Part shown: one piece after another, positions 1 to 55,353 of the stretch
Layout of the letters: each line of letters opens with the position of its first letter
How positions within the stretch are numbered: position 1 is the first letter of the stretch
DNA from: Candidatus Omnitrophota bacterium
GTDB taxonomy: Bacteria; Omnitrophota; Gorgyraeia; Gygaellales; Profunditerraquicolaceae
DNA: 55,353 nt
Assembly (NCBI GenBank): GCA_043807505.1
Contig: JAZDFW010000089.1
Coordinates: 1-55,353 of the forward strand
Direction: 5' to 3'
Translations under genes and position numbers: made by a program
The notes under the pieces: model-generated
Seen by the model: the letters and a program-made list of their open reading frames with translations, nothing else
What the model was told of the DNA's origin: nothing
The model's database searches: none

Positions 1-747
1 CAGAATCGCCTTAGCAACCTTGACTTCCTCTTGCGGGATATCTGTAAGCGATATTCTTATTGTGTCGCCAATACCATCTAACAACAAAGCGCCTATTGCT
101 ATTGAAGACATAATCGCGCCGCCTTTAGGTAAACCGGTAGCAGTAACCCCTAGGTGCAGAGGATAACCGCATAATTTGGAAAATTTTCGATATGCCTCAA
201 CAGTATCTAAAACTGTCGATGCTTTTAGAGAAACAATAATATCAGAAAACTTGAATTTCTCCACTATTCTTATGTAATCTAAAGCAGAGGCTACTAATTT
301 ATCAGCTAAGCTTAAATTTTTAGAACCTAGATTCCTTACTGAACCGGAATTCAACCCAATCCTTAAGGGAATTCTCGCAGCCTTTAAGGCAGCAACGATT
401 TCTCGTATCTGGCTTTTTTTATAAATATTCCCTGGATTCAACCTAATTTTATCAGCCCCATTTTCAATTGCTTCTAAAGCTAAATTCCAATTAAAATGTA
501 TATCGGCAGCCAAGGGAATTTTTACATAATTTTTTAGCTGTTTTAATGCCTTTGCGTCATCGCTATCTTTTATGGCTAAACGAACAATCTCGCATCCGCA
601 ATTTTCCAGCTCTTTTATTTGCGAAAGCGTATTTTTAATATCACTGGTTTTATATTTGGCCATTGACTGTATTGCTACCGGATTATTTCCTCCGATATGC
701 AAAGAGCCAATTTTTATAACTTTTGTTTGTCTTCTATTTATCAACAT
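1..747 (-). CDS. ispG: IspG/GcpE (HMBPP synthase), N-terminal part; the gene runs off the left edge
   Basis: My own minus-strand translation from the ATG at 745-747 gives MLINRRQTKVIKIGSLHIGGNNPVAIQSMAKYKTSDIKNTLSQIKELENCGCEIVRLAI..., a canonical IspG N-terminus. The frame stays open to position 1. It is absent from the ORF track because there is no in-window stop. Confidence 0.85.
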   Translation of the reverse strand, partial: MLINRRQTKVIKIGSLHIGGNNPVAIQSMAKYKTSDIKNTLSQIKELENCGCEIVRLAIKDSDDAKALKQLKNYVKIPLAADIHFNWNLALEAIENGADKIRLNPGNIYKKSQIREIVAALKAARIPLRIGLNSGSVRNLGSKNLSLADKLVASALDYIRIVEKFKFSDIIVSLKASTVLDTVEAYRKFSKLCGYPLHLGVTATGLPKGGAIMSSIAIGALLLDGIGDTIRISLTDIPQEEVKVAKAIL

Positions 748-749
748 GC

Positions 750-1826
750 CTATTTTAGAAATCCGAATATCTTATCCTTAAATCTTAAAAGGTCGTTAAT
801 AGTCGCTAGTAGCGCCAAGGCAATAATCAATGAAAAACCAAACTGTGTAATTATCCGCTCCATCTTAATACTTAAACCTTTTTTTCTTATTTTCTCAATA
901 AGCAGCAATACTAAATGCCCGCCGTCTAAAACAGGAAGCGGGAGAAGATTAAAAATGCATAGGCTTATACTTAATACGGCCACTAGATGTAAAACCGCAA
1001 TTATCCCCATTTGCGCTGCTTTAGAAGTAATATAAAAAATGCCTAGCGGCCCGGTCACTGACTCACGAAAAGACAACTTGCCTATAATCATCCGCCATAA
1101 TGCATGGTAAGTTAAAATCGTAAGGTCCCAGGTCTTTTGTGCCCCCAAGAAAAACGATTCAAAAAAACCATGCCTTATTTTAATAATATCGTCTGCGGGG
1201 GTTACCCCAATTAGGCCAACATTTTGTTTTGAACCGATCAAATCTTGCATCTGTTTTTCTTGTACCGAAACATTAAAATCAAGTTTTTTTTGTTTCCTTA
1301 AAACGGAAAGTTTAATGATGTTTGCTTCTTTTCTGGTGTGTATAATCTTCTGCAGATCTTCCCAATATGTTACAGAATTACCGTCTATAGCAATTATTCT
1401 ATCTCCTATCTCTATCCCGGCATTTTTTGCTCCGTAACCTTCCATTAAGCCGCCTACCTTTGTGGTAAGCGTAGGATAACCTACAAAGAATATCAACCAA
1501 AAACATAAAAATCCTAAGGCATAATTTAATATGGGCCCTAAGGCTATTACTATCGCCCGCTTACCCGGTGGTTTAGCAAGATACTCGTCAGAATTACCTT
1601 TAAACTCCTCAAGATTGTCGCCGGCGAGTTTTACGAAACCGCCCAAGGGTATGGCATTAATCGAATAATCTACCCCGTCTTTTTTCTTCTTGAAAATAGG
1701 TTTACCAAAACCCAGGGAAAATTGTTCAACTCTAACACCAACCTTTTTAGCTGCAATAAAATGGCCGAATTCATGAACAATGATTAATAACCCTAAAACA
1801 AATAAAAAAACTATTAACGAAATCAT
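750..1826 (-). CDS. rseP: RIP site-2 metalloprotease, M50 family (RseP-like)
   Basis: HEFGH zinc motif at the N-terminus, a central PDZ-like segment, multiple TM helices, and an LPLPVLDGGH motif. It sits in the conserved dxr-rseP neighbourhood. Confidence 0.85.
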   Translation of the reverse strand: MISLIVFLFVLGLLIIVHEFGHFIAAKKVGVRVEQFSLGFGKPIFKKKKDGVDYSINAIPLGGFVKLAGDNLEEFKGNSDEYLAKPPGKRAIVIALGPILNYALGFLCFWLIFFVGYPTLTTKVGGLMEGYGAKNAGIEIGDRIIAIDGNSVTYWEDLQKIIHTRKEANIIKLSVLRKQKKLDFNVSVQEKQMQDLIGSKQNVGLIGVTPADDIIKIRHGFFESFFLGAQKTWDLTILTYHALWRMIIGKLSFRESVTGPLGIFYITSKAAQMGIIAVLHLVAVLSISLCIFNLLPLPVLDGGHLVLLLIEKIRKKGLSIKMERIITQFGFSLIIALALLATINDLLRFKDKIFGFLK

Positions 1827-1835
1827 AACTTTATC

Positions 1836-2987
1836 CTAACTTTCTCGAATAATTTTGTTGGCTTCTTTAGTAGCCCAGCTATCTGCTTCTTTAATTTCAT
1901 CTAAATCGGGGTTTTTCTTATACTTGTGCCTAAGCATTACGGCCTCAATAACCTCAGGAATATCTGTAAACTTAATTTTTCCTTTCAAAAATTCATTTAC
2001 GCTTACTTCATTAGCAGCGTTTAATACGCATGGCAACGTCCCCGCGCCTTCTGCCGCCTGATATGCTAAATTTAAACACGGAAATTTCTTAAAATCCGGC
2101 CCTTCAAAATTGAGGCTTTTTAAGCTGACAAAATTTATCCCCTTCATTCCATTAGCAAGCCTTTCCGGAAAAGATAAGGCATATTGAATCGGAATGCGCA
2201 TATCCGTAACAGACAATTGCGCCATAACTACCCCGTCTACAAATTCAACCATCGAATGAATTATTGCCTCCGGATGAATTATTACCTTTATCTTGCTAGG
2301 GCTTATGGCGAATAAATGTGCGGCCTCGATAACCTCAAGCCCTTTATTCATAAGGCTGGCTGAATCAACAGTAATCTTTTTCCCCATTTTCCAGCGCGGG
2401 TGATCCAAAACCTTACTTACTGATACGTTCTTAAGCTTCTCCTGCGATAAATTCCTAAATGGCCCCCCAGAAGCTGTAAGATAAATATTCTTTATCCTGC
2501 TTTTATCTTCACCATTAATACACTGCCAAATTGCCGATTGTTCGCTGTCAATAGGGATAATCAAAACATTGTTATCTTTTGCCCGCTTCATAATAATGGA
2601 GCCTGCCATTACCAATGCCTCTTTATTAGCAAGGGCAATTGTTTTTTTTGCCTCGATTGCGTTTAATAGAGGCGACAACGCGGCAGACCCACTTATCGCC
2701 AAAAGGACTGTATCTGTAAGCTTATCCCGAACAACTAAAACCAAACCATCTTGGCCAAAAGCAATCTTTACGCCTGTCTTGACTCTTTTTGTTAACCTAG
2801 CCGCGGATAAGCTGTCATTAACACAGGCTAATTTTGGATGATATTCCTTTATCTGCCTGCTCAAAAGCCTTACATTAGAGTTTGTGGTCAAAGATACTAC
2901 CTTAAACTCTCCAGGAAAACGTCTTATAACCTTTAAAGCGCTTATTCCTATCGACCCGGTTGAACCCAATATCGCGATGTGTTTCAT
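1836..2987 (-). CDS. dxr: 1-deoxy-D-xylulose-5-phosphate reductoisomerase
   Basis: GSTGSIG NADPH-binding N-terminus, and the LANKE and PIDSEQSA(I) motifs typical of Dxr. Length is 383 aa. Confidence 0.92.
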   Translation of the reverse strand: MKHIAILGSTGSIGISALKVIRRFPGEFKVVSLTTNSNVRLLSRQIKEYHPKLACVNDSLSAARLTKRVKTGVKIAFGQDGLVLVVRDKLTDTVLLAISGSAALSPLLNAIEAKKTIALANKEALVMAGSIIMKRAKDNNVLIIPIDSEQSAIWQCINGEDKSRIKNIYLTASGGPFRNLSQEKLKNVSVSKVLDHPRWKMGKKITVDSASLMNKGLEVIEAAHLFAISPSKIKVIIHPEAIIHSMVEFVDGVVMAQLSVTDMRIPIQYALSFPERLANGMKGINFVSLKSLNFEGPDFKKFPCLNLAYQAAEGAGTLPCVLNAANEVSVNEFLKGKIKFTDIPEVIEAVMLRHKYKKNPDLDEIKEADSWATKEANKIIRES

Positions 2988-2995
2988 TAAAATCT

Positions 2996-3787
2996 TTATT
3001 TTTGAATAACGCTTAAATAAAAATAAAACGCGGGGGCAGTAAAAAGCAGGCTGTCGATTTCATCCAAGATACCGCCCATACCGGGTAAAATATTCCCTGA
3101 ATCTTTGACGCCGCAGTCACGCTTCATAAGAGATTCTGATAAATCCCCTAACTGCCCTAAGGCACCTAAAGCTGCTCCCAAAAATATAATATGCCAATAA
3201 GGCAAATGTAAAAATGCCCTGCTCATCAACGCGCCTAATACACTGCAGATAAGCCCTCCCAAAGCGCCTTCAATTGATTTTTTTGGGCTGACACGGGGCA
3301 ATAATGGCGTTTTCCCAAACCAGCTGCCAATAAAATAAGCTCCGATATCGCCTAATTTTGTAATCAACAATACCGCAATAAATAAGCCCAATCCCCCTTC
3401 GAGAAATCTTATTTTTATCAAAAATGAAAAAAACCAGGAAACATAAAGTATCCCAAAAAGAGTTGTTGAGATATCTATGATTACTCCGGAATTTTGCCGC
3501 CTTCTAAATTGCATAAGTATTAAAAACAAAAGAATCAAGAGTAAAAATAAGAGCTCCCATTTTTTTGTCAACTCAAACCTTAATAATATGGAAAGTGGAA
3601 TTACCAATCCCACACCCATACCAAAATATTTATAAATGCTTATGCCTTTTTTCTCAAGCATGGAGAAAAATTCATAAAGTCCGACACCGATAAAAGCAGT
3701 CACGGCCATTGCGCATATCCAATCAACAAATATTACCGCGAAAATTATTCCTATTAATATGATACCGCAAATTATTCTTCTAAACAT
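2996..3787 (-). CDS. cdsA: phosphatidate cytidylyltransferase
   Basis: Polytopic membrane protein with the C-terminal CTP-transferase signature SxxKRxxxxKDxxxxxPGHGGxxD (here SLMKRDCGVKDSGNILPGMGGILDEID). Located in uppS-cdsA-dxr synteny. Confidence 0.85.
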   Translation of the reverse strand: MFRRIICGIILIGIIFAVIFVDWICAMAVTAFIGVGLYEFFSMLEKKGISIYKYFGMGVGLVIPLSILLRFELTKKWELLFLLLILLFLILMQFRRRQNSGVIIDISTTLFGILYVSWFFSFLIKIRFLEGGLGLFIAVLLITKLGDIGAYFIGSWFGKTPLLPRVSPKKSIEGALGGLICSVLGALMSRAFLHLPYWHIIFLGAALGALGQLGDLSESLMKRDCGVKDSGNILPGMGGILDEIDSLLFTAPAFYFYLSVIQK

Positions 3788-4497
3788 TGTATATCTCCAA
3801 ACCTGCGCGCTCTTCCCTGATAAACCTTTATTGCCTTTTCTAAATCAGCTGCCCCAAAATCAGGCCAATATTTCTTTGAGAAAAAAAGTTCCGCGTAAGA
3901 AAGCTGCCAAAGCAAGAAATTACTCAAGCGCATCTCACCGCTGGTGCGGATTAAAAGATCAGGATCAGCTAAACCAGCGGTATATAAGAATGAGCTGAAT
4001 TTATCTACATCTAATTCTTCGATATCCGCTTCGCCCTTAGTAACCATGCCGGCAAAAATCTTAGCCGCATCGACTATTTCTTGTCTTGAGCCGTAATTTA
4101 AAGCTAAAACTACCGTTAGCCCGGAATTATTTTTTGTCTTCTCAATTGCTGCCTGGATTTCTTGTAAAACAAATTCGGGTAGAGGAATACTCCTGCCGAT
4201 AAATTTGAATCTAATGTTATTCTTATGTAGTTCGCTGATTTGTCTATTTAAAAAATTAACTAACACCCGCATGAGCATATTTATTTCTTTTTTTGGCCTT
4301 TTCCAATTCTCTGCTGAAAAGGCAAAAAACGTCAGCACCTCAACTCCTAACCTTGCAGCAGCTCTGACAACCTCACGCACCCTTTTTACGCCTTCGCGAT
4401 GCCCTGCTGTACGCGGCAGGCCTTTCTCTTTGGCCCAACGGCCATTACCGTCCATGATAATAGCGATGTGTTTAGGAATATTTTTTTTATTATTCAT
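3772..4497 (-). CDS. uppS: di-trans,poly-cis-undecaprenyl-diphosphate synthase
   Basis: HIAIIMDGNGRWA and RTSGEMRLSNFLLWQ motifs. Length is 241 aa. Confidence 0.92.
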   Translation of the reverse strand: MNNKKNIPKHIAIIMDGNGRWAKEKGLPRTAGHREGVKRVREVVRAAARLGVEVLTFFAFSAENWKRPKKEINMLMRVLVNFLNRQISELHKNNIRFKFIGRSIPLPEFVLQEIQAAIEKTKNNSGLTVVLALNYGSRQEIVDAAKIFAGMVTKGEADIEELDVDKFSSFLYTAGLADPDLLIRTSGEMRLSNFLLWQLSYAELFFSKKYWPDFGAADLEKAIKVYQGRARRFGDIQCLEE

Positions 4498-4542
4498 TAA
4501 TTGTGGTTTAGGGAAATTTATTAGTTTATAGTTTTTCGTTTT

Positions 4543-6123
4543 TTATTGGTGGACACGATAATCTATACTGGAGAATATATTATCCTTATATTCGACATCC
4601 GCAAGCCACGATTCGTCAATGCAATTTGATTTTATCTGTTCATATAAGCTCGCGAATCGCAGAAGATGTTCTTTTGTCCGACGAACAGCATACTCGGTAT
4701 GTGTACCGGTGCCCATAATAAATGCCCAATCAGAACTCTGCGCTAAAAGCAATTCACGCAATGCCTGATTTAATGCTCTCTGCAAAACGCCGTTGCCAGA
4801 ATTATGTGAATTAGTTTTTACTAACTCGGTCATACGCTCGCTTGCCTTGTGCAAATGACGATAGATCCAATCATTAGGGCCCTGCAGCCACATCTCACTA
4901 TACCCCTTCCATCCCCAGCTAGACATTGACGGAGCCACTACTTGATTCCGAGGATTTTCTAGTAGATACTCAGAAGGCGTAATCATACGGATTGTCTTCT
5001 GGTCAAAATAAATCTTGCGGATTAAAAAATCAAGCCACATCGGCCCTTCATACCACCAATGGCCGTAAAGCTCAGCATCATAGGGAGAAATAATCAAAGG
5101 CTTTTTTTGCATGAAGTCATACAGATATTCTATTTGTTTTTCGCGATTAAATAAAAAATTTCCTGCATGCTGTGCAGCTCTTTCTTTTGCCCAATGAGGA
5201 TTATAAGGCTGTTTGTCGTCGCTACCTGTAATTCTATAATATTTTATGCCTGTATTAATCCTTATGCCGTCAGGATGGATATAGGGTTTAATATAATCGA
5301 AGTCCAAGTCAAAACCTATATCGCGGTAAAATTCCCGATAAGCATAATCTCCCGGATAGCCCTCAATGGAAGACCAGACTTGCTTTGAAGATTCCAGGTC
5401 GCGAGCGAAACACGCAATCCCTGATTTGCAATATACCGGCGCAAAAACGCCGTATTTAGGACGGGGCGTCCCGTGCAATACGCCGTGCGCATCGCTAAAG
5501 AAATAACGCAAGCCCGATTCTTTTAAAATCTCATCGTGGCCCGGATGATAACCGCATTCAGGGAGCCAAATTCCTTGCGGCTTCCTGCCGAAAATACCTT
5601 CGTAATGATTAACCGCTACTTTAACCTGGGCCCTGACCGATTCACGACAGACATCCATCAAAGGAAAATATCCGTGTGTTGCTCCACAGGTAATAATTTC
5701 CAGCTTCCCTAAATCCTGAAATTTCTTGAATGCATTAACAAGATTATGATGATACGCCTCAAAAACATTTCGGCAGAGGCAGAAATTATTTAAATACATT
5801 CCTGCCAAATGCCCAAAATCAGGTTGCCAACGTGTCCTTTCTACTTCCTTGCCTGCCAACTCAATCAATCTGTTAATGTGCCTTACATACCTTCCCTGTA
5901 GAAGCGGATCGGTTAGCATGGAAATCAATGTTGGGGTAAGCGACATTGTGACTCTAAAATCTACCCCGTCATTTACAAGGCCCTCAAAGACATTTATCAA
6001 AGGAATGTAGGTCTCGGTTATAGCTTCAAAGAGCCAATCCTCTTCAAGAAAATCTTCGTGTTCCGGGTGCCTGACAAACGGAAGATGGCAATGCAGCACT
6101 AAACACAGATATCCTTTATTCAC
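4543..6123 (-). CDS. glycoside hydrolase family 57 protein (alpha-glucan branching enzyme-like, DUF1957 C-terminus)
   Basis: The GYLCLVLHCHLPFVRHPE N-terminus and WLPECGY motif are typical of GH57 branching enzymes. Length is 526 aa. Confidence 0.8.
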   Translation of the reverse strand: MNKGYLCLVLHCHLPFVRHPEHEDFLEEDWLFEAITETYIPLINVFEGLVNDGVDFRVTMSLTPTLISMLTDPLLQGRYVRHINRLIELAGKEVERTRWQPDFGHLAGMYLNNFCLCRNVFEAYHHNLVNAFKKFQDLGKLEIITCGATHGYFPLMDVCRESVRAQVKVAVNHYEGIFGRKPQGIWLPECGYHPGHDEILKESGLRYFFSDAHGVLHGTPRPKYGVFAPVYCKSGIACFARDLESSKQVWSSIEGYPGDYAYREFYRDIGFDLDFDYIKPYIHPDGIRINTGIKYYRITGSDDKQPYNPHWAKERAAQHAGNFLFNREKQIEYLYDFMQKKPLIISPYDAELYGHWWYEGPMWLDFLIRKIYFDQKTIRMITPSEYLLENPRNQVVAPSMSSWGWKGYSEMWLQGPNDWIYRHLHKASERMTELVKTNSHNSGNGVLQRALNQALRELLLAQSSDWAFIMGTGTHTEYAVRRTKEHLLRFASLYEQIKSNCIDESWLADVEYKDNIFSSIDYRVHQ

Positions 6124-6159
6124 CTTAAGGTTCCCTTTCTAGATTGTCATCAGTGAAGG

Positions 6160-7185
6160 TTATTTTACTAATTCGCGATTAATTGAGTGATATTTTGTTT
6201 CCTTGCCTACAACGGGAGTAATGGTAATTGTTTCAACCTCATCAGCAGATATCCCTTGGCAAGGTATAACCTGCTTTCCATCGCAAAGAGCAAAACGTAA
6301 ACTAAATGTGCCGTCCGCCCGTAATTTAATCGGCTTACCCTGAACAGTCACTTTTGCATCAGGCTCAGTAGCGCCATAAACAATTAATTCCGTATTTACA
6401 GTCATCCAGAATTTTCTTTGTTTCGGAATCTTTTTTACAGGGCTAGCCATTGAAGCGATTCCTCCGGAAGCAGAGCTTACAGCTTCTTTAAATCTCTGTG
6501 CCCACACCTTAGCTATAGGCGAGCTCCTGCCAAATCCAAAGCCCATGCCATAAAGACGGGCAAACATATCTTCCGGGATCATCCACTCCTCGTCCATAAT
6601 CCAAGACGGCCCATCTAAAGGGGTTTCTACCTTATTAGAACGAGCGATTGTGATAAATTCACTTGATGCTAACCTCAGGCCTATATCTACACACCATGAC
6701 CTGCCCGGAGCCTTAGAATTAATATACCAGCTAATTGCATCGTAATTAATCTCAATGTCAAAAAAACTATTGGCATTTTTTCCATCGAAGATAATCGAAG
6801 TAACATCGTATACCCGAAGAATTATTTTTCCCGAATAAAATGCATCAGCTAACCTTGATTTTAAACTATCAATGGTTTGGGGTGTAACTTCCCAATACGT
6901 ATGCATCCACCATGAGTCACGTACCTGAAGGACTATTCTATCCTGTCCGTATCTAGAAGATAATTCTTGGATTATTTTAGGACTTATTCTCGGAGATTCA
7001 GGAGTAAAAAATTTAGATTTTTCAACTGTTGTTTCATGAGTGCCCGGGGGGATTTCTTTTTTTGGTTTTTCATGGGCCAGGCTTTCCTTTGTTGCCACAA
7101 GAGAAATCTTTTTTGCAAGCCTTGATTCTTTGATCTTTTGTAACCATTTCTTTGACACCTCTTTGATCTTGCGGAGTAGGCTCAT
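6160..7185 (-). CDS. DUF4912-type protein (frequent GH57 partner)
   Basis: DRIVLQVRDSWWMHTYWEV matches the DUF4912 core. I moved the start to the ATG at 7183-7185 (MSLLRKIK...) because a perfect AAGGAGGTG RBS lies just upstream. The track ORF extends 23 codons further. Confidence 0.7.
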   Translation of the reverse strand: MSLLRKIKEVSKKWLQKIKESRLAKKISLVATKESLAHEKPKKEIPPGTHETTVEKSKFFTPESPRISPKIIQELSSRYGQDRIVLQVRDSWWMHTYWEVTPQTIDSLKSRLADAFYSGKIILRVYDVTSIIFDGKNANSFFDIEINYDAISWYINSKAPGRSWCVDIGLRLASSEFITIARSNKVETPLDGPSWIMDEEWMIPEDMFARLYGMGFGFGRSSPIAKVWAQRFKEAVSSASGGIASMASPVKKIPKQRKFWMTVNTELIVYGATEPDAKVTVQGKPIKLRADGTFSLRFALCDGKQVIPCQGISADEVETITITPVVGKETKYHSINRELVK

Positions 7186-7284
7186 ATAACACCTCCTTAG
7201 AATTAATCTATTTTCTCTTAAATAAAAAAGGGGATGTATATCCCCTTCGAACAAGATTGTTCTTTTTACTCTTTCTACTTCATA

Positions 7285-7674
7285 TTATTTCTTTGGTTTC
7301 GCTGTTTTGTTTTTTATCAATACATCCTTAAGGTCTTCTTCAAGCGCTTCTTTTAGTTTGGTAACTTTTTGCAGTTCTTCTTTTATGCTCTGGTTTATTA
7401 ATTGTTCTTGTAGCAATGACTTCTTTGTTGAATCAAGCAATACCTTTTGGGCTTCCAAATCATGGCTGAGAGAATTTATCTTTGCCTCGTAATTGGCCTT
7501 CTCCTGGCCAAATTTGTTCATTTTTTCCTCTAAGTCAAGCCTTGTTGCCATTTCTTTTTGGCGTGCATTTTTTTGGCGGCTTGCGTTTCCACAAGAACTA
7601 ACCGTACTCATAAAGAATATCAATGTCAATACCGCTAATATTATAATAAGCCTATTCTTAAAACTTTCTTCCAT
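7285..7674 (-). CDS. coiled-coil lipoprotein, function unknown
   Basis: Signal peptide with lipobox (VSSCGN), followed by a charged heptad-like sequence. Confidence 0.55.
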   Translation of the reverse strand: MEESFKNRLIIILAVLTLIFFMSTVSSCGNASRQKNARQKEMATRLDLEEKMNKFGQEKANYEAKINSLSHDLEAQKVLLDSTKKSLLQEQLINQSIKEELQKVTKLKEALEEDLKDVLIKNKTAKPKK

Positions 7675-7695
7675 GGTGCCTCCTGAAAAAAATAA

Positions 7696-8346
7696 TTATT
7701 TAAGATTATCTTGCGGCTCTAAATTAACAACTTCTTCTTTGGTATCTTTTGTTTTTGTTACCACAGGTAAAATAACAATTTCAACCCTGCGATTCAATTG
7801 ACGGCCTTCTTTACTATCATTAGAAGCTACTGGTTTATATTCTCCGTAGCCGATTGCCGATACGCGGTCTGGGGAGATGTCTTTTTCATCGACGAGATAA
7901 TGCAAAACACTTAACGCGCGGGCAGTGGATAACTCCCAATTTGATTTCCATCCGGAACTCTTGATAGGAACATTGTCTGTATGGCCTTCTATACCTATAT
8001 TTAGCTGCGGAACGTTTTCCTGTAAGATTTTTGCAACCTTGCCTAAACCGTTAACCGCACCTGATTTTAGTTTTGCTTTACCCGAATCGAATAAAACATC
8101 CGCCACAAAGGTAATCACTAAACCCTTTTCGTTCATCTTAAGGCTGATATCCTTATCCTTAATTTCTTGTGCTAATCTTTCTTCCAGCAGTATTTTTGTC
8201 TGAGCCAATTCATCAAGTTGAGTAGATAACTCTTGAATCTTTTGGAGGTCAGAACGCCTTCCTGTTTGAAAAATAAATGTGCAACCTGCTAAGCTTAAAG
8301 ATAAAAATATTACCAAGCTGGATTTAATCAAAGATTTGCTTTCCAT
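7696..8346 (-). CDS. OmpA/MotB-domain lipoprotein (peptidoglycan-associated)
   Basis: Lipobox LSLAGC and a coiled-coil linker. The C-terminal OmpA-like domain carries HTDN...NWELSTARA...NRRVEI motifs. Confidence 0.8.
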   Translation of the reverse strand: MESKSLIKSSLVIFLSLSLAGCTFIFQTGRRSDLQKIQELSTQLDELAQTKILLEERLAQEIKDKDISLKMNEKGLVITFVADVLFDSGKAKLKSGAVNGLGKVAKILQENVPQLNIGIEGHTDNVPIKSSGWKSNWELSTARALSVLHYLVDEKDISPDRVSAIGYGEYKPVASNDSKEGRQLNRRVEIVILPVVTKTKDTKEEVVNLEPQDNLK

Positions 8347-8445
8347 CAGATTTCCTCCTCTTAATTATTAAATTTGGAATGGAACTTAACTATAACATAA
8401 TCAATAAGTTTAGTCAAGGAATTTGTTAATGCTGGTATAAACTTA

Positions 8446-10973
<2,528 letters not shown>

Positions 10974-10990
10974 ATTAATTATCCCTTCTT

Positions 10991-12772
10991 CTACTTTTTA
11001 AATATTCTCTTAAGATCGCTTTTTGTAGGCACTCCCTGGATGCCAAATATTTGCCGGTTATCTAAAAGATACACCGGGCCGGACATAACTTTTAATTCTT
11101 TGTTAATCTTTATGTTTTCTCTTAAAAGAGCGGCTCCTTCAACAGAAGTTGCGCATGTTTTTATTTTAGAAGAGTCCTCGCTCCCCAGGCAACTATCCCA
11201 CCAAGAGCTCTGAATATTTTTAGCACGGCAAATCAGATAATTCCAGAATTCTTTCGGATAATATTTCTTTACGCATGCGCAGCGTAAATACTCTTCAGTT
11301 TCTATACTGCCTGCCGCGGTTTGGAATTTAGAATTTTCTTCAATAGCAAGAAAATGTATATCGGGGTTAAAATCTTTTATTGCCTCTAAGGTAACACTCG
11401 TATCACGGCCGTAAAGGCTTATAAATAAATCCAAATTGCCTTCTTTTTTTTCTCTGTTTAAATAATAAGAGAGGCCCGCGATATCCGGATTCAATACGTA
11501 AAAATCGCCTTTTAGATTTAAGTTCTTTTTTAAGCCGCTAAATCCTGTTTCTTGTTCAATTTCTCTACCCAAAAGATAAGCCGGTAAACCATTAATACTT
11601 AACTTGCTTATTAACTTAAGAGCCTTTGCATCGGTATTGAATAAGAAAACCGGGGTAATACCGGGAAAAATCTTATTTAAATAATTGAGCGTTTCTTTTG
11701 TATCGCAGCCAAGGCAATTTTTCATAGTAATCACTAAAAGTGAGACTTTCTTTGCCTGGCCAAATACACACCTGGCTTCTTTAATGCCCGGATTAAGGCA
11801 AGTACCGCTAATATTTTTACTCCTGCAATCATTATCCGAGAAACAACCAGGTAAAATCTCCTCTATCTGCGGATTATTCTTTATTTTATCCGAAAGGCGT
11901 TTTAATTCCGATTTTTTAACGGTGATTTTTCCATCATTTATGCTTAAGGTTAAAACCCCAAGTTTACGGCCCTGTCTCGATGGATTAAACACAAAAGTTG
12001 AGCCGATCTCTTTGTAGGATTCTCCTTCTTTTACAGGCCGATTTGTAATAAGAATATCAATACCTTTTATTTCATTAATCAAATCTGAATTTTGTCTTTC
12101 GCTTAAATTACTCAAAACAACTATTATGTCGGTATTATTTTTCTTTAATTCCTCAATTGTCTTCTCAACTGCTATTCCAGGCTCGACAAAACTAATATCA
12201 CCTGCTCTTTGCTTAGCAAGAGAATTGGTTAAGCCAATTATACCGACTTTCAAGCCTCCTACCTGCTTAATAACATAAGGTAGTATTTTTTTCGTAAGTT
12301 CGCCGTTGTTTGTGATAGAAATATTACAAGATAAAAAATTAAGGTTTGCCTTAAAAATATTTTCTTTCAAAAAATCAAGCCCAAAATTAAATTCGTCTTC
12401 CCCTATTGCTACGGCATCATATTTAATTAACTCCATTGCCTTAAGATTAACTTCTGTTCGCTGCGTATTTAACTGTGTATCTTGGGTATATTCATCCATT
12501 AACCCGCCGGCAAAGAAATTACCCGAATCTAAAACCAGGATATTGGGATTATTTTTTCTTAATTGCTTAATTAAAGCCGCGCGCCGGCTAACCCCGCCGT
12601 CGGCCTCAATAGGGCAATTACAGGGATAAAGCATTGAGTGAGTCGAGCCTGTATAAAGAATGGTTATTTCTTTGCCAAATGCAGAATTAATAACATTTGT
12701 CAAAATCCAAACAAAAAAAATTCCAGGAACAAATTTTTTCATATTTTTTATAGTTAGTAATGGCAATTTCAT
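10991..12772 (-). CDS. secreted 5'-nucleotidase/metallophosphoesterase-like protein with degenerate metal motifs and a C-terminal thioredoxin-like (CxxC) region
   Basis: Has a signal peptide. The UshA-like layout is present, but the motifs read ILYTGSTHS / LDSGNFFAGG / GEDEFNFG instead of DxH / GDxxxG / GNHE. CLGC lies in a Trx-like segment. Confidence 0.45.
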   Translation of the reverse strand: MKLPLLTIKNMKKFVPGIFFVWILTNVINSAFGKEITILYTGSTHSMLYPCNCPIEADGGVSRRAALIKQLRKNNPNILVLDSGNFFAGGLMDEYTQDTQLNTQRTEVNLKAMELIKYDAVAIGEDEFNFGLDFLKENIFKANLNFLSCNISITNNGELTKKILPYVIKQVGGLKVGIIGLTNSLAKQRAGDISFVEPGIAVEKTIEELKKNNTDIIVVLSNLSERQNSDLINEIKGIDILITNRPVKEGESYKEIGSTFVFNPSRQGRKLGVLTLSINDGKITVKKSELKRLSDKIKNNPQIEEILPGCFSDNDCRSKNISGTCLNPGIKEARCVFGQAKKVSLLVITMKNCLGCDTKETLNYLNKIFPGITPVFLFNTDAKALKLISKLSINGLPAYLLGREIEQETGFSGLKKNLNLKGDFYVLNPDIAGLSYYLNREKKEGNLDLFISLYGRDTSVTLEAIKDFNPDIHFLAIEENSKFQTAAGSIETEEYLRCACVKKYYPKEFWNYLICRAKNIQSSWWDSCLGSEDSSKIKTCATSVEGAALLRENIKINKELKVMSGPVYLLDNRQIFGIQGVPTKSDLKRIFKK

Positions 12773-12793
12773 CTTTTTGTAGTAAATCTCTCT

Positions 12794-13306
12794 TTAATTT
12801 TGGGCCGGGAGAAGAAGATTAATAGAATTATCGGGTATAACAAAGCGCCGAGAAGCATAAGAATATAAACCAATGCCCCCCCATATCAATCCTTCTAAAA
12901 AGCCATACTTTTCTATGTGGGTAAATTCTCTTATATATCCTCTCAAAATTATCGGAAATCCTATCGCTGAAATAACTATAATACTCATAGCATAAATATA
13001 CCCCAGAAATCTTCCCCAAGACTTACTCCATATAATACCAATTCCTGAAGTTATTAAGATAGTACTAAAAAAATAATCGAAAAACGGTAAACTAAGAATA
13101 TCAATAAAATTTGTAGCCATTGGTTTAGGAAATGGTATTGACCCACATCGCAAAGAAATAATCAAAACTTGAAACGGTAAATTCCATCTCCTTAACCCAT
13201 CCAGAGGTAAGAATACACCTATAAAAGATAACAAAATACTAACAACTCCAACTACTACACAGCTCCATAACATCTTTCTCATTCTTTCTCCTGGCATAAT
13301 CTTCAT
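12794..13306 (-). CDS. polytopic membrane protein, function unknown
   Basis: Four to five hydrophobic helices and no recognisable motif. The start codon is ambiguous (M1/M4/M9/M12). Confidence 0.5.
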   Translation of the reverse strand: MKIMPGERMRKMLWSCVVVGVVSILLSFIGVFLPLDGLRRWNLPFQVLIISLRCGSIPFPKPMATNFIDILSLPFFDYFFSTILITSGIGIIWSKSWGRFLGYIYAMSIIVISAIGFPIILRGYIREFTHIEKYGFLEGLIWGGIGLYSYASRRFVIPDNSINLLLPAQN

Positions 13307-13399
13307 CCGATCATACGGACAGATAACTTGAGTTAAACTTGATACTTGGTTACCTACTTTATCTTTGGTAATTACTGAGCTGTCTCTTTTTCTTTACCT

Positions 13400-16012
13400 C
13401 TATCTATTCAACTCCCGGATATCTTTTTTGAGCCAGCGGTAATCCTGATGCGCACCTTCTGACTTACAGAAGCCATCTATGGCCTGATCAAGCTCCCGCT
13501 CTTCATCTTCTTTGTCTTTTACAGTCCAACTTCGAGGCATAACTTTCTTAATCGTATCGCTTCCTTCGAAAAGTAACCCCTTGCTGAAGTGGCCTCTTAG
13601 GGTAAAGGTGGTATCTATAGGTAGCACTGTGATATCTTCTCTTCTAAAGAGGAGCAATGATGTGTTGTGACGAAGCGGGATAATCTTTTTAGCTTGAGCG
13701 CCATCACAGGTAGCATCAGTGATGGTTCTTGCATCATAACCTTGAGGGAATTCTACAAAGGCAAGAAATATGCCTCTGTTACATAGGAATACCTCTGGTT
13801 TTATGGTTATCTTGGCTTTGAGTTTAACGGTAAAATGCCTATTTAATATCTCTTGGTTACCAGCCTTATCCGTAGCAGTAATAACTAAGGTATGTGTTCC
13901 AACCTTGGGCTGGATGCGGCTTAAGCTGGTTATAGGAAGACTATCTAAGGTAAGCGATGTAGAAGCTATCTGCGAGAGGGCATCTGAAGTAGCATAGGTT
14001 AAAGGAATAGCTTGAGTATGGAAGTATTCCTTGTTTTCCTGAGGAGAGGTTATGGAGATTGCAGGTTTTGTTTTATCGATGTTTAAGGTTACATAGGTTG
14101 AGGCTTGGTTGCCGGCTAAGTCAAATGCCTGTCCTCCGATGTGCTGGTCTTTTCCTTCGCTGGTGATGGTTGCGGGTTCAGTAACCGAGGCAACGCCAGA
14201 GAGGTTATCAGTAGCGCTGAAGATTACGGTAACATTAGAGTTGTTCCAGCCAGAGGAGTTGGGCTGGGGTGAGGCTTGGGAGGTTATGGCAGGTGGAGTT
14301 TTGTCGAGTTTAAGTGTTATTGTTTTTGCTGTTTCTGTGTTGCCGGCGTTGTCTATGGCATAGCAGGTGAGGGTGGTTGTGCCTTCGGTATATATAGGTA
14401 TATCTAGGCTATTTCCTGAGATTATTTTCTCTTCAGTTATTGCTCCGGTTAATTTATAGTGAATCTCTCTTACTCCGGAGCCTCCTTGATTATCTGTAGC
14501 TGTAAGAGTAACGGTTACATCAGAGTTATTCCAGCCGGCCTGGTTAGGTAACGGTGAGGTAGTAGCTTGAGTTGCCGGTGGAACATTATCTACAAAGGTA
14601 GTTACTTTATTTACTGTTCCGTTAGTTCTGGTGCTTTCAGGCACAGAGGGAAAATAGACAGTGGCGTAATTAATAACTTCTGATTTATCAGGGGTAGTGT
14701 TTTTCACTTTGACGCTAAAGGTAGCAGAGCCGCCTTGTTTTGAAGCAATCTCTCCTACAAACCAAGTAATGGTTCTGGTTACAGGATTGTAGGTTCCAGG
14801 TTCGCCAATCTGCTGACCTGTTGCACTATCAAGTATTGGACCAATGGTTAGATTAGCGTCATCCAAATCTTCTTCCAGAGTATCGGTGAAGTAGACGCCG
14901 TAGGCAATGCCCTTGCCTTCATTTTCGTAGTGTATAGTATAGGTAAGGGTATCTCCTGGCTTAACATCGCCCGAAGGAGCAACAGAGAGCTCGTTGGGGT
15001 CGTGGGCGGTGGTAGCAACAGACTCTGATTTACTCTGGTGCGCTTCAATTATTTGCTTAAATAATTCTAAATCATTTACTCCCGGCATTCTCCCATATTT
15101 ACCTTTAAACTCGGCAAGAAGTTCAAGCTGCTCACGTCCATGCAGAAAGCCTACGTATAAGGGAATATTAAATATCCCATCTTCATTCTGAAACTCTCCC
15201 CCGGTTAAACAATCGTTTTGCAGATTAAACTTCTCGATATCAACTTGCCCTTCCCATTTTATGGCAATTTCATTGCCGGGAACATCACCATAAATTGTTA
15301 CCGAAACCAGCTCTTTACCAAACTGTGCTTTGGCTCTTGCTGCATAATCCTTTAAAAACTCCACCAAAATATTAACTGCTCTGCCCCTATCCTCGTATAT
15401 CAGTTTAACCAAAGAAACTTCCAAATTTTCCGTTATTTTTACTTGTATCGTATAATCACTAAAATTTATATTAAGCTCTTTAAAATCTGGAATCATATCA
15501 TCGCCGGTATATAAAATTATCTTATTAAAACCTTTTCCTTGAGAAGTTAAATTTCGAATCTGTCTTAAATCATTCTGGGAAGTAAAAACCGTCGATGCAA
15601 CGTATAACTCTTCTCCCCATAAATCTCTCCGTTTTGCTAAAGTAACCGCAGTTCCAGCTCCGGCGCTATGAGCAATAACCATTTTCTGATAACCGGATAT
15701 TTGTGAAAAAAGCGGATCTTCTAACCCATTAGTCAGAGTAGGAATATTGTAATATTGGGCTAGCGCTCCTAATGTTCCGGTAATAATATCGGTTCCATCA
15801 TAAGTCCATACTGGTTGCAGATTTAAAGTTTTTGCCACACCCTTTAAAACCTCCTGCTCATGAACATCGCCGCTATTAGTAAACAGACCGAAAAGTGCTG
15901 AACCTTCAGTCTCTTGAGCTAAAATAACTGCCGGAAATATTAAACCAGCTAAGAAAAACCCAATGATTTTTTTAGAAAACCATTTCGTCATTTTTAATCT
16001 ATTGTTTTTCAT
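13400..16012 (-). CDS. secreted multidomain surface protein: alpha/beta-hydrolase-like N-domain, DUF11-type repeat, three Ig-like repeats
   Basis: Has a signal peptide. Motifs seen: VIAHSAGAG (GxSxG-like), GDTLTYTIHYENEG (DUF11/TIGR01451-like), and three repeats of the PP(A)...GWNNS(D/N)VTV...ATDN.SGV type. Confidence 0.65.
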   Translation of the reverse strand: MKNNRLKMTKWFSKKIIGFFLAGLIFPAVILAQETEGSALFGLFTNSGDVHEQEVLKGVAKTLNLQPVWTYDGTDIITGTLGALAQYYNIPTLTNGLEDPLFSQISGYQKMVIAHSAGAGTAVTLAKRRDLWGEELYVASTVFTSQNDLRQIRNLTSQGKGFNKIILYTGDDMIPDFKELNINFSDYTIQVKITENLEVSLVKLIYEDRGRAVNILVEFLKDYAARAKAQFGKELVSVTIYGDVPGNEIAIKWEGQVDIEKFNLQNDCLTGGEFQNEDGIFNIPLYVGFLHGREQLELLAEFKGKYGRMPGVNDLELFKQIIEAHQSKSESVATTAHDPNELSVAPSGDVKPGDTLTYTIHYENEGKGIAYGVYFTDTLEEDLDDANLTIGPILDSATGQQIGEPGTYNPVTRTITWFVGEIASKQGGSATFSVKVKNTTPDKSEVINYATVYFPSVPESTRTNGTVNKVTTFVDNVPPATQATTSPLPNQAGWNNSDVTVTLTATDNQGGSGVREIHYKLTGAITEEKIISGNSLDIPIYTEGTTTLTCYAIDNAGNTETAKTITLKLDKTPPAITSQASPQPNSSGWNNSNVTVIFSATDNLSGVASVTEPATITSEGKDQHIGGQAFDLAGNQASTYVTLNIDKTKPAISITSPQENKEYFHTQAIPLTYATSDALSQIASTSLTLDSLPITSLSRIQPKVGTHTLVITATDKAGNQEILNRHFTVKLKAKITIKPEVFLCNRGIFLAFVEFPQGYDARTITDATCDGAQAKKIIPLRHNTSLLLFRREDITVLPIDTTFTLRGHFSKGLLFEGSDTIKKVMPRSWTVKDKEDEERELDQAIDGFCKSEGAHQDYRWLKKDIRELNR

Positions 16013-16016
16013 CCTA

Positions 16017-17027
16017 TCATTCCTTTACCTCAAAAACCTGCACCCGGTTATTGTAATAATCAATCATAAAAACGTAATTATCATTTATTACCAGATCCTC
16101 TGGGCCGTGTAAATCACCTAATCTGCCGCCGCCGCGAGGATCGCCAATCTCAGATAAAAAAGAAAGCGTGCCATTATCAGCAATCCTTAGTATTTGGATG
16201 TAGTTGTTAACCTTATCGCAAACATAAAGATTATTACCTTTAATCGTCAAGCCGTGGGGTGTATTAAATTCACCTTTACCATCGCCTTTTTTGCCAAAAG
16301 TAAATCCAAACGAAAGCCTTCCTTTATTATTAATCTTTAAAGCTTGAATACGGTTATTTTCTACCTCGCTAACATAAAGATAGTTACCTTTAACCACCAA
16401 CCCGTAAGGAGTATCAAATTCTCCCTTACCTTGGCCTTTTTTGCCAAAAGTAAATTCAGCGGCAAGTGTCCCACTGTTATTTATCTTTAAGACCTGAATA
16501 CGGTGGCTGTATTCATCGCTAACGTAAAGATAACCGTCTTTAACTGCCAATCCTTGCGGCCAGAGGAACTCTCCATTGCCTTCGCCCTCTTTACCAAATG
16601 CAAATTCCGCAGAAAGCGTGCCATCGCTATTTATCTTTAAGGTCTGAATGCGCCGATTAGCGTTATCGCTGACATAAAGATAATCGCCACTAACCACCAA
16701 TCCTCCCGGATTAGAAAATTCACCCTTTTCCTTTCCTTTTTTACCAAAAACAAATCCAAAACTAAGGCTACCATCAAGAGCTATCTTTAATATCTGAATA
16801 CGGTGATTATATGTATCGCTGACATAGAGATAATTGTTTTTAACGGCTATACCTGACGGCGCTATCATATACGCCATCAACCATTCAACCACATTTTCCT
16901 TGGTCATTTTCTCCCTAGGAAATCTATACTGCGCTACGGCTGTTAACTCAGGAATTTTTTCGGTTGTTTGAGCAAAACATATTATGGGCAACAAAATAAC
17001 TAACAAAATTAACATTTTTTTACTCAT
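16017..17027 (-). CDS. NHL-repeat beta-propeller protein (secreted)
   Basis: Six repeats of the pattern YLYVSD..N.RIQ.LKI. I set the start at the ATG at 17025-17027 (MSKKMLILL, signal peptide, GGAGAG RBS), 1 nt after the upstream stop. Confidence 0.8.
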   Translation of the reverse strand: MSKKMLILLVILLPIICFAQTTEKIPELTAVAQYRFPREKMTKENVVEWLMAYMIAPSGIAVKNNYLYVSDTYNHRIQILKIALDGSLSFGFVFGKKGKEKGEFSNPGGLVVSGDYLYVSDNANRRIQTLKINSDGTLSAEFAFGKEGEGNGEFLWPQGLAVKDGYLYVSDEYSHRIQVLKINNSGTLAAEFTFGKKGQGKGEFDTPYGLVVKGNYLYVSEVENNRIQALKINNKGRLSFGFTFGKKGDGKGEFNTPHGLTIKGNNLYVCDKVNNYIQILRIADNGTLSFLSEIGDPRGGGRLGDLHGPEDLVINDNYVFMIDYYNNRVQVFEVKE

Positions 17028-17028
17028 C

Positions 17029-20000
17029 TTACTCTCCAATATTGGTAATATAAGCATTTTGCCCTAATGAAAAACCTTCGGGTAATCCCCACACCACTTC
17101 AACTTTAAATGTTAAATAACCTATTGTTTTAGCAGGTAGATTTACAATTTTCCAGCTCAACCGATGAGCAAATGGACTATAATAAACACCCTCAGAAGCA
17201 GAGATATATTTTACGAAAGTATTCAAAGCGCATGAAACAAACACATTTCCTGCCGCTTTCACCCCATCATTCCTATATTCAATGATGTAGTTTACGGTTT
17301 GTCCCGGGCTGACATTCTGCGGGCCCCAGACTTTCACTCTTAATGCAGGCGCAGGAGGCAAAGCCAAATCTATGCGTTCTATTGATAATGATAATGTCCG
17401 CCCAGATACAGCGCCATCCAAACTACCGGAAACAATTCCTAAAAGGGGACTGCTGAATTGACCAAGTAAGCTAATTTCTCCCGCTGCAATAAGCTCATCA
17501 AAAGTCCAGCCTTCTCCTGAGCCATTTTTGGTAACATAGGAAATTATTGAACAGCCTTGGCCATTATAGGGGTTAGCTGTATCTGCTACTCTTAGATGGT
17601 TTAAAACCGTATCTATTGGCTCGTTATAATGGCCTGTGGTTTTACCGCTAACGGCAATTTGTAAAATATTGAGTTTAGCAGCTGGATAATTGGTAGTTTG
17701 CAGGTAATTCAGGCTGCCTGCTAAATTTAGAGTGACAAAAACAGCTTTATCCGCCAGTTGGTTTAGTTTCCAAATTGCATGGTATTGGTCATAGGTGCCG
17801 CTTTCCGGCACAGATTCTGTAAGATAGCCATCAATAATACCGCCGGCATCACTGCCGGAGATTATAGCTTTTAGATAAATCTTTCTCTCTTTGACAGCAG
17901 GAAATAAAACTCCTTGCCAGTAACCTTGATAAAAGATACCTTCCAAGGTTGCATTCCACTGGCCCTTTGTAAATCCCCTGCCAATAAAAGAGCCTGAATT
18001 AACTTTTGTAATTTCAAAGTCAGTAAAATTAAACGTGCCTGTTAAATCACCGGTTACCGTAAGATTGCTTGAAACAGCTTTCTGATTAAGGAGCTCCTCG
18101 GTTAAAGTTAATTCACTGGAAGATGTTTCAGATAAAACTTCCTTTTCCCCAATAGTAATTAAGCGGCTGGAAACATTATTCCATTCGCTAGATTCATAAA
18201 TATAATCACTTTCATCAGCCTTGGCCAATAGATAGTAGTTTCCTGCTGTTAGATTGGGAATAGTTACTGAAGTTGTTTCAGTGTAGCTTTCGCCAACAGG
18301 AAGAGGCTGGGTGTGCCATCTAAAAGCAAGCCGCTGGTCGCTGCTGTCTAGTTGCTCGTCTGTTGAGATATAAACCTTATCTAACCAACCGTTGCTGCTG
18401 CTTAATGGTGCCTGACCATTACCTTGATTCTTTACTGTCCAGGAGATTTCAATTTGTTGTTGTGCACTGGCAGAACTAGGCGCGGTAAAGGAAATCAAAG
18501 CAAGATCAGGAACAGTAATGCTAATTGGTTTAGCGATAGAGATGTTATTAGCCTCATCAGACTCATAAATAGCGTTGCCTTCATCAGTCTTAACCAATAG
18601 ATAATAAGTTCCTGCTGTTAGATTAGGAATAGTTACCGAGGCTGTCTCGGTGTAGCTTTGGCCGGCAGGGAGAGACTGAGAATGAACCCTAAAAACAAGC
18701 TGCTGGTCACTACTATCCAGTTGCTCGTCCATAGAAAGATAAACTTTATCTAACCAACCGTTGCTGCTGGTTAATGGTGTCGGACCACTTCCTTGGTTTT
18801 TTACTGTCCAAGTAAACTCAACTTGCTGCTGGGTACTGACAGATACAGGCGCACTAATAGACGTTGGAATAAGATCAGGGACAGTAATGGTTATTGGCTT
18901 AACACTGGAGATATTATTAGTTTCATCAGATTCATAAATAGTATTATTTTCATCGGTCTTTAGGATCAGATAATAAGTTCCTGCGGCTAGGTTAGGAATA
19001 GTTACCGGTGTTGTTTGGGTATAGCTTTCACCGGCAGGAATAGGCTGGGCGTACCATAGGCTAGCGATTTGCCGATCATTATCATCCAGCTGTTCATCAG
19101 TTGAGAGATAGAGAATATCTTTCCCTAAATACCATCCATACCCACTGCCAGTCCATAGATAGGTTATAACTGCATCGCCGTTACCTTGGTTTTTTACTGT
19201 CCAAGAGATCTCAATTTGCTGTTGAGGACTAACTGTAATTGGTGCCTGTATAGATGTTACTGTTAAATCCGGAACTCTAATGGTAGTTGGCTTAACAATA
19301 ATGTTGTTGTCTTCGTTTGATTCATAAACATTATTGCCCTGGCTATCCGCTTGTAACAATAAATAATAATCTCCTGCCGGCACCTCCGGTATCTTAATGG
19401 TATAGGGAGTTGTGTAGCTTTCACCTGCTGCTAACGGCTTATTTAAATACCCTATATTAGCAAGCAATTTATCTGAATCATCCAAGACATTGTCCTGAGA
19501 TAAATATAGATTATCATACCAAATATTACCGTAACCACCGTAGTAACCAGACGAGCCTATCGCCGTGCCATTCCCCTGATTCTTTACTGTCCAAGAGATT
19601 TCAACTTGCTGTTGAGTGCTGGCTGAAGCAGGGGTATTTAAAGAGCTAATAGTTAAATCAGGGACGTTGATTGTGATTGGCTGGGTAAGGGTGTTATTAT
19701 CTTCATTTGTTTCATAGACATAGTTTGAAGGGTCGGTCTTTACCAGTAGATAGTAGTTACCAGTAGAGACATTCGGGATGATGACCTGTTGTGTCTGCGT
19801 GTAGCTTTCTCCTGCTGCTAACGGTTTATTTAGATACCCTATATTAGCAAGCAATTTATCTGAATCATCCAAGACATTGTCCTGAGATAAATATAGATTA
19901 TCATACCAAACATTGCCGTAACCACCGTAGTAACCAGACGAGCCTATCGCCGTGCCATTCCCCTGATTCTTTACTGTCCAAGATACCTCTATCCACTCCT

Positions 20001-20493
20001 GCGTGTTGGCTGAAGCAGGGGCATTTAAAGAGCTAACGGTTAAGTCAGGAACATTGATTGTGATTGGCTTTGCGCTGGAGATGTTATTGGCCTCATCTGA
20101 TTCATTAACATATTTATATTGATCGGCTTCTAGAATCAGATAATAGGTTCCTGCGGGTACATTAGGAATAGTTAATTTAGTTGTGGCGGTGTAAATTTCG
20201 CCAGGAAGCAAGGGTTGAGTGTGCCAGGCAGCAGCAAGCTGCTGGTCATTACCATCAATCTGGCTGTCAGTGGAAAAATAAACTCTATCTATCCAACCAC
20301 TACTCTGGCTTGTCTCTGCCTGCACATTCCCCTGATTCTTTACTGTCCAAGAGATTTCAACTTGCTGTTGGGTGCTGGCAGAACCAGGCGCGGTAAAAGA
20401 AGTTACAACAAGATCAGGAAGTTCATCCTGCGCTGCTGCTATATTCAAAGCCAAAACTAAAGTTATCCCAATAATAAAAACAAATTTTTTCAT
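17029..20493 (-). CDS. giant secreted protein with six tandem CARDB-type repeats and a C-terminal DUF11-like domain
   Basis: Has a signal peptide. Six units start VPDL(T/V/I).. and contain WTVKNQGNG and YESDE.NN motifs (CARDB signature). The C-terminus has GQTVNYIIEYRNDG. Confidence 0.8.
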   Translation of the reverse strand: MKKFVFIIGITLVLALNIAAAQDELPDLVVTSFTAPGSASTQQQVEISWTVKNQGNVQAETSQSSGWIDRVYFSTDSQIDGNDQQLAAAWHTQPLLPGEIYTATTKLTIPNVPAGTYYLILEADQYKYVNESDEANNISSAKPITINVPDLTVSSLNAPASANTQEWIEVSWTVKNQGNGTAIGSSGYYGGYGNVWYDNLYLSQDNVLDDSDKLLANIGYLNKPLAAGESYTQTQQVIIPNVSTGNYYLLVKTDPSNYVYETNEDNNTLTQPITINVPDLTISSLNTPASASTQQQVEISWTVKNQGNGTAIGSSGYYGGYGNIWYDNLYLSQDNVLDDSDKLLANIGYLNKPLAAGESYTTPYTIKIPEVPAGDYYLLLQADSQGNNVYESNEDNNIIVKPTTIRVPDLTVTSIQAPITVSPQQQIEISWTVKNQGNGDAVITYLWTGSGYGWYLGKDILYLSTDEQLDDNDRQIASLWYAQPIPAGESYTQTTPVTIPNLAAGTYYLILKTDENNTIYESDETNNISSVKPITITVPDLIPTSISAPVSVSTQQQVEFTWTVKNQGSGPTPLTSSNGWLDKVYLSMDEQLDSSDQQLVFRVHSQSLPAGQSYTETASVTIPNLTAGTYYLLVKTDEGNAIYESDEANNISIAKPISITVPDLALISFTAPSSASAQQQIEISWTVKNQGNGQAPLSSSNGWLDKVYISTDEQLDSSDQRLAFRWHTQPLPVGESYTETTSVTIPNLTAGNYYLLAKADESDYIYESSEWNNVSSRLITIGEKEVLSETSSSELTLTEELLNQKAVSSNLTVTGDLTGTFNFTDFEITKVNSGSFIGRGFTKGQWNATLEGIFYQGYWQGVLFPAVKERKIYLKAIISGSDAGGIIDGYLTESVPESGTYDQYHAIWKLNQLADKAVFVTLNLAGSLNYLQTTNYPAAKLNILQIAVSGKTTGHYNEPIDTVLNHLRVADTANPYNGQGCSIISYVTKNGSGEGWTFDELIAAGEISLLGQFSSPLLGIVSGSLDGAVSGRTLSLSIERIDLALPPAPALRVKVWGPQNVSPGQTVNYIIEYRNDGVKAAGNVFVSCALNTFVKYISASEGVYYSPFAHRLSWKIVNLPAKTIGYLTFKVEVVWGLPEGFSLGQNAYITNIGE
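19414..19983. repeat. near-identical 183-nt direct repeat inside the CARDB gene (copies at 19414-19596 and 19801-19983, period 387 nt)
   Basis: Aligning the two copies by eye gives 5 mismatches in 183 nt. Both encode GNGTAIGSSGYYGGYGN(V/I)WYDNLYLSQDNVLDDSDKLLANIGYLNKPLAAGESYT. Confidence 0.9.
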
Positions 20494-22079
20494 TATATCC
20501 TTACTACTTTTACGGATAAAATATTATCTATCTTCTTTATCTTTTCCAGAATTTGGGTAGAAACAGGGCTGTCTACGTTCAACAACGAAACTGCATCTCC
20601 TCCCATTTCTTCCCGGCCAAATGTCATTGCCGCAATATTAATGTTATGTTGGCCTAAAAGTGTGCCTAGGTTTCCGATGATACCCGGGACATCGCGATTC
20701 TGCACCATAATTATTTCGCCCAAAGGCGATAACTCAAGATAATAGTTATCGATTTTGACTATGCGCGGCTTTTTATTCATAGATAATGCCCCCGCAACCT
20801 TTCTGGTTTCTTTATCGGTTTTTATCTCCAATTGGATTAAATTGGAAAATTCTTCTTCACTGGCAGACTTTACCTCTTTAATTTTAATGCCCCTGTCGCG
20901 GGCTAAAGATTTGGCATTAATAAAATTTACTGTCTCCTGCAAAATTGGCGTGAGCGCTCCCTTGACAACTGCCATGGTGAGCGGGCTGATATCGTATTTG
21001 GTAATCTCACCGTTGTAGCTGATATTTAATTCCTGAAATCTACCGTCAGCTAATTGTCCGCTGAATTTTCCTAATTTCTCGCACAAATTTATATAAGGAT
21101 CTAAAAATTTACAAACTTCAGCTTCAATGCACGGATAATTCGCAGCATTTCGGATACCGCGGCCAAGGAGCGCATCGCGGACGATTTCTGCGACTTCAAT
21201 CGCTACATTTACTTGCGCTTCTTCCGTAGAGGCACCTAAATGAGGGGTAACTATCACATTATCTAATTTTAAAAGCTCAGATTCAGGGGCAACCGGCTCT
21301 TTTTCAAAAACATCCATTGCGGCCCCTGCAACCTTTCCTTGCTTAACAGCGTTTACAAGTGCTGCCTCATCAATGATACCGCCACGCGCGCAATTAACTA
21401 CGCGCACACCCTTTTTCATTATCGCAAATTCGTTTGTTGAGATTATGTGTTTTGTGTCTTCTGTTAAAGGCGTATGCACAGTAATATAATCCGCGCGTTT
21501 CAATAAATCCCTTAATTCAACTACCTCAACTCCTAATCCTTCGGCAATTTCTTTTGAGAGGAACGGGTCATATGCTAAAATTTTCATTCCGAAGGAAAGA
21601 GCGCGCTTAGATACTTCCGAACCAATCCTGCCAAAACCTACTACACCTAAAATTTTATTATAGAGTTCCACGCCCATGAATTTGGAACGATTCCATTCGC
21701 CCTTCTTGGTTGAGAAATTAGCCTGAGGAATATTCCGCGAAAGGGATAAAATCATGCTCATTGTATGTTCTGCCGTAGAAATAGTATTTCCCGCGGGTGT
21801 ATTCATTACAATAATGCCCTTTTGCGTAGCCGCTTCTAAATCTACATTATCTAATCCTACGCCAGCGCGGCCGATTGCTTTTAAATTTATTGCGCTGCTA
21901 ATTACATCCTTGGTTACTTTAGTGGCACTTCTGACAATCAACGCATGATAATCTTTAATTTTTTCTTTTAGTTCTTCGGGTTTTAATTCAGTCATCACAT
22001 CGACCTGAAATTCTTTAACATCTTTTAATATCTTCAGGCCTTCTTCGGATAGCGGATCACTTACCAATATCTTAAGCAT
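20493..22079 (-). CDS. serA: D-3-phosphoglycerate dehydrogenase (long form with ACT domain)
   Basis: GFGRIGSEV NAD-binding motif and the catalytic R/E/H context (NCARGG, TPHLGAST). The C-terminal ASB plus ACT region brings it to 528 aa. Confidence 0.9.
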   Translation of the reverse strand: MLKILVSDPLSEEGLKILKDVKEFQVDVMTELKPEELKEKIKDYHALIVRSATKVTKDVISSAINLKAIGRAGVGLDNVDLEAATQKGIIVMNTPAGNTISTAEHTMSMILSLSRNIPQANFSTKKGEWNRSKFMGVELYNKILGVVGFGRIGSEVSKRALSFGMKILAYDPFLSKEIAEGLGVEVVELRDLLKRADYITVHTPLTEDTKHIISTNEFAIMKKGVRVVNCARGGIIDEAALVNAVKQGKVAGAAMDVFEKEPVAPESELLKLDNVIVTPHLGASTEEAQVNVAIEVAEIVRDALLGRGIRNAANYPCIEAEVCKFLDPYINLCEKLGKFSGQLADGRFQELNISYNGEITKYDISPLTMAVVKGALTPILQETVNFINAKSLARDRGIKIKEVKSASEEEFSNLIQLEIKTDKETRKVAGALSMNKKPRIVKIDNYYLELSPLGEIIMVQNRDVPGIIGNLGTLLGQHNINIAAMTFGREEMGGDAVSLLNVDSPVSTQILEKIKKIDNILSVKVVRI

Positions 22080-23208
22080 TAAAAACCTCCTGCGCAGCCT
22101 TTACGCCTTCTCCTAAATTAAATTTATATCCCATCTGACGCAGGACTTTTTCTAAACAAGAGATTCCCACGATTATATCAAACTCTTCAATAAAGCCCAT
22201 ATGGGCAAATCTAAATACCTTACCCTTTAGTTCTGCCTGGCCTCCGGCAATGGTCACTCCATAATTATCGCGCATTGTCTTAACCAATTTCTCTCCGTCC
22301 AAACCTTGCGGAACATTCACTGCTGTAACTACATCGCTTCCGGCATCCGGAGCAAATAACTCTAAGCCCAATTGCATCATTGCAGCGCGTGTAGCATCTG
22401 CCATTTTCTTATGACGGCTAAAGATGTTTTCTAAACCTTCTTGTTTCATTATTTTTAGTGCTTCCGCCAAAGCAATTACCAAAGAGATCGCCGGGGTAAA
22501 AGGCGTATCGATGCTTGCAAAAGATTTTTTTGCCGCCTTTAAATCAAAATAATATTTCGGGCACTTGGAATCATTAATTTTCCTCCAGGCTTTTTCACTT
22601 ACACAGATAAAAGCGAGTCCCGGCGGAAGCATTAGGCCTTTTTGCGAGCCAGATACACACACATCAACAAACCAGGCATCGGTTTTTAGGTCGATTGCGC
22701 CTAAACCGCTAATAGCATCCACCACTAAAACAGCTTCGGAATTCTTTACAATTTTACCGATTGTTTCTATATCGCTAACAACGCCGGTTGAGGTTTCACA
22801 AAGTGTAGTAAATACAGCCTTAATTTTTGGATTTGCCTTTAGCCTCTCTTCAATTTCCTGCGGCGAGACTGCTTTTCCCCATTCCACGTCAATTATTTCG
22901 GTATTTATCCCGTAAGCCTTACAAATCTCAGTCCATCTTTCCCCGAATTTTCCGCCCTGCACAACCAAGGCTGTATCTTGCATCGATAATAAATTTGCGA
23001 CACTTGCCTCCATTGCGCCCGTACCGGAAGAGGTCAAAATATAAACATCTCCTGCGGTTTGAAAAACATATTTTAATCCAACGGACACTTCCTTTAATAT
23101 AGCCTGAAATTGGGGTGTGCGGTGATGGATTATTGGCTTTGCTTGCGCTTGAGCTACCTCCGGCGGTAATGGTGTAGGCCCCGGTGTCAACAGATAGTTC
23201 TTTCTCAT
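22072..23208 (-). CDS. class-V (AGXT-type) aminotransferase, probably phosphoserine/serine-glyoxylate aminotransferase partner of serA
   Basis: LLTPGPT N-terminus and SGSQKGL containing the PLP lysine. It overlaps the serA start by 8 nt. I set the start at the ATG at 23206-23208 because a GGAGGGAG RBS lies immediately upstream. Confidence 0.8.
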   Translation of the reverse strand: MRKNYLLTPGPTPLPPEVAQAQAKPIIHHRTPQFQAILKEVSVGLKYVFQTAGDVYILTSSGTGAMEASVANLLSMQDTALVVQGGKFGERWTEICKAYGINTEIIDVEWGKAVSPQEIEERLKANPKIKAVFTTLCETSTGVVSDIETIGKIVKNSEAVLVVDAISGLGAIDLKTDAWFVDVCVSGSQKGLMLPPGLAFICVSEKAWRKINDSKCPKYYFDLKAAKKSFASIDTPFTPAISLVIALAEALKIMKQEGLENIFSRHKKMADATRAAMMQLGLELFAPDAGSDVVTAVNVPQGLDGEKLVKTMRDNYGVTIAGGQAELKGKVFRFAHMGFIEEFDIIVGISCLEKVLRQMGYKFNLGEGVKAAQEVFNA

Positions 23209-23271
23209 AACTCCCTCCATAACACTAAATCATAAATACTGAATCCTAAATAAACCTAAAATCCAATTGTT

Positions 23272-23877
23272 TTATTTTTTCTGATGGACAATCACTTCAT
23301 CAACTAATCCATAATCTTTTGCTTCTTGAGCAGACATAAAATAGTCTCTATCACTATCCTTTACGATTTTTTCTAAAGGTTGGCCTGTATGATGCGCTAA
23401 GATTTCGTTAATTTTATCACGCAGCTTTAAAATCTCTTTAGCATGAATTGAAATATCTGCGGCAACCCCCTGAATGCCTCCCCAAGGCTGATGTATCATC
23501 ACCCGCGAATGAGGAAGGACAAAACGTTTCCCTTTTGAGCCGGCAGCTAACAAAATTGCGCCCATTGAAGCAGCTTGGCCAACGCAATAAGTAGCTACAT
23601 CGGGTTTTAAAAACTGCATCGTATCATATATTGCTAAACCGGCAGTTACCGAACCACCGGGTGAATTAATATAAATACTGATTTCTTTCTTTACATCTTC
23701 CATTTGTAAAAAAAGCATTTGGGCCATAATAACGTTAGCAACATTGTCATCAATGGCTGTTCCGATAAATATAATACGGTCTTTTAAGAGGCGTGAATAG
23801 ATATCATATGCCCGCTCAAACCCTCGCGAAGTCTGCTCAATAACCATAGGAATTAAAATCTGTGATTTCTCGTTCAT
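23272..23877 (-). CDS. clpP: ATP-dependent Clp protease proteolytic subunit
   Basis: GQAASMGA (catalytic Ser) and MIHQP (His). Length is 201 aa. Confidence 0.95.
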
Positions 23878-23970
23878 TATCTTTCCCCTCCTTAAATAAA
23901 TAATGCCTCTGGCGCTTATTGTTTATTTAACTTGCGCACTGTGTGCGGAGTCTCCAATTGATTCGGCGCT

Positions 23971-24849
23971 TTAACTAATTTCCTTCCACTGGGCTTCCCT
24001 GAATAAAAACTCTATCACCTTACGCGGCATATGGTCATCAAGCGGAATATTTTCTTTTTTGGCTATTTCGGACAAAACTAAATAAATCCTTACTTGGACT
24101 CTTGCCTCAGGTTCTAAATTCTTAGCCATTTCTTTTTCTTGTTCATCTATTTTTTCCCGGGGGAAACCTTTCATTGCTAAATCAACTTTTGTGTGCCTTA
24201 TTAATTCCTGCAATTGACGGTTAACTAGAGACTGCGGAACTTTAAAATCAAGGTCCTTAGTAATACTTTCGATAATTTCGTTCTCTATTTTCTGCCGCTG
24301 CTGGTTCTCTTTCTGAAGAAAAATTTGCCTTTCTATAGCCTTCTCTAACTCGGCTAAATTCGGATAACCCAAGCCTTTGGCAAAATTATCATCCAGATTC
24401 TCAATCTTACGGGACTCTTTTAAAGAATCTAAGTTACGCTTGAGGTCATCCGGGGTTATCTCTATTTTTTTGTAATTTACCTGGATGCCCTTGTAATTTT
24501 TAAGTTTAATCTCGGGGCTTATCTCAACCGCGGCTTTATACGATAAGGCCTCTCTGTCTAATTTAACATCGGAAATATCGGGCATATCAATAACATCAAT
24601 TGATTCTTTTTTTATAGCTTCATCATAAGTTTGGGGGATTAATTCTTTAAGCACCTGCTCATGCGCGGTTTTAGCAAAATTTTTTTCTAAAATATCGCGC
24701 GGTGCGTTACCCGGACGAAAACCCGGAACCTTTGCTTCAGCTGCAATTTTTTTAAAAACATCATCGAACTTATTTTTTACGATATCGCCAACTACTTCTA
24801 CGCTGATTTCAACTTTGCTAGCGTCAAGCTTCTTCACCTCTGTTTTCAT
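23971..24849 (-). CDS. tig: trigger factor lacking the FKBP/PPIase domain
   Basis: The N-terminal ribosome-binding domain carries GFRPGNAP. It joins directly (around aa 150) to the C-terminal chaperone arm domain. Length is 292 aa versus ~430 for canonical Tig. Located in tig-clpP synteny. Confidence 0.8.
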   Translation of the reverse strand: MKTEVKKLDASKVEISVEVVGDIVKNKFDDVFKKIAAEAKVPGFRPGNAPRDILEKNFAKTAHEQVLKELIPQTYDEAIKKESIDVIDMPDISDVKLDREALSYKAAVEISPEIKLKNYKGIQVNYKKIEITPDDLKRNLDSLKESRKIENLDDNFAKGLGYPNLAELEKAIERQIFLQKENQQRQKIENEIIESITKDLDFKVPQSLVNRQLQELIRHTKVDLAMKGFPREKIDEQEKEMAKNLEPEARVQVRIYLVLSEIAKKENIPLDDHMPRKVIEFLFREAQWKEIS

Positions 24850-24876
24850 TTTGTTATTTTACCTTTCTTTAATAAA

Positions 24877-25599
24877 TTACATACGGAACTTTTCTCCTAA
24901 ATAAACCTGCCTGGCCTGAGGATTATTGATTAATTCATCGGCAGTACCGGAGATAAGGATTTTTCCTTCCGCAATTAAGTATGCCCTGTCGGTTATAGAG
25001 AGCGTTTCTCTTACGTTATGGTCAGTTAATAAAATCCCCAGCCCCCGGTCTTTTAATTCCCTGATGATCTCCTGCGCCTCATTGACAACAATCGGGTCTA
25101 TCCCTGAAAACGGCTCATCCAGAAGTATAAAAGAAGGGTTAGTAACTAAGGCTCGAGTGATCTCCAGCCTTCTTCTTTCACCTCCGGATAAAGTATAAGC
25201 CCTATTCTTTCTTAGATGCGCAATCCTTAATTCTTCAAGCAAACTTTCCAAGCGAAGTTTACGCTCGGACCTATTTATAGGTAAAGTCTCCAATATCGAC
25301 ATAATGTTCTCTTCAACCGTAAGTTTCCTGAATATTGATGCCTCTTGTGCCAGATAACCGATGCCAAATCTTGCGCGTTGATGTATAGGAAATTTTGAGA
25401 TATCGGTATTATCAAATATAATTTCACCTCTATCCGATTGAATAATACCTACAATCATATAGAAAGATGTGGTTTTACCGGCGCCGTTGGGCCCTAAGAG
25501 CCCGACTATCTCGCCGCGCTTAACAACCATGTTTACGCCTTTGACTACTTCTCTTCCATCGTATGACTTGCAGAGGTCTTTAATTTCCAAAAGATGCAT
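24877..25599 (-). CDS. lptB: LPS export ABC transporter ATPase
   Basis: Walker [10 protein letters not shown], signature [11 protein letters not shown], Walker B ILLDEPF. Adjacent to an OstA-like gene and the kds genes. Confidence 0.9.
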
Positions 25600-26503
25600 T
25601 CTTTAGATCCTCCGAAGAATAAAGGATTAATTTAGGCCTTCCGGTAAGCGTAATCTTTTTATCTATCGCCGAATAAACGGCTTCATCGCTATAAGATATA
25701 TTTTCGCCACGGACAATCTTTACATTGCCGCGGCAGATAAGCTTATCAATTGAAGTATTACTCATAAACGAAGAGGATTGATTTGCCTCATCAGGAATTT
25801 TAACTGTATCTTGCTTCTTATCCGAACTTTTTAAAAAATAAACATCCATCTTATCGCAGTAAATCTGCGAACCTTCCCTGTCAACTTTAACATTATTATT
25901 AAAAACCGCAACATTTTTTTCGTAATCTATCTGGAGCGGGCCGTCACAGGTAATCACAATCTTTTCTTTTATCGCTTCATCTTTTGTTTTCTCTTTTTCC
26001 GCAGGAAAAATCTCAACTGTTACGTCTTTTTCTAAATCTACCTTATTTAAATTAGGCGCGCCTGAGGCGCCGGTAGCTGTGGAAAACATATTTTCTCTTT
26101 CGATATTCACTACGTCTTTTGTGTTCACCTGTTGATTCTTTCTATCCCAATCCAAAGAATTAGTGGTTAATTTAGCGCCTGAGGTGGTAGTAATTACAAC
26201 ATTCTCTTCTAGATGCACTTTACCTTCTGCTTTATTAAAATCACCTTTATCAGAGGTGAGCTTAATGTTTTCTTGGCTGCCGTAAAGATTACCGGTTATA
26301 TCTTTAAGCTTAATCACTTCGCCAAAAATATCCGCACTTTTACCAAAAAGCTCCCATGTTTTTTTGCCCTGCTCGCCATAGCCGGCCAGAGAAAAATCAT
26401 CAATCTGCTGATCTGATTGCTGTGGCGACTGCTCTATAGCCAATGATGTAAAATTAACTAAAAAAAATAAAATAAAAAATATAATTAAGCCCTTAAACAT
26501 CAT
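25580..26503 (-). CDS. LptC/LptA-like (OstA-fold) LPS transport protein, apparently two jellyroll modules in one chain
   Basis: N-terminal TM anchor or signal. Two OstA-like segments, including the late motif [19 protein letters not shown]...ITLTG. Positioned between kdsC and lptB as in canonical lptC-lptA-lptB. Confidence 0.6.
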
Positions 26504-27032
26504 AAATTTTTAAAATCTTCTCCCATAGCCCTTGTGATTTAAGAATTAATTCTGCTACTTCACGCACAGCGCCCCTGCCCCCTTCTTTAAAAGTGATATA
26601 ACTAGCAACACACCTTACCTGGGCGCAGGAATTAAATACCGCGACAGGAAAACCCACTCTTTTCATGATACATAGGTCTACTAAATCATCGCCCATAAAA
26701 CAGATCTCTTCGCTGGAAACCTTATATTTTTTAAGGATCATATCTAAAACTGCTGACTTAGGAAATATATTCTCGTAAACCGCCTCAACTGACATATCCC
26801 TGGCACGCGGTTTGATTGCCTTTGAACCCTTAGCTGTGATAAGAATGGTTTTTATCCCAGCTTTATTTAAAACTGTAACCCCTAATCCATCACGGACATC
26901 AAAGAATTTCGAATCACGCCCGGCAGAATCATAAATTATCCGGCCGTCAGTCAAAACCCCATCGACATCAAGAAGTAATAATTTTACTTTTTTTGCTTTA
27001 TTTAATACAGATTCTTCTATATTTAATGCCAT
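26493..27032 (-). CDS. kdsC: 3-deoxy-D-manno-octulosonate 8-phosphate phosphatase
   Basis: HAD motif LLLLDVDGVLTDG and GDDLVDL. 179 aa. Located in kdsD-kdsC synteny. Confidence 0.88.
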   Translation of the reverse strand: MALNIEESVLNKAKKVKLLLLDVDGVLTDGRIIYDSAGRDSKFFDVRDGLGVTVLNKAGIKTILITAKGSKAIKPRARDMSVEAVYENIFPKSAVLDMILKKYKVSSEEICFMGDDLVDLCIMKRVGFPVAVFNSCAQVRCVASYITFKEGGRGAVREVAELILKSQGLWEKILKIYDV

Positions 27033-28001
27033 TTACACAAGTCCGGCTCTTAGTAAATCCTGAATATCTAATAGGCCCACGGGCCTTTTGTATTTATCAA
27101 CTACAGGCAGCTCATCAATTTTCTTTTCTTCGATTATATGCAGGGCTTCCGCGGCAAGCATATCAGGATAAACTGTTTTGGGATTTTTCGTCATTACTTC
27201 TTTTACCCGGCATTTGGATAAATCCGATGCAATTTCAAGATGCCTGCGCAAATCACCATCAGTAAAAATACCTACCAATATTCCTTGTTTATTTATAACC
27301 GAAGCGCTTCCTGCGCGCGCCTGAGTAATCGCCAGCAAACAATCGGAAACTTTTTTATTTTCGTTCACTACCGGATTACTTTTTCCCGTGCGCATAATAT
27401 CTCCTACCTTTAAAAGCAGCCTTCTACCGAGAGCGCCGCCGGGATGATAAAATGCGAAATCTTTTTCCTTAAAACCTTTTAATTCTAAGAGGCAAACCGC
27501 TATTGCATCACACATAGCCAAGGTTGCGGTAGTCGAGGCAGTCGGCGCTAATCCTAAGGGACAGGCTTCTTCTTTTACGGAAACATCTAAAACCACATCG
27601 CTATATTTAGCCAATTCTGATTTTACATTACCTGTGATAGCAATAATTTTTAAACCGATTTTTTTCAACAAAGGCAACAGTTGCTTAATTTCGCTAGTCT
27701 CTCCACTATTAGAAATTACAATGATTACATCAAGTTCTGTAACTTTACCCAAATCCCCATGAGAAGCCTCAGCAGAATGTAAAAATAAGCTTGGGCTTCC
27801 TGTTGAAGCAAGAGTCGCGGAAAATTTCTGCGCAATTATTCCGGTCTTACCCATTCCACTTACTACCAGGCGGCCTTTGGTTTTTAAGAGCAGGCCTATG
27901 GCCTTAAGAAAACTCTTGCCAATATGCGATTTTAAAGCGCCTACGGCACTTGCTTCGATCCTTAAAACTTCTTTTGCCCGTTTCAAAACATCTATTTTCA
28001 T
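27033..28001 (-). CDS. kdsD: arabinose-5-phosphate isomerase (KpsF/GutQ family)
   Basis: SIS domain (GMGKTG, SNSGETSE) followed by a tandem CBS pair. 322 aa. Confidence 0.88.
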   Translation of the reverse strand: MKIDVLKRAKEVLRIEASAVGALKSHIGKSFLKAIGLLLKTKGRLVVSGMGKTGIIAQKFSATLASTGSPSLFLHSAEASHGDLGKVTELDVIIVISNSGETSEIKQLLPLLKKIGLKIIAITGNVKSELAKYSDVVLDVSVKEEACPLGLAPTASTTATLAMCDAIAVCLLELKGFKEKDFAFYHPGGALGRRLLLKVGDIMRTGKSNPVVNENKKVSDCLLAITQARAGSASVINKQGILVGIFTDGDLRRHLEIASDLSKCRVKEVMTKNPKTVYPDMLAAEALHIIEEKKIDELPVVDKYKRPVGLLDIQDLLRAGLV

Positions 28002-28813
28002 AATACCGCCTCGATTTTTTTTACCTGTTTTATGAGTTTTTCCAAATCTTTTAAATTAATCATATTCGCTCCGTCGCAAAGTGCTTCATTAGGGCTGGTA
28101 TGCACCTCCAAAAACAACCCATCGCAGCCAAAAGCAACGGCAGCGCGCGAGAGGCCTTCTACGAATTCGCGCTGGCCCGAAGAACAATCCCCCCTGCCTC
28201 CCGGCAGCTGGACACTATGAGTAGCATCATAAATTACAGGATAGCCAAAATCACGCATAATCTTTAAACTTCGAAAATCTGTAACTAAATTATTGTAGCC
28301 AAAAGATACCCCTCGCTCGGTAATCAGGATTTTCCTGTTTCCTGCGCCTTCAACCTTTTTAATTATTGCAAGGATATCCCAAGGCGCCAAGAATTGGCCT
28401 TTCTTTATATTTACTACTTTTCCGGTTAAGGCCGCAGCCACCACAATATCGGTCTGCCTGCATAAAAACGCCGGGATCTGGATTACGTCTAAAACATCTT
28501 TTACTGAATCAATTTCTTTTATGCAATGGACATCGCTTAATAACGGGACCTTTAATTTTTGTTTGACCTTAGCTAAAATCTCGATGCCTTTTTTTAAACC
28601 GGGGCCGCGGTAAGAACTAATAGAAAGCCTGTTTGCCTTATCAAAGCTGGATTTAAAAATAAAGGGAATTTTGAATTTTTCCGCGATATCTTTTATCCGT
28701 TTGGCGATTTCTAGAACCATAGCCTCAGACTCAATCACACAAGGCCCGGCAATCAAAACCAAAGGATTGCTCCTGCCAATTTTAATACTACCGACTTTTA
28801 TTTCTTTTGTCAT
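27998..28813 (-). CDS. kdsA: 2-dehydro-3-deoxyphosphooctonate aldolase (KDO8P synthase)
   Basis: IAGPCVIES, FKSSFDKANR and PAFLCRQTD motifs. 271 aa. Confidence 0.92.
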   Translation of the reverse strand: MTKEIKVGSIKIGRSNPLVLIAGPCVIESEAMVLEIAKRIKDIAEKFKIPFIFKSSFDKANRLSISSYRGPGLKKGIEILAKVKQKLKVPLLSDVHCIKEIDSVKDVLDVIQIPAFLCRQTDIVVAAALTGKVVNIKKGQFLAPWDILAIIKKVEGAGNRKILITERGVSFGYNNLVTDFRSLKIMRDFGYPVIYDATHSVQLPGGRGDCSSGQREFVEGLSRAAVAFGCDGLFLEVHTSPNEALCDGANMINLKDLEKLIKQVKKIEAVL

Positions 28814-29550
28814 GTTTTATGCCTCTGTAAATAGTGCTTTACTTTTTCCAAATCATCCGGCGTATCCACTCCGATAGTCTCGTATTGTGTTTCGATAACC
28901 TTAATTTTTAAACCTGCCTGCAAGACTCTTAATTGTTCCAGTTTTTCTACTGATTCTAAACTTGAAACCGGCAGGTTCTTATAGGTAAATAAAAAATCTT
29001 TTGTATAACCATATAAACCAATGTGCTTGTAATAAACAGCAGTCTTAGTTTCGGAATTTGACGCATGATATGGAATTGCCGCCCTTGAAAAATATAGGGC
29101 AAAATTATTTTTATCCACTACAACCTTTACTACATTGGGATCAATTACTTCTTCAGCACGATCTATTTTTTTCATCAGCGTTGCCATAGGAATTGCCTGA
29201 TCATCGAGCAGAGTTTGGGCAATCGTATCAATCATAATCGGATGGATTAACGGCTCATCTGCCTGAATATTTATTATAACTTTTACGTCGATAGAATTTA
29301 CTACTTCGCAAATTCTATCTGAGCCAGAAGTATGTGCCTTGGCAGTCATAACTACTTTGGCCCCGAACTCCTGGGCAGCCATTGCGACCATGTCGTCATC
29401 ACAGGCAATAATTAAATCATCCAATACAAGTGACTGTTTTGCAATTTCCCAGACATGCTGCAGCATGGGCTTGCCTAAAATATTCGCCAATACCTTACCC
29501 TGGAAACGGCTCGAAGAATACCTTGCCGGTATTATACCGATTGCATTCAT
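28810..29550 (-). CDS. kdsB: 3-deoxy-manno-octulosonate cytidylyltransferase (CMP-KDO synthetase)
   Basis: IIPARYSSSRFQGK N-terminus and the IQADEPL motif. 246 aa. Confidence 0.9.
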   Translation of the reverse strand: MNAIGIIPARYSSSRFQGKVLANILGKPMLQHVWEIAKQSLVLDDLIIACDDDMVAMAAQEFGAKVVMTAKAHTSGSDRICEVVNSIDVKVIINIQADEPLIHPIMIDTIAQTLLDDQAIPMATLMKKIDRAEEVIDPNVVKVVVDKNNFALYFSRAAIPYHASNSETKTAVYYKHIGLYGYTKDFLFTYKNLPVSSLESVEKLEQLRVLQAGLKIKVIETQYETIGVDTPDDLEKVKHYLQRHKT

Positions 29551-30570
29551 TTATTTTTGATTTATCCTTTCTAGTAATTCTTTTCGAGTGGTTACAGCGG
29601 TGCCTAATTTTCCAACAACAATCCCGGCAGCAAAATTCGCCAGGTAAGCAGCTTCCGCTTTATTTGCTCCGCAGGCCAAAGCAAGAGTAAAAACAGAAAT
29701 TACCGTATCTCCTGCTCCGGAAACATCAAAAACTTCCTGGGCCACAGTAGGGATACGCGTTACGCGGTTATTTTTTTCAAAAAGCCGCATTCCACGCTCA
29801 CCCAAAGTGACCAAAATCGATTCGAGGCCTAAATATTCAAGGATTTCTTTGGCTGCTAAATCAATGTCTTTTTCCGTAAATAAACGGTCGCTATTAATTT
29901 TAAATTTGTTAGTGTTATCTTTGATTTTTAAATCCCTGATAGCATTCTCTAATTCTTTGCGGTTAGGGGTAATTGTCGTCAAGCCCCTATAATACCCAAA
30001 GTGCTCTTCTTTAGGGTCAACTGTGACAATTTTTTTATTATTACGCGTAATACTTTTTAATTCCTTGAGTAAGGTTTCATTTATTACACCCTTACCATAA
30101 TCCTCAACAATTACGGCATCAAAATCATTAACGTTGTTTTTCAAAAATTTAATGAATTTTTCGTTTAGCTTTTTGGATAAAGAATCCCGATGTTCCCAAT
30201 CTACCCTGACTACCTGCTGATGAGCGGCAATCACCCTGGTTTTTAAAGTTGTATATCGGCCTAATTCAGGAAATATACCCCTGGTATCAATTTTTCTTTT
30301 TTTTAATTCTGAGAGTAAAATTTCCGCGTGTTTATCATTGCCTGTTACGCCCAATAAAGATACACTTCCGTCAAGGGCACGGATGTTATTTGCCACGTTA
30401 GCTGCTCCGCCAGGAACATAAGTCCGCTTATTGGCCCAAACAACCGGCACAGGCGCTTCCGGCGAAACCCTATCCACCGTACCAAAGATGTATTGATCAA
30501 GGATTAAATCTCCGATCACTAAAATCTTTGTTTTGTTGAATTTACTGATTATATTTTTAAAATCGTTCAT
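29551..30570 (-). CDS. hldA: D-glycero-beta-D-manno-heptose-7-phosphate kinase (RfaE domain I type, PfkB family)
   Basis: ILVIGDLILDQY N-terminus and DVSGAGDTV PfkB motif. 339 aa, with no adenylyltransferase domain. Confidence 0.8.
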   Translation of the reverse strand: MNDFKNIISKFNKTKILVIGDLILDQYIFGTVDRVSPEAPVPVVWANKRTYVPGGAANVANNIRALDGSVSLLGVTGNDKHAEILLSELKKRKIDTRGIFPELGRYTTLKTRVIAAHQQVVRVDWEHRDSLSKKLNEKFIKFLKNNVNDFDAVIVEDYGKGVINETLLKELKSITRNNKKIVTVDPKEEHFGYYRGLTTITPNRKELENAIRDLKIKDNTNKFKINSDRLFTEKDIDLAAKEILEYLGLESILVTLGERGMRLFEKNNRVTRIPTVAQEVFDVSGAGDTVISVFTLALACGANKAEAAYLANFAAGIVVGKLGTAVTTRKELLERINQK

Positions 30571-31496
30571 GCTTTATCTATTATTGCCTGGGCTAACAAA
30601 GGTAACATTATTTCATGGTGCCCGATAATATAATAACCTTTCCCGCCGGAAGCTACCGGCCGTGTCACTATATTTTGGCTGGGCCTGTAGTGATAAATCA
30701 TATCAAAATTTACAGTTACAAAATCCTTAACCTGAAAGCCTAAATTCCGCGTTAGGTTTAACGCCTTTAAAAACACTTCCGGCAAGATTACTGCCGAGCC
30801 GAAATTTAACACTACCCCGCCTTTATTCAAACTACGGATACTTTCGCTTAATTGATAAAAATCCCGGGTACTGCCTTCGCCTGTGCGCGCGCCGTTAAAA
30901 GAAGCATGCTGATGAATAATATCCGTGCCGATAGCTACATGCACGCAAACCGGAATTTTATATTTATAGGCATTATAGAGCAGGCTCAAATCTTTATGGG
31001 GCAATTTAGAAAAATAAATTTTTCTCCCAACAGATTCTCCTAAACCAAAACCCTCGCTGACTCCGTCGTTTATCGCGTTGTTTATAAAATCCGCGGTTTC
31101 CCGCCCCATCCCAAACTTACCGTATTTTAAGTTTTCTCCGACATCTTCAGAAGTCTTTCCCTGAAAAGCAAGTTCAAAATCATGGATAACGCAGGCGCCA
31201 TTTAAGGCAATACTAGTGATAACTTTCTTTTTGATTAATTCGATGATGACCGGATTAAGCCCGCATTTAATTACATGAGCTCCGGCCATAAAAATCACCG
31301 ATTTCTTTTGCTTGTGGGCTCTTGTTACCGCATTAACTACGCAAGTTAAATCATCGGCCTTTAAAATTTTAGGCAAAGAAGCAAAAAACCTTAAAAAAGA
31401 GGCCTTACGCACAGGCGCTTTGGCAAAGTCCCCTGCTTTTACCTTGTTAAATCTAGCCTTTAGTGAATATGTCTTTACTTTGTTTAGATTAATCAT
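30567..31496 (-). CDS. deoxyhypusine-synthase-like (DHS-like NAD-binding fold) protein, function unknown
   Basis: Compared from memory with archaeal DHS, these segments align: FMAGAHVIKCGLNPVIIELIKKKVITSIALNGACVIHDF, IPVCVHVAIGTDIIH and LNFGSAVILPE. The assignment is tentative. Confidence 0.4.
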   Translation of the reverse strand: MINLNKVKTYSLKARFNKVKAGDFAKAPVRKASFLRFFASLPKILKADDLTCVVNAVTRAHKQKKSVIFMAGAHVIKCGLNPVIIELIKKKVITSIALNGACVIHDFELAFQGKTSEDVGENLKYGKFGMGRETADFINNAINDGVSEGFGLGESVGRKIYFSKLPHKDLSLLYNAYKYKIPVCVHVAIGTDIIHQHASFNGARTGEGSTRDFYQLSESIRSLNKGGVVLNFGSAVILPEVFLKALNLTRNLGFQVKDFVTVNFDMIYHYRPSQNIVTRPVASGGKGYYIIGHHEIMLPLLAQAIIDKA

Positions 31497-31540
31497 AGGA
31501 ATCTATAATTTTAGCATATTTTGCAGTTAAATCAATATAG

Positions 31541-33622
31541 TTATTTTTTATTCAAAATCTCATCAGCTGCTTGTAAAACATCTTCTACACTGATAGCGCG
31601 CAGGCAAGCAAAGCCCTTTTTACAATTATGCGCCAGGCATTCTATGCAGCCAACTGTTTCATGTAAAAATTTGTCTCTTAGGCCCCGCGGCCCCCAACGC
31701 GTGGGGCTTAAGCCTTTTTGCGACCTGCCGAAAATTGAAATTACCGGCACCCCCACTGCTGAACCGACATGCACCGGCCCGGAATCATTAGAAATAAAAA
31801 GGTTGCATCTCTTTAATAAACTTGCCATTTGAGAAACCGAAGTCTTTCCTCCCAGATTAACTGCCGGATGAAGCATATTTTCTAAAACATTTTGCGCAAG
31901 GGCAGTATCTTTTGGCCCGGCAATCACAAATACCTTAAAACCGTATTTTTCGATTAACTTATCAGCCACTTCCGCGAACTGACCATTCGGCCAAATCTTC
32001 GAAGGGCAACTTGCGCCTGGATGGATTGCTAATAATTTATCTTTTTTTGTTACTTGTTCTTTTAATAATAATTCTTCTGCCCATTTTTCTGATTCCGCTT
32101 TAAGCGGCATGAAAACTAAAGCATCTTTAGTTTCAAGCCCCAGGTACCTGATTAAATCAAGGTTATATTCTATTTCGTGTTTTTGGCCAAATTGTTTAGT
32201 ATGCGTTATCTTATCGCTTAATAAAAATCCAAGCTTCTGGTCATATCCTATACGCCGCGGTATACCGGCGAGATACGTCACTAAATGCATCCGGTTAGTC
32301 GGATGTAAAATCAAAGCCAGGTCAAATTTCCTTTTCTTTAAATTACGGGAGAATTTAATTGATCCAAGCCAACTCTTATGCTTTCTATCCTTATCATAAA
32401 TGATGACCTCGTCTAAATAGGGATTGCCATCAACGATTTCCTTAGAATACGGGCTGACTATCATTGCAATATAGGCATGAGGATAATTATCTCTTAAGAC
32501 CTTAATTACCGGGGTCGATAAAAGCACATCCCCAATTCTATCCGTGCGCACAATCAATATTCTTTTAAAATTATTTTTCCGGCTGGTGGCTTGTGGCTTG
32601 TGGCTTTGGCTATCGGAAGCCAAACCACTGCCCCCTGGCTTGTAGCTGTTGGCTAAAATCATTCTCACCTGAGTTAACACATCTTCTACTTGAACTATTT
32701 CGATGCATTTTAAAGTGCCAAATTTACATTGTGCCTTTGCGCAGGGACGGCAATAAATCTGCTTTTTAACCACCTTGCTAACCCTTGACCATGGCCCGTA
32801 TTTTAATTCGTCGGTCGGGCCGAATATCGCAACAATTGGCTTATCCAAATAACTTCCCAAGTGAAGTACCGCACTATCATTAGTAATCAAAAGGCTCGAC
32901 TTTTCTATTAAACAAGCCAATTCTGCTAAACTTGTCTTGTCGGTTAGATCAATGATCGGAGAAATAAGGCGCCCTGTAATGTATTTTGCAATCGGCGCAT
33001 CATCTTTATTGCCGACCAGAATTACCCGCACGCCAAACTCTTTAATTAAGGTTTGAATTAATTCCGCGAATTTATCCTGCGGCCATCTTTTGATATGGCT
33101 TCTGGCGCCCGCGGCAATAACAATAATTTTATCGCCATCTTTAATATTATTTTGGGCTAAAATTTTACTGATATATTCTTCATCTTGCGGCTTAATATAC
33201 AAAGAATTCCTTTGTATTTGGTTTTGCAATCTTTGTGGCGGGAAATTTTTAATTTTCCGCAGATGAATGTCTCGCATATGCTTTATGTTTTTGGATGGGT
33301 TTAGAAAAATAGATTGTTTAATCTTAGCAGGTAGAAACGCCCCAAAAAAACTGTTGCGTAAATCAACTACCAAATCAAAATTTTCTTTTTTTAATTCATT
33401 GAATAACTTCAACTTCTCGCGTAACTTAGATTGTTTATTAAAAATAATCAGCCTCTGGATTATTGGATTATCCATAAATAACTCTTTTGGCCTTGGGCCT
33501 GAAACAACGGTTATTTTTGCATGAGGAAAATTTTCTCTTAAAGTATCCAGGACTGGCAGAGTTAAAATAACATCCCCGATATTGCTTAAAGTAATAAAAA
33601 GGATTTTCTCGATTTTTTGCAT
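31541..33622 (-). CDS. tandem fusion of two GT9 (heptosyltransferase-family) glycosyltransferase domains
   Basis: There are two complete GT9 units. Each starts with ...L(F/I)I(T/R)...IGDV(I/L)L and ends with a Cys-rich C-x2-C...C...C tail followed by VEDV. They are joined by the low-complexity linker GGSGLASDSQSHKPQATSRKNN. Confidence 0.8.
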   Translation of the reverse strand: MQKIEKILFITLSNIGDVILTLPVLDTLRENFPHAKITVVSGPRPKELFMDNPIIQRLIIFNKQSKLREKLKLFNELKKENFDLVVDLRNSFFGAFLPAKIKQSIFLNPSKNIKHMRDIHLRKIKNFPPQRLQNQIQRNSLYIKPQDEEYISKILAQNNIKDGDKIIVIAAGARSHIKRWPQDKFAELIQTLIKEFGVRVILVGNKDDAPIAKYITGRLISPIIDLTDKTSLAELACLIEKSSLLITNDSAVLHLGSYLDKPIVAIFGPTDELKYGPWSRVSKVVKKQIYCRPCAKAQCKFGTLKCIEIVQVEDVLTQVRMILANSYKPGGSGLASDSQSHKPQATSRKNNFKRILIVRTDRIGDVLLSTPVIKVLRDNYPHAYIAMIVSPYSKEIVDGNPYLDEVIIYDKDRKHKSWLGSIKFSRNLKKRKFDLALILHPTNRMHLVTYLAGIPRRIGYDQKLGFLLSDKITHTKQFGQKHEIEYNLDLIRYLGLETKDALVFMPLKAESEKWAEELLLKEQVTKKDKLLAIHPGASCPSKIWPNGQFAEVADKLIEKYGFKVFVIAGPKDTALAQNVLENMLHPAVNLGGKTSVSQMASLLKRCNLFISNDSGPVHVGSAVGVPVISIFGRSQKGLSPTRWGPRGLRDKFLHETVGCIECLAHNCKKGFACLRAISVEDVLQAADEILNKK

Positions 33623-33624
33623 AG

Positions 33625-34656
33625 TTATTTTTTGTTCAGTAATGATTTTACCTGCTCAAACACTTCTTCCGGAGTAATTGCCTTCATGCAATGATTATCC
33701 AAGCAACCCGTAACATAGCAAGGGATTTTACAACCAACTTTTTTCTGTAAAATAGTAACGTTCTTTATCGGAAATGGCCCGGTAATTAGCGGATCCGTGG
33801 GGCCAAAAAGGGCAATAATTCTTTTGGCGCCAACTGCATTTGCAATATGCAAGGGGCCGGTATCGGCAGAAATAAACAGATCCAATCTTTTAAAAAGAGC
33901 GCCTAATTGTTTAAGGTTAAATAAACCGCAGGCAATAATGGGTTTTGTAATCATAGAGGCAGTGATTTCTTGAACAAGCCCTATATCAAGTTGGCTGCCG
34001 GTAATAATTACTTTTGCAGAAAGTTCATAAGTAAGCAAATTTGCCAATTTTAGCCAATGCCCCTTAGGCCAGCGCTTAGGCAGCCAGTTGCCTCCGGCAT
34101 TAAGCCCCACCACAAGGCTGCCTTTAGTTATGGCATGTTTTTTGAAAAATTCATTTACGAAATTTTCGTCCTCATCGCGGATAATAAAATCAAGATACCT
34201 GTCTTCAATCCGAAAACCTGCTTTCTCAACAATATTAAGATAATAATCTATGCGGTGCAACGAATCGCGATCAGGGGATTTAATTTTTTTAGTCAACAGG
34301 AATCCGCGTTTCTTAGTGTCATACCCTATTCTCTCTCTTATACCCGCCAATTTACAGATCAAAGCACGGGTCAGGGAGCCATGCAGTAAAATCGCGGTAT
34401 TGAATTTTTTAAATTTAAGCAGCCGGATAAAGTCAATCTTAGAAACTACACTTCTGTGCCTGTCTTTTTCATCATAGACAATAATTTCATCCAAATACGG
34501 ATTATCTTTCAAAAGCAAATAGCAACGGCTGGGTATTATACAAGCTAAATAGCTATTGGGATAGTTACGCCTGATATTCCTGATTGTGGCGGTAGAAAAT
34601 AACACATCGCCTAACCAGTTAACATTAAAAATAACAATACGTTTACTTTTTTTCAT
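33625..34656 (-). CDS. GT9 glycosyltransferase (heptosyltransferase family)
   Basis: VIFNVNWLGDVLFST N-terminus, the ISADTGPLHIANAVG motif and a Cys-rich tail. 343 aa. Confidence 0.8.
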   Translation of the reverse strand: MKKSKRIVIFNVNWLGDVLFSTATIRNIRRNYPNSYLACIIPSRCYLLLKDNPYLDEIIVYDEKDRHRSVVSKIDFIRLLKFKKFNTAILLHGSLTRALICKLAGIRERIGYDTKKRGFLLTKKIKSPDRDSLHRIDYYLNIVEKAGFRIEDRYLDFIIRDEDENFVNEFFKKHAITKGSLVVGLNAGGNWLPKRWPKGHWLKLANLLTYELSAKVIITGSQLDIGLVQEITASMITKPIIACGLFNLKQLGALFKRLDLFISADTGPLHIANAVGAKRIIALFGPTDPLITGPFPIKNVTILQKKVGCKIPCYVTGCLDNHCMKAITPEEVFEQVKSLLNKK

Positions 34657-35459
34657 CTTTTACGCCGTTTAGATTCCTTCATAAATGTATAAAAGCCGGA
34701 GGTTTCAACCGCGAAAATAAACATATTCGCGGAGTTTTCGGAAATCCTCAGCCTCTTTAAAGCAAATAAATCATCATCCGGATAATTTTTTCCGGGATTC
34801 GTGGCAACAGAGACAGTGTAACCAGCATCAATTACCAGTTGTCTTATCTCTTCATTAAACCGGCCCTCAGGATAACTAAATAATTGAATTTTAGCGCCTA
34901 ATTTTTCTTCTAAAATACGCTTAGAATCGAATATTTGTTTTTTTAATTCTTCTTTTGACTTAATATTTATTAACGGTTCAGGGCCCACAGCGTGGCTGCC
35001 AAAGGCAATAAGGCCTGAGTTTTGCATAATTTTAATTTCCTCCCAACTCAATCTGTCAGAACGGCCTACTTCATTGACAATAACAAACATCGTCGCAGGT
35101 AAATTATATTTTTTTAATATTTCAAAGGCATATGTAAAATTATCCTTATAGCCATCGTCAAGGGTTATAGATATTGCCTTAGGAGGGAGCTTCTTCTTCT
35201 CTCTAATCAATGCCGCCAGTTCTTCCAGGGATAAAACACTATAATGATGTTTTTTTAAAAAATCCATCTGCCGGGCGAATGTTGTATCTTTTACCGCGAG
35301 CCTGTTTATTCCATCTGCCGAAGGATTTATTGAATGATACATAATTATCGGTACAACATATTTCTGCTTAATAAAGCCCGCGATAAAAAACGCGGACACA
35401 ACAATTAGGCCGACTACAGTAATTAATACTTTACGTTTAGTTTTTAACGGGGCAGGCAT
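34653..35459 (-). CDS. polysaccharide deacetylase (CE4 family), membrane-anchored
   Basis: N-terminal TM helix, then the ITLDDGYKDN (NodB motif 1) and GSHAV motifs. Confidence 0.78.
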   Translation of the reverse strand: MPAPLKTKRKVLITVVGLIVVSAFFIAGFIKQKYVVPIIMYHSINPSADGINRLAVKDTTFARQMDFLKKHHYSVLSLEELAALIREKKKLPPKAISITLDDGYKDNFTYAFEILKKYNLPATMFVIVNEVGRSDRLSWEEIKIMQNSGLIAFGSHAVGPEPLINIKSKEELKKQIFDSKRILEEKLGAKIQLFSYPEGRFNEEIRQLVIDAGYTVSVATNPGKNYPDDDLFALKRLRISENSANMFIFAVETSGFYTFMKESKRRKR

Positions 35460-36541
35460 TCTAAATATAATTTTTCGGTTTGATGAATCATTTTTTCTTC
35501 TGAAAAATTTTCCTCTATAAAAATTTTGGCATTATTTCCAAGAATCTTTCTTTTACCGGAATCAAGCAATAATTCAATTATGGCATCGGATAATTGTAAA
35601 ACATTTTCCGGTTTAACCAATAAACCGTTTACCCCGCCATGAATTAAAGCCTTAATCCCCCCTACTTCGGTTCCAATTACAGCCCGGCCCATAATCATGG
35701 CCTCCATCAGGCTCAAACCCAAACCTTCGTGTAAACTCGGCAAAACAAAAATATCCATTACTGATAATATAGCCTTAGTGTCTAAGGTATTCGGAACAAA
35801 ATTTACCTGTTTAGTAATTTCGAGCTTCTTGCATAAATTCACCAGCCCCTGTTTTATTTTTCCCTCACCTACAATCAATAGCTGCGCTGAGGGAAATTTT
35901 TCTAAAACGATCTTTAATGCCTGAATTAAATAAACATGCCCTTTAACCGGGGATAACCTGGCAATTATACCGATCACCGGGCCATTACTCAGGCCCAATT
36001 CATTTTTTTTCTCTTCTATATATTCATTGGCCGGAATAATAAATTTTTCTTTATCTATCCCATGATGAATCAAGCGGATTTCTGCTTCCGGAATAAGAAA
36101 ATCATTCATTAAATGTATTTTTACCTGCTCACTGATTGCAATTACTTTTGCCCCCCAGCAAGGAAATATTCTTCGAAAAAATCTTTTATTAAAGAAACCA
36201 TGGCAGGTGGAAATAAACGGCTTGTGTGTATAATGGCTAAGAAGGCAGCCAATAACCTGAGTTACCCGGGTATTAGCATGAATTATATCTATATTTTTCT
36301 TTTTTATTTCCGGTAATAATTTTAAAAAACTAACCAATACATTCAGGCTTATCTCGGCTTTTGTCTTAGCCGGTATAGGAATATAAGCTATGCCTTCCTG
36401 GGCAAACAGGTGACTTAATTCGCCTTTTCCTGCGGCTACATAGGCATTATAGCCCTTTTTTTTCATGCCCTTTGCCAAAGTCAATATGTAACTGGTGATT
36501 CCGCCGACATTGAAATGGTTAGCTAAATAGAGAATGTTCAT
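35444..36541 (-). CDS. GT4 (GT-B, family 1-type) glycosyltransferase
   Basis: GG(I/V)TSY N-terminus and the EGLGLSLMEAM (E-x7-E) motif. Confidence 0.8.
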   Translation of the reverse strand: MNILYLANHFNVGGITSYILTLAKGMKKKGYNAYVAAGKGELSHLFAQEGIAYIPIPAKTKAEISLNVLVSFLKLLPEIKKKNIDIIHANTRVTQVIGCLLSHYTHKPFISTCHGFFNKRFFRRIFPCWGAKVIAISEQVKIHLMNDFLIPEAEIRLIHHGIDKEKFIIPANEYIEEKKNELGLSNGPVIGIIARLSPVKGHVYLIQALKIVLEKFPSAQLLIVGEGKIKQGLVNLCKKLEITKQVNFVPNTLDTKAILSVMDIFVLPSLHEGLGLSLMEAMIMGRAVIGTEVGGIKALIHGGVNGLLVKPENVLQLSDAIIELLLDSGKRKILGNNAKIFIEENFSEEKMIHQTEKLYLECLPR

Positions 36542-38634
36542 TCTAATAATTTTTTAATTGCCTCTAATATTTCTTCCGGAGTTATTGACTCCATGCACTC
36601 AACAGTTTTACATTTTGACTTATAACAAGGGCTGCACGACAAATCTTTTTCTATTAAGACAAATTTTCCCGCCTGAGCCGGGGGCAGGTGCCGGCGGGAA
36701 TCCGTAGGGCCGAATAACGCAACAAAAGGCGTTCCTATAGCGGCCCCAATATGTAACGGCGCTGAATCGCAAGAAATGTAAACATTGCATTTTTTAATTA
36801 AAGCAGTCAGTTGGCTCAATGTTGTCTTACCGCAAGCATTAATAATCCGGACATTCTTTGCCGTATTAATTAAGGTATCGGCAATTGAGAGATCTTTCTG
36901 GGTCCCGGTAACCACAACCCGGATATCTAACTCACCCAACTTTTCACAAAGCTTGACAATACAAGCCAATGGTAAATTCTTTGTTAACCACCTATTACTT
37001 GCGCTTATATTTATACCAACCAGTTTAAGTTTCCCGCTTACCCATTCTGCACTTAATAAATCATCGATGTATTTTAAATCTTTTTCCGAAGGCCAAAGCT
37101 CTAGATAAGGATTAGTTAATTCGATGTCCAACATCTTTAGTATTCTGAATTGGTGCCCCACCGGATCCATTACAGGCAATTCATTCTTAATCGAATGGTT
37201 TAAGAGAAACCCGAACTTTTTATTATTATAACCGTAGCAGTCTGGCCCTAAAGTTAAATAAGATAAGATATGGCTCTTGCGGTTATTTTGTAAATCAATC
37301 ACCTTATCAAAACCGGCTTTTCTTAAAACCTGTCCCAACCTGAAAAGGCCCTTTATACCTTTGTCTTTATTATTTAAATCGCAAACTAATAATTCATCTA
37401 TATAAGGGCACCTTAATAATATATCCTTGGATTCTTCGCCGACCAAAAAAGTAATTTTATAATTCCTCGGGAACTTTTCTCTAATCGCCCTTATTGCCGC
37501 GGTAGAAAGGATTACATCGCCGACAGAGCCAAACTTAATGATTAAAATCTTAAAGTTAGTTAGGGCATCAAGGTATACCTGTAATGTATTTTTTACCATT
37601 AGCTCCACATTATATTTTTCTTTTACCTTTTTATAAGCTGCCTCTGATAACCTTTTGGCCAATTGACGGTCCTTAAATATTTTTATAGTTGCTTCACTCA
37701 TAGCCGCAGGATCCGCCGGAGAAACCAACAAACCGGTTATTCCGTCATCAATAATATCAATGACTCCGCCTACTTTTGTCGCAACAACCGGTACCCCTGC
37801 TGCCTGCGCCTCAACAATAACCCTGCCGAATGCCTCATGAGTTGTTGTTGCCAAAACTAGTAAGTCCAGATTTAAAAGTATCGCGGGGATATCTCTTTGC
37901 GTCCCTAAAAATTCAGTATTATGCCATAGGCCGAGCCTTTTAATCAAAACCTGCAACTGTTCTTTATAAGCAGCCTTTGATTCTGGCGCATCGCCGACTA
38001 TCCAAATCTTAAGGCGAGGAATACTTTTGGCAGCTTTATGCATGGCCTTAATAAAATCGAGGTGCCCTTTAAGCGGCGTAATCCTGCCGATTATGCCAAC
38101 ATTAAATTCATCTCTTTTTTTATCATCAAGGCTTAAATATTTGAATTTTTCCAAGTCAACACTGCGAGGCACAAGCCTTAGGCGTTCGTAAGGGACGCCG
38201 AAATCCTCAATCATATGCCTGGCAATAACATTACTCGGAACAATTACTCTCTTGCCCCATCCCATTGCATAACTAAAAAAATGGTTCTTATAATAGCCAT
38301 GACAAGTAGTAATAAATATCCGTTTTGCGCGGCGTGAGGCGAAATACGCAATCCAAGCCGGGGCCCGGGAACGCGCATGAACTATATCTATCTCTTCTTT
38401 CTTTATGATTTCGACTAAACGCGGCAAGGCCTTTATCATTGTGAAGAAAGATTTCTTATGCACGGGAAGTTCATAATGAATAACGCCGTATGATTTTAAT
38501 TCTTTTACCAGTTCGCCTCCTGCGGAAACCACAACAGCCTTATGCCCCTGACGAACTAAATACTTAGCTAAATCAACTGTCCCTCTCTCAACACCGCCGA
38601 CTCTAAGTTGAGGAAGAATTTGTAAGATATTCAT
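36538..38634 (-). CDS. fusion of a GT4 glycosyltransferase (N) and a GT9 heptosyltransferase-family domain (C)
   Basis: The N-half has GGVERGT and EAFGRVIVEAQ (E-x7-E). The C-half has ILIIKFGSVGDVILST, ISCDSAPLHIGAAIG and a Cys-rich tail. 698 aa. Confidence 0.8.
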   Translation of the reverse strand: MNILQILPQLRVGGVERGTVDLAKYLVRQGHKAVVVSAGGELVKELKSYGVIHYELPVHKKSFFTMIKALPRLVEIIKKEEIDIVHARSRAPAWIAYFASRRAKRIFITTCHGYYKNHFFSYAMGWGKRVIVPSNVIARHMIEDFGVPYERLRLVPRSVDLEKFKYLSLDDKKRDEFNVGIIGRITPLKGHLDFIKAMHKAAKSIPRLKIWIVGDAPESKAAYKEQLQVLIKRLGLWHNTEFLGTQRDIPAILLNLDLLVLATTTHEAFGRVIVEAQAAGVPVVATKVGGVIDIIDDGITGLLVSPADPAAMSEATIKIFKDRQLAKRLSEAAYKKVKEKYNVELMVKNTLQVYLDALTNFKILIIKFGSVGDVILSTAAIRAIREKFPRNYKITFLVGEESKDILLRCPYIDELLVCDLNNKDKGIKGLFRLGQVLRKAGFDKVIDLQNNRKSHILSYLTLGPDCYGYNNKKFGFLLNHSIKNELPVMDPVGHQFRILKMLDIELTNPYLELWPSEKDLKYIDDLLSAEWVSGKLKLVGINISASNRWLTKNLPLACIVKLCEKLGELDIRVVVTGTQKDLSIADTLINTAKNVRIINACGKTTLSQLTALIKKCNVYISCDSAPLHIGAAIGTPFVALFGPTDSRRHLPPAQAGKFVLIEKDLSCSPCYKSKCKTVECMESITPEEILEAIKKLLE

Positions 38635-40580
38635 AATATTCTTTTGAGAGCAACGCTAACTATAGAGTTATCCTTTAAGGTATTAACTTCTGGCTCATTT
38701 TCCTTAATAAATTCTATTGCACTCTCTAATTCAATTGGCTCAATGAGGTATATGTATTTATTTTGTACAAAACAATCCAGAAATCTTTTATGTTTTTTAT
38801 CCAGCCCCGGAGATTTAAAAACTATAACGTATTTTTTGCTTGTAACCGCTTCTGAAATCATTGAGATGCTCTCAGGCGAAGTAACTATAATTCTACTTAA
38901 GCCTAAAATTCCTCCTAACGTAAAAGACGGATTCTCAAGGCTAGCGGTAATCAGAACTTTGCAATGTGGATAACTTTTAAGTTCATCTTGAAGCAAGTTT
39001 TCGATTTCTATGCTAGTTCTGCGTGAAGTTGTGGCTAAAATGCTGGCGTTATTTTTTTCACATGAGGATTTTAGCTGTTTGGTAACCTCTTTAACCGTAT
39101 CTATTGCCAGATGAAAATTCTTTGTTTCGCCTCCGATTAATAAGCCAATGTTAAATCCCTGTGATTCCGCTTTAAAGTTAAAAGCACCCATGAATTTATC
39201 AGATTGGGCCTTTAAATAATCATCATCAATCAAATTAAGGGCCCCGTCAGTAATTACAATGTTCTTTCTCCTTCCGGGCCTGTCGTGTTTAGGCGTAATC
39301 ACTAAATCAAATTTCTTTGTACTTAAGAATGCTGGGCGCATGAGTACAATGGATTTAGCTTGATTCTCGCCGGCAATGATGAAATTGACCGCAGAAAGCG
39401 AAGAACCTCCCGATATGACGATGTCCGGATTGATACTGCTCAATGACTTATAATTATCTTCTTTAAAAAATTTCTTATAACCCCATAAACTTCCCTGACA
39501 ATTATATTTTGAAGTAAAAAAACTGATGCAGGTAAAAAATAATCTTGCTAATTTATCTTTAAATTCTATATTTACTATGTCGACATTAACCTTGATATTC
39601 CTCTCGGAAAGATTACCTGCTATACTACCTGCTACGGCTTGTGATTGCCTTAAATGCCCGGCCTTTTTGTCGCTTAAAATCAAAATATTCCTTTCTTGGG
39701 CATATTTCCATATTTTATAAGTCCAGAGATATTCATAAGGGTATTCTAAAATAAATTTCTCATAAGTATGCATCAATTCTTGCAGGTTCTCTCTTATGTC
39801 AACTTCCTCATCGCCTGTTTTTTTAAGTGCGAACCTGGATCCGATTATAACTTTTTGATACGGCCCGTTTAAACGCGTATAGTAAACAGGCAAAATTTCT
39901 GAGCCATATTTTAATGCTAATCTGATTGCGCCGGTCGGCATTGAAGCTTGTTTGCCAAAAAAATTAACTAACAGGCCATTTTTTCCTCCCTGATCAACAG
40001 TCATGCCAACTGCCTCATTGTTTTTTAGCGCCTGAATAAGCGCGCGGCCAGGGTTATTTCTCTGAATAACTGTACATCCTTTTTGTTGCCTGTATTGATT
40101 AAGTATCTTATCTAACCGGGGGTAACGCTGATCTCTTACAAAAAAATTAAAGGGGAACCCTAAATTTTTGCATACCAAATTAGAAAACTCCCAGTTACCT
40201 GCATGCATGCTCAGAAGGATTACGCCTTTACCTTTATTAAAGCCGGCACTTGTGTTTTCTTTGCCTTGGACAATCATATATTTGTCCAAATATTTTTTAT
40301 CAATTTTCGGAAGAAGAAAAACCTCAATCAGGTTTTGGCCAAAATGCTGGTAGAATTTCTTAGTAACCTCGGATAATTGTTTAACTGATAACTGATTCCC
40401 TATCGCGGTTTTTATATTCGCATAGGCTAATGCTCTATGCCTTGAATCAAAATAATACAATAATTCACCGATTGATTTGCCTAAAAATAAACTTAAAACC
40501 AAAGGCAGCGCCCTAATTATTGGCCCTAGCGATTTAACGGCTATACAGGCTAAGTAATCTATTATTAAATTCTTCTTCAT
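38631..40580 (-). CDS. fusion of a lipid A late acyltransferase (LpxL/HtrB family) with an ELM1/DUF1022-type domain
   Basis: The N-half has the LpxL-like TM anchor and the SMHAGNWE motif (HxxxxE-type acyltransferase). The C-half starts ILILSDKKAGHLRQSQAVAG, which matches the ELM1-family N-terminal signature (DG(K/R)AGhxNQ). 649 aa. Confidence 0.65.
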   Translation of the reverse strand: MKKNLIIDYLACIAVKSLGPIIRALPLVLSLFLGKSIGELLYYFDSRHRALAYANIKTAIGNQLSVKQLSEVTKKFYQHFGQNLIEVFLLPKIDKKYLDKYMIVQGKENTSAGFNKGKGVILLSMHAGNWEFSNLVCKNLGFPFNFFVRDQRYPRLDKILNQYRQQKGCTVIQRNNPGRALIQALKNNEAVGMTVDQGGKNGLLVNFFGKQASMPTGAIRLALKYGSEILPVYYTRLNGPYQKVIIGSRFALKKTGDEEVDIRENLQELMHTYEKFILEYPYEYLWTYKIWKYAQERNILILSDKKAGHLRQSQAVAGSIAGNLSERNIKVNVDIVNIEFKDKLARLFFTCISFFTSKYNCQGSLWGYKKFFKEDNYKSLSSINPDIVISGGSSLSAVNFIIAGENQAKSIVLMRPAFLSTKKFDLVITPKHDRPGRRKNIVITDGALNLIDDDYLKAQSDKFMGAFNFKAESQGFNIGLLIGGETKNFHLAIDTVKEVTKQLKSSCEKNNASILATTSRRTSIEIENLLQDELKSYPHCKVLITASLENPSFTLGGILGLSRIIVTSPESISMISEAVTSKKYVIVFKSPGLDKKHKRFLDCFVQNKYIYLIEPIELESAIEFIKENEPEVNTLKDNSIVSVALKRIL

Positions 40581-41574
40581 TTTTGGTAATTTTTAATTCG
40601 ATGCGCAATACAAGGATTTGCAATCCGTCGATTTTAACCTTTGATTCATAAATTCTTGCGGCATCTTTTTCAGTGGTAATAATCGTATCTATTTTCTTCT
40701 GCTGTGATGCCTTGATTATATTGTCCAAATCCTTTTGCGCATAGTTGTAGTGATCGGAAAACTTGAAAGTTAAACAAATTCTTGCCCCCAGGCTTACAAC
40801 TAAAGCCTCAAAAGAATCAGGGTCGCCGATTGCGGAAAATACAGCTACGCTTTTACCTCTTAAAATATAGTTATTCAATATCTCTGATTTCTTATTCAAC
40901 AAATACAATACTTGTGGTTTATGTATAGATTCCACAATTAACGCATTATAATTAATCCGACACAAGAAATCTTTAACTTCATACGTATTGGGATTAAGAT
41001 TAGTCTTAGTAAGCATAAATACATCCGCGCGTTTAAGCGAAGTTAGCGGCTCGCGCAAAATCCCCCGAGGCAGCATATGCTTGTTGCCAAAAAGATTAGT
41101 AGAATCAATTACCACGATTTCCAGGTCTTTTTTTATATGCCATTGCTGAAAACCATCATCTAATATTACTGCATCTGTCTTATAATCACGCATCGCAGAT
41201 TTGGCTGCGCGTATTCTGTTTTTATTGACGACTACCGGAATATCCTTGAGGTTTGTTTTTAACATATAGGGTTCGTCGCCCATTCCACCTCTTTTCTTGT
41301 ACCCTCTGCTTAAGACAGCCACATTATACCCCTGTTGTTTTAGAAACCTGGCGATGTATTCAACCAAGACGGTCTTTCCCGTTCCTCCTAAGGTAATATT
41401 GCCGACGCTGATAGTCCTGCAATCTAGTTTTTTTTGTTTTTGCCTATATATAAATACCAAGAACCTAATAATTAACCCGTAGAAAAATGAAAAAATCAAT
41501 AGAAAAATCTTTACAAACCTTGCAATAATGCTGTTATTTTCATCGGTAGCCAAACTATAAAGGAATTTATACAT
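40534..41574 (-). CDS. lpxK: tetraacyldisaccharide 4'-kinase
   Basis: N-terminal TM helix and GNITLGGTGKT P-loop. 346 aa. Its 3' end overlaps the next gene by 47 nt. Confidence 0.85.
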   Translation of the reverse strand: MYKFLYSLATDENNSIIARFVKIFLLIFSFFYGLIIRFLVFIYRQKQKKLDCRTISVGNITLGGTGKTVLVEYIARFLKQQGYNVAVLSRGYKKRGGMGDEPYMLKTNLKDIPVVVNKNRIRAAKSAMRDYKTDAVILDDGFQQWHIKKDLEIVVIDSTNLFGNKHMLPRGILREPLTSLKRADVFMLTKTNLNPNTYEVKDFLCRINYNALIVESIHKPQVLYLLNKKSEILNNYILRGKSVAVFSAIGDPDSFEALVVSLGARICLTFKFSDHYNYAQKDLDNIIKASQQKKIDTIITTEKDAARIYESKVKIDGLQILVLRIELKITKNEEEFNNRLLSLYSR

Positions 41575-41597
41575 ATTATAATTTTAATGAAGAAAGT

Positions 41598-42320
41598 TCA
41601 ATCATTCGTGGATAAAAAAGAGAGGTTTCTTTCGATAAACTCCAACAGTTTTTCTTGGGATACGCCTGAGAGATGCGTAAACTCAACTGCTATCCCTGGA
41701 TGGATATGTGGTTGAATTTGCTTATCCGACAGCCAGACAACCTTTGCCTGAAGCTCCATCTCTTCCTGTTTTGGAGGAAGTTTGAATTTTAAGATAACCT
41801 CATCCCCTAGTTTGAATTTGTCGGGGCCATAGATATAAGCGCCTATAGCACTTAAATTTAGAGTATCCACTTTGACGGCACACAAACCTTGATCCGTTTT
41901 ATTTCTCAACTCAATCTTAATATCAATAGGAAGCCGCTTGAACCTGCGCCGCAGTTGCATTTTCTTGATATTTTCGATAACCCTATCTTCCTTAAAACTA
42001 TTTAGAGCCGAATCCTCATCAGCATAAATATCAATTGTCCGGTCTAAAGCGGTCACGAAAAACATGCCCTTAAGGTGTGCCGGGATACTGGTAAATTTTA
42101 TCCTGCCGTTATTATTTACTACTTCTTTATAAGCAAGGACTATCGCAGAAATACCCATATAATCAATAAAATCAACATCTTCAAAATTAAGGAGCATTTC
42201 ATTGTAACCGTCACGCAGGCACTGGCCTACAGCCTCAACCAGATTTGCTGAATTTACATCAATGCGGCCGGATAAATCCAATATAATATAATTATCTTTT
42301 GACCGAGCTTTAATTTCCAT
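41598..42320 (-). CDS. STAS (anti-sigma-antagonist-like) domain fused to a PilZ c-di-GMP-binding domain
   Basis: The N-half has a SpoIIAA-like STAS fold (ILDLSGRID...FIDYMGISA). The C-half has the PilZ motifs RRRFKR (RxxxR) and NLSAIG ((D/N)xSxxG). Confidence 0.7.
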   Translation of the reverse strand: MEIKARSKDNYIILDLSGRIDVNSANLVEAVGQCLRDGYNEMLLNFEDVDFIDYMGISAIVLAYKEVVNNNGRIKFTSIPAHLKGMFFVTALDRTIDIYADEDSALNSFKEDRVIENIKKMQLRRRFKRLPIDIKIELRNKTDQGLCAVKVDTLNLSAIGAYIYGPDKFKLGDEVILKFKLPPKQEEMELQAKVVWLSDKQIQPHIHPGIAVEFTHLSGVSQEKLLEFIERNLSFLSTND

Positions 42321-42366
42321 AATGTCATATTATAGCAAATTTTTGAAATCTTGGGGGAATTTTAAC

Positions 42367-42406
42367 AAAAAAGTAAGGCCCGATTTAAAATAAAACCGGG
42401 CCTTAC
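42367..42406 (-). terminator. rho-independent terminator downstream of the cold-shock gene
   Basis: On the minus strand, the stem GTAAGGCCCG(G)/CGGGCCTTAC has a 13-nt AT loop and is followed by TTTTTT. Confidence 0.75.
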
Positions 42407-42428
42407 TTATCTGCTTCTAACCCAAAGG

Positions 42429-42629
42429 TTATAACTTTACAACCTTTGTAGCTTGATCACCTTTAGGGCCTTTTTCAACTTCGAATTCAACTTCTTGGCC
42501 ATCCTCTAAAGTCTTATAGCCGTCACCCTGAATTGCAGAATGATGTACGAATACATCGCTTCCAGATTCAGTAGTAATGAAACCATAACCTTTTTGATTC
42601 GAAAACCACTTTACTTTACCTCTAGCCAT
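42429..42629 (-). CDS. cspA: cold-shock protein (CspA family)
   Basis: KGYGFI (RNP1) and VFVHHS (RNP2). 66 aa. Confidence 0.95.
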
Positions 42630-42773
42630 TACTTACTACCCCCTTCCTTTTTCATTTTTTTAGACAGTAAATAATGGCAGAAAAAAACCGTAAGGCGAAT
42701 TCTTCATACCCTACGGCTTTCAAGACTTCTACTCCCTTATTTACCACTATCATATTTACCATTTTCAAAAGGG

Positions 42774-42801
42774 ATTATACACTATTTCTTAGATTTGTCA
42801 A
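42774..42801 (-). promoter_or_regulatory. consensus sigma70-type promoter for the cold-shock gene, implying a ~135-nt 5' UTR
   Basis: The minus strand reads TTGACA, a 16-nt spacer, then TATAAT (plus-strand tgtcaa at 42796-42801, attata at 42774-42779). Long csp leaders are a known family trait. Confidence 0.7.
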
Positions 42802-42957
42802 CTATTTTTTGCTAATTTTTTGCTTATTTTTGTAATGCGTCAATCAACGGGGGCAAACGGTAAAATTTGTCATTGCGAGGAGCGTAGCGACGAATCAATC
42901 CCGTCGAGATTACTTCGCCCCCTTTTATTTCCCATAGTATTTATAATTCCTTGATTA

Positions 42958-43701
42958 TTATTTTTGAGTTTCATCCAAAATACGAATAAGCGGTTCTTCC
43001 CAGCCAAAACAGGTAATCCCTATACCAATAAGTGCCTTAAACGCCTCAATGCATTCGGGGTCAATTTGCACGAACTCTTCAAGCATCCGTACAACCTCAT
43101 TCATAAATCCACCCACAATACCATTCGAGTCGTCTACACCGCCGACGCGTAACTTTTTATCCAGCCGTAAAAGTAGTTTTACCAGAATTTCAGCCGCCTG
43201 CCTGTTAACCGGCAAATCAGAAACTACCGCCGATAGCATATTGCATCCTTCACGCAGCGAATCCTGATTCGCAAACCAGGTGCGCGACGGCCCACTGTAT
43301 GGTTTGATATACCGTAAGGCCTCAGTGATAGATTTTTTAACCACGGTTAACTCTTCTTTATTTATCGCTCTCTGCTGCCTACTGCACTCGACCTGATGAT
43401 CAAGTTCCTTGTCTTTATCGTTTAAGGGGCGGCCAGCCATGACAACATGGAGTGCTAAAGCCACTATATGTTTGCAAAGCGTATCTTTTTCACCAAGATA
43501 GCAAGTACAACTTCCGTGTTTATAATTTCGGGCCGATACTGAAACCCGATAAGGCCTTGTCCCCAAGACAACAGCGGTATAATTCCCACCCCACTCCTCA
43601 ACTTCTGTCACCTTACCGCTTTCATATAAACCCACCGCGCGCTGGAATGTTGCCTCGTCGGTCGCAAATTTAATTTTGTTAAGGTCGTATGATAGAATCA
43701 T
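42958..43701 (-). CDS. SWIM zinc-finger protein, function unknown
   Basis: CTCYLGEKDTLCKHIVAL fits the SWIM pattern CxCx(n)CxH. The helical C-terminal region is unassigned. Confidence 0.65.
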   Translation of the reverse strand: MILSYDLNKIKFATDEATFQRAVGLYESGKVTEVEEWGGNYTAVVLGTRPYRVSVSARNYKHGSCTCYLGEKDTLCKHIVALALHVVMAGRPLNDKDKELDHQVECSRQQRAINKEELTVVKKSITEALRYIKPYSGPSRTWFANQDSLREGCNMLSAVVSDLPVNRQAAEILVKLLLRLDKKLRVGGVDDSNGIVGGFMNEVVRMLEEFVQIDPECIEAFKALIGIGITCFGWEEPLIRILDETQK

Positions 43702-43708
43702 AATTTTT

Positions 43709-43966
43709 TCATTCCCATGGCAACTTTGGCAGTTTATTTAATGCCTTAACAAATCTGCTATGATCAAATGGCTGTTGCTGCTTTAACACATCGAAAATTT
43801 CACTACTGACTACACATCCTATTAACCGCCTGGCCTCTTGTTCAGAAATACCACCTGCGACAAGCCGGTTATACGTCTCTTTGGTTTCCGGTGGATCTAG
43901 GTCCTTCAATTGCTTATCAACAACCTCTAATATCACCTGCTTTAAAACGAAACTAGTCTTGGCCAT
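43709..43966 (-). CDS. small hypothetical protein (possibly DUF1841-like)
   Basis: 85-aa ORF with a good GGGAGG RBS, 7 nt upstream of the SWIM gene. The resemblance to the C-terminal half of DUF1841 is from memory only. Confidence 0.45.
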   Translation of the reverse strand: MAKTSFVLKQVILEVVDKQLKDLDPPETKETYNRLVAGGISEQEARRLIGCVVSSEIFDVLKQQQPFDHSRFVKALNKLPKLPWE

Positions 43967-43996
43967 TTAAAATTACCTCCCTTTAAACCCCCTGGA

Positions 43997-44063
43997 AATT
44001 CTGGGGACATCATACTTAATTCTGAATTATGTAATGTGTCCCCGGAATTCTTCCCCGGAATTC
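43997..44063. repeat. inverted-repeat element, copy A (~54 bp plus a tandemly duplicated right arm)
   Basis: AATTCTGGGGACATCATACTTA (43997-44018), 16 nt, then TGTGTCCCCGGAATTC (44035-44050). The arms are reverse complements of each other. CCCCGGAATTC is repeated at 44053-44063. Confidence 0.85.
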
Positions 44064-44252
44064 CCAGACTATCGGCGAATGTAAGCAGGCCGTTGCTTCA
44101 CTTATCATCATTGACTCCAGCTTCCTGCTATCAAAGAACAAGGAACTCGCCGCTTCTTTATACAATATCAAGTCGGAACGGTTTAAGAAAAAACTAGAAA
44201 ACTAACAAAGTACTGCAGTTCAAATAAAAACTCACTTATTCAACTACAAATG

Positions 44253-45590
44253 TCATATTCTGGGAATATGATGGAAAACAACTGAGTTTCCAATTTTTAG
44301 TTTCTCAATGAATTTTCCAGCTTTTTTTCGTTTTCTATTATTTGGACTAGTTAATTTTAATGATTTCTCAAACTCTTTTTCATCAATAAACTTCTCAGTG
44401 TTAATCTCGTTGTAATAGCAAAATAGTGGCACATGTTTTAATTTAGTATCAGCAAACATCGCGCCATTAAATAAATAAAGCCCCGTTAAGTATCCTTCTA
44501 AATAAGAATGCTCAAGCCAATTTAGTTTATATTTCTTTACAAGGCTCTCGTATGCATTAATCGAATTTAATAAATACTTAGTACACAGGGATTTTCCTCC
44601 TTTGACTTTATTTATCAAATATTGGAATGCATGCAAGATGCCATCTTGGTAAGAGAGACAATAAATAATCTCCGGGAATTTAGTATGTTTATACTTCCTT
44701 GATGTTATATCATGTCTTCTTAGGACATATTCTTGTATTGATAATACCTTAGATAAATTTTCCAAAGGCAATAAACATCCTTTTTGCTCAAACCTTTTTC
44801 TTAATTGACGAATAAAATAACTTCCTTCAGTATAAATCGGTTTCAAATTATATTTAATCCAGTTCTTTTCATTGGATCTATCTAGCGTAACAACATAGGC
44901 CTGTCTTCGAAAATCGCCCATTTTACTCGAGATGTATTTGTAAATTCTTTGGAAATCCTCATCTTGGAATGAATATCCAATAAAAACAATAATATTTTGA
45001 GCTAGAAATAATTTCAATTTGCTCCCAATTGTATTCCTATTTAATTCTCGATAGCATCTTTTGTAATCTTCTTCTGTCGCAACAATAGATCCTAAGTCAT
45101 TTATCGAACCGTGGATTTTCAGAACTCTTCTACTTGAGGTATTCCAGAATGGAACATCAGTGTCATACACAAAGGGAGTAGCATTTGATATGGTTTCTAA
45201 GAAATCGTCCCAATTGGTTGTAACGAGATTTTCAACGCAAGGAAAAACAGAAATTTCTTCATGAAATTCAGTAGCTCGGTTAAATAATTCAGGCCATGCT
45301 TTAAAATAATCGAGTCTTTCTCTAATTTTATTAATTAAAGGTGCTCTACTTCCAAATTTTTTAACATGTAAACTCATTACTTTGGAAAATGAAAGAGCTT
45401 TATTGTTTTTTAATTTAAGCTCAACAAGAACGCTTTCATAAAAAGTATCAGGAAATACTCTTTTTGCCTCCGTGCTGATGCCTGCTCCAATGAACAAAAC
45501 TACGTCGTGAATTTCATTGATAATCTCTTCTGGCAAGACGAATTCAATATAATCCCGACATGTCTTACAATCTTTATTAAATTTTTTCAT
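44253..45590 (-). CDS. SIR2-family (SIR2_2/DHS-like NAD-binding, defence-type NADase) protein with an unassigned C-terminal domain
   Basis: VVLFIGAGIST glycine-rich loop, TTNWDD (catalytic Asn context), VLKIHGSINDLGSIVATEEDY (catalytic His) and VFIGYSFQDEDF. 445 aa. Confidence 0.75.
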   Translation of the reverse strand: MKKFNKDCKTCRDYIEFVLPEEIINEIHDVVLFIGAGISTEAKRVFPDTFYESVLVELKLKNNKALSFSKVMSLHVKKFGSRAPLINKIRERLDYFKAWPELFNRATEFHEEISVFPCVENLVTTNWDDFLETISNATPFVYDTDVPFWNTSSRRVLKIHGSINDLGSIVATEEDYKRCYRELNRNTIGSKLKLFLAQNIIVFIGYSFQDEDFQRIYKYISSKMGDFRRQAYVVTLDRSNEKNWIKYNLKPIYTEGSYFIRQLRKRFEQKGCLLPLENLSKVLSIQEYVLRRHDITSRKYKHTKFPEIIYCLSYQDGILHAFQYLINKVKGGKSLCTKYLLNSINAYESLVKKYKLNWLEHSYLEGYLTGLYLFNGAMFADTKLKHVPLFCYYNEINTEKFIDEKEFEKSLKLTSPNNRKRKKAGKFIEKLKIGNSVVFHHIPRI

Positions 45591-45877
45591 ATAATTCTGG
45601 GGACATCATACTTACCTTTCTCAATTAAGTATTGTGTCCCCCAAATTCCATTGCTTAGATCTTGAGTTCGCAAATCATCTCGCCATTGAGAACTACTCCA
45701 TCTTCTTTGGTCTATTTTTTCTTTCTCCTCTGATTGTAATAGCAACGCAATATTGCCTAGAATAATTAGAATGACGAAGAGAATTTTCCACCTTAAAGAC
45801 AATATTTTTTTATAATCAAAGGACATCCTACTAGTTATTATCGCGCTCAATAAAAATATTGCTATGATAGCAAACAT
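45587..45877 (-). CDS. small two-TM membrane protein translationally coupled to the SIR2 gene
   Basis: Two hydrophobic helices (FAIIAIFLLSAIIT and WKILFVILIILGNIALLL). An AGAGGAAAG RBS is present and the stop overlaps the SIR2 start (ATGA). The last ~19 codons are encoded by repeat copy B. Confidence 0.55.
   Translation of the reverse strand: MFAIIAIFLLSAIITSRMSFDYKKILSLRWKILFVILIILGNIALLLQSEEKEKIDQRRWSSSQWRDDLRTQDLSNGIWGTQYLIEKGKYDVPRII
45593..45649. repeat. inverted-repeat element, copy B
   Basis: An identical 22-mer, AATTCTGGGGACATCATACTTA (45593-45614), then 18 nt, then TGTGTCCCCCAAATTCC (45633-45649). Confidence 0.85.
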
Positions 45878-46041
45878 CTTTCCTCTATCAATTACCCCTT
45901 TTAATAATTATATCCCGAATATCTCATTTATCTTAGCCTTCCACTCATTCTCATAAATTACCTTAAACTCAAATTTATTGAAAACTATGGACCGTTTCTA
46001 TCTATCGAAGCCCGAAGTGTCCCCTAGTTTCATTTTGACAA

Positions 46042-47580
46042 TCACAAAGTTGCTTCATTTAATGTCATCTTTTCTTCAAGACCATAAACAAATTTATCTA
46101 TATTTGAAATTCTTACTTCAAAGCCATCATTTTTTATAAATTTAAAGTAGCGTTCGGTATCAATGAAAGATTTAGGAGAAATGAACACAGCGTACGACTT
46201 AACACCATTTTTAATATATTCCTCAAGGTGCCTTTGCACCGAAAACGACTCTCTAATATGTTGTTGCGTACCTGTAAGTAAAGTAACTTCTATTAAAACC
46301 GTGTCCTCGTCTTCCAAGCATTCAATATCAGGATTCCCGCCCGATGCAAAACTCGTCGGTAAACCCTCGTCATCCGAGACAAAATTTGGTTTTACTGTTA
46401 CATTTGGTAATTTTTTAAGAATAGCCAGAGAAGTTAAAAATTCCAAACGCAAAGGCTGATCTATAATTTTCAGAATATTATCTCGGGAAGATTTTTTCTG
46501 CGCTAAATTAAGCATTTCAGTCCTAATTACTTCCCACTCGTAATGATTTACCCATTTTTCTAGTTCTATCTTGGTAGTTCTAATAGGTGCTTTATACACT
46601 GAAAGTGTAGCAATTAAATTGGCATCAACCGCTCCGATATAATCAAAAAAATCTTTTTCAGCCGTAAACGTTGGATAGGAAATATAATTTTCTAAAATAT
46701 AGCTTATCGCTGTTATCTCTTTTGTATTAATGTCAATAAAACGACCGCCGCCACGCAAAGAAATTAACCCAGTTAAACGCATTTTACGAATAAAATCATC
46801 AGGGTAATCGCCTAAAATAGAATTATCATCTCGCTTAGTTTCATTGAGTAGTTTATAACAAAGCTTCAAAATAGTTTCATTACTCGGCGAAAAGCCATAT
46901 TTTTTACGCAATTTTTTTATTTCCCGATATAGACTATTCGCATTATCGTTTTTCCAACACAACAATAAAGGAACTTCCAATCTTGAAATGCCTGCACCGT
47001 TAAAATCGGCATCTTTGTTTAAAAGTTTAATTGTCTGTATTAATAGAATTAAGGGCACATTTTTATTTAAAACTTTACGAAACGGATTTTGACGTTGATA
47101 TTTTGCAAAAGCATTAGCAAAAACCATTAATTCGTGTTCAGGTTTTTCTTTATCTAATAACATTTTTCCACTTTCAGAAAATTTTATTTGCTCGTTTTGC
47201 CAATACCAAACAAAGCCTAATTCTTTGGCTATTTTAAACCAAGTATCAAATCTTGACGGCCAACCTTTATCAAAACCTGCTTCCTTATGGCTTTGTGGAT
47301 TATTAATAAATGCTTGTTCGGTTTCTATTTTGCTTAATTCTACCTCATTTTTCCATTTATTCTTTATGCATAGAGAGACCTTCATAGGACGATACAAGCC
47401 TTTTTGAATCAAAACCTTGGCTACTTTTTCGATAATTTTATTCGTCAAAATTTTGCCATCATGCTCACTAAGAATTGTTAAAAAATCCTTTAATCGTTCA
47501 GGATTTCTTATTGTTGTCGTAAATAATAAAGGCTTATATTCGGATTGGCGTTTTTTCATAGTTTTAATAATTAGTAACAA
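46042..47580 (-). CDS. putative restriction endonuclease, AlwI-family-like (type IIS-type); family assignment tentative
   Basis: It lies last in an operon with two m6A methyltransferases. The N-terminal LLFTTTIRNPERLKDFL resembles the AlwI-family N-terminus as I recall it. The C-terminal GGNPDIECL...VLIEVTLL is a PD...E-x-K-like core. An alternative start exists at M8 (47559). Confidence 0.5.
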   Translation of the reverse strand: MLLIIKTMKKRQSEYKPLLFTTTIRNPERLKDFLTILSEHDGKILTNKIIEKVAKVLIQKGLYRPMKVSLCIKNKWKNEVELSKIETEQAFINNPQSHKEAGFDKGWPSRFDTWFKIAKELGFVWYWQNEQIKFSESGKMLLDKEKPEHELMVFANAFAKYQRQNPFRKVLNKNVPLILLIQTIKLLNKDADFNGAGISRLEVPLLLCWKNDNANSLYREIKKLRKKYGFSPSNETILKLCYKLLNETKRDDNSILGDYPDDFIRKMRLTGLISLRGGGRFIDINTKEITAISYILENYISYPTFTAEKDFFDYIGAVDANLIATLSVYKAPIRTTKIELEKWVNHYEWEVIRTEMLNLAQKKSSRDNILKIIDQPLRLEFLTSLAILKKLPNVTVKPNFVSDDEGLPTSFASGGNPDIECLEDEDTVLIEVTLLTGTQQHIRESFSVQRHLEEYIKNGVKSYAVFISPKSFIDTERYFKFIKNDGFEVRISNIDKFVYGLEEKMTLNEATL

Positions 47581-48469
47581 GGATCTCTTTAATTTTCTTT
47601 TTTCCGTTATTATGATAACTAATATAATTACTTTTTATTTTGTAAATTTTGTATTTATTCATCCATTTAATCAACGCATCATTTTTACTCCCGTTATAAT
47701 GCGTTACATTTGACAATGCAAATCGTACAGATTTTTTATTTAAATTATCAATTAAGTTTAGTAAATCAGATTCAGATTTCTGATCCCAAAATTTATTATA
47801 TTCACTCGCAGCTATTAAATAAGGGGGGTCTAAATAAACAAAATCATTTGCTGAAAATTTTATTTCAGAAAAAAAACTTCTAAAATCTTTTGAACTCAAT
47901 GCTGTCTTTTTATCTTGTACAAAATAAAAATAATTGTTTAAAGCATTAACAACATTTTTATTAAAATCGACATTTCCCACTGGGAGATTAAATCGACCCC
48001 CGCCATTGAATCTCAACATTCTGTTAAAACCATATATAAGCAAAATATACAAAATTAAAGGGTCATTATCATTATTTTTATTGACACGGTCTCTTAATTT
48101 TTCGTAGCCCTCTTTGTTGAATCTTGCATAATAAGTTTTTTCCCATTCTTTTTTTAGTGAATCCGGAATTACATCTTCTTTAAATGACCTAGATAGATTA
48201 TATTTGTATATTATTTTTTCAACACTTTTAAAAAAACGAATTGGATTCTTTGAATTTTCAATTAAAAATCGGTGTATGTTAATAAGGTTTTGATCTATGT
48301 CATTTAAAGAATACCTTTTTGCCTTGATATTTAAGAAAACGGTGCCACCACCAACAAAGGGTTCATAAAAATGATTTATTTCTTGCGGAAATAAATCAAT
48401 CAATTGTTTCATCAATTTATATTTATCTCCGACATAAAACAATGGGGATCTTTTAATTTTACTAAACAT
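47564..48469 (-). CDS. Dam-like (D12 class, alpha group) N6-adenine DNA methyltransferase
   Basis: FYVGDKYKL, EPFVGGGTVFLN (FxGxG) and YLDPPY (motif IV). 301 aa. Confidence 0.88.
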   Translation of the reverse strand: MFSKIKRSPLFYVGDKYKLMKQLIDLFPQEINHFYEPFVGGGTVFLNIKAKRYSLNDIDQNLINIHRFLIENSKNPIRFFKSVEKIIYKYNLSRSFKEDVIPDSLKKEWEKTYYARFNKEGYEKLRDRVNKNNDNDPLILYILLIYGFNRMLRFNGGGRFNLPVGNVDFNKNVVNALNNYFYFVQDKKTALSSKDFRSFFSEIKFSANDFVYLDPPYLIAASEYNKFWDQKSESDLLNLIDNLNKKSVRFALSNVTHYNGSKNDALIKWMNKYKIYKIKSNYISYHNNGKKKIKEILVTNY

Positions 48470-50276
48470 GGTTAATTTTTGTTACAAATAGATATTCTTT
48501 ATGGTTTTTAAATTCAGTATTGCCTGCGTTAAAATGTCTATATTCTTTTTCAAAAACCTTGGTTTCACCTTTTGCCGTCAAAATATTTTTAATTTCTTGG
48601 AGAGTAATTTTGTTTTTTGACGAGTTGCTTTTAGAAGCGTACGTATTATTATATGACACCACTAAATATTTTGCGTTAATATCTTTTACCAGCTCAGCAA
48701 GCTTATTTTTGGCTTGCACTCTACAATAATCGCTCATATTTTCAGAATCGGGCTTCAGTGCTGTACCGTATAATTTTGGCTTATCCCATTTGGTTAAAGT
48801 TTCTAGTACATGATAAAATCTGCTATACTGCCTCGAATTATACGGCGGATCAACATAAACTATATCTGCTCTGATTTTCTTCACCAACAGATTTGCATCT
48901 TCTCTAAAAATAGTTGCATTTTTTACATTTATCGGATCTATGGGCTTCATAAAAAATCCATCCTCAATGTAATCTTTTTTGAAATACGCATCGTAGTGGC
49001 CAACAGTATTAGCTATTTTATCAATTGAATATAATAGAGACGCCATAAGAATATAGTATTCTTTACTCGTTAAATTCTTTTTGTTTTCTTCAATATTTTC
49101 TCTGATAAATCCAATAATTTTAGATGATTTATGACTAAAATACTTACCTCCAAAATATTCGGAGAAATAATTATCTTCTAAATTTTCGCTATCAATATTA
49201 TTGTAGTCCTTAATAATATTACTGATTTTGTCTTTGTCCCATTTACCCTTACCAAAAAAAGCTTGATAAATTGCATGATTAGAGTGTAAAAAATCATTTA
49301 ATATGACCTCTTCAAAATGCCTCGCTGCAACAGCAGACACGACTCCAGTACCTGCAAAAATATCAGCAAAAGAATTTCCCTTCTCACATTCTTTGTTAAT
49401 TATAGAAAAAATCCACTCTATCAATTTATGCTTGCTGCCAATATACCTGCGGTTTTGTAGTTGGAGATGATTTTTTCTTATTTGCGGAATATAAAAATAT
49501 GTCTCCTTTACCTTTTCTGCATTTATTTCATAAGCGGGTTTTTCAATTTCCAGTAAATTAAAAAATGTTGTTTGTATTTCATCGGATACATAATCGAGAT
49601 TTTTATCTTTAATTTTTAATTTTTCATAAAAACTATAGCTCCCATTATTTACTGTAATAATAAAATCTAAAACAGCAATCCCCATTATTTCTCCTGCCTG
49701 AGATATTTTCTTAACAATCTCAATGTCTTTTCCACTTGGAGTTGAGACTCCCGATGGGTGGTTATGAATTAAAATAATACTTGCAGCATTAATTTCTACT
49801 GCTGGATAAAAAACTTCTCTTGGATGTATCAAGCTTTTATCGAGTAAACCAATACTTATAGTTTCTTTTTTGATTAAAATATTTCTTGCATTAAGGTACA
49901 GACAAACTAAATACTCCTTTTTCTTATCTCTCAAATCATAGGTAAGCGATAGAACATCCTTGTGATTCTTTATTATGACTTCATTTCCTTTTTCTTCTTC
50001 ATAAAACCTTTTTACTAAAGAAATTGCGGAAACTATTTGTAACGCTTTAACTTGTCCAATGCCTGGAATTTCTAACAAATTACCGACTTCAATATTCAAA
50101 AAACTTTTACCAAATTTTTTTATAATGTGTTCTGAAAGCTGCCTAACATTTTTACCCTTAATTCCACTTCCAAGTAATATTGCCAAGAGATCGCTTTTGG
50201 AAAGAGCATCTGCTCCTTTTTTTAGAAATCTTTCCCGCGGACGATCCACAAGAGGAATATCTTTGATTTTTGTCAT
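48462..50276 (-). CDS. fusion of a full-length RadC/JAB (MPN) domain protein to a D12-class N6-adenine DNA methyltransferase
   Basis: Residues 1-~225 give PLVDRPRERFLKKGADALSKSDLLAILLGSG, an HhH, and HNHPSG (JAMM motif). The C-half gives RYIGSKHKL, FAGTGVVS (FxGxG) and VYVDPPYNSRQY (DPPY). Confidence 0.85.
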   Translation of the reverse strand: MTKIKDIPLVDRPRERFLKKGADALSKSDLLAILLGSGIKGKNVRQLSEHIIKKFGKSFLNIEVGNLLEIPGIGQVKALQIVSAISLVKRFYEEEKGNEVIIKNHKDVLSLTYDLRDKKKEYLVCLYLNARNILIKKETISIGLLDKSLIHPREVFYPAVEINAASIILIHNHPSGVSTPSGKDIEIVKKISQAGEIMGIAVLDFIITVNNGSYSFYEKLKIKDKNLDYVSDEIQTTFFNLLEIEKPAYEINAEKVKETYFYIPQIRKNHLQLQNRRYIGSKHKLIEWIFSIINKECEKGNSFADIFAGTGVVSAVAARHFEEVILNDFLHSNHAIYQAFFGKGKWDKDKISNIIKDYNNIDSENLEDNYFSEYFGGKYFSHKSSKIIGFIRENIEENKKNLTSKEYYILMASLLYSIDKIANTVGHYDAYFKKDYIEDGFFMKPIDPINVKNATIFREDANLLVKKIRADIVYVDPPYNSRQYSRFYHVLETLTKWDKPKLYGTALKPDSENMSDYCRVQAKNKLAELVKDINAKYLVVSYNNTYASKSNSSKNKITLQEIKNILTAKGETKVFEKEYRHFNAGNTEFKNHKEYLFVTKINHV

Positions 50277-50303
50277 TCTTTACCTACCTTGCTATCTACT
50301 AAA

Positions 50304-50335
50304 CAAAAAACCCTCGCCATTTCTAGCGAAGGTTT
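50304..50335 (-). terminator. rho-independent terminator-like hairpin ~28 nt upstream of the RadC-MTase start
   Basis: The minus strand reads CCUUCGC-uagaaaug-GCGAGGG (7 bp including one G-U), followed by TTTTTTG. Confidence 0.6.
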
Positions 50336-50394
50336 TAATTATATTAACGTGGCAGTTCCCCCTTCAAACATACCACACCTAATTTTCACTTCTA

Positions 50395-50422
50395 ATCTTA
50401 CCATAATATCTTTTTTAGTCAA
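50395..50422 (-). promoter_or_regulatory. candidate sigma70 promoter in the radC-remnant/R-M spacer
   Basis: The minus strand reads TTGACT, a 16-nt spacer, then TAAGAT. It lies ~60-90 nt upstream of the hairpin at 50304-50335. Confidence 0.35.
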
Positions 50423-50456
50423 TAATTATCCTTCCAAAAAATAACTGGCTGGTTTT

Positions 50457-50582
50457 TTAGAACCTTAGAATTTTCAAAACTCCCGCGCCCTTCTTTAAGA
50501 GCTTCTCCCTCGGCCTGTCATCCTCCGGCCAATTCTTTATCGATTTTTCATAGAGTTTTCTTTGCCCTGACTTTTTCACCAT
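50457..50582 (-). pseudogene. radC: truncated radC remnant (first ~36 codons only)
   Basis: My own translation gives MVKKSGQRKLYEKSIKNWPEDDRPREKLLKKGAGVLKILRF*. The WPEDDRPREKLLKKGAGVL stretch is the conserved RadC N-terminus. The sequence then diverges and stops where the expected S(D/E)xELLAILL should follow. Confidence 0.65.
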
Positions 50583-50755
50583 TATTTATTCGTCCTTGAT
50601 TTTATAAAATCTTCTAAATCCTCGGGTTTAACGCGCCACTGTCCTATTTTAGTAGCCCGAATTTGCTTCTCCCGAATAAGCTCACGGATTCTATACTCAG
50701 TAAGGCCTAATTGTTTAGCAACCCGTCTGACTGTAAGGTAATCTTTTATAGTCAT
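50582..50755 (-). CDS. excisionase/AlpA-type helix-turn-helix DNA-binding protein (57 aa)
   Basis: My own translation gives MTIKDYLTVRRVAKQLGLTEYRIRELIREKQIRATKIGQWRVKPEDLEDFIKSRTNK, which fits the HTH_17/excisionase pattern (L(T/S)..E(V/A)A..LG(V/L)S...I..L...G.I.A.K.G..WR). It is below the ORF-track length cut-off. The stop overlaps the radC-remnant ATG (TAATG). Confidence 0.7.
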   Translation of the reverse strand: MTIKDYLTVRRVAKQLGLTEYRIRELIREKQIRATKIGQWRVKPEDLEDFIKSRTNK

Positions 50756-50764
50756 AACCCCTCT

Positions 50765-50798
50765 CTAATGTTAGTACACATTAGTTCACATTATACCA
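50765..50798 (-). promoter_or_regulatory. extended -10 promoter plus a perfect 7-bp palindrome upstream of the HTH gene
   Basis: The minus strand has TGGTATAAT (50790-50798). Next comes CTAATGT-6 nt-ACATTAG (50765-50784), lying between the -10 element and the RBS. Confidence 0.45.
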
Positions 50799-50800
50799 CT

Positions 50801-52093
50801 TTATAGAAAAAATTCCTCGCCATCTTTTAGTATCAGTACATTTTTGAAAAGTACCGGATATTCTTCAGCCTCAAAGGTATGTATTGGTATAAGCGTCTTA
50901 GGATTTATGCCACTAGCAAATGATTCAAGATCTTCTTTTGTGGCATGGCCGCTTGTATGAACGTATTCTACAGATAACCCCTTGTCTTTACAAAATGCCC
51001 TAAATCCTTCGGAAAGATATCCATCCCACATAGAATATGCTATCTTAGCACCTGCCACATCCTTAATTTTATTTAAAAACAATGGAAAGACGGAATTATC
51101 ACGCGCAAGCATAAGAATTCTATTCTTGTTCCTACTAATTTCGGGCATTTCAATCTTTCTTTTGTTGTAGATATAGAGCAAGTCTATGTGGCCCGCTCTT
51201 TCAAGCGCCTTCGCATGGGTATTAAGAAACTTGACTCTAATATTCTTCCAATTAAACTGAGGAATTCGATCAGAGACTTTTTTGAGTTTATCCAGAATAA
51301 AAGCTGTATAAATATCAATGACGAAGATTGAATCAGTCTTAAGGCACGCTCTGTATGCCGAGACAATTCTGTCGATATTCTGAGATGAAGTAAAGAAAAA
51401 GGTTATATTCTTTCTTTCCCTCAGAATTTCCTCAAGCCGGTTTTCAACATCTCCCTCAGCTTTATACTGAGCATCCTCTCTGCCAAGCGCTGAACCCTCC
51501 ATAAGCAAACAGTCTATATTCTGGGGTGGACTCTTAATAATCTGCTTAAATAATTTAGCTTTTCTCCCATGGGCTCTAAAATCTCCGGAATAAAATAGCC
51601 TCTTTCCATCTGCCTCAATCAGGAAGGCAAAGGCATCAAAAGCAGAGTGATCAACCAGAAACGGCTGAATGATAAAATCACCTATTCTAAACCGCTTCTT
51701 ATTGCTGATTATGTTTGTATTTATCTTGCCGACTTTGGTGGGGACAAAGATATTGGAAACGTCTATAAGAATGCCGGCGCCTCGACTTAAATAAATCGGT
51801 ATTTCCGGATTAACATATTGAAGAAAACCGTAATGATCAAGGTGAGAATGAGAAATCAATATTCCGTCTATCTCTTTTTTCTCATCCTTATAGAGCCCCT
51901 TTATGTCGGGAAGGATACCTTGTGCCCTGAGATCCTGTATTGTCTTACCTTTGAGCAAATTCGCATCAAATGGTTTACAGTCACGAGTGACCAAGGGAAT
52001 GCCGAAATCAATCAATATCCTATTGTTAGCCGCCTTTAGCTCAACACAACTTCCGCCTATTTCATGAGTACCACGGTGAACGATTATTTTCAT
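50801..52093 (-). CDS. metallo-beta-lactamase-fold nuclease of the beta-CASP type (RNase J/SNM1-like)
   Basis: SHSHLDHYG (HxHxDH), VDHS and YSGDF, a beta-CASP insert, HTSGHA (motif B) and IPIHT (motif C). 430 aa. Confidence 0.75.
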   Translation of the reverse strand: MKIIVHRGTHEIGGSCVELKAANNRILIDFGIPLVTRDCKPFDANLLKGKTIQDLRAQGILPDIKGLYKDEKKEIDGILISHSHLDHYGFLQYVNPEIPIYLSRGAGILIDVSNIFVPTKVGKINTNIISNKKRFRIGDFIIQPFLVDHSAFDAFAFLIEADGKRLFYSGDFRAHGRKAKLFKQIIKSPPQNIDCLLMEGSALGREDAQYKAEGDVENRLEEILRERKNITFFFTSSQNIDRIVSAYRACLKTDSIFVIDIYTAFILDKLKKVSDRIPQFNWKNIRVKFLNTHAKALERAGHIDLLYIYNKRKIEMPEISRNKNRILMLARDNSVFPLFLNKIKDVAGAKIAYSMWDGYLSEGFRAFCKDKGLSVEYVHTSGHATKEDLESFASGINPKTLIPIHTFEAEEYPVLFKNVLILKDGEEFFL

Positions 52094-52986
52094 ATATTAA
52101 ACGGGTTTCCGTCAGGATTTTCCCACCAACGAGATGGCAATTCAATTATTCTGAGCTTCACTTGGCCTTTAAGCGGCCATTCAGGTATTTTGTGTGGTTT
52201 TATTACTACTGCAATTGCTTCAATGCCTTTTTGACTAAAATCATAATTGCCTAAAGGCATATAGTGTTCTCTTATCATTTCTTCAGGGGTACCTAACTCC
52301 GGATCAAACTTACTTCCACTATGCAAAAACCAGTTTGAATAATCTTGCAGTTCATTGATAGCGGTACTTAAATTGTAATCTTTCTTCAATTCTACTATTA
52401 CACTTTTTCCATCTCTGTTAAGACTAAATAAATCAATATGAAAAGCTCTTCTTCTCGTCTTTGACGGTTTTACTACTACTGGAACTTGTGAAACCACATT
52501 ACTCAAATCTGTGTTAATACCTAGATGCTCCCGGGCACGTTTCCCTCCTTCAGTGTCAGATAAAATCAGGCTTTCAAGCCAATGTTCCATCGAAAACCCG
52601 GGGATCATTCGTTTCTGTCTCGGGTGCTCTACAAAATCAGGCCGCTCCATAATTGGCTGTACAATTTTCAAGAATTCACTTACTTTATCTAAGGTTTGGC
52701 CTTCTGATATTTTTAAAGCTCTCCTTACTTTACTATTTCTGACTTCTAAAGTAAGTTTATACTTATTCTCAGAAGTAAGCTGCAATAACTCAAGTCCGCA
52801 ATACCTAAAACTAATATGCTTACTAACAAATGCTAATCTTGGCGTTACCACAAGATTTTTGCCATCAATAAATGGTTGAAAGAGATCTTCAACCTCTTTT
52901 ATCCGCTCTTGCGTTATTTTCCATCCGGCCTCCTGAAACTCTTTGGTTTGGACGGTTTGTATAGCAAAATAGTTGAATAGGCTCAT
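52090..52986 (-). CDS. protein with a C-terminal NucS/DUF91-like PD-(D/E)xK nuclease domain; N-terminal domain unknown
   Basis: EHWLESLIL...HIDLFSLNRDGKSVIVELKKDYNLSTAINELQDY matches the E...D...E-x-K...Q..Y layout of NucS-type nucleases. Its stop overlaps the MBL start (4 nt). Confidence 0.55.
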   Translation of the reverse strand: MSLFNYFAIQTVQTKEFQEAGWKITQERIKEVEDLFQPFIDGKNLVVTPRLAFVSKHISFRYCGLELLQLTSENKYKLTLEVRNSKVRRALKISEGQTLDKVSEFLKIVQPIMERPDFVEHPRQKRMIPGFSMEHWLESLILSDTEGGKRAREHLGINTDLSNVVSQVPVVVKPSKTRRRAFHIDLFSLNRDGKSVIVELKKDYNLSTAINELQDYSNWFLHSGSKFDPELGTPEEMIREHYMPLGNYDFSQKGIEAIAVVIKPHKIPEWPLKGQVKLRIIELPSRWWENPDGNPFNI

Positions 52987-53002
52987 AGTTTTCCCAAATT
53001 TA

Positions 53003-54493
53003 TTATTTAGAAGATATATTACCCAGCGAATCCAATATTTCTATCATACCCTTTGTATCTAAATCACAATACTTCTCAAGAGCGGCACGGATGCGCTGAC
53101 GCTCCTTTTCGGCAACTTCTTTCCCAAAAGTTACCCGACAATACTCAATACTCGCCATCCCACCATCAGCTATTTCCATGTTATTGTAGTTCGATTTTGT
53201 CATTACAGGGAGAACGCTCTTGAGCGAAGCGCTCCCTGCTTGGTCTGGATGGTAATAAAGAAAACCTCGGAAAGGTGTAAGTAGATCAACAACGCGCTCC
53301 TCCACCGATGTCACCCATCCTTGATACTCAGGATATGCCTCGCTTGCATGCCGAAGCGTTGTCTTCTCAAACGTAGCGTTGTAAGCAATAACTGATCCTG
53401 AATTTCCTAACAACGCTTTTAATTGCTTTAGAATCTCAGGTCTTGGGTCTTTATCCCCGGGCGCAAGATATGAGTGGTGCTCGGGTTTCATGCCTTTCTC
53501 TTTGATTACATATAAAGAATATTGAAAAGGGATCGCTTCAAACGGCCTAGAATTATCATAAGCAGGTATTGCCGGGTTAATCGTTTCGAAATCAAGGAAA
53601 TAAAGAGGGTACTCTAACGTGTATAGAAAGTCCTTTATCCCTTTCTTATCAACGTGAGGAAGGTTTGTTTTACAACATTTGACCTGGATACTCTGCTTAT
53701 CGCTCAGTTTTACATCGTCTTTGATATCGGCAATACTCAATACCCCGCGCTCTAATAGCTCATAGGCCTTCTTTTTACCCGAATACAAACAAAAGATATC
53801 ACCTTTTTCAGGCAGAAAGCCCCAACATATATCCTCAAGCGGACATGGATATGGGCTATCACAATGCGGACCTACTTTTACTTGCAACGCATCCTGTTTC
53901 TTTATTATCTCAAGCATATCGGCTATGTTTTGCTCTATTTCCGGAATGAGCTCATCGCATTGTTTAGTGACATCTTCTGTGGCAAATAGTTTCTTCGGCT
54001 CTATCGCTCCTTTACGCACATATTGGTTATTGATATACATGAGGTAACACTTGCGGATCTTCAGGCCTGAGCCTTCATATAAATACTTTTGAAAGGCGAC
54101 GTCATTATAATGCTCATCCTTTACGCTGCTGGAGCTTTTCACTTCAATGAGATCCCATGCGCCCTTCTCAACTGGGTTAAGTATATCGGCTAGGGCATAG
54201 CCTTGTTTATGCACAAAACATGCTTCAAAAAGAGGTTTTCGAAGCTTGGCGGCCTCCAAAGACTTTGTTGCCTGTTTAGCTGGATCATAGTCTCTTCCGA
54301 GAACAATGCCACCGGGAAAGAGTGTATGTGCTAGCTTTCCGACAACCGTGCCTTGATCCATTATAGCCTGTGTAGCAGCATCAATCTCCGGCAGGTCTTC
54401 CTTGCGGTTATACTCATACCATAGAAGCTTATGGCATTTAAGCCCTTCGAGGTATTTAGTTTTGGACAAAAATGGAGATGGTCTATTTTTCAT
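53003..54493 (-). CDS. DUF2779-type protein: Cas4/RecB-like PD-(D/E)xK nuclease (with Cys cluster) plus a C-terminal RNase H/DnaQ-like domain
   Basis: LSKTKYLEGLKCHKLLWYEY is a DUF2779-type N-terminus. Also DLIEVKSSS (D..E-x-K), CDSPYPCPLEDIC (3 Cys, plus the N-terminal Cys as in Cas4/AddB Fe-S nucleases) and YFLDFETINPAIP...PFQYS. Confidence 0.7.
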   Translation of the reverse strand: MKNRPSPFLSKTKYLEGLKCHKLLWYEYNRKEDLPEIDAATQAIMDQGTVVGKLAHTLFPGGIVLGRDYDPAKQATKSLEAAKLRKPLFEACFVHKQGYALADILNPVEKGAWDLIEVKSSSSVKDEHYNDVAFQKYLYEGSGLKIRKCYLMYINNQYVRKGAIEPKKLFATEDVTKQCDELIPEIEQNIADMLEIIKKQDALQVKVGPHCDSPYPCPLEDICWGFLPEKGDIFCLYSGKKKAYELLERGVLSIADIKDDVKLSDKQSIQVKCCKTNLPHVDKKGIKDFLYTLEYPLYFLDFETINPAIPAYDNSRPFEAIPFQYSLYVIKEKGMKPEHHSYLAPGDKDPRPEILKQLKALLGNSGSVIAYNATFEKTTLRHASEAYPEYQGWVTSVEERVVDLLTPFRGFLYYHPDQAGSASLKSVLPVMTKSNYNNMEIADGGMASIEYCRVTFGKEVAEKERQRIRAALEKYCDLDTKGMIEILDSLGNISSK

Positions 54494-54499
54494 ATTCCG

Positions 54500-55033
54500 C
54501 TATTTGAGCTCTACAGGACCATGATCAGGAAGTGCCTTTTCCTTGGTCCTCACCAATTCCAAAAAATATGCATATTTTGTACCACGTATCTCAGGATTTG
54601 CTTGCTGCCGCAATAAAATCCGCAGCTTGCGTTTATCATATTTTCTATTTATCTCACTTTGGTCGTTACCCCATTGTGTTTTATACTTGATTTCGCATAC
54701 CCAGAGCATGGGTTCATTTACCTTTTTGTCGCCATCATTAAATCCAGAGCCCTCATAAATAACGATGTCCGGGTGATATCTTTCTCCTTTTTTGATATAG
54801 GTCAATGGGTTACAATAAACCCGCTCAAACCTCGCTTCTTTATTCATGTATTTTTTATAACAATGGGTTGTTTTGTCAAGGTGCTCAAGGGCTCCTTTTA
54901 TCCTTACATAAAGCTCCCCGTGCACATCGGTCTCAGAGTCCCACAAATACGGATATTTCTTCCATTCTTTTACAAATTTACTCACTTCTCTTTCAGCGAT
55001 TTTAACTATTTTCTTTTCGTTCTTTTTATTCAT
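54500..55033 (-). CDS. small PD-(D/E)xK-like protein, function unknown
   Basis: HPDIVIY...WVCEIKY reads as a classical PD...E-x-K core. I prefer the start at the ATG at 55031-55033 (MNKKNEKK) because it forms an ATGA overlap with the upstream ORF's stop. The track ORF starts 10 codons earlier. Confidence 0.5.
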   Translation of the reverse strand: MNKKNEKKIVKIAEREVSKFVKEWKKYPYLWDSETDVHGELYVRIKGALEHLDKTTHCYKKYMNKEARFERVYCNPLTYIKKGERYHPDIVIYEGSGFNDGDKKVNEPMLWVCEIKYKTQWGNDQSEINRKYDKRKLRILLRQQANPEIRGTKYAYFLELVRTKEKALPDHGPVELK

Positions 55034-55353
55034 TGGGCAATCCTTTGCGTTAAATGTTCCCACTGATTTTTAATCTTGATACTGCTGGGTAGATCGGTAT
55101 ATTTCTGCCAGGGCCTCGGGAGAAGCCCCCTATAAATCTTGTTCTCTTCTTTCATAGATGAATACAAATCCGGAATGGGATAGATACCGCCTTTTATTTT
55201 TATCCCTTCCGCAGCGGCACGTACAAAAGGAGAAATTTCTCGAACGGCAGATAAAAGATGCCGCGGATGAGACGGGACGCGAATTATCACCCATTTATTC
55301 AACAGCCCGCACTTATCAACAGCCGCTGACAGAGAAAGGAAGTAGCCTCGCGG
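55030..55353 (-). CDS. C-terminal part of an unidentified protein; reading frame open to the right edge
   Basis: The minus-strand frame is open from 55353 (PRGYFLSLSAAVDKCGLLNKWVIIRVPSHPRH...) to the stop at 55030. I recognise no motif. It is translationally coupled to the next gene. Confidence 0.45.
   Translation of the reverse strand, partial: PRGYFLSLSAAVDKCGLLNKWVIIRVPSHPRHLLSAVREISPFVRAAAEGIKIKGGIYPIPDLYSSMKEENKIYRGLLPRPWQKYTDLPSSIKIKNQWEHLTQRIAQ

Follow-up and report, generated by a model that had tools for sequence, protein, structure and literature searches.

A candidate single-gene SIR2 sensor-effector with a family-specific C-terminal domain beside an AlwI-type restriction-modification system

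The window (the whole analysed stretch of 55,353 nt from a Candidatus Omnitrophota contig) contains the gene of a 445-aa SIR2 protein which, with a probability of roughly 0.6, is a single self-contained NAD+-consuming sensor-effector of the SIR2_2 (SIRim) type, belonging to an unnamed family of ~445-aa proteins and transferred horizontally on its own. The protein has a SIR2 domain with conserved catalytic residues, occurs in a solo, mobile context and carries a novel C-terminal domain. The locus is best read as encoding one protein that is sensor and NADase effector at once, within a low-GC islet of defence genes beside an AlwI-type restriction-modification (R-M) system.

In the proposed mechanism, the N-terminal SIR2 domain would be the NADase, with Asn126 and His160 as catalytic residues, and would be kept inactive until the C-terminal helical domain senses an infection cue or alters the oligomeric state. 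A zinc site of the CxxC...His kind may fasten this domain to the N-terminus. The resulting NAD+ depletion would leave the infected cell unable to support phage growth (abortive infection).

SIR2/SIRim NADases are among the commonest effector types of prokaryotic immunity, and in vertebrates they are related to FAM118A/B. The SIR2 effectors whose structures are understood mostly need a partner (ThsB, HerA, pAgo, KomAB) or a very large sensor (DSR2, Avs5). If the reading given above is true, a 445-aa protein with its own small sensor would be a minimal system for studying off/on control of a SIR2 NADase, and it would add a family that PADLOC 2.0 misses as a system.

The SIR2 domain and its family

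The SIR2 gene and its parts are the following.

44253..45590, minus strand: gene of the 445-aa SIR2 (SIR2_2/SIRim) protein, an intact, full-length ORF (Pfam SIR2_2, E=8e-23)
44790..45509, minus strand: predicted SIR2 NADase domain, residues ~28-267 (G35/G37, T124-T125-N126-W127-D128, K158-x-H160-G161)
44256..44789, minus strand: family-specific C-terminal domain, residues 268-445 (AF2 pLDDT 93.3, pTM 0.91)
45558..45569, minus strand: N-terminal CxxC (C8, C11), conserved in every sequence that includes the N-terminus

The SIR2_2-type motifs that the first-pass annotation had claimed for this protein are indeed found, namely FIGAGISTE (G35/G37), VTTNWDD (N126), KIHGS (H160) and TEEDY. The Pfam family PF13289 (SIR2_2) scores 81.5 bits against a cut-off of 24.5, and the best sequence match to the N-terminal 270 residues in a profile search is the ThsA structure 6LHX (E=5.8e-18); by sequence, the SIR2 assignment is far above chance. 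NCBIfam gives no match to the protein. In the profile alignment, residues 23-291 correspond to residues 12-277 of BcThsA (6LHX), with N126 paired with ThsA N112 and H160 with ThsA H152. A Foldseek search with the SIR2 domain retrieved defence NADases only (KomC 7e-10, ThsA 2.5e-9, DSR2 4e-9).

Conservation was analyzed in 42 aligned family sequences that are 35-91% identical to the window protein. In all of them, the catalytic residues N126 and H160, whose conservation had been named beforehand as a check, are invariant, and the G.G, N.D and HG motifs (G35/G37, N126/D128, H160/G161) are invariant or nearly so. The window protein retains all 69 positions conserved at the level of 90% or higher in the family.

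The Pfam SIR2_2 domain and the G.G / N.D / HG motifs are shared with SIRim proteins, including FAM118A/B (SIRanc), and a weak profile match to FAM118B (5e-4) was also seen. The SIRim clade, whose members by definition lack the Cys4 zinc module of classical sirtuins and the acyl-lysine site, is enriched near defence systems and has been proposed to be largely immune (bioRxiv 10.1101/2024.09.18.613514). Consistent, at the level of sequence conservation, with the lack of the Cys4 module within the Rossmann fold, residues 28-267 contain no Cys position conserved at 90% or more, the conserved C8 and C11 being located outside this fold. The family differs, however, in having its own C-terminal domain and the extreme N-terminal CxxC, undescribed for SIRim proteins.

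The search yielded 402 homologues of the 445-aa protein, mostly full-length (~445 aa), and the family forms ~385 clusters at 50% identity. Its distribution is patchy, comprising Omnitrophota, Bacillota, Gammaproteobacteria, Acidobacteriota, CPR phyla and archaea, and it is rare, with at least 176 matches (a pattern-limited lower bound) among 185,579 species-representative genomes. Its members include WP_427769790.1 of Vreelandella titanicae and copies in Listeria farberi and Photobacterium iliopiscarium. We found no description of a ~445-aa SIR2 family in the literature; the Streptococcus thermophilus SIR2 loci (PMC11514479), considered as possible members, were rejected, as they are SIR2-HerA. 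The family is an unnamed, widespread single-gene type, and its members are probably anti-phage NAD-degrading enzymes.

The C-terminal domain and comparison with named systems

The C-terminus had been described earlier as ~210 aa of unassigned helical sequence; it is an unassigned domain, but its length is ~178 aa (residues 268-445). In the AF2 model it consists of four long helices, a small beta-hairpin and two more helices. Foldseek searches with the isolated domain model gave no fold match either in the PDB (best E=2.3) or among viral models of BFVD (best E=0.46), no Pfam family was found in residues 268-445 of any of the 42 members, and a sequence-profile search of the PDB gave no match to this domain. 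A profile search with the domain among 1.84 billion representatives yielded 385 proteins at E<=0.001. In the best 150 of these, the domain forms the C-terminal part of proteins ~430-470 aa long or of shorter, fragment-like ones, the sole exception being one repetitive 1173-aa protein. This confinement to the C-terminus of family-length proteins in the best 150 matches argues against a modular sensor common to several systems or effectors.

The invariant residues of the domain are H293, P306, Y314, D316, G317, Y363 and G366, and the H440-H441-x-P443 motif is nearly invariant (H293 is present in 42 of 42 sequences, H440 in 38 and H441 in 40). At the other end of the protein, C8 is found in 37/37 and C11 in 38/38 sequences having the N-terminus. 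The CxxC and the conserved H293, H320, H440 and H441 may form a zinc site. In distant pairs of family members, the SIR2 domains are 47.6% identical, while the C-terminal domains share only 28.2%; the faster evolution of the latter next to the SIR2 domain, together with its C-terminal position in the best 150 matches, is most likely an effector-plus-sensor pattern, which would give the C-terminal domain the role of the sensor. The invariant set of the C-terminal domain (H293, YQDG 314-317, Y363, GY 366-367) would fit a small-molecule pocket or a second catalytic site equally with a sensor of a phage protein.

Another explanation is that the protein is a Thoeris-like effector lacking its own sensor, the C-terminal domain of which binds a small-molecule signal or responds to an altered nucleotide pool (as with ThsA and gcADPR, or KomC and dITP). 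The source of this signal would be the phage, the host metabolism or a sensor whose gene is located elsewhere. The closest relatives by sequence and structure, ThsA and KomC, are signal-activated SIR2 effectors, and the compact invariant H/Y/Q/D/G set is suggestive of a pocket. Still, the domain has neither the SLOG/STALD fold nor any other fold known to bind ligands, the 84 loci show no recurrent partner of the TIR, cyclase or deaminase type close to the gene, and, since the gene travels alone between phyla, its dependence on a dedicated trans-encoded partner is improbable. We consider this explanation unlikely, and a self-contained sensor-effector is preferred.

ThsA, the Thoeris type I effector (6LHX, 8BTO, 7UXT, 8WC0), resembles the window protein in having an N-terminal SIR2 domain with aligned Asn/His residues, a C-terminal regulatory domain and a similar size (~470-480 aa). 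However, the C-terminal domain here is not the gcADPR-binding SLOG/STALD, and the PADLOC ThsA profiles cover residues 27-271 only. None of the PDB chains, in a library containing the ThsA entries, matches the fold of this domain, and no ThsB/TIR gene adjoins the locus or recurs across the 84 loci. As the SLOG domain is absent, the protein is not a ThsA variant, a known-family alternative that had been raised in advance.

DSR2 (8WY8, 8K98) is also a single-gene SIR2 NADase with a C-terminal extension as the sensor, and the SIR2 domains superpose; it is the closest analogue of the way in which the window protein probably works. DSR2 is, however, a ~1000-aa protein, in which a long helical-repeat sensor binds the phage tail-tube protein, compared to 445 aa with a 178-aa domain here, in agreement with the earlier remark that the protein is far shorter than DSR1/DSR2 (~1000 aa or more). 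The profile match to DSR2 chains spans residues 21-241 only, and the C-terminal domain has no DSR2 fold match. KomC of Kongming (8ZSF, 9XVC) is structurally the top match (E=7e-10, TM 0.67 on the target) to the SIR2 domain, but differs in being a bare 264-aa SIR2 domain working with KomA/KomB and a nucleotide signal, whereas the window protein has an extra domain and no KomA/KomB genes nearby.

The highest or high-scoring PADLOC profiles for the protein are PDC-S25 and LmuA, and both matches cover ~120 residues of the SIR2 core. For PDC-S25 (2e-20), residues 106-225 match only positions 123-246 of profiles having 517-528 positions; for Lamassu LmuA-SIR2 (4e-13), only profile positions 118-236 of 433 are involved, and no LmuB/SMC-like gene adjoins. 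In the case of SIR2-HerA (Gao_Her/Nezha), the scanned genes of the window contain no HerA, HerA matches are found in two of 150 immediate neighbours in the family, and in the profile search the SIR2 structure 8W9L scored E=0.3. As to short pAgo-SIR2 (SPARSA), the window protein has no Aga_SIR2 match (weak ones were seen in five of the 42 members), and there is no Argonaute among the scanned window genes or the families listed as commonest in the 150 neighbours.

Hence the statement of the first-pass annotation that the protein could not be matched to a named system holds: the PADLOC ThsA, PDC-S25, LmuA and Dsr profiles match the SIR2 core only. The protein is not ThsA, DSR2, SIR2-HerA, pAgo-SIR2, Lamassu or PDC-S25, and PADLOC 2.0 detects the family as no system.

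Genomic context and mobility

Directly beside the SIR2 gene there is a complete type II R-M system.

46042-47580, minus strand: AlwI-family endonuclease (Pfam RE_AlwI 5.8e-42; PADLOC REase_II 2e-127)
47564-48469, minus strand: Dam-type methyltransferase (Pfam MethyltransfD12; PADLOC MTase_II)
48462-50276, minus strand: fusion of RadC-JAB and D12 methyltransferase (Pfam MethyltransfD12; PADLOC MTase_II)
46042..50276, minus strand: the whole adjoining type II R-M system

The PADLOC MTase_II scores of the two methyltransferases are 5e-109 and 7.5e-128. Together, the SIR2 gene and the R-M system form a low-GC islet (27-34% GC against ~37-39% in the flanks). Within five genes on either side of the SIR2 gene, there are the R-M genes and those encoding a SWIM protein, CspA, STAS-PilZ, an MBL-fold protein and DUF2779, and no TIR, HerA, pAgo or STAND gene was found there by Pfam and PADLOC, in line with the earlier observation that none of the usual partners is adjacent.

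The four closest relatives for which flanking DNA was retrieved (91, 81, 77 and 72% identity) occupy four unrelated contexts, the genes upstream of SIR2 being AbiEii, RuvB, a radical-SAM gene and a tRNA; the 91% relative follows an AbiEi/AbiEii pair. DNA homology to the relatives begins at the SIR2 ATG and stops ~35-40 nt past the stop codon. Another family member, WP_176451518.1, is located on the mobilizable plasmid pCGR2 of C. glutamicum, where the next annotated gene downstream encodes an N-6 DNA methylase. No recurring neighbour was identified across ~90 homologous loci by BLAST clustering and Pfam/PADLOC scans, the SIR2 gene being solo: the commonest neighbour cluster in an all-vs-all BLAST clustering of 84 loci, tyrosine integrase, is present in 8 of them, and no Pfam/PADLOC family occurs more than six times among 150 immediate neighbours. 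The contexts include R-M, AbiE, integrases and a tRNA, and many neighbours are housekeeping genes (RuvB/RecO, GMP synthase, ABC transporters); the defence association across the family was judged qualitatively only. These sequence comparisons are best read as horizontal spread of the SIR2 gene as a solo unit.

The housekeeping neighbours at many loci, along with the rarity of the family, could also agree with a non-immune function, that is, a regulatory or housekeeping SIR2-like enzyme (deacylase, ADP-ribosyltransferase) or the toxic half of a mobile addiction module. However, the protein is a SIR2_2/SIRim member retaining the ThsA NADase residues and not a deacetylase sirtuin, the distribution is patchy across the bacterial-archaeal divide, and the gene is in a low-GC islet beside R-M here and near AbiE, a plasmid DNA methylase and integrases elsewhere. 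Moreover, no conserved adjacent antitoxin-like gene was found across the surveyed loci. A non-immune function is thus distinctly improbable; from homology and context, we infer NADase activity and a role in defence for the family.

The upstream ORF and the hairpin repeat

Upstream of the SIR2 gene there is a small ORF, the 3' end of which coincides with one of two copies of a REP-like hairpin repeat.

45587..45877, minus strand: candidate 96-aa ORFan with two hydrophobic segments, its TGA overlapping the SIR2 ATG (ATGA)
45593..45648, no strand assigned: hairpin repeat copy 2, encoding the last ~20 codons of the 96-aa ORF (folding dG -20 to -22 kcal/mol, z ~-4.1 to -4.4)
43997..44050, no strand assigned: hairpin repeat copy 1 (folding dG ~-30 kcal/mol, z -3.7 to -4.7)

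For the 96-aa ORF, the sequence upstream is agaggaaagATG. According to the first-pass annotation, this ORF encodes a peptide with two TM helices, acting as a membrane-anchored sensor or partner and coupled by the ATGA overlap with the SIR2 effector in a two-gene abortive-infection module. The ORF itself, its two hydrophobic segments (residues ~2-16 and 30-47 by Kyte-Doolittle) and the overlap, with both genes on the minus strand, are present. Several local features agree with a two-gene module. The ORF is one of just five non-overlapping small ORFs in the window, lying on the coding strand within an otherwise empty 450-nt gap; an agagga motif precedes its ATG by 4 nt; and 4-nt overlaps are used by seven real gene pairs of the window. 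The SIR2 start has no Shine-Dalgarno sequence and is buried in the hairpin, so that coupling could matter locally. The same arrangement, with an identical 96-aa protein, is found in two other short contigs, and in every contig carrying the ORF it is followed by the SIR2 start.

However, the standing of the ORF as a gene was not confirmed. It has no Pfam, PADLOC or NCBIfam match, and a search of 5.8 billion proteins at E<=10 retrieved nothing but the ORF product itself. The two other contigs, judged from the identity of the protein, are probably from the same organism and hence show no conservation. Conservation of a TM ORF upstream of the homologues, the test set beforehand, was studied by exact-protein contig look-ups, a survey of 80 loci in genomes, a scan for ORFs and hydrophobicity, and tblastn, and was absent in ~90 loci. 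In particular, the look-ups showed no upstream TM partner in the 91, 81, 77 and 72% relatives, the six-frame search of all ~90 loci revealed no relative of the ORF, and an upstream two-TM ORF of any kind was seen in only three of these loci, the three being mutually unrelated. No pre-insertion version of the locus was found via the 96-aa ORF or the 85-aa downstream protein, the upstream genes in contigs with the gene for the latter being partial.

The C-terminal fifth of the ORF is made up of the repeat element, and TM-looking spurious ORFs are common in this AT-rich DNA. Among 64 spurious-like ORFs of 60-119 aa (defined as more than half covered by a long gene, with 61 of them antisense), 27 contain one or more TM-like segments and four contain two or more, and the 96-aa ORF cannot be told from chance by its length and look. 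It is outside the system of the family, and is spurious or, at most, a leader ORF specific to this lineage. A two-gene module is thus very improbable; the pairing of a membrane sensor with SIR2 is an accident of one locus and therefore should not be propagated as a candidate system.

The two hairpin copies, the only ones in the window, together bracket the SIR2 gene. Copy 1 is ~200 nt past the SIR2 stop, oriented like copy 2 and with a period of 1596 nt; in the mRNA, the 3' arm of copy 2 ends 3 nt ahead of the SIR2 ATG. Since the relatives lack the hairpin and the homology stops at the ATG and ~40 nt past the stop codon, the hairpins are not part of the shared unit, and the idea that they belong to a mobile SIR2 cassette was rejected. 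The role of an intrinsic terminator was also rejected, as a pattern scan found none, and a search of Rfam gave no match to the repeat at the gathering score and just noise at E<=10. A promoter scan was uninformative (11 sites with 10.7 expected).

An extended version of the preferred reading, which we regard as tentative and rather unlikely as a whole, combines these features. The protein would be a new self-contained SIR2 immune receptor. Its C-terminal domain, unmatched in fold within the searched libraries and held to the N-terminus by a CxxC...His zinc clasp of a kind undescribed for SIRim proteins, would recognize a conserved infection cue and trigger NAD+ depletion. Here its expression would also be controlled by the REP-like hairpin and the leader ORF, with translation through the hairpin and the stop/start overlap needed to open the SIR2 start. 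If the 96-aa ORF is indeed a leader, ribosomes translating it through the hairpin would be able to re-initiate at the SIR2 start, which is otherwise occluded.

The SIR2 protein, its domains and its family

The 445-aa protein contains all the SIR2_2-type motifs named in the first-pass annotation (FIGAGISTE, VTTNWDD, KIHGS and TEEDY). Its gene and the neighboring features are as follows; every gene in this region is encoded on the minus strand.

Features at and around the SIR2 gene
42958-43966, minus strand: 85-aa ORF, then 247-aa SWIM-finger protein, downstream of SIR2
43997-44050: hairpin repeat, copy 1
44253-45590, minus strand: SIR2 gene, 445-aa ORF
45587-45877, minus strand: 96-aa ORF, its TGA overlapping the SIR2 ATG (ATGA)
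45593-45648: hairpin repeat, copy 2, in the same orientation as copy 1 and 1596 nt from it, the two bracketing the SIR2 gene
46042-47580, minus strand: AlwI-family endonuclease, type II restriction-modification (R-M), upstream of SIR2
47564-48469, minus strand: Dam-type methyltransferase, type II R-M, upstream of SIR2
48462-50276, minus strand: RadC-JAB::D12 methyltransferase fusion, type II R-M, upstream of SIR2

Pfam SIR2_2 matches residues 122-252 (E=8e-23), and the PADLOC matches, namely PDC-S25 (2e-20), ThsA (2.8e-18, residues 29-271) and LmuA (4e-13), cover the SIR2 core only; an NCBIfam scan of the protein gave no match. The strongest match of the 42-sequence family profile is the ThsA structure 6LHX (5.8e-18, residues 23-291), followed by KomC and DSR2. 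In the alignment to 6LHX, N126 falls on ThsA N112 and H160 on ThsA H152, residues whose mutation is known to abolish the NADase activity of ThsA. AlphaFold2 models the protein with confidence (pLDDT 90.7, pTM 0.87), and Foldseek with the full model finds defence NADases only, via the SIR2 domain (KomC 7e-10, ThsA 2.5e-9, DSR2 4e-9). The protein belongs to the SIR2_2/SIRim fold family, and its NAD-binding domain is of the SIRim type, with the catalytic Asn and His of ThsA.

The C-terminal domain (residues 268-445), modelled alone, is predicted very confidently (pLDDT 93.3) as four long helices, a small beta-hairpin and two more helices. Fold searches with it gave no match in PDB (best E=2.3) or BFVD (best E=0.46), and Pfam assigned no family to it in any of the 42 members; it is not SLOG, APAZ or the DSR2 repeat. 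The domain profile retrieves 385 proteins at E<=0.001 from 1.84 billion representatives. In the best 150 of these matches the domain is C-terminal, in proteins of ~430-470 aa or in shorter apparent fragments, apart from one repetitive protein of 1173 aa that is matched in 12 short stretches; thus, as far as these sequences indicate, it does not appear to be a module common to other effectors.

The search of 5.8 billion proteins yielded 402 relatives, nearly all of them full-length (430-470 aa), with identity from 91% to ~35%. Invariant or nearly invariant are G35, G37, T124-T125-N126-W127-D128, K158 and H160-G161 in the SIR2 part, and H293, P306, Y314-Q315-D316-G317, Y363, G366-Y367, H440-H441 and P443 in the C-terminal part. 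The window protein keeps all 69 of the 69 positions conserved at 90% or more, and hence is intact. Every sequence possessing an N-terminus has a CxxC there (C8, C11; window 45558-45569), which, together with the conserved histidines 293, 320 and 440-441, suggests a putative zinc site tying both protein ends; to our knowledge, no CxxC...His zinc site of this kind has been described for SIRim proteins. In distant pairs, identity is 47.6% in the SIR2 domain versus 28.2% in the C-terminal domain. The usual pattern in defence proteins is a conserved effector with a faster-evolving regulatory or sensor part.

Comparison with named systems and possible mode of action

ThsA is the closest relative in sequence, while by analogy the one most likely closest in mode of action is DSR2, which combines its sensor and SIR2 domain in a single polypeptide. 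Still, DSR2 has ~1000 aa and its own sensor, while the protein studied here has 445 aa and lacks the DSR2 sensor. The SLOG domain and ThsB of Thoeris are both absent here, as are HerA of SIR2-HerA, pAgo/APAZ of pAgo-SIR2, LmuB of Lamassu and KomAB of Kongming, and the overlap with PDC-S25 is limited to the core domain. Since the defining features of each system compared are missing, the earlier statement that the locus matches no named system holds for the systems compared; the literature searches found no paper describing this architecture. The family is compact, stand-alone and uncharacterised, with a C-terminal domain having no fold match in the PDB and viral libraries searched, and could represent a minimal NADase defence protein encoded by a single gene.

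We infer that the protein is a single-chain sensor-effector. The resting protein would stay inactive, and its C-terminal domain would switch it on by sensing a cue of infection or by driving oligomerisation; once activated, it would deplete NAD+, and the infection would then be aborted. We assign this reading a probability of about 0.6. ThsA, Avs5, DSR2 and FAM118B are activated by filament or tetramer formation (PMC12700824), and, taken together, the members of the SIRim clade are enriched beside defence systems (bioRxiv 10.1101/2024.09.18.613514).

Genomic contexts of the relatives

Scanning one genome per species gave at least 176 relatives; the 80 loci retained belong to Omnitrophota, Dehalococcoidia, Acidobacteriota, CPR phyla, Bathyarchaeota and Nitrosopumilaceae, to many Bacillota (Anaerococcus, Enterococcus, Listeria, Streptococcus) and to Gammaproteobacteria (Vibrio, Photobacterium, Shewanella, Kangiella). 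A full-length member is carried by the mobilizable plasmid pCGR2 of Corynebacterium glutamicum, the next annotated gene downstream encoding an N-6 DNA methylase. The four closest relatives among those with flanking DNA fetched occupy four unrelated contexts.

Contexts of the four closest relatives (identity to the window protein)
91%: downstream of an AbiEi/AbiEii pair, spacer 200 nt
81%: ruvB on one side, recO on the other
77%: Omnitrophota MAG, downstream of a radical-SAM gene
72% (locus L007): apparent tRNA 3' end upstream

The window resembles these four loci at the DNA level from the ATG onward, and the similarity fades ~35-40 nt past the stop. The commonest neighbor cluster is tyrosine integrase (8 of 84 loci). 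Among 150 immediate neighbors, each Pfam or PADLOC family is seen six times at most, and defence-type matches are scattered (HerA 2, AriA 3, RmrA 3, AbiLi 2, plus methyltransferases). As the contexts are unrelated and no neighbor family recurs, the family is a solo gene, horizontally mobile across phyla. Absence of a recurring partner gene also makes it unlikely that the protein is a signal-activated effector responding, through a pocket in its C-terminal domain, to a small molecule produced elsewhere, although the invariant H/YQDG/Y/GY cluster fits such a pocket. The family resides in defence or mobile contexts; that it is a non-immune enzyme or an addiction toxin seems to us less probable still.

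The apparent tRNA 3' end at L007 (positions 900-960, GGTTCGAATCCC..., judged by sequence reading) lies ~400 nt upstream of the SIR2 gene; islands typically insert at tRNA genes. GMP synthase (guaA), an island hotspot, neighbors SIR2 at three other loci.

The upstream ORF, the hairpin repeat and the putative islet

The first-pass annotation had proposed that the 96-aa ORF encodes a membrane-anchored sensor or partner, forming with SIR2 a two-gene abortive-infection module. Its description of the sequence was accurate, both the ATGA overlap and the two hydrophobic segments (Kyte-Doolittle scan) being confirmed, while the inference of a module was not supported. The ORF has no Pfam, PADLOC or NCBIfam match, its only homologue at E<=10 among 5.8 billion proteins is itself, and a six-frame search of all SIR2 loci revealed no relatives. 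Two other contigs, probably of the same organism, encode a 96-aa protein identical to it, and there too the SIR2 start comes next. Nor is a small TM gene conserved upstream of SIR2 homologues: among all surveyed loci, a small upstream ORF with two hydrophobic segments was seen at only three, mutually unrelated, one of them a phospholipid methyltransferase homologue. Hydrophobicity itself is weak evidence, since among 64 spurious-like ORFs of 60-119 aa in the window (each overlapped by a long gene over more than half its length; 61 antisense) one or more TM-like segments occur in 27 and two or more in 4. In favor of the ORF are its position on the coding strand, within a 450-nt gap that is otherwise empty, an agagga 4 nt upstream of its ATG, and the 4-nt overlap, which is the same as in seven real gene pairs in the window. 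Its translation is possible, if somewhat doubtful; a functional partnership with SIR2 is very unlikely, and, given the unrelated contexts and the lack of homologues, we consider the two-gene module highly improbable.

The hairpin repeat, a ~55-nt palindrome AATTCT-GGGGACATCATACTTA...TGTCCCC-(G/C)(G/A)AATT, has exactly two copies in 55 kb, and both fold strongly on either strand, at -20 to -30 kcal/mol (z -3.7 to -4.7). The final ~20 codons of the 96-aa ORF run through copy 2, which ends 3 nt before the SIR2 ATG, and the SIR2 start has no Shine-Dalgarno sequence. Leaders of the relatives are A-rich and unstructured, unlike that of the window. Local SIR2 translation could need ribosomes reading the 96-aa ORF through the hairpin, in which case the ORF would be a leader, not a partner. 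No Rfam family matches the repeat, and a scan of the hairpin region found no terminator-like site (a stem, then a T-run). In a pattern scan, the repeat core (GGGGACATCATAC...GTGTCCCC, ~55-60 nt in all, usually flanked by AATTCT/GGAATT-type short repeats) was found in 86 stretches of metagenome contigs (L091-L176) with 31-68% GC. Distinct copies are mostly intergenic (68 of 79), with a variable loop and inner stem and compensatory changes in the outer stem; the repeat resembles REP or MITE elements. The SIR2 loci of the relatives lack it, and therefore the hairpin was rejected as a part of the SIR2 unit.

The R-M system upstream of the SIR2 gene is complete (an endonuclease and two methyltransferases). 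GC content is 27-34% across 44000-50300, compared with ~37-39% on both flanks, and thus SIR2 with the R-M system resembles an acquired islet; no tRNA genes were found in the window. In the second methyltransferase (604 aa), a complete RadC domain (UPF0758 N-terminal domain and JAB) is fused to an N6-adenine methyltransferase of the D12 class (Pfam 3e-35 and 1e-34; NCBIfam RadC 4e-62), an unusual arrangement in AlwI-type systems that have two methyltransferases.

Downstream of SIR2, the 85-aa ORF has a strong Shine-Dalgarno sequence (gggagg), and the 247-aa SWIM-zinc-finger gene starts 7 nt on. The N-terminus of the latter protein matches the PADLOC candidate PDC-S62 (3e-18, residues 5-91, profile of 566 positions), and local GC content at 42958-43966 is 43-46%, above the surroundings; these two genes, adjoining SIR2, may form an acquired candidate defence pair of their own. 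Further downstream, on the same strand, are CspA, STAS-PilZ and LpxK. Upstream of the R-M genes, positions 50801-54493 (minus strand) encode an MBL-fold/RMMBL hydrolase (430 aa), an unassigned 298-aa protein and a DUF2779 protein (496 aa) with a weak Cas4-like nuclease match, and these genes may extend the defence or mobile islet.

Follow-up and report, generated by a model that had tools for sequence, protein, structure and literature searches.

The RadC-M1 gene and its neighbours

The window, by which we mean the whole 55,353-nucleotide stretch of DNA analysed here, is chromosomal and contains LPS and housekeeping genes. Among its genes is one that we designate RadC-M1 (48462–50276, minus strand), coding for 604 amino acids plus a stop, in which an N-terminal RadC segment (the cap) is joined through a linker to a D12-class m6A DNA methyltransferase (M1). 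The strand is a correction, as none was given in the first-pass annotation. RadC-M1 appears in the open reading frame listing as a single frame with an ATG start and no internal stops, and all of the motifs previously picked out by eye (DRPRERF, LLAILLGSG, HNHPSG, RYIGSK, FAGTGVVS and DPPY) are found in it.

The N-terminal half has each of the three features by which RadC proteins are recognised. There is a UPF0758_N domain, the helix-hairpin-helix (HhH)-type N-domain of RadC (50043–50267, minus strand; residues 4–78; Pfam PF20582, E 9e-21), followed by a RadC JAB/MPN domain (49620–49970, minus strand; residues 103–219; Pfam PF04002, E 3e-35) with a complete JAMM motif consisting of E154 (49815–49817) and H171-x-H173-x7-S181-x2-D184 (49725–49766), and the score against the NCBIfam RadC equivalog PRK00024 (209.7 bits over residues 14–219) exceeds the cut-off of 180, as does that against TIGR00608 (202.5 bits, cut-off 133.85). 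The Chlorobium tepidum RadC JAB domain (PDB 2qlc) is matched both in sequence (E 3e-24, 38–40% identity) and in the fold of the predicted structure (TM 0.85). Across 39 sequences from two clades E154, H171, H173 and D184 do not vary, while S181 reaches at least 90% conservation; the JAMM motifs are likewise kept in the aligned fusions to C5 and N6/N4 methyltransferases. The pN/pS values are 0.18 for the HhH domain, 0.21 for JAB and 0.16 for the methyltransferase, the highest being that of the stretch from residue 220 to 270 (0.31). The JAMM conservation together with the low pN/pS suggests that the cap is a functional module. Standalone RadC (UPF0758; E. coli YicR; PDB 2qlc) has both domains and the full JAMM motif in common with the cap, but the cap is covalently joined to a methyltransferase, carries a specific tail, and is encoded in a mobile restriction–modification (R-M) cassette rather than at a housekeeping locus.

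The tail (49527–49595, minus strand; residues 228–250, DYVSDEIQTTFFNLLEIEKPAYE) follows the JAB domain in methyltransferase-fused RadCs and conforms to a pattern of about 23 residues, DYVxDGxQxxLFDLLE..., which is shared by D12 and C5 fusions and is weaker in the N6/N4 fusions. A rough version of the pattern is present in 207 of 287 proteins of fusion size and in one of 28 RadCs of standalone size, this one being a fragment of a fusion. Beyond the tail is a variable linker (49452–49526, minus strand; residues 251–275). An AF2 model of RadC-M1 is of medium confidence overall (pLDDT 74.8, pTM 0.56) with pLDDT below 50 at residues 242–251, and each half of the model matches its own known fold, which is consistent with two globular units connected by a flexible linker.

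The methyltransferase domain (48465–49445, minus strand; residues 278–604) has the alpha-type motif order of D12-class N6-adenine enzymes, with NRRYIGSK at residues 275–282, FAGTG at residues 307–311 (49344–49358), a target-recognition region, and DPPY at residues 476–479 (48840–48851); FAGTG and DPPY are invariant among the homologues. It matches Pfam MethyltransfD12 (PF02086; residues 278–539, E 1e-34) and PADLOC MTase_II (PDLC03373; residues 269–601, E 7.5e-128), and its predicted structure matches a Dam-like fold. M1 is thus predicted to be a complete adenine methyltransferase of the D12 class that generates m6A.

The start of the next gene overlaps the end of RadC-M1 by 8 nucleotides. This gene, M2 (47564–48469, minus strand), encodes a 301-residue Dam-family (T4-Dam-like) m6A methyltransferase (TIGR00571, 147 bits; T4 Dam in the PDB, E 1.5e-40), and its position beside M1 is conserved in the clade A and clade C cassettes. 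An AlwI-family Type II restriction endonuclease (46042–47580, minus strand; Pfam RE_AlwI, E 6e-42; PADLOC REase_II PDLC03507, E 2e-127) follows on the same strand as M2, overlapping or abutting it, with a C-terminal catalytic domain resembling that of R.BspD6I/Nt.BspD6I. The endonuclease frame opens with a TTG at 47580 and is 512 codons long from there; homologues align from residue 7 or 8 and the called genes are of 505 residues, and the true start is probably the ATG at 47559, giving 505 amino acids. The R-M operon proposed in the first-pass annotation is therefore present as RadC-M1, M2 and endonuclease, an order conserved at more than 30 loci, and it is a Type II system of the AlwI family, probably Type IIS. 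In the PADLOC double-methyltransferase models PDLC03292 and PDLC03287, one half corresponds to M1 and the other to M2, a pairing that would fit an asymmetric recognition site for the two-methyltransferase cassette; clade B cassettes contain one methyltransferase, the capped one.

In-frame covalent joining of RadC and methyltransferase, as noted earlier, is confirmed by the uninterrupted frame, by contigs spanning the junction, and by in-frame homologues. Logan contigs from two drinking-water metagenome runs cross the junction (pieces X1, 49266–49974, and X2, 49072–50048) with no differences and no gaps, and no indels in the RadC-M1 frame are reported in Logan contigs from four metagenome runs; these are independent assembled contigs, not raw reads, and they answer the earlier call for a check against frameshift or misassembly with a continuous junction. 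The full-length architecture is kept in more than 120 protein clusters at 75–100% identity, and in more than 120 further clusters forming a second clade. A metagenome assembly is the source of the sequence, and the two genes could in principle have been joined by a frameshift, a chimeric assembly or read-through; against this, the uninterrupted architecture recurs in independent assemblies, hundreds of them, that come from many studies and cover many phyla, the junction is continuous and indel-free in contigs of independent runs, and the linker is under purifying selection (pN/pS 0.31). An artefactual origin has a negligible chance of being correct and is effectively refuted by these observations. 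Inspection of residues 200–300 for start codons found no ATG and no GTG; the sole alternative, a TTG at residue 285, lies within the methyltransferase domain, and no Shine-Dalgarno-like purine run was seen by eye in the 20 nucleotides preceding it, so that separate production of the methyltransferase from the RadC cap seems unlikely.

Mobility of the cassette and of the cap

RadC-M1, M2 and the endonuclease gene are conserved as a set within unrelated flanks, and nucleotide homology between loci extends in most of them from the ATG of RadC-M1 (or a few bases from it) to the stop codon of the endonuclease; in the window the boundary is the ATG itself, at 50276. At the sequence level the three genes are shown to be a horizontally mobile Type II cassette. 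AlwI-family Type IIS systems have two m6A methyltransferases, either separate or fused as M1-M2, and resemble the cassette in the endonuclease and in both the M1 and M2 halves. Orthologous cassettes that lack the cap but keep the gene order are common among them, some being on Firmicutes and Helicobacter plasmids; M1 of the window differs by approximately 250 additional N-terminal residues, which correspond to a complete RadC plus the tail.

The region upstream of the cassette (50307–50367, minus strand) contains a candidate promoter, TTGAAG-18-TATAAT (50338–50367), followed by a hairpin (50307–50336) with a 13-bp stem and a T-run. A consensus scan finds promoter-like sites upstream to be no commoner than in shuffled sequence, and in Logan contigs the segment 50298–50387 has a local spike in depth and divergent flanks. 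Upstream there is an HTH_17 gene, as at locus L011, and a separate small XRE C-protein gene lies upstream at other loci (L001, L014, L017, L020, L022, L035, L041 and L093–L095). In SsoII-type R-M systems the methyltransferase has an N-terminal regulatory HTH, and RadC-M1 resembles these and C-protein-fused methyltransferases in having an extra N-terminal DNA-binding domain. Cap-less M1 orthologues in Bacteroidota MAGs (L058, L059, L062, L070, L082, L088 and P0130) have an XRE-type HTH at the same N-terminal position, which, with the promoter-like site, points to a regulatory alternative in which the cap is a DNA-binding domain through which the methyltransferase represses its own operon. However, RadC-M1 has an HhH and a catalytic JAB domain where the HTH would be, DNA binding by HhH is non-specific, repression would not call for a catalytic JAB site to be conserved, loci that share the cap have no upstream DNA conserved between them, and many of the capped cassettes already have a separate XRE C-protein or HTH_17 gene. 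We consider autoregulation of this type improbable.

The cap is found on three classes of methyltransferase, in each case with a different endonuclease-type gene directly downstream. It is present on D12 m6A enzymes of clades A and B with AlwI-family endonucleases, on C5 methyltransferases beside RE_HpaII and Vsr genes, or MTaX1, or NOV_C and RE_NgoFVII_C genes, and on an N6_N4 methyltransferase beside an EcoRII-C endonuclease. The general proposition of the first-pass annotation, a cooperation between RadC and the modification machinery, gains in strength because the same RadC module occurs on three unrelated methyltransferase classes. The particular mechanisms offered there, by which RadC would direct the methyltransferase to incoming or single-stranded DNA or serve as a regulatory or proteolytic module, are compatible with these data. 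This range of partners also bears on the idea that the JAB domain is a nuclease aiding restriction, either as the cutter of the second strand where an AlwI-family nickase cuts the first, or as part of a Type IIG-like enzyme. To our knowledge, the HpaII, EcoRII-C and MTaX1 endonucleases have no requirement for a partner, the AlwI-type endonuclease family works in cassettes lacking the cap, and M2 and the endonuclease are retained in variants in which JAB is deleted. Some members of the AlwI family are nickases that do need a second subunit (BspD6I), and in published accounts RadC takes the place of a 3'–5' exonuclease domain in related DinG-type helicases; Iyer et al. (2011) proposed a nuclease activity for JAB. 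On balance the cap is hardly likely to be a nuclease subunit.

Comparison of a clade A protein (P0097) with one of clade B (L034) reveals 91% identity in RadC and 87% at residues 220–250, falling past residue 250 to 36% (residues 251–275) and 45% thereafter. RadC plus its tail thus appears to be a portable unit that recombination has moved between methyltransferases, with a breakpoint near residue 250, in the linker. In these cassettes RadC occurs fused or not at all; around 42 cap-less cassettes the flanks examined (up to 6 kb) contain no separate radC gene, and one 808-kb contig contains two capped methyltransferases. Because RadC is fused or absent and two capped methyltransferases share one contig, the tethering itself would seem to matter.

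These patterns have to be set against the simplest account of the fusion, in which RadC performs its normal job and is co-expressed with a mobile cassette, spreading with it but not functionally coupled to it. The cap scores above the RadC equivalog threshold (PRK00024) and is 42–48% identical to standalone RadCs, cassettes without it work, and many of the hosts belong to lineages with small genomes, where genes are commonly fused. A hitch-hiking cap would nevertheless not be expected to occur on three unrelated methyltransferase classes and always within R-M operons, to possess a tail of its own, to have been shifted between methyltransferases, and to remain constantly fused, never occurring as a separate neighbouring gene, with even HhH-only derivatives still attached and two capped methyltransferases on one contig. 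We regard co-expression without coupling as unlikely.

Orthologous cap-less cassettes are present in Bacteroidales, Lachnospiraceae, Bdellovibrionales and Firmicutes plasmids, and in several proteins (L045, L048, P0282/P0283 and P0315) the JAB domain is deleted and the HhH kept, with differing deletion boundaries. This suggests that the cap is a dispensable accessory of which the HhH is the minimal useful part. The JAB-less variants retain the fused HhH within an apparently intact R-M cassette, which is difficult to reconcile with a proteolytic role, in which the JAB metallopeptidase would cut the tail to free the methyltransferase, or degrade endonuclease or methyltransferase, and so set the ratio of the two while the cassette becomes established in a new host. 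The partner endonucleases furthermore span at least five Pfam families, making a specific protease–substrate pair unlikely. In favour of proteolysis, JAB domains that have been characterised biochemically are peptidases, the JAMM site is conserved, polyvalent proteins are processed by peptidase domains (PMC5512222), and RadC is elsewhere reported fused to the ArdC metallopeptidase module. A conserved peptide also follows directly after JAB in fusions with unrelated methyltransferases and is succeeded by a flexible linker; the tail could thus serve for cleavage and not for structure, and one possibility is that JAB cleaves it, which would make the cap a self-processing delivery device. Overall we judge a proteolytic or self-processing role to be quite unlikely.

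Distribution of the fusion

The fusion forms hundreds of 90%-identity clusters in metagenomes, from many phyla and one DPANN archaeal MAG, and is present at approximately 44 of the 80 listed loci from GTDB species-representative genomes, again of many phyla. Capped cassettes are enriched in Patescibacteria and other uncultured small-genome lineages, which could reflect phylogenetic or horizontal transfer history rather than function. The architecture, earlier called unusual, is therefore not rare. It is uncharacterised: full-text literature searches found no paper describing a RadC–methyltransferase fusion, and the labels given to it in databases go no further than 'DNA repair protein RadC' or 'adenine-specific DNA-methyltransferase'. 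The concern that it might prove both common and already characterised is accordingly borne out for its first part and not for its second.

With a threshold of at least 80% coverage there is no record of the fusion among 72,556 plasmids or 50,697 phage records, and no full-length fusion among the best 80 IMG/VR matches listed. The earlier remark that RadC is common on mobile elements is thus not apt for the fusion. It differs in this from polyvalent proteins, which are products of phages, plasmids or conjugative elements and either enter together with the invading DNA or are expressed from it early. Because neither the plasmids and phages nor the IMG/VR matches listed contain the fusion, we prefer a role in cellular defence over counter-defence by an element. 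The RadC fusions described in the accessible text of Iyer et al. (2011, 2017), with ArdC, DnaG-type primases, DinG/Rad3 helicases and polyvalent proteins, are also DNA-acting and belong to conflicts between hosts and elements, and to that extent they support a nucleic-acid-related role of RadC. As reported there, the partners of RadC are HhH, ArdC, primase and helicase modules, DNA methyltransferases not being among those given, and the fusions are carried by conjugative elements and are offensive (anti-restriction). RadC-M1, unlike these, belongs to host defence, its setting being that of chromosomal R-M operons.

A proposed role for the cap

We tentatively favour the interpretation that the cap is a DNA-engaging accessory tethered to the protective methyltransferase, such that new or self DNA would be methylated before it is cut. 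The HhH domain would keep the methyltransferase on a particular DNA state, most likely newly arrived, single-stranded or newly synthesised DNA, and the JAB domain would perform a metal-dependent hydrolytic step on the same substrate, although this role for JAB is a guess. Methylation chemistry and core R-M function would be independent of the cap, and self or newly integrated DNA would be methylated ahead of endonuclease cutting. HhH motifs bind DNA with neither sequence nor strand preference, so the sequence does not imply that single-stranded or nascent DNA would be preferred; any benefit of the cap is presumably conditional, because orthologous cassettes lacking it are common.

The outcome would be analogous to that provided by DpnA in the pneumococcal DpnII cassette. 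DpnII of Streptococcus pneumoniae (DpnM, the ssDNA methylase DpnA, and DpnB) similarly has three genes encoding two adenine methyltransferases and an endonuclease. It has no RadC fusion, and the analogy would be a functional one; DpnA is a methyltransferase of a different class, the methyltransferases here look like a strand-specific Type IIS pair, and in clade B the capped methyltransferase is alone. In streptococci and in Legionella the radC gene belongs to the competence regulon, in Haemophilus it has a link to competence, and in streptococci it is grouped with dpnA and dpnB (PMC5069739, PMC12378983, PMC12826799). Both dpnA and radC are in the core SigX competence regulon of streptococci (PMC5069739), and this shared regulon lends circumstantial support to the idea of methylation of incoming single-stranded DNA. 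In cyanobacteria, RadC is the tightest correlate of a methylated palindrome (2026 preprint). Deletion of radC in pneumococcus left transformation unaffected (Attaiech 2008, as reported in citing papers). A broader and more doubtful proposal is that RadC in general partners DNA methyltransferases on DNA that has just been acquired or made, for example in transformation or after replication, and that it has here been hard-wired as a portable N-terminal module.

Among bacterial proteins that have no known function RadC is one of the most widespread, and the earlier description of its function as unresolved holds in the literature up to 2026, in which it is called 'elusive' or a 'putative nuclease implicated in competence'. 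The fusion provides a clue from context, and a concrete one, which published lists of RadC fusions do not contain as far as their accessible text goes: time and again, and as a module, RadC is tethered to the methyltransferase that gives an R-M system its protection. This is so whether the enzyme makes m6A (two classes do) or m5C, and regardless of which endonuclease is its partner. The question of RadC also becomes testable, as the output of the attached enzyme is DNA methylation, which can be read by SMRT or nanopore sequencing, and cap-less orthologues, HhH-only derivatives and cap swaps are natural controls. The cassettes have crossed many phyla and reached a DPANN archaeal MAG, and the fusion bears on how R-M systems become established after horizontal transfer and on how Patescibacteria and other small-genome organisms reconcile DNA uptake with restriction. 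If the partnership between RadC and DNA methyltransferases is true, this would be a 'Rosetta-stone' fusion revealing the long-sought role of RadC.

A RadC-methyltransferase gene in an AlwI-family restriction-modification cassette

The gene at 48462..50276 (- strand) is a single uninterrupted open reading frame with an ATG start, coding for a 604-residue protein (RadC-M1) with Pfam matches to UPF0758_N (aa 4-78), the RadC JAB domain (aa 103-219) and MethyltransfD12 (aa 278-539), all with E-values <1e-20. The N-terminal 219 residues score 209.7 bits against the NCBI RadC equivalog model (curated cut-off 180), the JAMM motif is whole (E154, then H171-x-H173-x7-S181-x2-D184), and the methyltransferase motifs NRRYIGSK, FAGTG and DPPY are each found. 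The two genes directly downstream are on the same strand. The first, M2 (47564..48469), shares 8 nt with the end of the fusion gene and encodes a 301-residue Dam-family methyltransferase (T4 Dam match, E 1.5e-40), and the second (46042..47580) encodes an AlwI-family restriction endonuclease (Pfam E 6e-42; PADLOC REase_II E 2e-127) whose C-terminal catalytic domain resembles R.BspD6I/Nt.BspD6I; comparison with homologues suggests that its true start is the ATG at 47559, giving a product of 505 aa. The first-pass annotation, which described a complete RadC fused in frame to a D12 methyltransferase within a restriction-modification (R-M) operon, is borne out in both respects. Taken by itself, the R-M system is an ordinary cassette of the AlwI family, and every domain in it belongs clearly to its own family.

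The possibility of a frameshift or assembly artefact at the junction, raised in the same annotation, was addressed with assembled Logan contigs, as distinct from raw reads. Independently assembled contigs from two drinking-water metagenomes cover the junction with no differences or gaps (X1, 49266-49974; X2, 49072-50048), and no indels within the reading frame are reported among Logan contigs of four runs. These spanning contigs, together with the many homologues of the same full-length architecture, rule out a frameshift or chimera, and the fusion is real. Neither ATG nor GTG is present between aa 200 and 300, which rules out a separate internal translation start of that kind; the sole alternative, a TTG at aa 285, lies within the methyltransferase domain and lacks an upstream Shine-Dalgarno-like purine run (sequence read by eye), so the methyltransferase is unlikely to be translated alone.

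AlphaFold2 gave a poor model from an alignment of 24 close homologues (pLDDT 57) and a usable one from 39 sequences of two clades (pLDDT 74.8 overall), with two globular parts and a low-confidence linker (pLDDT <50 at aa 223-226 and 242-251). The RadC part matches 2qlc (TM 0.85) and the methyltransferase part matches E. coli Dam (TM ~0.55). This tie to Dam comes from the fold search only, as a PDB sequence search with the methyltransferase half alone gave no match even at E up to 10.

The cassette is housed in a chromosomal defence island (~42.9-55 kb of the window), the host being a diderm bacterium with lipopolysaccharide and housekeeping genes. At 44253-45877 there is a 445-residue SIR2-domain protein with PADLOC matches including the ThsA and PDC-S25 models, preceded with a 4-nt overlap by a 96-aa reading frame whose N-terminal half is hydrophobic and membrane-like; nearby (42958-43701) is a 247-residue PDC-S62-like protein, and these are likely to be additional defence genes on the flank of the R-M cassette. 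Upstream of the cassette (50582-54493) are a 57-aa HTH_17 (excisionase/MerR-like) gene, a 430-aa metallo-beta-lactamase-fold protein with an RMMBL domain, a protein of 298 aa that matches no family, and a 496-aa DUF2779/Cas4-like protein, the metallo-beta-lactamase-fold and DUF2779/Cas4-like proteins being in one operon; this may represent an uncharacterised nuclease operon. A comparable HTH_17-like reading frame lies 3 nt upstream of RadC-M1 at another locus, L011. Just upstream of the cassette, a promoter-like site is followed by a hairpin with a 13-bp stem and a T-run (50307-50336). The interval 50298-50387 has a local depth spike in the metagenome runs (116x vs ~7.5x in X2), and many contigs diverge on both sides of it, a pattern consistent with a short repeated element or with a recombination boundary that several genomes share. 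GATC is strongly under-represented across the whole window (1-55353; observed/expected 0.47 in a maximal-order Markov model), as is GACGC (0.47). Only these two are depleted; GGATC, GAGTC, CCATC and further Type IIS sites occur in the window about as often as expected, and site avoidance gave no recognition site.

Distribution and three cassette types

Relatives of the fusion with the same three Pfam domains along the whole protein form >120 protein clusters at 75-100% identity, the closest named one being from an Omnitrophota MAG, and a second clade of >120 further clusters is 39-56% identical to the window protein. Among GTDB species-representative genomes, RadC-fused M1 was found in ~44 of the best 80 of 594 confirmed matches, and because only these 80 contributed to the count the true number is probably higher. 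The hosts at these loci include many classes of Patescibacteria, and further hosts are found in Atribacteria, Gammaproteobacteria, Planctomycetia, Margulisiibacteriota, Auribacterota, Nitrospirae, Nautiliales, Spirochaetaceae and Bacteroidales. The one archaeal host is a Woesearchaeota MAG (L041, DUGB01000073.1), with a full-length fusion at 386-2200, an XRE C-protein-like reading frame upstream and an AlwI-family endonuclease downstream. The contig is binned as a DPANN archaeon, which suggests either that the fusion has crossed between domains or that the contig was misbinned.

Mapping four parts (the RadC cap, M1, M2 and the endonuclease) on all loci separates three cassette types. Type A, to which the window belongs, has RadC-M1, M2 and the endonuclease; type B has a related RadC-M1' and endonuclease and no M2, such that the capped enzyme is the sole methyltransferase seen at the locus; and type C has M1 (52-70% identical), M2 and the endonuclease without RadC. 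Type C is found in Bdellovibrionales, Bacteroidales, Lachnospiraceae and others, and also on plasmids of Staphylococcus, Enterococcus, Lactococcus, Leuconostoc and Helicobacter. Nucleotide homology to the window starts, in most loci, at the fusion ATG or no more than a few bases away from it, and in type A cassettes with an endonuclease allele of 80% identity it ends at the endonuclease stop; these boundaries indicate that the three genes move as a unit. Flanking genes vary from locus to locus.

The type A endonucleases (L001-L040, L054) fall into two alleles, ~80% or ~50% identical to that of the window, with M1 and M2 72-84% identical in both groups, and the endonuclease seems to have been replaced inside an otherwise conserved cassette. 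At L029, L031 and L032 the M1 match ends at about residue 186-268 of the methyltransferase part and M2 is missing; these may be decaying or rearranged copies. In several type A loci (L009, L016, L023 and L028) only 2 nt separate the start of RadC-M1 from an abutting gene; this gene is identified in L009 and L010 as Pfam DUF4357, and it may be a further cassette accessory.

A portable and dispensable N-terminal cap

A RadC N-terminus 46-62% identical to that of the window is also present, among 1.84 billion cluster representatives, on C5-cytosine methyltransferases (P0138, P0140, P0217), and one is likewise present on an N6/N4 methyltransferase (P0213). The C5 fusions are numerous and lie directly upstream of genes for RE_HpaII plus Vsr, MTaX1, or NOV_C and RE_NgoFVII_C, and the N6/N4 fusion has an EcoRII-C endonuclease gene downstream. 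With the D12 enzymes, three methyltransferase classes carry the cap, and these architectures show that it goes with any methyltransferase chemistry and any partner endonuclease. A type A and a type B protein (P0097 and that of L034) share 91% of residues in RadC and 87% in aa 220-250, and identity then drops to 36% in aa 251-275 and 45% in the methyltransferase; this is a sharp recombination breakpoint at which the cap has been swapped between methyltransferases.

The D12 and C5 caps have in common a tail directly after JAB (window aa 228-250) with the pattern DYVxDGxQxxLFDLLExEKPxY. By this rough pattern it is present in 207 of 287 fusion-size proteins and in 1 of 28 standalone-size RadCs, the single exception being a fusion fragment. 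Because standalone RadC lacks this shared tail, a scenario in which housekeeping radC was joined to each methyltransferase class independently is disfavoured, and a single recombining lineage is more likely; most caps thus appear to belong to one lineage recombining among methyltransferases. The conserved tail is also suggestive of a rival explanation in which the cap exerts proteolytic or self-processing control.

The cap is under purifying selection, with pN/pS of 0.18 for the helix-hairpin-helix (HhH) region, 0.21 for JAB, 0.31 for the linker and 0.16 for the methyltransferase (synonymous sites near saturation). Four JAMM residues are invariant in both D12 clades, and S181 is at least 90% conserved, and the motif is kept in the C5 and N6/N4 fusions compared. 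Two different capped C5 methyltransferases are encoded at separate R-M loci of one 808-kb contig, ERZ25071281 ctg49558 (L092, 4001-5953; L180, 4001-5530), indicating that the cap is an accessory of each individual system rather than just the single RadC of the cell. One of these adjoins an MTaX1 gene; the other adjoins NOV_C and RE_NgoFVII_C genes and has an IS1595 transposase farther downstream.

Type C cassettes are common, and in these M1 has a bare N-terminus, carries an XRE-type HTH or is fused to M2. No separate radC was found within flanks of up to 6 kb of any of the 42 cap-less cassettes; over this range RadC is either fused or absent. In some fusions JAB has been deleted, with differing boundaries, leaving HhH fused to the methyltransferase: L045 and L048 (D12), and P0282/P0283 and P0315 (C5). 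The two D12 examples (L045, 6001-7449; L048, 144-1481) are natural HhH-only derivatives with M2 and the endonuclease still downstream, and HhH is shown to be the part kept upon JAB loss. The cap is dispensable for the core R-M system and is an add-on to it. The occurrence of orthologues with an HTH in the same N-terminal slot raises the possibility that the cap acts in transcriptional autoregulation, although many capped cassettes already contain a separate C protein. Other relatives of M1 (P0129, P0130, P0159) have N-terminal LexA-like Peptidase_S24, XRE HTH or AAA_21 ATPase (1011 aa) modules, and this family's N-terminus seems to be a hotspot for accessory domains.

Possible roles of the cap

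These data show a complete and constrained RadC tethered covalently, through a flexible linker, to the protective methyltransferase of R-M systems. Co-expression of two functionally uncoupled activities would be one explanation of this arrangement. We favour a role concerning DNA, in which the cap would act by proximity rather than by specific contacts with the methyltransferase, perhaps delivering it to, or retaining it on, a DNA state endangered by the endonuclease. The product of dpnA is the single-strand-specific methyltransferase of the DpnII cassette. In streptococci and Legionella radC belongs to the competence regulon, and in Haemophilus it is linked to competence (PMC5069739; PMC12378983; PMC12826799); in streptococci it has been placed together with dpnA (PMC5069739), and a 2026 preprint on cyanobacteria independently reports RadC as the tightest evolutionary correlate of a methylated palindrome. 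Because of these associations, newly arrived or newly made DNA would be the best candidate for the endangered state. Iyer et al. predicted nuclease or other nucleic-acid-processing activity for JAB, and the cap could alternatively be a nuclease partner for restriction.

The expectation that RadC is common on mobile elements holds for RadC-like proteins and does not extend to the fusion. None of 72,556 plasmids and none of 50,697 phage genomes has a match that covers at least 80% of the fusion, and the 80 best IMG/VR matches listed are all methyltransferase-only or RadC-only. A phage or plasmid anti-restriction methylase is rejected on this lack of full-length matches in the three collections, and the fusion thus belongs to cellular R-M systems. 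It lies outside the anti-restriction repertoire of mobile elements, in which RadC-like proteins and the earlier described RadC fusions occur.

What is new is the RadC-methyltransferase architecture and its generality. The available parts of catalogues of RadC fusions give HhH, ArdC, primase, helicase and polyvalent proteins as partners, and R-M methyltransferases are not among them. A search of full-text literature found no description of such a fusion; REBASE, InterPro architectures and subscription journals were outside its scope and could hold an earlier mention. The architecture is common, with >120 clusters in each clade, but not already characterised, and its members are named in databases as 'DNA repair protein RadC' or 'adenine-specific DNA-methyltransferase'. 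The fusion gives a tractable way into the function of RadC.

Follow-up and report, generated by a model that had tools for sequence, protein, structure and literature searches.

A beta-CASP nuclease gene paired with a hypervariable PD-(D/E)xK nuclease gene at the conserved edge of a defence-island hotspot

Several separate nuclease genes lie at the right end of the analysed Omnitrophota DNA (55,353 nucleotides; the window); rather than forming one five-gene machine, they belong to the conserved edge of a defence-island hotspot. Two of these genes, encoding a 298-aa PD-(D/E)xK protein and a 430-aa metallo-beta-lactamase-fold (MBL) protein of the beta-CASP type, constitute a pair that is undescribed, as no paper describing it was found in the literature. 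The MBL is the conserved half of this pair, and its partner is hypervariable and exchanged between closely related MBLs. The preliminary description of the region had missed this exchange, as well as the fact that the MBL belongs to a very large, highly conserved family. Judged from sequence comparison, the two nucleases could form an immune cassette that targets the nucleic acid of phages or plasmids and whose specificity subunit is exchangeable, a reading to which about an even chance is given here.

The nuclease cluster and its products

The five cluster genes are co-directional on the minus strand (coordinates from the ORF listing). They and the features downstream of them are:

55030..55353, minus strand: partial ORF, truncated by the window edge and encoding the C-terminal portion of an unknown protein (relatives ~257 aa)
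54500..55033, minus strand: small PD-(D/E)xK protein, 177 aa from ATG or 187 aa from an upstream GTG
53003..54493, minus strand: DUF2779 protein, 496 aa, Cas4-like PD-(D/E)xK domain with four cysteines and a DEDDy 3'-5' exonuclease domain
52090..52986, minus strand: variable partner, 298 aa, N-domain (~1-125) and NucS/Card1-type PD-(D/E)xK C-domain
50801..52093, minus strand: MBL, 430 aa, beta-CASP metallo-beta-lactamase-fold nuclease
50582..50755, minus strand: excisionase-type HTH, 57 aa, 45 nt downstream of the MBL (Pfam HTH_17, 1e-11; TIGR01764)
50457..50582, minus strand: radC 5' remnant, 41 aa, with a WPEDDRPREKL motif (own translation)
50307..50336, minus strand: strong hairpin of 13 pairs with a trailing T-run, resembling an intrinsic terminator
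44253..50276, minus strand: low-GC island (GC 0.29-0.33) occupying the hotspot (composition and Pfam)

An ATGA overlap, read directly from the sequence, joins the partial ORF and the 177-aa ORF; gaps of 6 and 16 nt separate the small protein from DUF2779 and DUF2779 from the 298-aa protein, respectively; and the stop codon of the latter overlaps the MBL start by 4 nt. Further downstream, the ATG of the radC remnant overlaps the HTH stop codon (TAATG), and the hairpin closes the transcription unit ahead of the R-M island. All boundaries, spacings and catalytic motifs listed in the preliminary description were present in the window, and its family and fold assignments proved correct when assessed by Pfam, AF2/Foldseek and residue conservation in homologues.

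In the MBL, the HSHLDH motif (residues 82-87) and H149, D171, H379 and H405 were invariant or nearly so in the homologue alignment. Its matches to Lactamase_B_2 (3.9e-15) and RMMBL (1e-6) both exceeded the Pfam cut-offs, and the solved chains nearest to it were EF2904 (2az4, E 1.7e-19) and RNase J. The family is abundant (5,842 sequence clusters at E<=1e-20), with a mean column identity of 74% and conserved catalytic residues. The 298-aa protein, in contrast, has a tiny family (19 clusters; 30 representatives among 1.84 billion proteins), within which E134, E138, D185, E199-L-K201, E212 and Y216 were invariant. The C-domain of its AF2 model (pLDDT 90.4) matched Card1, Can2, NucS, VC1899 and SduA in Foldseek, and the family profile matched NucS (2vld, E 7e-4) in the core region only; for the N-terminal domain (~residues 1-125), no relatives were detectable. 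Membership in the NucS family itself was rejected, the family model scoring 18.7 bits against a cut-off of 216, and no SduA or DUF4263 model reached significance.

The DUF2779 protein matched Pfam PF11074 (E 1.4e-39) and, at the domain level, Cas4; C20 and C211/C217/C223, D114/E117/K119, D301/E303 and Y475/D479 were invariant in 17 homologues. This domain fusion has been treated before (PMC3985635, PMC13621843), and its exonuclease domain resembles MrfB (PMC13621843). For the small protein, 25 homologues were retrieved, and E40, D89 (in P-D) and E114-I-K116 were invariant in 20 homologues; the fold matches of its AF2 model (pLDDT 84) were weak, mostly to PD-(D/E)xK nucleases (MGME1, Cas4 SSO0001, RecE; best E 2.5e-3). 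The partial ORF, 64% identical to a 257-aa protein (L011, 602-1375), had no match in Pfam, PADLOC or PHROG. That the cluster matches no named system, as noted previously, was upheld by PADLOC-DB v2, which gave no match for either the MBL or the small protein, Cas4 domain matches only for DUF2779, and weak PDC-S11 nuclease-core matches only for the 298-aa protein.

A conserved pair with an exchanged partner

Across ~108 related loci, only the 298-aa protein and the MBL always travelled together. In every locus retrieved with the 298-aa family, the MBL lay immediately downstream with the same 4-nt overlap. At least 62 of the 83 non-redundant loci retrieved with the MBL carried a co-directional ORF of 180-400 aa that overlapped the MBL start or lay within 60 nt of it, the 4-nt overlap being the commonest arrangement (24 cases). 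The pair was also found on proteobacterial plasmids, sometimes in reversed gene order: full-length MBL homologues of 32-38% identity were present on plasmids of Rhizobium, Ochrobactrum, Cupriavidus, Cereibacter and Sphingomonas, and in all five plasmid records with a detectable c2-like partner, the latter lay within ~700 nt of the MBL, on either side. Most of the loci stem from a single phylum (Omnitrophota-type MAGs) and are therefore not entirely independent of one another. The catalytic conservation in homologues and the recurrent adjacency of the two genes in every related locus examined indicate more than chance.

The MBL partners fell into at least eight families without a BLAST link between them, the window's 298-aa protein representing family c1. 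Some families were weakly linked by hhalign (c0-c2, 96%; c0-c1, 69% over 212 columns; c0-c5, 61%; c3-c5, 58%), and the core residues E..E / D / E-x-K / (Q/E)xxxY were kept in each; for the more distant families, low hhalign probabilities together with the shared motifs suggest homology. The partner nuclease cores also weakly matched the PADLOC single-gene defence candidates PDC-S02 (4e-8), PDC-S11 and PDC-S18, and CARF_PDDEXK. Partner families differed in 37 of 52 locus pairs whose MBLs were at least 80% identical. The seven MBLs closest to that of the window (84-90% identity) were accompanied by five other families (c4, c2, c8, c0, c4 and c7), one partner being cut by a contig end, and family c1 was absent from these loci. 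L012 shares DUF2779 and the MBL with the window at 86% identity each, but an unrelated gene takes the place of the 298-aa protein gene between them; likewise, four loci sharing the fixed context ClpB-partner-MBL-sulfatase carried families c5, c4, c2 and c5.

Defence context and alternative readings

The association of the pair with defence genes is shown by example loci, the neighbours being:

Window: type IIS R-M and SIR2_2
L029: BrxA, BrxC and PglX (BREX)
L030 and L047: DruE (E 6e-190; Druantia)
L012: AbiU, SNF2 helicase and type III R-M
L028: TmtA-like gene
L004: type I R-M and SIR2
Rhizobium plasmid: R-M genes

According to Pfam, the island of the window holds a RadC-JAB/D12-methyltransferase fusion, a second D12 methyltransferase, an AlwI-type restriction endonuclease and a SIR2_2 gene. 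With the excisionase-type HTH and the radC remnant also present, the defence-island context claimed previously was borne out. In the window's closest relatives, the MBL is followed by BREX, Druantia (DruE), type III R-M with AbiU, or the TmtA-like gene, where the window has type IIS R-M and a SIR2 gene; the HTH follows the MBL at 46-50 nt in L029 and L012, whereas in L030 and L028 inserted defence genes have pushed it away.

The immune reading is favoured because the pair is conserved across phyla, its genes overlap, both nuclease active sites are conserved, the partner is swapped and the neighbours are defence genes. The variable PD-(D/E)xK protein would recognize the target and make the first cut, and the conserved beta-CASP enzyme would degrade the target thereafter, with the 298-aa gene coupled translationally to that of the 430-aa MBL and its product diversifying fast and being exchanged by recombination. 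We infer that the two proteins would form a complex, act in this order on DNA or RNA, and confer a defence phenotype. RNase J and SNM1, characterized relatives in the beta-CASP class, are 5'-to-3' exonucleases and endonucleases at 5'-phosphate ends; of the two possible substrates, RNA is somewhat favoured over DNA by the RMMBL match and by the histidine at beta-CASP motif C. MBL-fold nucleases are known effectors in the Hachiman, Avs and canu systems (PMC12799240). Against the immune reading, the pair itself includes neither a sensor nor an ATPase nor any self-protection such as a methyltransferase that would explain how self is told from non-self. The conservation of the MBL is also unusually high for an immune gene, and in some lineages its context is stable and looks like that of housekeeping genes (ClpB/sulfatase; PBP1C/alpha-2-macroglobulin). 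Moreover, several recurring neighbours (AP_endonuc_2, a PNKP-like HAD phosphatase and DUF2779) look like enzymes of repair or end processing.

It is improbable that the co-directional genes, five or more in number, work as a single integrated system of defence nucleases that has other components past the window edge, as the preliminary description had proposed, despite their tight spacing without a convincing internal terminator. Among the 42 non-redundant loci with at least 3 kb of upstream sequence, 10 did have DUF2779 within 9 kb and in the same orientation, far above the ~0.2% that a single random gene would reach by chance in a 2-Mb genome. L011, L029, L030 and the window also share a block made up of a 170-aa protein, a 257-aa protein, a ~200-aa slot and DUF2779, the partial-ORF family preceding slot and DUF2779 in the first three. 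However, DUF2779 was missing from the other 32 loci, lay at variable distance where present (0 to 5 unrelated genes from the pair, once downstream of it), and is a widespread stand-alone family reaching Mycoplasma. The small protein precedes DUF2779 in L006 and L029, but it also occurs alone, a 62%-identical homologue standing beside an R-M/AbiGi island without DUF2779 or MBL (L111/L112); it behaves as an independent gene. Synteny across homologues, a refutation test named in the preliminary description, thus failed for three of the five genes. Nor does the ATPase or sensor postulated past the right edge appear upstream in relatives, whose co-directional cluster begins with two small unknown proteins (~170 and 257 aa; L011 and L030). 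DUF2779, the small protein and the HTH are separately inherited neighbours.

A housekeeping module for processing damaged DNA or RNA ends, consisting of a structure-specific endonuclease of the NucS kind and a beta-CASP exonuclease resembling SNM1/RNase J, with a PNKP-like phosphatase, AP endonuclease 2 and DUF2779 (Cas4 plus MrfB-like exonuclease) as further repair partners, would account for the high MBL conservation, the stable chromosomal ClpB/sulfatase context, the repair-like neighbours including the MrfB-like exonuclease domain (PMC13621843), and the profile match to the mismatch endonuclease NucS. Yet a conserved partner would be expected, not unrelated-looking families swapped between near-identical MBLs, and the failed NucS family model, the occurrence beside R-M genes on plasmids, both mobilizable and conjugative, and the direct adjacency to BREX, Druantia, type III R-M and TmtA-like genes render this reading unlikely. 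That the MBL (and DUF2779) are ordinary, conserved chromosomal genes flanking an integration hotspot, with the upstream gene being unrelated cargo, is consistent with the MBL being far more conserved than all around it and with the variable cargo on both sides of it and between DUF2779 and MBL in the window's clade; it is very doubtful, as position -1 is invariably occupied by one kind of protein with a common nuclease core, whose gene in most cases overlaps the MBL start codon and remains associated on plasmids and under reversed gene order. An addiction module, one nuclease being a toxin restrained by its translationally coupled neighbour, would fit the overlapping two-gene architecture on plasmids and islands, and gated, toxic MBL nucleases have a precedent in immunity (PMC12799240). 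There is little to recommend it, given that both proteins have complete nuclease active sites, neither resembles a simple antitoxin, and the partner and MBL phylogenies are discordant, which is unexpected for tightly co-evolving toxin-antitoxin pairs.

Comparison with known systems

The pairs of MBL pro-nuclease and protease found in Hachiman (HamMAB), Avs and canu systems resemble the pair in that a separately encoded MBL-fold nuclease, the degradative effector, stands beside a variable partner, and also in that the module is exchanged between systems (PMC12799240). Their MBLs, however, are ComEC-like and lack the beta-CASP insert, and a neighbouring trypsin- or caspase-like protease activates them (PMC12799240), whereas the window combines a beta-CASP/RMMBL MBL with what looks like an active PD-(D/E)xK nuclease, and Pfam detected no protease domain in its five proteins. 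With RNase J/CPSF-73/SNM1 and Cas14 (type VII CRISPR), the MBL shares HxHxDH, the beta-CASP motifs and the RMMBL motif, and its best named solved relatives are RNase J proteins; it nonetheless scored far below the cut-offs (89.9 bits against 400 for RNase J; 26 against 800 for Cas14) and lacks the RNase J C-terminal domain, and its closest solved relative, EF2904, is an uncharacterized protein.

Shedu (SduA) and PDC-S02/PDC-S11/PDC-S18 share with the partner a conserved NucS-related PD-(D/E)xK core behind highly variable N-terminal regions (298-aa protein against SduA 8ps4, Foldseek E 1e-2; weak HMM matches to PDC-S11 and PDC-S02), but Shedu is a single-gene system, whereas the nuclease of the window has a second, conserved nuclease as its obligate partner. 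NucS/EndoMS likewise consists of an N-domain and a C-terminal RecB-like nuclease with the same core motif; only ~45 core residues match, however, the N-domain has no detectable similarity, and NucS is conserved and stand-alone, whereas the 298-aa protein is hypervariable and MBL-paired. As an analogy of evolutionary pattern only, type I R-M also couples conserved enzymatic subunits to a specificity component (HsdS) that is diversified and swapped by recombination; the pair differs in having no methyltransferase and in that its variable component is itself a nuclease.

Gene layout and predicted nucleases of the minus-strand unit

Every gene between 50.5 and 55.35 kb lies on the minus strand, and a strong terminator-like hairpin ends this unit (55.35-50.5 kb) ahead of the next genes. 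Its features are as follows.

55353..55030, minus strand: partial ORF at the window edge
55033..54500, minus strand: 177-aa protein (187 aa if an upstream GTG is used)
54493..53003, minus strand: 496-aa DUF2779 protein
52986..52090, minus strand: 298-aa protein ("partner")
52093..50801, minus strand: 430-aa metallo-beta-lactamase (MBL) protein
50755..50582, minus strand: 57-aa excisionase-type HTH protein
50582..50457, minus strand: 41-aa radC 5′ remnant (motif WPEDDRPREKL)
50336..50307, minus strand: strong terminator-like hairpin

The spacings reported in the preliminary description (ATGA overlap, 6-nt gap, 16-nt gap and 4-nt overlap, from the partial ORF to the MBL gene) proved exact. A search of Rfam for structured RNA and repeats gave no match in the operon; its sole match in the window was a cspA thermoregulator at 42372-42738 (minus strand; E 1e-12; 57.7 bits, under the gathering score, which is 78), which overlies the gene of a 66-aa cold-shock protein (42429-42629). 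From 750 to 55353, the minus strand carries all gene-like ORFs of ≥120 aa, with mostly negative GC skew; this long co-directional stretch includes genes for LPS core biosynthesis (LpxK, heptosyltransferases).

The MBL protein carries the MBL motifs (HxHxDH, H, D) together with beta-CASP motifs A, B and C, which mark it as a predicted minimal beta-CASP nuclease. Among 20 homologues, HSHLDH at 82-87, H149, D171, H379 and H405 were invariant or nearly so, and Pfam matches were found to Lactamase_B_2 (56.4 vs 27) and RMMBL (29.1 vs 21.6). The family is large (5,842 clusters at E≤1e-20) and highly conserved (74% mean column identity over 20 diverse members); the closest solved relative is the uncharacterised EF2904, and the nearest homologues come from Omnitrophota-type MAGs. 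The protein is not an RNase J orthologue (89.9 bits vs 400 in the TIGR00649/NF047419 test, 60.9 vs 820), and scores for Cas14 and RNase Z were far under the family cut-offs. In beta-CASP enzymes, a histidine at motif C and an RMMBL domain point towards an RNA substrate; on the strength of both features, we lean towards the RNA side for the substrate here.

No Pfam domain was found in the 298-aa protein, whose family is very small, with 19 clusters and 30 representatives in a set of 1.84 billion proteins. Its AF2 model was confident (pLDDT 90.4, pTM 0.90), and residues ∼130-298 are modeled as a PD-(D/E)xK domain that matches Card1, Can2, NucS, VC1899 and SduA at E 3e-4 to 1e-2. E134, E138, D185, E199, K201 and Y216 are invariant in the family. 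No sequence or fold relative was found for the N-domain (approximately residues 1-125). The family profile aligned with NucS (2vld) at E 7e-4 over 45 residues, covering the core only. Membership of NucS/EndoMS, for which a full-length match above cut-off including the N-terminal DNA-binding domain was required, was rejected (NF003270, 18.7 bits vs 216, limited to residues 159-220), as was membership of Shedu (SduA, DUF4263), with neither a Pfam nor a PADLOC SduA match and a weak structural match to 8ps4.

The 496-aa protein passed the Pfam gathering threshold for DUF2779 (PF11074; 135.6 bits vs a cut-off of 23.3, residues 298-423, 1.4e-39). Its N-terminal half is Cas4-like (PADLOC Cas4 model, 2e-8); against Pfam Cas_Cas4, the protein scored 20.8 bits, slightly under the cut-off of 22.7. 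Among 17 homologues, D114/E117/K119, the 1+3 cysteines C20/C211/C217/C223 and the DEDDy residues D301/E303 and Y475/D479 were invariant. These assign the protein to DUF2779, with a predicted Cas4-like PD-(D/E)xK core bearing four cysteines and DEDD(y) exonuclease residues. DUF2779 is an uncharacterised fusion of Cas4 and a 3′-5′ exonuclease (PMC3985635, PMC13621843); an exact-sequence look-up of the window's protein returned no record. In the 177-aa protein, E40, D89, E114 and K116 (E114-x-K116) are invariant among homologues, one of which contains a Pfam Uma2 domain, and the model (pLDDT 84) gave weak fold matches (best E 2.5e-3, TM about 0.3), mostly to PD-(D/E)xK enzymes. Thus, the motifs that had been read from these four proteins were correct, as judged by residue conservation and, for the three larger proteins, by domain and fold matches; for the 177-aa protein, a PD-(D/E)xK fold is tentative.

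A constant pair with exchanged partners

Loci were gathered via the 298-aa family and via MBL in GTDB genomes, JGI metagenomes and viral contigs, for a total of ∼108 (prefixed L below), 83 of them non-redundant with full-length MBL. The partner/MBL pair was the sole arrangement present in every locus. In at least 62 of the 83 non-redundant loci, MBL is preceded by a co-directional ORF (180-400 aa) which overlaps the MBL start or lies ≤60 nt from it, the commonest overlap being 4 nt.

DUF2779 was found in 10 of 42 non-redundant loci with at least 3 kb of upstream sequence, co-directional each time; between it and the pair stood 0 to 5 unrelated genes, or else it lay downstream. This frequency is far above the ∼0.2% that chance would give for a single random gene in a genome of 2 Mb; the association is genuine, but not obligatory. 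The 177-aa protein precedes DUF2779 again in L006 and L029, and a 62%-identical homologue is also free-standing at the edge of an R-M/AbiGi island. The partial ORF belongs to a 257-aa family that, with a ∼170-aa family, precedes DUF2779 in L011, L029 and L030. By hhalign, the ∼200-aa proteins that precede DUF2779 in L011 and L030 are non-homologous to the 177-aa protein, so the slot ahead of DUF2779 is variable too. Given this distribution, the operon of at least five genes proposed as a single defence system is not supported, only the pair being constant. Nor is the suggestion that an ATPase or sensor component lies past the window edge, as none was present upstream in the relatives L011, L029 and L030.

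Two further observations concern these neighbours. A 170-180 aa family recurs near the pair (L011 86-598, L030 1732-2256, L019 1984-2526, L074 8743-9285, L115 5896-6426) in three positions, leading the DUF2779 block, immediately 3′ of MBL or immediately 5′ of the partner; it had no match in Pfam, PADLOC or PHROG. In L006 (5204-11130), genes for a DUF6361 protein, a 628-aa protein and a large DEAD/Helicase_C protein come after DUF2779, and a reverse transcriptase with HTH lies between DUF2779 and the pair; here a further uncharacterised, helicase-based module may be tied to DUF2779.

The partners fall into at least eight families (labelled with c and a number; that of the window is c1) with no BLAST similarity between them. 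Profile-profile comparison linked c0 with c2 (96%) and c0 with c1 (69% over 212 columns spanning both domains), and all families keep an E..E / D / E-x-K / (Q/E)xxxY pattern at similar spacing. The shared catalytic pattern and the profile links indicate that they are extremely diverged members of one predicted NucS/Card1-like nuclease superfamily. When MBLs are at least 80% identical, the partner families differ in 37 of 52 locus pairs. The seven MBLs nearest that of the window (84-90% identity) are accompanied by five other partner families, one partner being cut by a contig end, and never by the window's own. Similarly, in L012 the DUF2779 and MBL proteins are each 86% identical to those of the window and the gene between them is unrelated, and the context ClpB-[partner]-MBL-sulfatase occurs in four loci with three different partner families. 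The pattern of swapped partner and conserved MBL is clear and widespread. In L012, paralogous 57-aa excisionase-type HTH copies (1421-1591 and 5432-5602; 75% and 81% identical to that of the window) flank the DUF2779-partner-MBL trio, which suggests cassette-like boundaries.

Genomic surroundings of the pair

In the closest relatives of the window, the slot 3′ of MBL (with or without HTH) is occupied by different known defence systems.

Genes following MBL in the window and its closest relatives
Window: type IIS R-M island (apparently inserted at radC) and SIR2_2, 44253-50276
L029: BrxA, BrxC and PglX (BREX)
L012: AbiU-like gene, SNF2 helicase, type III methyltransferase and endonuclease
L028: TmtA-like gene
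L030, L047: 800-aa (L030) or 639-aa (L047) protein and DruE (E 6e-190)

The pair marks a defence hotspot in Omnitrophota-type genomes: BREX, Druantia, type III R-M, a TmtA-like gene and type IIS R-M with SIR2 fill one slot, each in a different genome or genomes. In the window, the island downstream of the hairpin is of low GC (0.29-0.33 vs 0.38-0.42) and encodes a RadC-JAB/D12 methyltransferase fusion, a second D12 methyltransferase, an AlwI-type endonuclease and SIR2_2, with LPS biosynthesis genes after it on the far side of the window. The radC 5′ remnant (50457-50582, minus strand) and the HTH gene show translational coupling (TAATG); the remnant is followed by the terminator and then by the full RadC-JAB/D12 fusion (48462-50276, minus strand); because remnant and fusion are both present, the R-M island appears to have entered at radC through recombination and to have carried in a radC-methyltransferase fusion of its own. 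Between the R-M genes and the LPS operon are encoded a 247-aa SWIM zinc-finger protein (42958-43701, minus strand) and the 445-aa SIR2_2 protein (44253-45590, minus strand), which may be a further defence module.

Elsewhere, the pair adjoins type I R-M with SIR2 (L004), reverse transcriptase (L006), HNH nuclease and integrase genes (L009), serine recombinases and GIY-YIG genes, and also housekeeping genes (ClpB, PBP1C with alpha-2-macroglobulin, sulfatase). MBL homologues of 32-38% identity are located on plasmids of Rhizobium, Ochrobactrum, Cupriavidus, Cereibacter and Sphingomonas, and a c2-like partner adjoins MBL, on either side, in 5/5 plasmid records where it was detectable. A small protein of 124-158 aa (motif GIFW...HY..W...EYE..PRGR...D.HYR) is conserved beside the pair on proteobacterial plasmids (L108 5516-5992, L109 5558-5953, L110 7256-7630) and may be a third component of the plasmid variant; its HMM had no match in the Omnitrophota-type loci.

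A phage origin of the pair appears unlikely: PHROG gave no match except a generic hydrolase family, relatives in phage records reached only about 21-28% identity, a viral fold search returned generic PD-(D/E)xK proteins, and only 4 loci were present in 2.9 million viral contigs vs at least 544 in metagenome contigs. When embedding in prophages or ICEs was checked, TerL-like and ParB-methyltransferase genes were seen beside the pair in L001, L018, L058, L064 and L115. A ParB_N-N6/N4 methyltransferase, a ∼225-aa protein and a terminase-large-subunit-like protein lie near the pair in these loci and in L003; their recurrence hints at prophage- or satellite-like elements as carriers of some copies.

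Possible function and relation to named systems

The best-supported reading is that the pair would be a two-nuclease cassette directed against invading nucleic acid. The hypervariable PD-(D/E)xK partner would supply recognition and the initiating cut, and the conserved beta-CASP enzyme would supply degradation; that the two form a complex, act in this order and confer an immune phenotype is what we infer. This reading is based on the turnover and swapping of partners, the location on islands and plasmids, weak matches between the partner cores and candidate defence nucleases in PADLOC, and the precedent of the Hachiman, Avs and canu systems, in which MBL-fold nucleases act as effectors (PMC12799240). 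The chief alternative, a role in repair or end-processing, is favoured by how conserved MBL is and by the repair-like neighbours, but is hard to square with the behaviour of the partner; if the pair were a repair module, the extreme partner turnover would itself call for explanation. The pair can be described as a predicted island-borne nuclease module, in which a variable part would handle recognition and a conserved part would be the effector. Candidate pairs of defence genes are numerous. Tentatively, and with somewhat less than an even chance in our estimate, variable PD-(D/E)xK protein and beta-CASP MBL would constitute a new, widespread two-component immune system, in which at least eight deeply diverged families of exchangeable, restriction-enzyme-like specificity nucleases have been recombined onto a single conserved degradative nuclease, that is, modular restriction and shredding without methyltransferase, ATPase or protease.

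RNase J, CPSF-73 and Artemis/SNM1 belong to the beta-CASP class. If the pair is an immune module, a beta-CASP nuclease would join bacterial immunity outside CRISPR type VII, and the pair would be a natural case of a conserved effector with a library of exchangeable nuclease/specificity subunits. It would then bear on arms-race evolution and be a source of new sequence-, structure- or modification-specific nucleases. With plasmid homologues in cultivable Rhizobium, Ochrobactrum and Sphingomonas, the hypothesis is directly testable.

In agreement with the preliminary description, no named defence system was assigned by PADLOC-DB v2.0.0, in which component HMMs forming a system were sought: the MBL (at E≤0.1) and the small protein had no match, DUF2779 matched Cas4 domains only and the 298-aa protein gave only weak PDC-S11 matches. 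Literature searches on DUF2779, on beta-CASP proteins in defence, on Shedu together with MBL and on antiphage MBL-fold proteins turned up no description of the pair. Tested against RNase J, Cas14, NucS, Shedu and HamM-type modules, the window's proteins did not qualify for any of these specific families; they appear to belong to the known superfamilies DUF2779, beta-CASP MBL and PD-(D/E)xK. An MBL-protease module of the HamM/Avs/canu type was rejected because the window's five proteins contain no Pfam protease domain and the MBL is of a different subtype: in HamM, Avs and canu, a ComEC-type MBL stands beside a protease-fused partner (PMC12799240), whereas in the window a beta-CASP MBL stands beside a predicted PD-(D/E)xK nuclease.
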